Positions 1-25,078 of a DNA stretch of 25,078 nucleotides are shown in pieces. Positions within the stretch are counted from its first letter, which is position 1; every line of letters begins with the position of its first letter. This stretch comes from an uncultured Lachnospiraceae bacterium (GTDB lineage: Bacteria; Bacillota; Clostridia; Lachnospirales; Lachnospiraceae), in NCBI GenBank assembly GCA_945643825.1, contig CALZEZ010000001.1, positions 1 through 25,078 of the forward strand, given 5' to 3'. The position numbers were made by a program, and so were the translations under genes. The notes beneath the pieces are model-generated. The model ran no database searches. It was not told where the DNA came from and saw only the letters and a list, made by a program, of their open reading frames with translations.

Positions 1-2
1 AG

Positions 3-152
3 CAGGCAGGGCACTACCTGCATGGTGAAACAGTTCCGGGAGATGCCGAAAATGGCTGGGTACTGGTCACTGTGGACGGCTTATCAATAGGCTGGGGTAA
101 ATGTGTGAACGGAGTAATAAAAAATCATTATCCAAAGGGGTTACGTCGATGA
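3..152 (+). CDS. rsmF: 3' end (partial) of RsmF/NOL1/NOP2/Sun-family rRNA cytosine-C5 methyltransferase
   Basis: The frame starting at base 3 reads QAGHYLHGETVPGDAENGWVLVTVDGLSIGWGKCVNGVIKNHYPKGLRR* with TGA at 150-152. The GW.LV.VDG..IGWGK...G.IKNHYPKGLR pattern is the typical C-terminus of Firmicute RsmF-like proteins. Only about 49 codons are visible and the ORF track misses it. Confidence 0.75.
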   Translation, partial: QAGHYLHGETVPGDAENGWVLVTVDGLSIGWGKCVNGVIKNHYPKGLRR

Positions 153-529
153 GAACACAGAATATGGAAGAATTATTTCAATGGACAAAAGCATTATGCG
201 CATATGCAGGAGTTGATGATAACTTTGCAGCTTCCTTTTGGGAACGTATTATTAGAAGGGATGCGATTCTGAAGGAGTATCAGTATTTCTATGAGCACGA
301 AAACTTTCTTTGTGAATATAAGATAGAAGGAGTCTCTGTGATAGATATTATGATCTGGCAGATTGACCATTTTAAGGCTGAGCTGGATAGAGACAGTGTC
401 ATGCGGACAAATAAGGATTATATGGTACTTATGGCATTTGATACCTTTCTTAAGATGGAGGAGAATCCAACAGAGCTTCTGACAAAGATGAAGGAACAGA
501 CTGGAACCGATTATCCGGGGAAGTTCTGA
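149..529 (+). CDS. Hypothetical protein, 126 aa
   Basis: ATG at 149 overlaps the upstream TGA (ATGA), so the start is placed here rather than at 101. The product looks globular and helical (MRTQNMEELFQW...TGTDYPGKF). No family recognised. Confidence 0.75.
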   Translation: MRTQNMEELFQWTKALCAYAGVDDNFAASFWERIIRRDAILKEYQYFYEHENFLCEYKIEGVSVIDIMIWQIDHFKAELDRDSVMRTNKDYMVLMAFDTFLKMEENPTELLTKMKEQTGTDYPGKF

Positions 530-541
530 GTGATCAGAAGC

Positions 542-877
542 TTACTCCAGATCTAACAGCTTATGAATGGCAGCCTGATGTTCCGGGTGAGCACGATACT
601 GTTTTATCAGTTCCAGCTCAAAAAGTGTTGGCTGCGGTAGCTGTGCCTGCCTCGGTTCATAGCCGAAGGTCGACAGGATATCATCAATGTGATAGATTTT
701 GCACAGTCGTAGTAGTGTGTCTGCATCAGGCTGTGCCTGACCGGACTCCCAACCGTAGATGGTTTTCTCGGCAACAGCAATATTTTGTGAGGACAGCAGC
801 TCGGATACCTGTGCTACTGTCAGATTGTTTTGCTTGCGATATATTTTTAATGCATGTGAAATCTTTTCGTTTTTCAT
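542..877 (-). CDS. XRE-family helix-turn-helix transcriptional regulator, 111 aa
   Basis: LKIYRKQNNLTVAQVSELL...KTIYGWESGQAQPDADTLLRLCKIYHI is a classic HTH_XRE pattern. ATG at 877 is preceded by AAAGGTG; an alternative in-frame ATG lies at 892. No S24 autopeptidase domain is visible. Confidence 0.9.
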   Translation of the reverse strand: MKNEKISHALKIYRKQNNLTVAQVSELLSSQNIAVAEKTIYGWESGQAQPDADTLLRLCKIYHIDDILSTFGYEPRQAQLPQPTLFELELIKQYRAHPEHQAAIHKLLDLE

Positions 878-931
878 AAGACACCTTTTCATTAAACATC
901 TTTTCTGCAAGAGTTAGCTCGTCATACAATC

Positions 932-960
932 ATCATAGGCAGTGAGGAGTTAGAAGTCAA
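932..960 (-). promoter_or_regulatory. Sigma-A promoter for the XRE gene (leftward)
   Basis: Minus strand TTGACT (960-955), 17-nt spacer, TATGAT (937-932). Confidence 0.7.
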
Positions 961-962
961 AC

Positions 963-984
963 AATTCTCATTGTTTGAGAATAT
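963..984. promoter_or_regulatory. Candidate operator O1 (AATTCTCATTGTTTGAGAATAT)
   Basis: Contains the inverted repeat ATTCTCA-N5-TGAGAAT (964-982). It overlaps a second perfect palindrome, TCAAACAAT-N4-ATTGTTTGA (957-978), which covers the leftward -35. Confidence 0.6.
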
Positions 985-990
985 TGGAGA

Positions 991-1019
991 TTGAAATTCT
1001 TTTCTTCCGAGAATATAAT
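991..1019 (+). promoter_or_regulatory. Sigma-A promoter for the small HTH gene (rightward)
   Basis: TTGAAA (991-996), 17-nt spacer, TATAAT (1014-1019): near-consensus. Confidence 0.8.
995..1016. promoter_or_regulatory. Candidate operator O2 (AATTCTTTTCTTCCGAGAATAT)
   Basis: 16/22 identical to O1 with the same ATTCT-N9-AGAAT geometry. It lies 32 bp downstream of O1 and fills the -35/-10 spacer of the rightward promoter. Confidence 0.55.
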
Positions 1020-1053
1020 GGAAAATAATGACAGGAAGGAAAGGATATATGCC

Positions 1054-1251
1054 ATGGCGCTGGATTTGACGAATCGAATTGCAAAATATATGCGGGACAA
1101 CCATATAAGCGTAGCGCGTGTGGCCAAGGATACGGAAATTCCTGTCTCAAAATTGCAATTTGGCACTTCTTTGAAGCTGGATAGTGAGGAATTTCTGGTT
1201 CTATGCAGATATTTGCAGCTTCGTCCTGAGGTAATTGAGAGCCTGGAATGA
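1054..1251 (+). CDS. Small Cro/C1-like HTH protein, 65 aa
   Basis: RIAKYMRDNHISVARVAKDTEIPVSKL...LDSEEFLVLCRYLQL resembles Cro/C1-type HTH proteins. RBS AAGGA precedes ATG 1054; the upstream start codons (991, 1018) fall inside the promoter boxes. Confidence 0.75.
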   Translation: MALDLTNRIAKYMRDNHISVARVAKDTEIPVSKLQFGTSLKLDSEEFLVLCRYLQLRPEVIESLE

Positions 1252-1292
1252 TTTTGTCGATGTTCTTTTGACATGGACAGCATGGCTTTCTC

Positions 1293-1322
1293 TTGTCTAT
1301 TCCCCTAAGTTTATGGTAGAAT
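1293..1322 (+). promoter_or_regulatory. Probable promoter for the sseB-like gene
   Basis: TTGTCT (1293-1298), 18-nt spacer, extended -10 TGgTAGAAT (1314-1322). Confidence 0.5.
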
Positions 1323-1361
1323 ACCCTTATTAATATTGTTATGAGAAAGGGAATCTGACCA

Positions 1362-2291
1362 ATGGAACAGAATAATATCATAAATAATTCCGAACTGGAA
1401 ATGGCCGTACAGACCTTTGCAAAGGAGCAGAACAAGGAAAATCTTGCAAAGCTTATGGCGTTGATGCACACTGCAAGACTCCTTGTACCGGCTGTTTTTC
1501 CGTCGGACATGGATATGAGTCTTCTTGAGAATATGCCGCAGGGAGAGCCTACCAAAATTCCGGAGGGCGTTAAGCTTCTGCCGGCTGTATTAAGAAATCC
1601 GGATGGAGATGGCTTCTTTCCGGCTTTTACAGGAAAGGAGCAGATTCCGGAGAATCAGAAATACCCGGCGATTCTTCTTCTGTCTTATGTAGAAATCAGA
1701 AACATGATTGATAAATCAAACGGGCAGATTAAGGCAATGGTGGTGAATCCGTTTACGGATAATCTCATTTTAAATCCTGCTTTTCTGGAAGCTACCAAGC
1801 GTGCTGAGGCAGAGGCACCCAAGCAGATTAAGATGTCAATTCCGCAGTTTCATCATGTGATCCGCCTGCAAGTGGAACGGACCATTCTGCCTGCGCTTCT
1901 TGCGACCGATACGGCTTCTTCCATGGAGAAGCTTGCAGCTGAGCCGGAAAAATTCGTTTATGCATTGTTTGACAAGGCGTATGAACCGGGGAGTGTTGCG
2001 AATCCATATAGAGTGAGTGATTTTTCGTCCATGGTGCTGGATATCAGTGACACGATGCAGTACATTGCAATCAGAATGCCAGCTAAAAATATGGCGAAGG
2101 GGGTCTGCCGTAACATATATGTCGCATACAATCCACAGACAGGTCGCCAGGCCTATTACGTGGCTATTCAGGCTGAAGGTCGAAAGATTTCACTCGTGGA
2201 AATCAAAGGACCGAGTGAGATTGTGGATCTGGGCGATGCTCCCGGTGAAGGAGAAGAGATTCGTCGTATCATGGAGGCGTTCGAACAGTAG
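1362..2291 (+). CDS. SseB-family domain protein with an uncharacterised C-terminal domain, 309 aa
   Basis: The N-terminal ~145 aa carry the SseB-like pattern LLVP...LLPAVLRNPDGDGFFPAFT..EQIP...AMVVNPFTDNLIL. The C-terminal half was not assigned. Confidence 0.75.
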   Translation: MEQNNIINNSELEMAVQTFAKEQNKENLAKLMALMHTARLLVPAVFPSDMDMSLLENMPQGEPTKIPEGVKLLPAVLRNPDGDGFFPAFTGKEQIPENQKYPAILLLSYVEIRNMIDKSNGQIKAMVVNPFTDNLILNPAFLEATKRAEAEAPKQIKMSIPQFHHVIRLQVERTILPALLATDTASSMEKLAAEPEKFVYALFDKAYEPGSVANPYRVSDFSSMVLDISDTMQYIAIRMPAKNMAKGVCRNIYVAYNPQTGRQAYYVAIQAEGRKISLVEIKGPSEIVDLGDAPGEGEEIRRIMEAFEQ

Positions 2292-2346
2292 GAGGGTGAA
2301 TTGCGTATATTAATCTTAGCAAGTATTAGAGAGGTTAGTGTGAAAT

Positions 2347-3090
2347 ATGACATTTAAACGAATAGATGACAGCACGATCCGCTGCATTGTGACAGAAGAA
2401 GATCTGGAAGAGAACGGTCTGGAACTGGATGACTTTTTTACACAGTCTGATAAGGCACAGGATTTTCTGAGGGATATAGTGGAACAGGCAGCAAGAGAGG
2501 TCGGCTATGAGACACATCAGGGTATGGTGTCGCTACAGCTTATGCCGTTGCCGAATCATGCTCTGGCAATTACCTTTTCTGAGGTTGAGTCAGATGATCT
2601 TCATACGATGGTAGAGAGTATTCGAGATCTGATACAGGATGTGAAGGAGAAGGTGAAGAAGAAAGGTGTGCTGCAGGATGGAGATGCTCTGCATCGTGAA
2701 GAAATGACCACAAATGTGGCCAATGCACCGGTCGAAAATGTAGAAAAGAAAGCTCCTGTGAAGAAAGCTTCTGCGGAGAAGGCTCATGCGCAGCAGGCAC
2801 AAATGCGTATGTTTGCTTTTGTGAATCTGCGCTATGTGATTCAGTTTGCAAGGATATGCACCGACAAAAATCCGATAGAGAGCACATTGTATCTGGACAA
2901 AGAGCAGAAGCTGTATTATCTGCTTTTGGAGAAGGGTAGGCTGTCTGTGAAACGCTTCAATGTGCTGTGCACCAATGCTACGGAATTCAGCACTTATATA
3001 CAGAATGGAGAACAGATGCTGCCCTATCTGGAGGAGCATGGAGAGAAGCTGATTGCACATCGGGCAGTAAAGGTTTTGGCGAAGCTGTGA
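2347..3090 (+). CDS. mecA: ClpC adaptor protein MecA family, 247 aa
   Basis: N-terminus MTFKRIDDSTIRCIVTEEDLEENGLELDDFF matches the MecA N-domain. An Ala/Lys-rich linker follows, then a C-domain (FAFVNLRYVIQFA...STLY...YYLLL...EFS...YLEEHGEKLIAHRAVKVL). Confidence 0.85.
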   Translation: MTFKRIDDSTIRCIVTEEDLEENGLELDDFFTQSDKAQDFLRDIVEQAAREVGYETHQGMVSLQLMPLPNHALAITFSEVESDDLHTMVESIRDLIQDVKEKVKKKGVLQDGDALHREEMTTNVANAPVENVEKKAPVKKASAEKAHAQQAQMRMFAFVNLRYVIQFARICTDKNPIESTLYLDKEQKLYYLLLEKGRLSVKRFNVLCTNATEFSTYIQNGEQMLPYLEEHGEKLIAHRAVKVLAKL

Positions 3091-3287
3091 TGAAGAAGAA
3101 TGATGCGACAACGCAGGCAAACTGCGATTATTGTTCCTATTATATGTACGATGAAGAGGATGAATCATATTACTGTGAGAAAGATCTGGATGAGGATGAA
3201 ATGTATCGTTTCTTGACAGGTGCATCCAGAGAGTGTCCGTATTTTCAGTACGGAGACGAATATCGCATTGTGAGACACCAAATGTAG
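3090..3287 (+). CDS. Small acidic Cys-rich protein (DUF6472-like), 65 aa
   Basis: ATG overlaps the mecA stop (TGATG). Sequence CDYC-x13-C-x19-CPYF...DEYRIVRHQM resembles the clostridial DUF6472 family as recalled; not searched. Confidence 0.75.
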   Translation: MKKNDATTQANCDYCSYYMYDEEDESYYCEKDLDEDEMYRFLTGASRECPYFQYGDEYRIVRHQM

Positions 3288-3301
3288 AGGAAGATTTTAG
3301 C

Positions 3302-4585
3302 ATGAACCTTGAATTGATGGTGTATTGGGTAATCCCATTCATGCTTTCGTTCCTGATTATTATCTCAGGAGTTTTTGAAATAATTAAATATTTTGCAATC
3401 TATTATCGTGTAGGGAAGGCGGAGCTGATCCTGAATGGAATGTTTGGCATAACCTTCGGTATCTGGTCTCTTGCTATTTTAGGAGGAAATGGACTATTTG
3501 CAGTAAGGATTATAAGCTTTATGCTCTTTCCGATTTTCTACGCGTTCTTTGTGGACAGAACACCTGTGGAACAAAACGGGATTCGCTGGCTGCAGAGGAT
3601 TCTCTTCTGTTACAGTATTGTGAGTATGCTGCTTTTGGGCATCATCCTTTATGTAGATGGATCAACTGCCTGTGCTTTTTGGAAGCTTGGATATGGAAAT
3701 ATTGTGTTTATCATGCTTATGGCGATGCCTGGGGTTGTTATTCAGAGAAAACGGGGACTACACGGCTGGATACGAATCCTTTCACGAGCCATACTTGTTA
3801 TTGGGATGAGTCTGGAGGCAATTTGCTTTTGGAAGGGACTGGAGCAGTTTGAGGGAATGGCTGCCCGGATTGCAACAGGGCTTTATCTATTGTTTTATAA
3901 TATCCATCTGGCTCAGGAGACAGGAGAACTGGTGCAGGAGCATATTGACAGCTCGCGGGCTCAGCTGGAGATACAGAGACAGCTTATGATGAATCAGATC
4001 AACCCTCACTTTATTTTCAATTCGTTGAATTGTATTCTTGCTCTGATCAGTAAAGAGCCGCAGGAGGCGCGTGATGCGATATATACCTTTGCAAAATATC
4101 TGAGGGCGAATTTTGACGCAATGGCATCCTATGGACTGATTCGGTTTGAACAGGAGCTGGTGCAGATACGTGCGTATCTTAAGCTTCAGCAGAAGAGATT
4201 TCCCGGGCAGATTAATGTATCGATGGATTTTGAGAGCACGGATTTTCTGATACCGGCACTTACGGTACAGCAGTTTATAGAAAATGCTGTCAGCTATGGT
4301 CTTAGCAGATGCAACAGAAACGGACGATTGTTTCTAAGAACAATTCTTCATCAAAGCAGTGTTGAAATACAAATACAGCTTGAGGGTGGCGGAATCCCCG
4401 GGATATCTGGACGGGAGAGACAGATGTTAGCTGAGAGAGCGGAGAGTGTACGACTCAGACTGTCGAAGCTGCCGCGAAGTGAGGTAGTGTGGGAGTGGAA
4501 GGACTCAGGGGAAGGGAATGTGATAATCACAATTCCTACAGATGAAAAGAGCATTGTGGAATATGAAAACAATAATTGTGGATGA
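3302..4585 (+). CDS. LytS/YehU-type membrane sensor histidine kinase with degenerate ATP-binding domain, 427 aa
   Basis: Several hydrophobic TM segments, then H-box QINPHFIFNSLN (His at 4007-4009) and N-box ENAVSYG. The G1 (DxGxG) and G2 (GxGL) boxes are not conserved. RBS GAGG precedes ATG 3302. Confidence 0.85.
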   Translation: MNLELMVYWVIPFMLSFLIIISGVFEIIKYFAIYYRVGKAELILNGMFGITFGIWSLAILGGNGLFAVRIISFMLFPIFYAFFVDRTPVEQNGIRWLQRILFCYSIVSMLLLGIILYVDGSTACAFWKLGYGNIVFIMLMAMPGVVIQRKRGLHGWIRILSRAILVIGMSLEAICFWKGLEQFEGMAARIATGLYLLFYNIHLAQETGELVQEHIDSSRAQLEIQRQLMMNQINPHFIFNSLNCILALISKEPQEARDAIYTFAKYLRANFDAMASYGLIRFEQELVQIRAYLKLQQKRFPGQINVSMDFESTDFLIPALTVQQFIENAVSYGLSRCNRNGRLFLRTILHQSSVEIQIQLEGGGIPGISGRERQMLAERAESVRLRLSKLPRSEVVWEWKDSGEGNVIITIPTDEKSIVEYENNNCG

Positions 4586-5351
4586 TGAGCCATTGGCACT
4601 GGATTTGTTTGAGATGGAGTGCCGTGACATGCCTGAAATCGAGATAATCGGGAGATTTACCCAGCCTGTGGATGCACTTGATTTTGCAAAAAAGCATCCG
4701 ATTGAGTTTGCAGTTCTGGATGTGGAAATGGCAGAGCTAAATGGTATTGAACTTGGCAAGAGATTGAAAGAGCTCTATCCGGAGCTGGTTTTGGTGTATG
4801 TGACAGGATACAGTCAGTACATAGTGGAAACGCTGAAAATAAAAGCAGATTATTGTATTATGAAGCCATATGACCACTATGATATAGAGGATCTGGTGCG
4901 AAGAGCAAAGCTGCTCTCGAGACGACAGGGGCACAGAATAAAAGTCCAGATGTTTGGACGCTTTAATATTTTCGTGGATGGTCAGGTGCTGCAGATCAGT
5001 AACACGAAAGCCAGAGAGCTCCTTGCTCTATGCTTTGACCATAAGGGTGGCATCGTGACTATGGAAGAGGCAATTGACAAGCTTTGGCCAGACAGAGACT
5101 ATGATGAAAGAGTCAAGCGCCTGTATCGCAAGGCGATTATTTCCATACAGAAAGCGTTAAGAGAGGCTGATTGCCGTAATGTATTTGAAACCGGACGAGG
5201 GTGCTGCTACATAAAACCTGAGCAGGTTGACTGTGACTATTATCAATATCTGGAGAATCCCGAGGCACAAAAGGACCAGTTTACCGGAGAATACCTGTTT
5301 GATTATGACTGGGGTGAGGAAACTTTGGCAAATTTTTATGATTTTGACTGA
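4563..5351 (+). CDS. Response regulator, REC plus SARP-type winged-helix output, 262 aa
   Basis: REC has DD (VDDE), phosphoacceptor D53 (VLDVEM), T (VTGY) and KP intact. C-terminus VQMFGRFNIFVDG...KARELLALCF...EEAIDKLWPD is of the SARP/OmpR wHTH type. It overlaps the sensor's 3' end by 23 nt. Confidence 0.9.
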   Translation: MKTIIVDDEPLALDLFEMECRDMPEIEIIGRFTQPVDALDFAKKHPIEFAVLDVEMAELNGIELGKRLKELYPELVLVYVTGYSQYIVETLKIKADYCIMKPYDHYDIEDLVRRAKLLSRRQGHRIKVQMFGRFNIFVDGQVLQISNTKARELLALCFDHKGGIVTMEEAIDKLWPDRDYDERVKRLYRKAIISIQKALREADCRNVFETGRGCCYIKPEQVDCDYYQYLENPEAQKDQFTGEYLFDYDWGEETLANFYDFD

Positions 5352-5352
5352 G

Positions 5353-5388
5353 TCGGTGGCAAATCGGTAGCACTTCCTGTGCTATGAT
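5353..5388 (+). promoter_or_regulatory. Activator-type promoter: direct repeat plus extended -10
   Basis: TCGGTGGCA (5353-5361) and TCGGTAGCA (5364-5372) have an 11-bp period and cover the expected -35 position. TGcTATGAT lies at 5380-5388. There is no consensus -35. Confidence 0.6.
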
Positions 5389-5433
5389 GCTTTCGAAAAG
5401 TCCAAAATAAGTAAAAGGGGAAGGGCTTAAGGG

Positions 5434-5485
5434 AAGTGATAGAAGAGTTTGAGAAACAGGGGAACTCTTCTATCACTTTGTTTTT
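5434..5485 (+). terminator. Intrinsic terminator-like hairpin overlapping the predicted DUF3810 start
   Basis: Perfect 16-bp stem AAGTGATAGAAGAGTT (5434-5449) / AACTCTTCTATCACTT (5463-5478) with a 13-nt loop, followed by TGTTTTT. Confidence 0.7.
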
Positions 5486-6596
5486 GATTATGACTGTTTA
5501 TTTGATTCTTTTTCTGGTTATCAGCTTCATAAATGTTATTGCATGGACGAGCTCTGGATTTGCAGACTGGTATGTGAGTCATGTTTTTCCTCTGTGGGGA
5601 GAGACATATGGACGATTAACTGGTCTTTTCCCTTTTTCAGTCGGTGAGTGGATGCTCTATGGCTTTGTGGTGCTTCTTTTCTTTTCCGCGGTGGCTGCGG
5701 TTATTCTTGGAATACGTTTCTTAATCAGGCGGGCGAAACCGGGACGCTTTTTTTTGCGTTTCTATAGAGGCGTTGCATGGTTGCTTCTTGTTGTTTATTT
5801 AATCATGACACTCAATTGTCTGATTTTGTATCATACAAATCCATTTGCAGACAAAATTCTGCCGGAGGAAACGGCAAGGGATTATACGGTGGAGGAACTG
5901 ATCCAACTGAGAAACAGACTTGTGACACAGGCAAACGAGCTGTGTGAACAGATGGAACGCGATGAGAATGGAGCTGTGATCTACAATGGAGATGCTAAGG
6001 CACAGGCTGTTTCTCAAATGCAGAGGCTGGGAGAGGAGATTGTGCAGCTACAGGGTTACTATCCCAATCCGAAGGGGCTTTTCTTTTCCGGCTTTTTTAG
6101 TCAGCAGTATATTCTGGGCTATTATTTCCCTTTTTCAATGGAGGCAAACTATAACACACAGATGTATATCATGAATGAACCTGCGACTTTCTGTCATGAG
6201 CTTTCACACCTGAAGGGAGTTCTTTTTGAGGATGACGCGAACTTTATCAGCTATCTGGCGTGCAGTACGTCAGATGATAAGTTTTTCCAATATAGTGCTG
6301 TTCTCAGTGTGCTGGGATATGTAGATGAAGCGTTTTTTGAGAGTCTCTCGGAGAATGTAGAGTTGTATTATCAGTATCCCTTGATTTCGGAGCAGGTTTG
6401 TAAGGACTCGGTTTTCCTGACAGAAGAGGCATGGGCAGCTGTGGAAGAGAATGCTATTTTGTCTACGGAGACCGTATCAAAGGCCTCACATGCCTTTCTG
6501 GATACAAATCTGACCCTGAATGGTGTGGAAGAGGGAATTGCCAGCTATGGAAATGTTGTGTGGTTACTTTTAAGGTATTATGATACAATGGATTAG
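5436..6596 (+). CDS. DUF3810-family membrane-anchored putative zinc metallopeptidase
   Basis: N-terminal TM helices, LTGLFPFSVGE, YFPFSMEANYN and HELSHLKGVLFEDDANFISYLAC (HExxH plus downstream E). The start is uncertain: GTG 5436 lies within a hairpin, and ATG 5490 is an alternative. Confidence 0.85.
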   Translation: MIEEFEKQGNSSITLFLIMTVYLILFLVISFINVIAWTSSGFADWYVSHVFPLWGETYGRLTGLFPFSVGEWMLYGFVVLLFFSAVAAVILGIRFLIRRAKPGRFFLRFYRGVAWLLLVVYLIMTLNCLILYHTNPFADKILPEETARDYTVEELIQLRNRLVTQANELCEQMERDENGAVIYNGDAKAQAVSQMQRLGEEIVQLQGYYPNPKGLFFSGFFSQQYILGYYFPFSMEANYNTQMYIMNEPATFCHELSHLKGVLFEDDANFISYLACSTSDDKFFQYSAVLSVLGYVDEAFFESLSENVELYYQYPLISEQVCKDSVFLTEEAWAAVEENAILSTETVSKASHAFLDTNLTLNGVEEGIASYGNVVWLLLRYYDTMD

Positions 6597-6636
6597 ACGC
6601 TTTGTCACACGATGGATAATGTGTTAGGAGACCAAA

Positions 6637-9378
6637 ATGAACTGGAAAGCGAAGAAGAAGGTCACATCACAATGGAAGAAATGGATATATCTGTTATTTG
6701 GGGTTGTTCTTACCAGTGTGATTGTTCTGTTTGTTATTATGGCGGTTTCTCCCTATAAGAATATGTGGTTTGGCAGGAGAGGATGTTCTGTCTGGAATCA
6801 GGGCTGGCTTTATGAGACAACGGATGGACAGTCGGAGAGAATCACCCTGCCGGCGGAAATTGACATGGACGGCAGACAGGAAATACGGATTAACAATGTA
6901 ATACCGACGGTCTATGGGGCGGATCAGACCTTATGCATTCGAAGCTCACAGCAGGATGTTGAGGTCTGGATCGATGGTAAGATGATAGAAACCTACTCAG
7001 ATGAGCATTACCGTGTGATTGGGCAGGCATCGGCAAGTGTATGGCTTTTTGTCGACTTAAAGGAGGAGTATTGCGGAAAAACGATTGAACTGATTTTCCG
7101 TTCTGTGCTGCCGGAGTATGCAGGAATACTGAATGAGGTATACATTGGTGATTCTTTGGGCATCATGTTCTATCTGCTTGGTGAGTATGGTCTGCTTCTC
7201 TATACCGGCCTGATTGTTCTGATTTCCGGTCTGATTTTTCTGGTGCTACATGTTGCGCTTCGCAAAAATGTGTGGCGAAGTCGACAGATGTTTTTTCTTG
7301 CCCTCTTTCTAATCTGCTTTGCCGGGTGGATTTTGTGTGAGAGCAAGATTCGCCAGATTTATGCCGGAAATATGAATTTGCTAAACACTATGTCCTTTTT
7401 CTTCACCATGGTGTTTCCGATACCGATGTGTCTATACATCAACGAGATAGAAGAGCGGCGTTATGAGGAGATCTTCTATGGATTAACCGTTGTTTATGCA
7501 ATTAATTATTTTATAAACCTTGGATTGGTGTTATTTACTTCGACACAGTTAGTTGACACAACGAAACGAACCGTTGTATTGATTGGAGCTGGACTGGTCT
7601 GTATCCTCGTTACGCTGTTTCTTAGCGTAAAAAAAGAAAAACAGAGATTTCTCTCCACGGTTTGTGTCGGCATAACATTACTGCTGGTGTTCTGTGCCAT
7701 TGATCTGCTTAAGTATCTGTTTGTAATTTCCATGGGATTTGGAACCTATAGCTGTATTGGAGTGCTGATCTTTCTGACACTGATTTTTGTCAACACAATG
7801 ATTCAGCTGATGAATGTGGTAAAACAAAGATTTCAGGTGACGATGGAGAACCGTGAGAAGACTCTGTTTCTGCGTAATGTAAGTCGTGAAATTGAGCAGC
7901 CGCTGCAGACGATCCAGCATATGACCAGACGACTTCAACAGAGAAAGCTTCCCGCCGAGGAACTGGCATTTATTGATACCATTCAGGCGGCTTCACTTCA
8001 GATGATGGGAATTCTTTCTGAGATTGAGGATTATTCTGTGACGGAACCGGGTAACCTGACTGTAGATAAAGGCGCCTACCGCTTTGAACGATTTTTCACA
8101 GATATGATGTGTGCTCTGATCTTTGAGGAGCCAAAGAAGATAATCAGAATAACGAGCCAGATCGATAATCAGATTCCGCAGGGACTGATTGGAGATGAAA
8201 TTCACCTCAGACAGTTTTATCTGGAATTCATCAAAAAAGCGATGGCAACGATGCAGGAGGGAATCCTGCGGGTGCGGGTATGGTTTGAGGAGCTTGACGC
8301 GGAGGAGGGCAAGCTTGTGGTTGAGCTTGTTCTTCCCGGTGCGGATGCATGGACCTCAGATGCGAATATCAATCTGTTGCTGGATGCTTTGGAGGGTGAA
8401 CTGGAGTGCTTCCCCGAGTATGGGAAGTGGGAAAGCACAGTGGTTCGCGTCGGTATTCTGCAGGGGATCTACGATGGAAGACCATCGAATTATGGGAAGC
8501 ATGTCAATCTTGATGCTGCGTGGGACAGATCAGCAAATGAAATTCAGCTTCAGAATACCAGGATTTTGTTAGTCGGTGAGAACAGAATTGAACTGGTGAT
8601 TGAAAAATCGGTTTTGGAAGGCTATGGAGCGGAGATTGTCGTTGCAGAGAATGCAAACCAGGCGGTCAGCTTTATGGAAGAACATCGCGATATTGATATG
8701 ATTTTCGTGGAAGTAAATACAGATGGAATGGATGGGATAGAATGTGTTAACAGAATCCGCAGGATTCCGGAGGATTACTATAAGCTTCTTCCAATTATTG
8801 CCGTGAGGAGTGTGCAGGATAAAATTGCCGGAGAGATATATCTGCAGGCAAGTATGAATGCGTGGATAGTCAAGCCCTTCCGGGCGGATCAGCTGGAAAC
8901 TCTTTTGCAGCTGTATATTAAGCAGGAAAAGAAGCGGAGTGTTTCACTGTTAGACAGAATTTCATGGGAAACGGAGGAGAGCAGGCAGAGTGGCTCGAGG
9001 TATGTGGAACTGCTGTCCAGGCTGCGCGGCGTGGATGTGTCAAGTGGCATCAGCTGCTGTGATAATAAGATGACAGTGTATCTGTCTGCCCTTCGTATCT
9101 TTGATAATACGGATTGGAGTTCAAAACTGGATTATCTGATCAAAAAAGAAGATTTGCAGCAGTATGGAATATATGTTTCGCATTTAAAGATTTGTGCAAT
9201 AAATATTGGGGCAGGCGATTTTGCCGAGTGGTCTCGAGTCGTTGAGATTGCGGTGCAGAGGCAGGAGCTTTCCTATGTGAAGGAGTTGCATCAGGAATAT
9301 ATTACCCAGTATAGAGGAATTCATGAAATGATTCATGAAGCCTTGAAGGTGTTTGATGAACCCATGATAATGGAGTAG
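6637..9378 (+). CDS. Hybrid sensor (extracellular domain - multi-TM - HisKA - HATPase - REC - Hpt), predicted pseudokinase, 913 aa
   Basis: The domain order is recognisable from residual motifs (KTLFLRNVSREI, IGDEIHLRQ, MDGIE..IR, KP, LK...NIGA), but the phosphorelay residues are substituted. RBS AGGAG precedes the ATG; the ORF is uninterrupted. Confidence 0.85.
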   Translation: MNWKAKKKVTSQWKKWIYLLFGVVLTSVIVLFVIMAVSPYKNMWFGRRGCSVWNQGWLYETTDGQSERITLPAEIDMDGRQEIRINNVIPTVYGADQTLCIRSSQQDVEVWIDGKMIETYSDEHYRVIGQASASVWLFVDLKEEYCGKTIELIFRSVLPEYAGILNEVYIGDSLGIMFYLLGEYGLLLYTGLIVLISGLIFLVLHVALRKNVWRSRQMFFLALFLICFAGWILCESKIRQIYAGNMNLLNTMSFFFTMVFPIPMCLYINEIEERRYEEIFYGLTVVYAINYFINLGLVLFTSTQLVDTTKRTVVLIGAGLVCILVTLFLSVKKEKQRFLSTVCVGITLLLVFCAIDLLKYLFVISMGFGTYSCIGVLIFLTLIFVNTMIQLMNVVKQRFQVTMENREKTLFLRNVSREIEQPLQTIQHMTRRLQQRKLPAEELAFIDTIQAASLQMMGILSEIEDYSVTEPGNLTVDKGAYRFERFFTDMMCALIFEEPKKIIRITSQIDNQIPQGLIGDEIHLRQFYLEFIKKAMATMQEGILRVRVWFEELDAEEGKLVVELVLPGADAWTSDANINLLLDALEGELECFPEYGKWESTVVRVGILQGIYDGRPSNYGKHVNLDAAWDRSANEIQLQNTRILLVGENRIELVIEKSVLEGYGAEIVVAENANQAVSFMEEHRDIDMIFVEVNTDGMDGIECVNRIRRIPEDYYKLLPIIAVRSVQDKIAGEIYLQASMNAWIVKPFRADQLETLLQLYIKQEKKRSVSLLDRISWETEESRQSGSRYVELLSRLRGVDVSSGISCCDNKMTVYLSALRIFDNTDWSSKLDYLIKKEDLQQYGIYVSHLKICAINIGAGDFAEWSRVVEIAVQRQELSYVKELHQEYITQYRGIHEMIHEALKVFDEPMIME

Positions 9379-9384
9379 ATAGTA

Positions 9385-10512
9385 ATGGAAAATATGGTAA
9401 CCTACGTACGAAAGACACCGGAAACCTTTCAGGCCAAAAGCTGGAATGACGTGGACTGCCTTGTATTATGCCAGCTGGTATATCTGAAATTTGAAGATAT
9501 TCTTCCGGTGACCGAGATAGAGAGTAGCTTCCGGAGAAAAAAGGAACGTGTCACATTGAAATGCCTGGACAATCATCCCGAGAAGGAGAAGCTCTTTCGG
9601 GATGAGAGATATGAGGTCACGAACAGGGCTTTGTGGAACGCTGTGACAGCAAGTCCAAGATTCTCGGCTCTGGAGGTCGACTACGTGGTTGCCAGTCTGG
9701 ACTTGAGTGCAGAAACCCAGTTTTGTGCAGTAACCTTTTTTCTCCCGGATGGCAGAGCCTTTGTTGCATTTCGTGGAACCGATGAGAGTATTGTCGGCTG
9801 GAAGGAGGATTTTAATCTTGCCTTTTCCAAAACAGTTCCGGCGCAGGAAAAAAGCGTGATCTATCTGAACAAGGTCGCTGGAAAGATAAAGGGTGCCATC
9901 CTGACGGGAGGACACTCCAAGGGAGGAAATCTGGCAATTTATGCTGCCATGAATTGTAAACCGAGTGTGCAGAAACGCTTAGAACAGATCTACAGTATGG
10001 ATGGTCCCGGATTCCGTACAGAGATTCTTGAGCAAGGGCATTATGACCGAATTGCTGCACGGGTAAAGAAGATTCTTCCACATTCCTCTCTTGTCGGGAT
10101 GCTGTTTGAAAGAAGCAAGGACTTTGAAGTGATTGAGAGCAGAGCGATTGGTCTTTTGCAGCATGATCCAATGAGCTGGGTAGTAAGAAACGGAGCTTTC
10201 GTGAGGAGTAAGAAGATGGCGGCATCTGCCATGCGCCTTGACGATACCATTAATGACTGGTTGGATACACTAGATGAAGAACATACCAGGGTTTTTGTCA
10301 ATACGATTTTTGAGGTTCTTAACGCAACGGAATCGGATAATCTGATTGATCTGGGAATGGATCGATGGAAGCATATGCAGATGATTTTAAGTGCTATGGC
10401 ACAGTTAGACGACGAGACAAAGGAAGCTGTAAAGAGTGTGTTTCATACATTTTTTGAGCTTAGCAAAGAACACTTGACGCTACCGAAAAAGAATAGGAGG
10501 AAAAACATATGA
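9385..10512 (+). CDS. DUF2974-family alpha/beta hydrolase (lipase/esterase-like), 375 aa
   Basis: FNDVD-like WNDVDCLVLCQLVY, AFRGTDESIVGWKEDFN, nucleophile elbow GHSKGG, DGPG and QHDP. Confidence 0.85.
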   Translation: MENMVTYVRKTPETFQAKSWNDVDCLVLCQLVYLKFEDILPVTEIESSFRRKKERVTLKCLDNHPEKEKLFRDERYEVTNRALWNAVTASPRFSALEVDYVVASLDLSAETQFCAVTFFLPDGRAFVAFRGTDESIVGWKEDFNLAFSKTVPAQEKSVIYLNKVAGKIKGAILTGGHSKGGNLAIYAAMNCKPSVQKRLEQIYSMDGPGFRTEILEQGHYDRIAARVKKILPHSSLVGMLFERSKDFEVIESRAIGLLQHDPMSWVVRNGAFVRSKKMAASAMRLDDTINDWLDTLDEEHTRVFVNTIFEVLNATESDNLIDLGMDRWKHMQMILSAMAQLDDETKEAVKSVFHTFFELSKEHLTLPKKNRRKNI

Positions 10513-11081
10513 TGAAGGAGCTTGTATTAAAAACCAGATCCTACAGACGCTTTGACGAGACGGAAAAAATGGACAGGGAGCAGCTTTTGGAGCTTGTCGA
10601 CCTGGCGAGGATGACAGCGTCTACGTCAAATTCCCAGGCACTCAGGTTCTATATCTCCTGCGATGAGCAGACAAATGCAAAGATTTTTTCAACACTTCAT
10701 TGGGCAGGAGCGCTGCCGGAGTGGGATGGTCCTACGGAAGGAGAGCGACCGACGGGCTACATTGTGATTCTGTGTGACTTAGAGCGTGGAAAGAATAAAA
10801 TGTGGGATGATGGAATCACGGCGCAGACGATGATGCTTGGAGCAGTGGAGAAGGGCTATGGGGGCTGCATGTTTGGAAGCGTCGACCGTTCGAAGCTGTT
10901 GGAGCTTCTTGGACTTTCCCCTGAGAAATATAGTGTGGATCTGGTGCTTGCACTCGGGAAACCGATGGAGGAGGTTCGTATTGTTCCGGTGCCGGAGAAT
11001 GGGGATGTACGCTATTATCGTGATGAGAATCAGGTTCATTATGTACCCAAGAGAGAACTGGAAGATATTGTGCTTCCATAA
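10509..11081 (+). CDS. Nitroreductase-family flavoprotein, 190 aa
   Basis: TRSYRRF FMN-binding start, STSNSQ, D.GITAQTMMLGAVEKGYGGCMFG and LALGKP. ATGA overlap with the upstream stop; RBS AGGAGG. Confidence 0.9.
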   Translation: MMKELVLKTRSYRRFDETEKMDREQLLELVDLARMTASTSNSQALRFYISCDEQTNAKIFSTLHWAGALPEWDGPTEGERPTGYIVILCDLERGKNKMWDDGITAQTMMLGAVEKGYGGCMFGSVDRSKLLELLGLSPEKYSVDLVLALGKPMEEVRIVPVPENGDVRYYRDENQVHYVPKRELEDIVLP

Positions 11082-11104
11082 AAAGAATGAAGGAGGAAAC
11101 AGAA

Positions 11105-11908
11105 ATGGGTTTTGAGAAAAATTTTTCGTTGGAAGGAAAGATAGCGCTGATTACGGGGGCATCGTATGGCATCGGGTTTGCGATAGCAACAGCATATGCA
11201 CAGGCAGGTGCCACGATTTGCTTTAATGATATTAAAAGGGAGCTTGTGGATAAAGGTATTGCAGCTTATAAAGAGCTTGGAATTGAAGCGCACGGATATG
11301 TCTGTGATGTTACTGATGAGAAACAGGTACAGGAGCTGGTAGCAACCATTGAGAGAGAGGTTGGCGTGATTGATATTCTGGTCAATAATGCAGGCATCAT
11401 CAAGAGAATTCCGATGTGTGAGATGACTGCAGAGCAGTTTAGGCAGGTAATTGATGTAGATCTGAATGCACCCTTTATTGTATCGAAGGCTGTCATTCCT
11501 TCCATGATCAAAAAGGGGCATGGTAAGATCATCAACATCTGCTCCATGATGAGTGAGCTTGGACGTGAGACGGTTTCTGCCTATGCAGCTGCAAAGGGTG
11601 GACTTAAGATGCTAACCAGAAATATCTGCTCAGAATATGGTGAGCATAACATTCAGTGTAACGGAATTGGTCCGGGATATATTGCTACACCGCAAACGGC
11701 TCCTCTTCGGGAGATACAGCCGGACGGCAGCAGACATCCGTTTGACCAGTTTATTATTGCCAAGACACCGGCGGCAAGGTGGGGAACACCGGAGGATTTA
11801 CAGGGACCTGCTGTCTTTCTTGCATCTGATGCATCCAATTTCGTAAATGGACATGTTCTGTATGTGGATGGCGGTATTCTGGCATACATAGGCAAACAGC
11901 CACAATAA
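11105..11908 (+). CDS. SDR oxidoreductase, gluconate 5-dehydrogenase / 2-dehydro-3-deoxy-D-gluconate 5-dehydrogenase (KduD/IdnO-like), 267 aa
   Basis: TGASYGIG, NNAG, YAAAK, and SMMSELGRETV..AYAAAKGGLKMLTRN typical of this subfamily. It sits next to eda and kdgK. The exact substrate is not determinable from sequence. Confidence 0.85.
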   Translation: MGFEKNFSLEGKIALITGASYGIGFAIATAYAQAGATICFNDIKRELVDKGIAAYKELGIEAHGYVCDVTDEKQVQELVATIEREVGVIDILVNNAGIIKRIPMCEMTAEQFRQVIDVDLNAPFIVSKAVIPSMIKKGHGKIINICSMMSELGRETVSAYAAAKGGLKMLTRNICSEYGEHNIQCNGIGPGYIATPQTAPLREIQPDGSRHPFDQFIIAKTPAARWGTPEDLQGPAVFLASDASNFVNGHVLYVDGGILAYIGKQPQ

Positions 11909-11970
11909 AATAAATTTTTTTTAGAATACCAGTAGAATTTTTTTGAAAAAAATTGTATGATAGGAATAGA

Positions 11971-11996
11971 TGAAAATGTAAACGCTTACATTTTCA
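11971..11996. promoter_or_regulatory. LacI-family/cre-like palindromic operator upstream of eda-kdgK
   Basis: Perfect 11-bp arms TGAAAATGTAA-ACGC-TTACATTTTCA. The core TGTAAACGCTTACA fits TGWAANCGNTNWCA. It lies just downstream of a TATGAT -10 (11956-11961). Confidence 0.75.
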
Positions 11997-12025
11997 AAAA
12001 CAGGCTGTTTATATGGAGGAAAACT

Positions 12026-12988
12026 ATGAACCCTATCGTAGAAGAAATTAGCAAGATTGGTATCGTTCCTGTGATTGCACTGGATGATGCAAAGGATGCA
12101 AAGCCTTTGGCAGAGGCACTGATGAACGGAGGCCTTCCCTGCGCAGAAGTAACCTTCCGCACAGATGCTGCGGAGGAGTCGATTCGGATTATGACGCAGA
12201 GCTTTCCGGAAATGTTAGTAGGAGCAGGCACTGTTCTTACCACGGAACAGGCAGATCGCGCAGCTGCTGCAGGTGCGAAGTTTATTGTAAGTCCGGGATT
12301 AAATCCCAAGGTGGTGAAGCATTGTATTGAGAAGGGTTATCCGATTCTTCCCGGTACTGCCAATCCCTCAGATGTAGAGCAGGCTATTGAACTTGGTCTG
12401 GACGTGGTAAAATTCTTCCCGGCAGAGCAGAATGGCGGTATTGCAATGATTAAGGCAATGTCTGCCCCTTATACAAAGATGAAGTTTATGCCAACCGGTG
12501 GTGTCAATGCAGATAATTTGAAGGATTATCTGGATTTCAAGAAGATCGTTGCCTGTGGCGGAAGCTGGATGGTGAAGAAGGAGCTTGTGGCAGCCGGTGA
12601 GTTTGATAAGATTGAGCAGCTGACACGTGAAGCGGTTACCAAAATGTTGGGCTTTGAAATCCGTCATGTCGGTATTAATGCTTCAAATGAGGAAGAGGCA
12701 GTTAAGACAGTTGAGCTGTTCGAGAAGATGTTTGGCTTTACGAAGAAGATGGGTAACAGCTCTGTGTTTGCAGGTACGGCTGTAGAGGTGATGAAGACTC
12801 CTTATCTTGGCAGAAACGGACATATCGCCATTGGTACAAACTATATTAAACGCGCGGTATATCATCTGGAGCGTATGGGAGTACAATTTGATTATGACAC
12901 CTGCAAGCCGGATGCGAATGGTGATTATAAAGCAATCTATCTGAAGGATGAGATTTGTGGCTTTGCCGTTCATCTGTTACAGAAATAG
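12026..12988 (+). CDS. eda: KDPG/KHG aldolase with C-terminal VOC-like domain, 320 aa
   Basis: GIVPVI, AEVTFRT, GAGTV, FIVSPG, KFFPA and MPTGGV mark the aldolase, which ends near aa 208. About 112 extra C-terminal residues follow. RBS GGAGG precedes ATG 12026. Confidence 0.92.
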   Translation: MNPIVEEISKIGIVPVIALDDAKDAKPLAEALMNGGLPCAEVTFRTDAAEESIRIMTQSFPEMLVGAGTVLTTEQADRAAAAGAKFIVSPGLNPKVVKHCIEKGYPILPGTANPSDVEQAIELGLDVVKFFPAEQNGGIAMIKAMSAPYTKMKFMPTGGVNADNLKDYLDFKKIVACGGSWMVKKELVAAGEFDKIEQLTREAVTKMLGFEIRHVGINASNEEEAVKTVELFEKMFGFTKKMGNSSVFAGTAVEVMKTPYLGRNGHIAIGTNYIKRAVYHLERMGVQFDYDTCKPDANGDYKAIYLKDEICGFAVHLLQK

Positions 12989-13012
12989 AGAAAAACATAA
13001 GGAGAGAAGAAA

Positions 13013-14110
13013 ATGGATTTAAATTTGAGACCTGCGAGTGAATGCAAATATGATGCGGTATCCCTTGGAGAGGTTATGCTCCGCCTGGATCCGGGTGAGG
13101 GACGTATCCGGACAGCCAGACAGTTTAGAGCCTGGGAGGGCGGCGGAGAGTATAATGTGGTACGCGGACTGCGCAGATGCTTCGGTATGAAGACTGGCGT
13201 GATTACTGCTTTTGCAGATAATGAGATTGGTATGCTGATGGAGGACTTTATCCTGCAGGGAGGCGTTGATACCTCTTTGATTAAATGGGTGAAAACCGAT
13301 GGTATCGGACGAATCTGTCGAAATGGTATCAACTTTACAGAGCGCGGATTCGGTATTCGTGGTGCTGTGGGATGTTCTGATCGTGCCAATACGGCGATTT
13401 CCAAAGCTACGCCTGAGGATTTTGACTTTGATTATATTTTCGGCGAGCTTGGAGCAAGATGGCTTCATACCGGTGGAATTTACGCTGCTTTATCGGAGCA
13501 GTCCTGTAAGACAGTTATTGAGGCAATCAAAACAGCTAAGAAATACGGAACAATCGTATCTTATGACTTGAATTATCGCCCTTCTATGTGGAGCGCTATC
13601 GGTGGACAGGCAAAGGCACAGGAAGTAAATAAAGAGATTGCGAAGTATGTAGATGTCATGATCGGAAACGAGGAAGATTTCACGGCTTGCCTTGGTTTCG
13701 AGATTGAGGGAAATGATGCTAACCTCAAGGAATTGAATCTTGATGGCTACAAGAAGATGATCAATGAAGCAGCTAAGACCTATCCGAACTTCAAGGCGGT
13801 TGCAACGACTCTCCGTGAGGTAAAGACAGCTACCGTGAACGACTGGAGCGCAATCTGCTGGGCAGATGGTGAGATTTATAAGGCCAAGGATTACAAGGGA
13901 CTTGAAATCATGGATCGTGTAGGCGGTGGAGATTCCTTTGCATCCGGTCTGATTTATGGATTGATGACAACGGGAGATGCCGGTATAGCCGTAAATTATG
14001 GAGCAGCTCATGGTGCGTTGGCTATGACGACTCCAGGAGACACCACAATGGCAAGCAAGAAGGAAGTGGAAGCAATCATGGGTGGTGCCGGAGCACGTGT
14101 ACAAAGATAA
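13013..14110 (+). CDS. kdgK: 2-dehydro-3-deoxygluconokinase (PfkB family), 365 aa
   Basis: GEVMLRL, EGGGEYNV, SYDLNYRPSMW, GNEED and the PfkB signature DRVGGGDSFASG. Adjacent to eda. Confidence 0.9.
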   Translation: MDLNLRPASECKYDAVSLGEVMLRLDPGEGRIRTARQFRAWEGGGEYNVVRGLRRCFGMKTGVITAFADNEIGMLMEDFILQGGVDTSLIKWVKTDGIGRICRNGINFTERGFGIRGAVGCSDRANTAISKATPEDFDFDYIFGELGARWLHTGGIYAALSEQSCKTVIEAIKTAKKYGTIVSYDLNYRPSMWSAIGGQAKAQEVNKEIAKYVDVMIGNEEDFTACLGFEIEGNDANLKELNLDGYKKMINEAAKTYPNFKAVATTLREVKTATVNDWSAICWADGEIYKAKDYKGLEIMDRVGGGDSFASGLIYGLMTTGDAGIAVNYGAAHGALAMTTPGDTTMASKKEVEAIMGGAGARVQR

Positions 14111-14131
14111 TAGAAGAAAACAAAGGCTTTT

Positions 14132-14160
14132 GAGGTCGGGGATTTTTCCCCGGCCTTTTT
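14132..14160 (+). terminator. Rho-independent terminator after kdgK
   Basis: GAGGTCGGGGA-TTTT-TCCCCGGCCTT stem (two G-U pairs) running into a T-run. Confidence 0.85.
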
Positions 14161-14224
14161 GGTCGGGCATAGGATATTTTGCAACATAAGTATTATTATG
14201 AAACGAGAAAATTATATCTTTTTC

Positions 14225-14253
14225 TTGCAGGATTATGGATTTTTGAGTACAAT
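14225..14253 (+). promoter_or_regulatory. Probable promoter for the GH10-GH43 operon
   Basis: TTGCAG (14225-14230), 17-nt spacer, TACAAT (14248-14253). Confidence 0.55.
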
Positions 14254-14288
14254 CGATATAGCAAAATTGCAGACAGGAAATGGAGAGC

Positions 14289-15749
14289 ATGATGAAAAGA
14301 AAGTATAGACATGTTATGCTGAGGATTATGGCATTAACGCTTGTTCTCACGACCGTGAGCTTGTCCGGATGTGGTGACAAAGGTCAGACAGGAGAACAGG
14401 TAGTAGTCGAGATGAAGAATCCGGGCGGCGCTGCAGGTGAGACTGATGCAGAACAGATCAGTAAAGAACAGGAAGAAGAAATGATATCGGATCAGAACCC
14501 GGAGGAACAGGAGCAAGAGCCGAAGTCTCAGGAGACGGAGGAGGAAGTACCGATTCTGCGCGATGCTGTGGAGAAGGAGCTTGGAGGATATATCGGAACC
14601 TGCATCAGTGGGCAGATTCTGCAGGATAAGAAGCTGTGGAATCTAGTGACGACACACTATAATGCGGTTACTTTGGAAAATGAGCTTAAGCCTGACTGTA
14701 TGTTTGGCTACAGCAATGCAAGGTGTCCCGGAACAGAGGAGATCACCTTTGGCGGAGAAATTATGACCGTACCCAAGCTGGATTACAGCAGGGCGGAGAA
14801 GCTTCTCGACAAGGTACTTCTTTGGAATCAGGACAACCCTGAAAAGCAGATCAAGGTACGCGGACACGTTCTTGTGTGGCATTCTCAGACACCGGAATGG
14901 TTCTTCCATGAGAATTATGATAAGACACAGAATTATGTCAGTGTGGATGAGATGAATAAGCGTCTGGAGTGGTATATCTGTTCGGTGCTGACTCACTTCA
15001 CCGGACCGGATAGTAAGTATCATGGGATGTTTTATGGATGGGATGTCGTAAATGAGGCAATCAGCGACGCAACCGGAAGCTATCGGACCGAGAAGGAAAA
15101 TCCGGATGAACCGCTCTCAAACGACACACACGGCAACAATTCCAGCTGGTGGGCTGTCTATCAGAGCAACGAGTATATTATCAATGCATTTCGATATGCC
15201 AATCAGTATGCACCGCAGGAAGTGGAACTGTACTATAATGATTATAATGAATGTTCATCGAAGAAGTCTCTGGGAATTGTGGAGCTTTTAAAGGCGGTGA
15301 AGGAGCAGGAGGGTGTCCCAGGTGAGGGAACCCGAATCGATGGAATGGGAATGCAGGGACATTACAGTGTCTCAGGACCAAGCTTTAGTGAATTTGAAAC
15401 AGCGATCAGTCGGTATGCGGCTGTGGTGGGGCAAATCCAGTTAACCGAAGTGGATATGAAGGCCAGTGACGATTACGATGGAAGTGATGAGGCAAAGGAA
15501 GCCGAGTATAAGAAGATGGCGCAGCGTTATCAGACCTTATACTTTACTCTTAAGAACAAAAATGCGCAGGACGATATCTGTGTAGGAGGAATCACTTTCT
15601 GGGGAACCGTCGATCATTATTCTTGGCTGCAAAGCAGGTCAAATGTTGGTGGAGGAAGCAAGAAGAGTCTGCCACAATGTCCGTTGCTTTTTGATGAGCA
15701 TTATCAACCAAAGCCGGCGTTTTATGTGTTTGCCGGAGGAGAGGAGTAA
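14289..15749 (+). CDS. GH10 endo-1,4-beta-xylanase, predicted lipoprotein
   Basis: Basic N-region, hydrophobic core and lipobox LSG-C, then a Glu/Gln-rich linker. GH10 motifs: ENELKP, RGHVLVWHSQ, WDVVNE (acid/base), IDGMGMQGH, LTEVD (nucleophile). Start is 14289 or 14292. Confidence 0.92.
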   Translation: MMKRKYRHVMLRIMALTLVLTTVSLSGCGDKGQTGEQVVVEMKNPGGAAGETDAEQISKEQEEEMISDQNPEEQEQEPKSQETEEEVPILRDAVEKELGGYIGTCISGQILQDKKLWNLVTTHYNAVTLENELKPDCMFGYSNARCPGTEEITFGGEIMTVPKLDYSRAEKLLDKVLLWNQDNPEKQIKVRGHVLVWHSQTPEWFFHENYDKTQNYVSVDEMNKRLEWYICSVLTHFTGPDSKYHGMFYGWDVVNEAISDATGSYRTEKENPDEPLSNDTHGNNSSWWAVYQSNEYIINAFRYANQYAPQEVELYYNDYNECSSKKSLGIVELLKAVKEQEGVPGEGTRIDGMGMQGHYSVSGPSFSEFETAISRYAAVVGQIQLTEVDMKASDDYDGSDEAKEAEYKKMAQRYQTLYFTLKNKNAQDDICVGGITFWGTVDHYSWLQSRSNVGGGSKKSLPQCPLLFDEHYQPKPAFYVFAGGEE

Positions 15750-15751
15750 AC

Positions 15752-17296
15752 ATGAGTGTAACAGCAAACAACCCTATTATGCCCGGATTTTATCCGGATC
15801 CCTCAATCTGTGCGGTAGGAGAGGATTATTATCTTGTCAATTCCACCTTTGCTTATTTTCCGGGATTACCGGTTCTACATAGCAGGGATCTTGCACACTG
15901 GGAGCAGATTGGTAATGTTCTTGACAGACCAAGTCAGCTCCCTCTTGAAGCGACCGGTCATTCCAGAGGTTTATTTGCACCGACAATCCGTTACCATGAG
16001 GGAACCTTTTATTGTATTTGTACAAATGTTTCCTATGGCGGGAATTTCTATGTAACTGCAAAAGATCCGGCAGGTCCGTGGTCTGAGCCTGTTTATCTGG
16101 AGGGAGCAGACGGAATTGATCCGAGTCTGTTCTTTGATACTGACGGTAAGTGCTATTATATCGGAACCCATCCCAATCCGGATGGCTGCCGGTACAACGG
16201 GGATTACTATATCTGGATTCAGGAGCTCGATTTGGAGCAGGGCAAGCTTGTGGGAGAGGTTCACAATGTTTGGAATGGTGCCATGAAGCAGATTGTATGG
16301 CCGGAGGGGCCACACCTTTATAAAATAGGAGACTATTATTATATTATGAATGCGGAGGGCGGCACCGGACCAGAGCATGCTGAGACAATCTGCCGCAGTA
16401 AGAATCTGTTTGGCCCCTATGAGAATAATTTCTGCAATCCGATTATTACACATAGACATTTAGGAAAGGATTATCCGATCAAATATGTTGGACATGGAGA
16501 TCTTGTCCAGACACCTGCCGGTGAGTGGTACATGGTCATGCTTGCTGTTCGTCCTCTTGAGGGCTTTACAACGATGGGGCGTGAGACCTTCATGGCAAAG
16601 GTAACCTGGGAGAATGACTGGCCGATCGTGAATGTTGGGGTGGGAATGCTCACTGACACCATCTCGATTGATCTTCCGGAATGGATACCCGAGAAGTCCT
16701 GCTGTGAGAATGACAGTGTCTATGATTTTACAGCCATGTCAGAGCTTGGACCAGAGTTTTTGGCCCTTCGCAGACCGGCAGATGACTTTGCAAAATTGCA
16801 GGAAGGAAGCGGGCTTGAGCTGAAATATACAAAGACCACATTGAGAGAGGAAGCAACGCCGTCCTATCTGGCAATCAGGCAGAAGCATCATCATTTCAAT
16901 GCAGAATGTGATGTCTGCACAGACAGTGTTACGGAGGGACGTGCCGGTATTGCATTGGTTCAGAGCAATGAATATCACATGCGTGTGGAGCTTACGAAGG
17001 TATTTGGGACGGAACAGCTTATTGCAGAGGTGATACTTTGCGAGAACGGAACAGACAGGTCAATGGGTGAGGTGACAGTTGCTAATAAGCCGGTCATAAC
17101 TGTAGGAATCCGTGTGGACGGCTTACAGGCAAGCGCTCATGTGGATGGAATCACGGTGACAGACAAACTGGATGTCCGGAATCTGTCGACAGAGGTAGCA
17201 GGAGGCTTTGTGGGCTGCACGGTCGGTCTCTATGCAGTTACAGACAGGGAAACGCAGGCAAGTGCAAGATTTTCGCGTCTTGCTTATACCGTTTAA
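15752..17296 (+). CDS. GH43 beta-xylosidase/alpha-L-arabinofuranosidase with C-terminal beta-sandwich, 514 aa
   Basis: NPIMPGFYPDPSIC, APTIRYH, GIDPSLFFD, WPEGPHLY, EGGT, GHGDLV and GGFVGCTVG. No signal peptide. It lies 2 nt after the GH10 stop. Confidence 0.92.
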   Translation: MSVTANNPIMPGFYPDPSICAVGEDYYLVNSTFAYFPGLPVLHSRDLAHWEQIGNVLDRPSQLPLEATGHSRGLFAPTIRYHEGTFYCICTNVSYGGNFYVTAKDPAGPWSEPVYLEGADGIDPSLFFDTDGKCYYIGTHPNPDGCRYNGDYYIWIQELDLEQGKLVGEVHNVWNGAMKQIVWPEGPHLYKIGDYYYIMNAEGGTGPEHAETICRSKNLFGPYENNFCNPIITHRHLGKDYPIKYVGHGDLVQTPAGEWYMVMLAVRPLEGFTTMGRETFMAKVTWENDWPIVNVGVGMLTDTISIDLPEWIPEKSCCENDSVYDFTAMSELGPEFLALRRPADDFAKLQEGSGLELKYTKTTLREEATPSYLAIRQKHHHFNAECDVCTDSVTEGRAGIALVQSNEYHMRVELTKVFGTEQLIAEVILCENGTDRSMGEVTVANKPVITVGIRVDGLQASAHVDGITVTDKLDVRNLSTEVAGGFVGCTVGLYAVTDRETQASARFSRLAYTV

Positions 17297-17302
17297 AACA
17301 TA

Positions 17303-17331
17303 AAAAGGACTGTCGGTTTGACAGTCCTTTT
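17303..17331. terminator. Bidirectional intrinsic terminator between convergent GH43 and GH9
   Basis: AAAAGGACTGTC-GGTTT-GACAGTCCTTTT: perfect 12-bp arms with A/T tails on both sides. Confidence 0.9.
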
Positions 17332-17362
17332 GTCGTGGGCAAGCTTTGATAGAACATTTGCT

Positions 17363-18970
17363 TTAATAACAGGAAAGAACAGAGGCTAAGAGCTGCAGGA
17401 ATGCAGAATTCCAGTATATGGTTACTTCGTTTGTAGAGTAGCTTCCGGTCATATCGATCAGAGCCTTTGCAGGAGCAGTGTCTGAGGTGAGAATCCCCTT
17501 GGCACAATCGTCTGCAAGCCAGTCACACGGACCACCGGAGAGCATGCCGGGCATCGCTTTGCCGAGGAAGCCGGAAGGCCGATGGTGCGGATGCTTGATG
17601 GCATTTGTTCCGCAGCCGGTGATATAGCATAAGCCCATGGGATTGCGTCCGAGCAGATAGTGAAGCTGGTCTGCGGCAGCATCCAGATATCGTGTATCGT
17701 GGGTGATGCAGTAGGCATCATACAGGTGAAGTCCGTTGTTTGCTACATTCATATTACTTCCCCAGATATATTCCGTGCTTTTTAATGCGGTGCCATAACC
17801 ATCGTCATTTGCAACGGCAAGAAGCATGTTCGCCAAAGCAGATATATCCTCTGTGATAGCGGATCGGATGTCCGGATCTGTCGGATACTCACAGCTAAGA
17901 TAAGCCAGATTTCCATAGGAGCCCATGTCTGCCCAACCGTAGCCGTGGTAGATTTTCTCACGCGCCAGTGCTTTAAAGTCATCATGATACCTGGCATCAC
18001 CGAAGGTTCGGTAAAGCTCCGCAGCTGCCCAATAGCGCTCATCCAGATCACATTTATCTCCGTATTCTCCGGTTGTAATTTCCTTTGGATTTTGGAAGCC
18101 ACCCGGAATATCCATTTCCTTCATTGCAGTGTAGGCCTTTTGGGATGCTTCCTTTAGTTTTGCAGCATAACCAGAATCATAGCGGTCGTAGATACGGGCA
18201 GCAAGAGCACATACCGCTGCAAAATCTCCGGTTGCGGTGACGGATACCGGGCTTAGAATAATGGGTTCCTTTTCCTCCTGCGGCATAATGAAATCGCAGA
18301 AATGATAGCAGGTCGCTTTATGGTAGACTGCGCCATCTGGTCGCTGCATTTTGCACATCCAGTCCAGCTCGACCTTTACTTCCGCCAGATAGGCGGGAAG
18401 TGATACCACGGTATCCGAATCCGGGCACTCATAGCTTTCACATAGTTTCTGATTGCGCTCCCAGGCATAGAGAAGCTGGGCTGCCGCCATGGCACCGGGT
18501 CCCACATAACGTCCGTAATCACCTGCATCATGCCAGCCACCTGTGACATCCTTTGTAATGGATGGATCGTCATAGGATCTGGCTGCTGTTGTGTGACAGG
18601 CGCAGTGTCCATAAATACCGGCAGCCTTGTCAGGCAGCTCTCGTCCACAGCTTTGCAGATAGAAAAACGCCATACTCTTCTGAAATACATCCTGATAGGG
18701 CTGCGCTGAAATTTCAAAGGTCTCTGATTCGTGATTGTCCTGAGTCACAATGTAATAGCGGCCAGGCGTGGTAACAGCAGAGAAATCACCGATATAGTTG
18801 GTTTCCTTTGCAGAAGTGTTTTGTATCGGCGTATTGGCACAGGCTCTGTAAACGATTGTGCCATCTGTCTGACGCACCGTAAAATCGACCGGTGCATCAG
18901 CACGAAAGGTAACCTGCTTTCTGCCATCACACAGGTAACCGCACTGGTCGATAAAGATTGTTCTGTACAT
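17363..18970 (-). CDS. GH9 glycoside hydrolase with N-terminal Ig-like domain, no signal peptide, 535 aa
   Basis: IFIDQCGY, GGWHDAGDYGRY (two catalytic Asp), LHYLLGRNP..CYITG.G...HPHHR and SYSTNEVTIYWN (catalytic Glu). ATG 18970 is preceded by GGGGT. Confidence 0.92.
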   Translation of the reverse strand: MYRTIFIDQCGYLCDGRKQVTFRADAPVDFTVRQTDGTIVYRACANTPIQNTSAKETNYIGDFSAVTTPGRYYIVTQDNHESETFEISAQPYQDVFQKSMAFFYLQSCGRELPDKAAGIYGHCACHTTAARSYDDPSITKDVTGGWHDAGDYGRYVGPGAMAAAQLLYAWERNQKLCESYECPDSDTVVSLPAYLAEVKVELDWMCKMQRPDGAVYHKATCYHFCDFIMPQEEKEPIILSPVSVTATGDFAAVCALAARIYDRYDSGYAAKLKEASQKAYTAMKEMDIPGGFQNPKEITTGEYGDKCDLDERYWAAAELYRTFGDARYHDDFKALAREKIYHGYGWADMGSYGNLAYLSCEYPTDPDIRSAITEDISALANMLLAVANDDGYGTALKSTEYIWGSNMNVANNGLHLYDAYCITHDTRYLDAAADQLHYLLGRNPMGLCYITGCGTNAIKHPHHRPSGFLGKAMPGMLSGGPCDWLADDCAKGILTSDTAPAKALIDMTGSYSTNEVTIYWNSAFLQLLASVLSCY

Positions 18971-19002
18971 AAATAATACCCCAATTAAATTCATTTTATA
19001 TC

Positions 19003-19031
19003 ATTGTACTAGAGGCTGGGAATCTTCACAA
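19003..19031 (-). promoter_or_regulatory. Probable promoter for GH9
   Basis: Minus strand TTGTGA (19031-19026), 17-nt spacer, TACAAT (19008-19003). Confidence 0.55.
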
Positions 19032-19136
19032 TGGAGGGATTGCTTTTTTTTGGTCATTATTTGCGCTGGTTGGGAATAAAAGAACAAAATCTGAACACTA
19101 TGTGGCTATAAATGATTAGCAGAAAGAGGAAGAAAT

Positions 19137-19153
19137 TGCTATAATGGTAGAAT
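19137..19153 (+). promoter_or_regulatory. Extended -10 element(s) for the GH115-GH3 operon
   Basis: TGcTATAAT (19137-19145) followed directly by a second candidate, TGgTAGAAT (19145-19153). No good -35. Confidence 0.5.
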
Positions 19154-19186
19154 CTAAATACAGCAGAAAGGATATGGTTTGTTAAC

Positions 19187-22036
19187 ATGAATTTCGTGGT
19201 AAAGAGGGGCTGCGATAAGACATGCATTTATGTGGAACCACAGGCGTTCCCGGGAGTTAAGAGGGTTGCCGGTAAGGTTGCAGGTGATATATGTCTTGTA
19301 ACAGACGAGGAGGTTCCGGTTGTGGAACAGCTCCCGGCAAAGAAGCAGATAGTTGTTGCGGTGACGTTGGGAAAGAGTACTTATCTGGATGAGCTGAGTG
19401 CAGGAGGGCTTTTTGATCCTAAGGACATAAAGGGGAAACGGGAGGTATATGCTTTCCGCCTGTTAGAGGATACTGTACACGACAGACAGATTCTGTTGAT
19501 TGCGGGCAGTGATAAGCGTGGAACGATATATGGTCTGTTCCATATCTCAGAATTGCTGGAGGTGTCTCCCTGGATCTGGTTTGCTGACTGTATGCCGGCC
19601 CATAGAGATGAGGTTGTCTTCGATGAGAGTGTCAACATGGTGTCAAAGGAGCCCAGTGTCAAATACCGTGGCTTGTTCATTAATGACGAATGGCCGTCCT
19701 ATGGGAACTGGACATTCTCTCATTTCGGCGGATTTACAGCACAGATGTATGATCATGTTTTTGAACTGTTGTTGCGAATGCATGGCAATTATCTGTGGCC
19801 GGCCATGTGGACCTCCAATTTTAGCCTGGACGGACCGGGATTGGAGAATGCGATCCTGGCTGATGAATATGGAATCGTAATGAGTAATTCACATCATGAG
19901 CCATGCTCCAGACATAGCGAGGAATGGGATCTGGTCAGAGGAGAGGATTCCATTTACGGAAACGCATGGAATTTTGACCAGAATAAAGAGGGACTGATTC
20001 GTTACTGGCGGGATGGCTTAAAGCGCAATGCACCGTTTGAAAATATTATCACAATCGGAATGAGGGGAGAGCGGGATAGCACGATTTTGGGACATGACGC
20101 CACTCTTGCAGATAATATCAACTATCTCAGAGAAGTCATCACAACGCAGAATGAGCTGTTAAGAGAGTGTATTGATCCGGATCTCGATAAGGTTCCACGA
20201 CTTCTGGCTCTCTATAAAGAGGTGGAGGCGTATTTTTACGGAGATGAAACCACGGCGGGACTGAAGGATTGGGAAGAGCTCGATGGTGTCACACTCATGC
20301 TGTGTGAGGACAATTTCGGCAATATGAGGACACTGCCCACAGAGAAGATGAGAGAGCATAAGGGTGGCTATGGAATGTATTACCACTTTGATTACCATGG
20401 AGATCCCGTTTCCTATGAGTGGGTAAACAGTACTTATCTTCCTAAGGTATGGGAGCAGATGACCGAGTGTTATGAGTATGGTGTGCGTGACATATGGATC
20501 GTCAATGTAGGAGATTTGAAGCCACAGGAGCTGCCGCTTACATACTTCCTGGATCTCGCCTATGATTTTGATAAGTGGGGAAGCTCCAATCCGAATTCTA
20601 CGGAGCAGTACACGAAAGCATGGGTGGCACGACAGTTTGGTGCAGTTTTATCCGAGGAAGGACAGGAAAAGGCCTGTGCTGTTTTAAATGGTTATACGAG
20701 AAGAAACAGCATCTGTCGACCGGAGGCATTGAATCAGAATCGTTACAGTGTTGCTTCCGGAGAGGCTGACCGGGTGTTAAAGGAGTGGGACTGTATAGAA
20801 AAGCTCGCCGAGGATGTTCTTGCCGAAGCAGAAAACCATGTAAAGAAAGAAGATGTTGATAAGGATGCAGGGGTAGCCTCTGTCTATGAGCTTCTGTATT
20901 TTCCAGCTGTAGCATCTGCCAATGTAAATCGCATGCAGATTTATGCAGGGAAGAACGCTCTCTACGCAAGGCAGGGGCGTATGGACGCCAATCGGTATGG
21001 TCAGCTGGTTGAGGACTGTATCGCACGTGATGCCGTTTTACAGGATCGGTATCATCGTGTTGCAGACGGAAAGTGGGATAATATCATGCGCTCCGAGCAT
21101 GTTGGCTTCATCTACTGGAATGATGAGGAATGCCGGTATCCGGTGGTGCAGAAAGTATATCCTGCAAGAAAGCCGCGAATGGTCGTTACTCTTTCCGGAA
21201 CAGAAGACTACAGCATGGGTGGGGACTGGACGAGAAAGCAGCTGGTGTCCGATACACTCTTGAATCCGGAAAATAAGGAATTTATCATCACGGTAGCAAA
21301 CGGTGCGCTGCTCCCTATCTCATTTTGCGTGGAAAATGATGCGGAATGGTTACAGATATCCTTAAAGGAAGCGACACTCGGGAATTCACCGGAAAATGAA
21401 ACGGTTCAGATTGTTGTAACCAGAGATGAGAAAGCGTTTCTTGCAAAAGCACAGGAGCTTGGGGATCGTGAGCTTGAGGCAAAGCTGTGTGTCCGGTCTG
21501 AGCAGACACATGTGGACATCTGCGTGAAGGCAGCGGCGTATCCCGAGAATCTGCCGCAGAATATACCTTTTGTTCCCAAAACAGGACTGAAAATCCAGGC
21601 AGAGGATGCGGTGCATGCAGATGCGGCATGGCAGATTCTTAAGCCTTATGGAATCTATGACTCCGGCTGTAAGGTGCTTCCGTGTCTTAAGACCTATACC
21701 AAGGAAGATGCACCCTGCATGGAATATATGATGTATCTGGACAAAGCCTGCGAGGTCGAGATTGTAGTACATCTTGCACCATCGAACCCGTTGATCCGAG
21801 GTGGGGAACTGAAATTTGCCTATCAGATGAACGAGGGGGCTTTTTCCGAGGTTGCTTCTGTCGATAAGGATTATGCGGCAGGTGAGAATCGTTGCAGGCA
21901 ATGGGCTCGAGGTGTACTTGAGAATGAGAGACGAACTGCTTTTGTGACCAAGGCAAAAGACGGTGTCAACACTCTGAAAATCTACTCAATCGATCCGGGA
22001 TTTGTGCCGGAGTTAATTGAGATCAATCCCAAATAA
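19187..22036 (+). CDS. GH115 xylan alpha-1,2-(4-O-methyl)glucuronidase, 949 aa
   Basis: GSDKRGTIYG, PSVKYRGLFINDE, NYLWPAMW, SHHEP, GMRGERD, EDNFGN, YYHFDYHG and IWIVNVGDLKP. No signal peptide. Confidence 0.92.
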   Translation: MNFVVKRGCDKTCIYVEPQAFPGVKRVAGKVAGDICLVTDEEVPVVEQLPAKKQIVVAVTLGKSTYLDELSAGGLFDPKDIKGKREVYAFRLLEDTVHDRQILLIAGSDKRGTIYGLFHISELLEVSPWIWFADCMPAHRDEVVFDESVNMVSKEPSVKYRGLFINDEWPSYGNWTFSHFGGFTAQMYDHVFELLLRMHGNYLWPAMWTSNFSLDGPGLENAILADEYGIVMSNSHHEPCSRHSEEWDLVRGEDSIYGNAWNFDQNKEGLIRYWRDGLKRNAPFENIITIGMRGERDSTILGHDATLADNINYLREVITTQNELLRECIDPDLDKVPRLLALYKEVEAYFYGDETTAGLKDWEELDGVTLMLCEDNFGNMRTLPTEKMREHKGGYGMYYHFDYHGDPVSYEWVNSTYLPKVWEQMTECYEYGVRDIWIVNVGDLKPQELPLTYFLDLAYDFDKWGSSNPNSTEQYTKAWVARQFGAVLSEEGQEKACAVLNGYTRRNSICRPEALNQNRYSVASGEADRVLKEWDCIEKLAEDVLAEAENHVKKEDVDKDAGVASVYELLYFPAVASANVNRMQIYAGKNALYARQGRMDANRYGQLVEDCIARDAVLQDRYHRVADGKWDNIMRSEHVGFIYWNDEECRYPVVQKVYPARKPRMVVTLSGTEDYSMGGDWTRKQLVSDTLLNPENKEFIITVANGALLPISFCVENDAEWLQISLKEATLGNSPENETVQIVVTRDEKAFLAKAQELGDRELEAKLCVRSEQTHVDICVKAAAYPENLPQNIPFVPKTGLKIQAEDAVHADAAWQILKPYGIYDSGCKVLPCLKTYTKEDAPCMEYMMYLDKACEVEIVVHLAPSNPLIRGGELKFAYQMNEGAFSEVASVDKDYAAGENRCRQWARGVLENERRTAFVTKAKDGVNTLKIYSIDPGFVPELIEINPK

Positions 22037-22070
22037 TACAATAGTTAAGATAGACAGAAAGGAAAAAACA

Positions 22071-24191
22071 ATGAGTGAAGTGATATTTAATGCAGAAAAA
22101 AATGAGGCTTTCCGTGAGAAGGCCAAAGCACTGGTCGCAAAGATGACATTATCCGAGAAGTGCTCCCAGATGCTTAACTGGGCACCGGCAATCGAGAGAC
22201 TGGATATAAAGGCCTATAACTGGTGGAATGAGGCGCTGCATGGCGTGGCACGTGCGGGTGTTGCCACTGTTTTCCCGCAGGCAATCACAATGGCGGGAAG
22301 CTTTGATGAGGATCTGATGGAAGAGGTCGGAGATGCGATTGCGACCGAGGGACGCGCAAAGTACAATATGCAGCAGCAGTATGGTGATACAGACATTTAT
22401 AAGGGACTTACCTTTTGGTCACCTAACGTAAACATTTTCAGGGATCCCCGTTGGGGAAGAGGTCATGAGACCTATGGAGAGGATCCTTATCTTACCTCCA
22501 GACTTGGTGTACGCTTCATCAATGGTCTTCAGGGGCATGATGAGAATCATATGAAAGCAGCTGCCTGTGCAAAGCATTTTGCAGTACACAGCGGACCGGA
22601 GGATCTTCGTCATTTCTTTAATGCAGAGGTGTCAAAGCAGGATTTGTATGAAACCTATCTTCCTGCCTTTGAGGCCTGTGTCAAGGAGGCAAAGGTAGAG
22701 GCAGTGATGGGCGCCTACAATCGTACCAATGGTGAGCCATGCTGTGGAAGTAAGACGCTGCTTCAGGATATTCTGCGCGATGACTGGGGCTTTGAAGGAC
22801 ATGTTACCTCTGATTGTTGGGCAATTAAGGATTTCTATGAGGGACACAAGGTTGTGGATGGACCTCTTGAGTCTGTGGCACTGGCTGTCAATAACGGCTG
22901 CGATACAAACTGTGGCAATCTCTTTTCCTATCTTGAGGAGGCTGTCAACAAAGGATTGATCAAAGAGGAAACCATTGACCAGGCTCTGGTTCGTTTGTTT
23001 ACGACGAGATACAAATTAGGTATTATGGCTGATTCGGAACCGACTGCCTTTGATGAGATCAGTTATCTGGAGGTTGACTCTCCCAAAATGCAGGAGCTGA
23101 ACCGCAGGGTTGCTCTTGAGAGTATGGTATTATTAAAGAACGATGGTTTGTTGCCGCTTAAGAAGGAAAAGGTATCCACGATAGGAGTGATCGGACCAAA
23201 TGCAAATAACAGACGCGCCCTGGTAGGAAACTATGAGGGCACAAGCTCCCGTTATGTTACCGTTTTAGAGGGAATACAGGATTATGTGGGAGAGGATGTA
23301 AGAGTTCTCTATTCAGAAGGCTGTCATCTGTGTAAGGACAGAGTGGAGAATCTGGCGGTAGAGAACGATCGTATCTCTGAGGTCAAGGGTGTCTGTGCAG
23401 CATCGGATGTTGTAATCTGCTGTCTGGGATTGGACTCTGGACTTGAGGGTGAAGAGGGCGACCAGGGCAATCAGTATGCCAGTGGAGATAAACCATCACT
23501 TGATCTTCCGGGATTACAACAGCAGGTATTGGAGGCAGCCGTTGCTTCCGGCAAGCCGGTAATTCTGGTTCTCCTTGCAGGCAGTGCTCTTGCAATCGGA
23601 TATGCAAATGAGCATGCCAATGCGATCCTTTATGGCGGATATCCTGGCGCACAGGGGGGAGCAGCCATCGCAAGAATTTTGTTTGGTGAGAACTGTCCGG
23701 AAGGAAAGCTTCCGATCACCTTCTATGGATCATTAGATGAGATCCCGGAGTTTACGGATTATTCGATGAAGGGCAGAACCTACCGCTATATGCAGAACAA
23801 AGCATTATATCCGTTTGGATATGGTCTGTCCTATACAAGCTTTGCTCTGTCTGAGACAACGATGGATAGAGCGGCAGACGGAAGTGCTGTTGTAAGGACA
23901 ACCATTGAGAATACAGGAGAATATGACGGAGCGGATGTTATCCAGGTTTATGTCAAGGTAGAGAGGGATAATACACCGAATCCTCAGCTGAAAGCATTTA
24001 AAAAGGTTGCACTCAAGAAGGGAGAGAAGAAAACCCTTGAGCTTGTGCTTCCTCCCAAAGCGTTTGGTTATTTCGATGAGGATGCAAATTGGATCGAGGT
24101 GCCACAGGAGTGTACGGTATACGTTGGGCTGGCTCAGCCGGATGCAAGAAGTGAGGAACTGACCGGACACAAAGCGGTTGTAATTCGATAA
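22071..24191 (+). CDS. GH3 beta-xylosidase/beta-glucosidase, 706 aa
   Basis: WWNEALHGVARAG, WSPNVNIFRDPRWGRGHETYGEDP, KHF, SDCWAI (nucleophile Asp), LEGEEGD, LYPFGYGLSY and a C-terminal Fn3-like domain. RBS AAAGGA precedes ATG 22071. Confidence 0.93.
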   Translation: MSEVIFNAEKNEAFREKAKALVAKMTLSEKCSQMLNWAPAIERLDIKAYNWWNEALHGVARAGVATVFPQAITMAGSFDEDLMEEVGDAIATEGRAKYNMQQQYGDTDIYKGLTFWSPNVNIFRDPRWGRGHETYGEDPYLTSRLGVRFINGLQGHDENHMKAAACAKHFAVHSGPEDLRHFFNAEVSKQDLYETYLPAFEACVKEAKVEAVMGAYNRTNGEPCCGSKTLLQDILRDDWGFEGHVTSDCWAIKDFYEGHKVVDGPLESVALAVNNGCDTNCGNLFSYLEEAVNKGLIKEETIDQALVRLFTTRYKLGIMADSEPTAFDEISYLEVDSPKMQELNRRVALESMVLLKNDGLLPLKKEKVSTIGVIGPNANNRRALVGNYEGTSSRYVTVLEGIQDYVGEDVRVLYSEGCHLCKDRVENLAVENDRISEVKGVCAASDVVICCLGLDSGLEGEEGDQGNQYASGDKPSLDLPGLQQQVLEAAVASGKPVILVLLAGSALAIGYANEHANAILYGGYPGAQGGAAIARILFGENCPEGKLPITFYGSLDEIPEFTDYSMKGRTYRYMQNKALYPFGYGLSYTSFALSETTMDRAADGSAVVRTTIENTGEYDGADVIQVYVKVERDNTPNPQLKAFKKVALKKGEKKTLELVLPPKAFGYFDEDANWIEVPQECTVYVGLAQPDARSEELTGHKAVVIR

Positions 24192-25078
24192 TGACAGTTT
24201 ATATGGATCATGCGGCGACCACCCCGCTAAGAAGGCAGGCGTTAGATGCCATGCTCCCATACTTTTGTGAGGAGTATGGCAATCCTTCCGCCGGGTACTC
24301 GCTGGCCAGTCATGCCAGAAAGGCTCTTCGGGAAGCAAGAGCGCAGATTGCAGAAGGTATAGGCTGTGCTCCGGAGGAAATCTTTTTTACCTGCGGGGGA
24401 ACAGAGAGTGATAACTGGGCAATCAAGAGTGTTGCGCAGGCGGCAGGTCGTGGACATATTATCACCAGCAAAATAGAGCATCCGGCAGTACTTAATACCT
24501 GTGCAGAGCTTGAAAGACAGGGCTTTTCCATCACCTATCTGCCTGTTTTAGGCAATGGCAGGGTGGATCCGGTGCAGGTTTTACGCGCGATCCGGCAGGA
24601 TACCATTCTGATCAGTATTATGTATGCCAATAATGAGGTTGGAACGATTCAGCCGGTAGCAGAAATCGCAGAGCTTGCGGCTGCGCACGGAATACCTTTT
24701 CATACGGATGCAGTGCAGGCTTACGGCAGCATTCCGGTGTCCGTGTCGGACGGATTTTCGATGATGTCTGTCAGTGCCCATAAATGGGGAGGACCTAAGG
24801 GGGTCGGCTTCTTATATGTGAACAGAAGATATCGACTGAAGTCTTTTTTACATGGCGGAGGTCAGGAATTGGGAATTCGTTCCGGTACAGAGAATGTGCC
24901 GGGAATTGTCGGGATGGCAGCAGCATCTAAGCTTGCGATGGAACAGATGAGAAGCATGGATTATGTGATAGGGCTTCGGGAAAGCTTATGGGAAAGGCTG
25001 AACAGTGTGGTGTGCTGCGAACGCAACAGTCCCATGGTGGATTGTCTTCCGGGACATCTGAATGTGAGCTTTGCCGGA
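24191..25078 (+). CDS. iscS: Cysteine desulfurase (IscS/NifS class-V aminotransferase), partial, runs off the window
   Basis: Not in the ORF track. The frame from ATG 24191 reads MTVYMDHAATTP...YGNPS...FTCGGTESDN...SKIEHPAV...MYANNEVGTIQP...HTDAVQA...SAHKWGGPKG...GGGQE..RSGTENV. The catalytic Cys region lies beyond the window. Confidence 0.9.
   Translation, partial: MTVYMDHAATTPLRRQALDAMLPYFCEEYGNPSAGYSLASHARKALREARAQIAEGIGCAPEEIFFTCGGTESDNWAIKSVAQAAGRGHIITSKIEHPAVLNTCAELERQGFSITYLPVLGNGRVDPVQVLRAIRQDTILISIMYANNEVGTIQPVAEIAELAAAHGIPFHTDAVQAYGSIPVSVSDGFSMMSVSAHKWGGPKGVGFLYVNRRYRLKSFLHGGGQELGIRSGTENVPGIVGMAAASKLAMEQMRSMDYVIGLRESLWERLNSVVCCERNSPMVDCLPGHLNVSFAG

Follow-up and report, generated by a model that had tools for sequence, protein, structure and literature searches.

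Two probable, separable signalling relics around a response regulator-Mbeg1-like operon in an uncultured Lachnospiraceae bacterium

The window, a stretch of 25,078 nucleotides from an uncultured Lachnospiraceae bacterium of the pig gut (assembly 67% complete), carries between positions 3302 and 11081 a series of genes that all run in the same direction on the forward strand. It opens with a LytS/YesM-type pseudo-histidine kinase (3302-4585, 427 aa) that combines six membrane helices with a dimerisation/phospho-His (DHp) domain and a CA-like domain, and in which His_kinase (PF06580) is the sole Pfam match. Its gene overlaps by 23 nt that of a response regulator (RR; 4563-5351, 262 aa; Pfam Response_reg), whose translation probably starts at the ATG at 4563. 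A 138-nt spacer separates the RR from a DUF3810 membrane protein (5490-6596, 368 aa; Pfam 300 bits) with three membrane helices by hydropathy and a putative zincin metallopeptidase motif, HELSH, at residues 236-240. The start of this protein was placed at ATG 5490, which has no Shine-Dalgarno sequence; a GTG at 5436 was rejected because its frame is stopped in the orthologue. Further downstream lie a tripartite hybrid sensor (6637-9378, 913 aa), whose gene has a strong ribosome-binding site, an Mbeg1-like (DUF2974) alpha/beta hydrolase (9385-10512, 375 aa; Pfam 270 bits) that lacks a membrane segment and carries GHSKG at residues 176-180, and a nitroreductase (10509-11081, 190 aa; Pfam Nitroreductase). 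The gaps from DUF3810 onwards, given as 40, 6 and -4 nt by the initial annotation, were right on recheck of the coordinates, the last of them translationally coupling the nitroreductase to the Mbeg1-like gene. Terminator prediction within 5490-11081 returned none beyond chance expectation.

Both sensors had been described as having eroded ATP-binding domains, and this description holds. HATPase_c had no Pfam match in either protein, even when the excised C-terminal parts were searched at E<=10, and a six-frame search of the whole genome with PF02518 gave 31 matches elsewhere and 0 in these two genes; motif residues are lost as well. In the LytS-like protein, motif alignment shows an intact H-box, NPHFIFN, with His236 and Asn240 kept. 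We found a single orthologue, in L038, 62% identical and degenerate to an equal or greater degree: the N-box Asn is kept here and replaced by Ser there, the G1 position carries Glu here and Lys there in place of Asp, and both proteins have Arg for the G2 Gly. Given this loss of ATP-contacting residues, the protein is most likely unable to autophosphorylate. The AF2 model (pLDDT 80) shows a retained fold, with the CA-like part predicted at pLDDT 80-94, and its best PDB match is the kinase domain of GanS (6SWJ).

The hybrid consists of an extracellular domain, a 7TMR-DISM membrane region, a pseudo-HisKA, a pseudo-CA, a pseudo-receiver and an Hpt-like end, with Pfam matches to HisKA and Response_reg alone. 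Its H-box His is Arg and its N-box Asn is Lys, both common to the sole orthologue (39% identical), and deletions have removed G1, G2 and the ATP lid. In the receiver the DD pair reads GE, the acceptor Asp is replaced by Glu and the Thr by Arg; the Hpt His is displaced by one residue. The protein falls into just two clusters among 5.8 billion sequences, and we read it as a genus-restricted, apparently fully dead ArcB/BarA-type sensor with a conserved 7TMR-DISM input region. Since the orthologues are equally or more degenerate, or carry the same substitutions (as the initial annotation had proposed to check, the G2 Arg of the LytS-like protein and the His-to-Arg and Asn-to-Lys changes of the hybrid recur), the degeneracy of both sensors is not strain-specific decay. 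Moreover, both genes are still under purifying selection: against L038 (dS = 1.3-2) the LytS-like gene has a dN/dS of 0.16-0.18 overall and 0.11 in the CA part, and within the species we counted 4 synonymous and 0 non-synonymous changes in it and 12 and 8, respectively, in the hybrid. Compared with the products of neighbouring genes, the LytS-like protein changes several times as fast.

The RR, as reported at the outset, keeps its phosphorylation residues, and all five (D7, D8, D53, T81 and K101) are present, so that the receiver still looks fully phosphorylatable; the L038 protein is 91% identical, with a dN/dS of 0.02-0.04. Trans_reg_C scored 16.8 bits in Pfam, under its cut-off, and the best matches of the structural model are PrrA, VanR, PhoP and DrrB, OmpR/PhoB regulators that bind direct repeats. 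A LytTR output domain was rejected on both the Pfam and the model matches in favour of an OmpR/SARP-type winged helix.

The spacer between the RR and DUF3810 is kept in L038 at ~90% identity, compared with 69-82% for the flanking genes, despite saturated synonymous sites. It holds, in this order, two 11-bp direct repeats (TCGGTGGCAAA / TCGGTAGCACT, 5353-5374), 8 bp, an extended -10 box (TGcTATGAT, 5380-5388, read directly from the sequence and without a -35 consensus), a terminator-like hairpin with a T-run (5434-5486; 16-bp perfect arms at 5434-5449 and 5463-5478) and the DUF3810 start. The repeat, already noted as an 11-bp period behind the RR stop codon, occurs nowhere else in the window (matched in 0 of 100 shuffles) or in the 1.95-Mb assembly, and has one mismatch to the L038 copy; neither the genome nor other members of the clade yielded a second site, and the two copies belong to one lineage. 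SARP-type promoters have their 3' direct repeat 8 bp from the -10 box (PMC10936776), and the conserved geometry here, which is that of an OmpR/SARP-type activator site, makes the repeat a candidate RR site. The -10 element is invariant in L038, where the hairpin (z = -5.3, ending 4 nt before the DUF3810 ATG) has identical arms and a loop that differs by one indel; it has no Rfam match. Contigs from pig-gut metatranscriptomes span the whole region including the hairpin, with possible DNA carry-over in the RNA libraries, and the 5' part of DUF3810 has the deepest coverage in two runs, a weak signal subject to the same carry-over. Simple activation is awkward to reconcile with a promoter that has a strong terminator 40 nt on and with the missing Shine-Dalgarno sequence at the DUF3810 start.

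Relatives divide these genes. L038, the sole close relative, has the order sensor-RR-DUF3810-Mbeg1 and no hybrid (DUF3810 81% identical, dN/dS 0.07; Mbeg1 dN/dS 0.07). The lineage of a same-genus species (G001) has SseB-MecA-DUF6472-[fructan cassette]-hybrid-Mbeg1; neither RR nor DUF3810 was detected in it, and a fructan-utilisation cassette occupies their position (G001-G003 are 64-85% complete). No nitroreductase homologue adjoins the module in any relative. Judged by gene neighbourhood, we distinguish a unit A, which would comprise the LytS-type pseudokinase, the RR, the spacer, DUF3810 and the Mbeg1-like gene (3302-6596 and 9385-10512), and a unit B, the hybrid, which seems to travel with the Mbeg1-like gene and not with the RR. 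The hybrid appears separable from the RR unit, and the closest relative can dispense with it.

In a broader RR-(X)-Mbeg1 clade from Clostridia of the pig gut and rumen, to which unit A belongs, three states of the partner X occur: a pseudokinase, a DHp-only protein (146-193 aa) that keeps its His, or no partner at all; loci with canonical kinase partners are outgroups to this clade. The Mbeg1-like gene is the constant downstream partner: of 25 RR-clade loci surveyed, 20 have it behind the RR, the other five being two non-RR-Mbeg1 outgroups, two contigs that end before the position and one that ends inside TrkH. The DHp-only proteins lack a membrane part; clustering at 50% identity sorts them into at least some 20 groups, most of which show (P/L)HFxFN. 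The receiver signature DDDTK is kept in all three independent lineages with a DHp partner and lost in three of the four partnerless ones (L045 and L060-L071 have degenerate receivers, L059/L086 is the exception with an intact one), and across these approximately seven independent lineages the link between a DHp partner and an intact receiver is suggestive only.

We consider it fairly probable that the locus is a conserved RR-(X)-Mbeg1-like operon with two separable signalling relics around it, working as follows. Unit A would have descended from an ordinary LytS/YesM-type two-component system, and its RR may now be charged from a non-cognate source, which could be acetyl phosphate or one of the many intact kinases of the genome. 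Through its DHp domain the pseudokinase would work on the RR, serving either as a phosphatase gated by a signal or as a Spo0B/ChpT-like histidine phosphotransferase. A dimer of the phosphorylated RR could then bind the two 11-bp repeats 8 bp upstream of the extended -10 box, and the resulting transcript would have to cross the strong hairpin to reach DUF3810 and the genes downstream, leading to attenuated expression or to an RNA of ~90 nt. The hybrid, if it has a role, is probably a non-phosphorylating membrane receptor or scaffold. Charging by acetyl phosphate and a signal-gated phosphatase are plausible, and the data agree equally with histidine phosphotransfer or with a RocA-like protein that modulates another kinase.

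The initial annotation had instead taken five genes as one circuit, in which DUF3810, the hybrid, DUF2974 and the nitroreductase form one regulon under the RR and the hybrid is a second receptor of the pathway. The shared direction, the short gaps and the lack of predicted terminators beyond chance agree with such a circuit. Nonetheless, the five-gene synteny that was to be sought in relatives is not kept but splits into units A and B; because relatives hold the RR without the hybrid and the hybrid without a detectable RR or DUF3810, the hybrid as an output of the RR circuit, or as a partner in it, is unsupported. The nitroreductase is conserved with neither, and co-transcription here may be an insertion by-product, which makes a single circuit quite unlikely. 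Both sensors could also be functionless, decaying remnants beside an RR that works independently of phosphorylation, considering that many clade members have no partner and a degenerate receiver, that the hybrid is deleted in L038 and that the LytS-like protein changes so fast. We regard this as very unlikely given that both frames are open across lineages with saturated synonymous sites, omega is 0.16, synonymous and non-synonymous polymorphisms number 4/0 and 12/8, a strong ribosome-binding site precedes the hybrid and the 91% identical RR retains its five phospho-residues.

Alternatively, the LytS-like protein might still autophosphorylate by way of an atypical ATP pocket, and unit A would then be an ordinary two-component system. 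Some active kinase families, of the AgrC type, tolerate missing G1 motifs, and the predicted CA-like fold, the omega of 0.11 in the CA part and the N-box Asn kept in the window protein would suit this reading. It is nevertheless unlikely, as HATPase_c is unmatched at any threshold, sister lineages drop the CA domain entirely while the RR stays intact, and the pocket positions seem unconstrained, with Glu or Lys at G1, Arg at G2 in both proteins and Ser at the N-box of the orthologue. Another unlikely alternative is a RocA-like accessory, with the pseudokinase not acting on the RR itself but heterodimerising with or modulating a genuine kinase elsewhere that phosphorylates the RR: the genome has many intact kinases, and RocA, which acts through CovS, shares the six membrane helices, DHp and degenerate CA (PMC7028121). 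However, RocA can do without its His, whereas in this clade that residue and the Asn four positions later are conserved across pseudokinase and DHp-only lineages; moreover, the DHp-only proteins have no membrane part and the sensor gene overlaps the RR gene as in cognate pairs.

Set beside known systems, unit A appears to fall within pseudo-histidine-kinase signalling as represented by RocA, DivL and Spo0B/ChpT. Spo0B and ChpT combine a DHp bundle with a conserved His and a CA-like domain unable to bind ATP, and pass a phosphoryl group to an RR. Kinase-like phosphotransferases of the PhyK/PhyT type also transfer phosphoryl groups to an RR (PMC5964349). All four resemble the pseudokinase in the conserved His and the CA-like domain without ATP binding, but they are soluble and sit in defined multi-step relays with a known upstream receiver, whereas the protein here is membrane-bound (DHp-only in sister lineages) and no upstream donor was found for it. 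RocA of S. pyogenes, a Firmicute membrane protein with six helices, a DHp and a CA without kinase residues, is an accessory of CovRS (PMC7028121); both are of the same build and tied to an RR pathway. RocA, however, is encoded away from the RR and works via the real kinase CovS, while here the gene overlaps that of an intact RR, the operon has no kinase, the His motif is strictly conserved and the DHp is of another type, PF06580. In DivL of Caulobacter and PsmA of Streptomyces, a kinase-like protein has been turned into a non-catalytic regulator (PMC4211667, PMC12963549). PsmA, like the 913-aa hybrid, is a pseudokinase that resembles hybrid kinases, and the fold matches include the DivL structure 4Q20, yet DivL has Tyr for His and senses DivK~P, both belong to other lineages with other partners, and the hybrid lacks the His, the ATP pocket and the receiver Asp together and occurs in one genus only. 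GanS (of GanS/GanT), the closest solved DHp-CA relative (6SWJ; E 4e-12, 24% identity), shares the DHp family PF06580 but has a complete ATP-binding domain. As in SARP and OmpR/PhoB sites, two 11-bp repeats replace the -35 with the 3' repeat 8 bp from the -10 (PMC10936776), and by its model matches the RR has the OmpR/PhoB fold; unlike in SARPs, it has a receiver in place of the BTAD domain and only a short tail past the winged helix, and its site comes right behind the stop codon of the regulator gene itself, with a terminator downstream. Finally, RitR and HP1043 (5U8M and 2HQR, among the fold matches) are kinase-less OmpR-type regulators with degenerate receivers, like the partnerless members of the clade, whereas the receiver of the window RR is intact.

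The LytS-like sensor (3302-4585, + strand) has the properties of a pseudo-histidine kinase: the fold is kept, the ATP-binding residues are lost and the gene is under selection. Its H-box, NPHFIFN, is perfect, carries the phospho-acceptor His236 and is invariant in every aligned relative. Among the features of a functional LytS/YesM kinase this His is present, and HATPase_c and intact G1 and G2 motifs are absent. Pfam gave no HATPase_c match to the whole protein or to residues 320-450 at E<=10, and a six-frame genome search with PF02518 returned 31 matches elsewhere and none in this sensor or in the hybrid sensor further downstream. The precomputed Pfam records of the proteins P0004 and P0005 (the latter being the orthologue on L038, a contig of the only close relative with the sensor and regulator) list PF06580 only. 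When aligned with intact relatives, G1 reads LEGGGI (LKGNGF in P0005) versus DDGxGF in the family, the Asp being exchanged for Glu here and for Lys in P0005, and the G2 Gly of the ATP lid is Arg in both proteins. The N-box Asn is kept (IENAVSYG) and is Ser in P0005 (VESAVSYG); the residues that follow are S-Y-G in both proteins versus K/H-G in the family, and the basic residue is gone. The AF2 model (pLDDT 80) has six membrane helices, a DHp (dimerisation/phospho-His) hairpin and an alpha/beta domain resembling the ATP-binding (CA) domain, and its best match among solved structures is the kinase domain of GanS (6SWJ).

P0005 (62% identity) is the one relative of the sensor among 5.8 billion proteins, and no close orthologue was found in the same-genus genomes G001-G003 (64-85% complete). 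Given that P0005 has Ser for the N-box Asn and Lys in G1, the ATP-contacting positions drift freely. Synonymous sites are saturated between the window and L038 (dS 1.3-2), and dN/dS for this pair comes to 0.16-0.18 for the whole sensor, 0.08 for its DHp part, 0.11 for its CA-like part, 0.02-0.04 for the response regulator and 0.07 each for DUF3810 and the Mbeg1-like hydrolase. These values indicate purifying selection, and on these sequence comparisons the loss of motifs is an old, selected state and no decay peculiar to one strain. The initial annotation had described both sensors as having eroded ATP-binding domains, which the searches and alignments bear out, and had left room for strain-specific decay, which the orthologues refute: P0005 shares the G2 Arg and has also lost N-box and G1, and P0062, the orthologue of the hybrid, shares its His-to-Arg and Asn-to-Lys exchanges.

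The response regulator gene (4563-5351, +) overlaps the sensor gene by 23 nt, and 4563 is probably its start. Its receiver is complete (D7, D8, D53, T81 and K101), so that every phosphorylation residue is indeed kept, as had been proposed. A LytTR output domain, which had been proposed as well, is rejected by domain searches and by the fold matches of the regulator's model, according to which the output domain would be a winged helix. The C-terminal Trans_reg_C match (16.8 bits) lies under the Pfam cut-off of 26.2, the AF2 model (pLDDT 84) matches full-length PrrA, VanR, PhoP and DrrB at E 1e-9 to 1e-10, and no BTAD domain is present in the protein.

Homologues of the regulator number more than 300 at E<=1e-40. 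Neighbourhoods were drawn from genome, metagenome and assembly look-ups, and a maximum-likelihood tree was built from 40 regulators. The outgroups, which comprise all regulators below 40% identity together with those of loci L057, L087 and L088 (49-54%), accompany canonical kinases of 430-700 aa bearing HATPase_c. No canonical kinase occurs in the 22-row clade of the regulator (support 93/76). Inside this clade the regulator is followed by a Mbeg1-like gene in a conserved unit, with DUF3810, an NA37 nucleoid protein, TrkA-TrkH or nothing in between, and an oppositely oriented Peptidase_C26 gene often accompanies the unit. The upstream partner takes two forms, namely the 427/434-aa pseudokinase of the window and L038, and a DHp-only protein of 146-193 aa (L054-56, L085 and L067) that keeps (P/L)HFxFN and stops before G1; at the remaining clade loci the DHp profile found no partner upstream of the regulator. 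Every one of the three independent lineages that have a DHp partner shows an intact receiver signature, DDDTK; of the four lineages without a partner, three have degenerate receivers and one, L059/L086, does not. The lineages sampled are few and related to one another, so that this association in the sequences is suggestive and falls short of a statistical result. Searched exhaustively, the 146-aa protein yielded at least about 20 clusters at the 50% identity level (145-182 aa, most with the His motif), and the DHp-only proteins thus form a genuine family and cannot be put down to truncation. The phrases tried in the literature retrieved nothing on natural DHp-only proteins.

On the metagenome contig L064, a PfkB-like gene (1-1067), whose protein is 94% identical to that of window 13013-14110, is followed at 2442-5851 by a partnerless regulator (52%, receiver E-K-D-T-K), DUF3810 (48%) and a Mbeg1-like gene (40%), and thus a related species has the module in orphan form elsewhere in its DNA. 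At the NA37-type loci L045 (6267-6641) and L086 (4511-4882), a conserved protein of 123-124 aa, with no Pfam family and no DHp-profile match, is encoded directly upstream of the partnerless regulator. L045 (CAYUKT010000059.1) is catalogued as a MAG of an uncultured Bacteroides; in the tree, its regulator, NA37, Mbeg1-like and Peptidase_C26 genes fall with loci from Clostridia, and the contig is probably mis-binned. Downstream of the regulators of L087 and L088 (49-51% identity, canonical kinase) lie genes for giant surface proteins of the VWA/FctA pilin-like kind (2,100 to 3,900 aa or longer), an output that differs from that of the Mbeg1 clade.

The gene order around the pair shows how far the module extends. 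Ahead of the sensor lie an SseB-like gene (1362-2291), a MecA gene (2347-3090) and a small Cys-rich DUF6472 ORF of 65 aa (3090-3287, 93 bits). The regulator is followed by the spacer of 138 nt, DUF3810 (5490-6596, starting with the ATG at 5490), the 913-aa hybrid sensor (6637-9378), the Mbeg1-like/DUF2974 hydrolase (9385-10512) and a nitroreductase (10509-11081), after which come sugar-acid metabolism genes; from the SseB-like gene to the nitroreductase all are co-directional on the + strand. The source assembly is a MAG of 1.95 Mb, 67% complete, and sequence near-identical to the region is present in pig-gut metatranscriptome and metagenome runs. The DUF6472 ORF begins at an ATGA overlap with the MecA stop, and this gene pair is also kept in the same-genus lineage L039-L041 (82% identity). 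The DUF3810 protein (PF12725, 300 bits) has three membrane helices and HELSH at residues 236-240, a putative HExxH peptidase motif; a literature search on DUF3810 found nothing. The hydrolase (PF11187, 270 bits) has the nucleophile elbow GHSKG at residues 176-180, and the only functional lead for its family is an NF-kB-inducing clone (PMC6867899). A second Mbeg1-like gene (237 bits) lies on a 2.8-kb contig of the window's genome (G000:C329:1435-2097).

The initial annotation had treated five genes as one unit, and this did not survive comparison with relatives. In L038 the order is sensor, regulator, spacer and DUF3810, then the Mbeg1-like gene after 6 nt, with the hybrid precisely absent. The same-genus species with P0062 has SseB-MecA-DUF6472, then an ABC-transporter/LacI/GH32 fructan cassette, then hybrid-Mbeg1-ROK, and neither a regulator orthologue nor DUF3810 was found in three same-genus genomes (64-85% complete). 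The regulator unit and the hybrid therefore occur independently, the Mbeg1-like gene being the neighbour common to both, and no nitroreductase was found beside either of them in relatives. Judging by gene order, the regulator unit would have little to do with the hybrid. At about 1900-9800 in L039-L041, an ABC sugar transporter, a Lactamase_B protein, LacI and a GH32 fructan hydrolase replace the trio of sensor, regulator and DUF3810; the slot between DUF6472 and the hybrid is variable.

The hybrid itself departs from a tripartite kinase of the ArcB/BarA/TorS type at each catalytic position (HisKA His, N/G1/G2, receiver Asp and Hpt His). Aligned with intact relatives that carry HisKA, HATPase_c, REC and Hpt, it has Arg for the HisKA His and Lys for the N-box Asn, with G1, G2 and the ATP lid deleted. 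In its receiver the DD pair has become GE, the acceptor Asp is Glu and the Thr is Arg. An Hpt domain is recognised by this alignment only and has no Pfam match; its His is off register by one residue. HATPase_c was not matched in Pfam by the whole protein or by the excised C-terminal part at E<=10, and the best NCBIfam matches, TorS, BarA and ArcB, are all far under their cut-offs. Just one other cluster exists, P0062 (39% identity). Within the species, RNA-library contigs differ at 12 synonymous and 8 non-synonymous sites, which indicates relaxed constraint, yet no pseudogene. Sequence identity is 43-47% in the extracellular and 7TM input regions and 31-40% in the cytoplasmic parts; because the input regions are the best-conserved parts, the comparison suggests a receptor or scaffold without phosphoryl chemistry, as has been proposed for DivL and PsmA.

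Between the window and L038 identity reaches about 90% in the spacer, against 69-82% (nucleotide) in flanking genes with saturated synonymous sites, and on this conservation the spacer must be functional. Two 11-bp direct repeats, a candidate site for the regulator, lie at 5353-5363 and 5364-5374 (+), ahead of an extended -10 element, TGcTATGAT, at 5380-5388 (+; TATGAT at 5383-5388 with TG ahead); the gap from the 3' repeat to TATGAT is 8 bp and there is no -35 element. In SARP promoters, by a published rule, repeats recur every 11 bp and 8 bp lie between the 3' repeat and the -10 box (PMC10936776). The candidate site has the 11-bp period, the 8 bp and the poor -35 of SARP/PhoB-type activator promoters, and the regulator's model matches OmpR/PhoB regulators whose structures were determined on direct repeats. 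About 40 less-conserved bases separate the -10 element from a perfect 16-bp hairpin (5434-5449 / 5463-5478, +), whose T-run ends 4 nt before the DUF3810 ATG. The 11-bp period and the gene gaps had been described correctly at the outset, and the repeat stands; the description is corrected by this strong hairpin, which lies between the repeat and DUF3810. The hairpin could either attenuate read-through or end a short RNA. Contigs from the pig-gut metatranscriptome have even coverage and cross it; they may derive from DNA and lack transcript ends. Rfam gave no family for either the window or the spacer. GTG 5436 was rejected as the DUF3810 start, being part of the hairpin arm and in a frame that hits a stop in L038, and an antiterminator pairing of 5368-5377 with 5432-5441 was rejected as too weak against the 16-bp stem and poorer in L038. 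No further copy of the repeat was found in the window's own genome (1.95-Mb assembly), nor in any other clade locus except L038, so no regulon can be defined. The spacer of other clade members has just 16-40 nt and no such element, and the arrangement is therefore specific to the window/L038 lineage. The spacer is flanked, at 5300-5311 and 5485-5496, by exact copies of the 12-nt sequence TGATTATGACTG, of which a 92% copy lies at 5339-5350, and TGGCAAAT occurs twice, at 5326 and 5357. These repeats, which are not conserved in L038, may go back to a duplication or insertion from which the spacer arose.

How might such a pair work? The LytS-like sensor would be unable to autophosphorylate, and phosphoryl groups for the regulator would come from acetyl phosphate or a foreign kinase. 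On the regulator, the DHp domain would act as a phosphatase or phosphotransferase, a role with indirect support from the gene overlap, the conserved His and the intact receivers beside DHp partners, and the phosphorylated regulator would activate the promoter in the spacer. The sensor could instead be an unusual but active kinase, which the N-box Asn and the GanS-like fold would accommodate and the altered G1 and G2 would not. Lost ATP-binding residues in a kept fold would also suit a RocA-like modulator of another kinase (PMC7028121); the overlap with an intact regulator gene speaks against this. Finally, both sensors could be functionless remnants; the partnerless clade members and the absence of the hybrid from L038 are in keeping with this, and the low dN/dS of the LytS-like sensor, the hybrid's polymorphism and the complete receiver of the regulator argue against it. 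A further-reaching reading, possible though short of probable, is that a whole clade of gut Clostridia turned a LytS/YesM-type system into kinase-less pairs. In these, a DHp protein (stand-alone or membrane-anchored, with its His kept and no ATP domain) would be committed, as phosphatase or phospho-hub, to one OmpR-type regulator, which controls a Mbeg1-like hydrolase operon and would be charged by acetyl phosphate or foreign kinases.

If kinase-less pairs of this kind exist, the DHp-only proteins would be a new class of two-component accessory and the LytS-like sensor an intermediate form. A single regulator clade holds a natural evolutionary series (full kinase, membrane pseudokinase with a dead ATP domain, DHp-only mini-protein, no partner), in which the regulator's phosphorylation site is kept mainly where the DHp partner is kept. 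Given that the survival of this site tracks the partner, the long-standing question of what a DHp without an ATP domain does for its regulator (phosphatase, relay or clamp) becomes directly testable. Additionally, two uncharacterised gut-bacterial families, DUF3810 and Mbeg1-like, gain a defined regulator and, with it, a candidate operator, which offers a handle on their function, and the independence of the second dead sensor guards against over-reading the locus. Pseudo-histidine kinases are known from few cases (DivL, RocA and PsmA), and kinase-like phosphotransferases from few relays; the kind is therefore already known. What is new here is the LytS-type DHp family, its operon-encoded pairing with an intact cognate regulator and no kinase, the series from pseudokinase through DHp-only protein to orphan regulator, and the link to DUF3810 and Mbeg1-like proteins.
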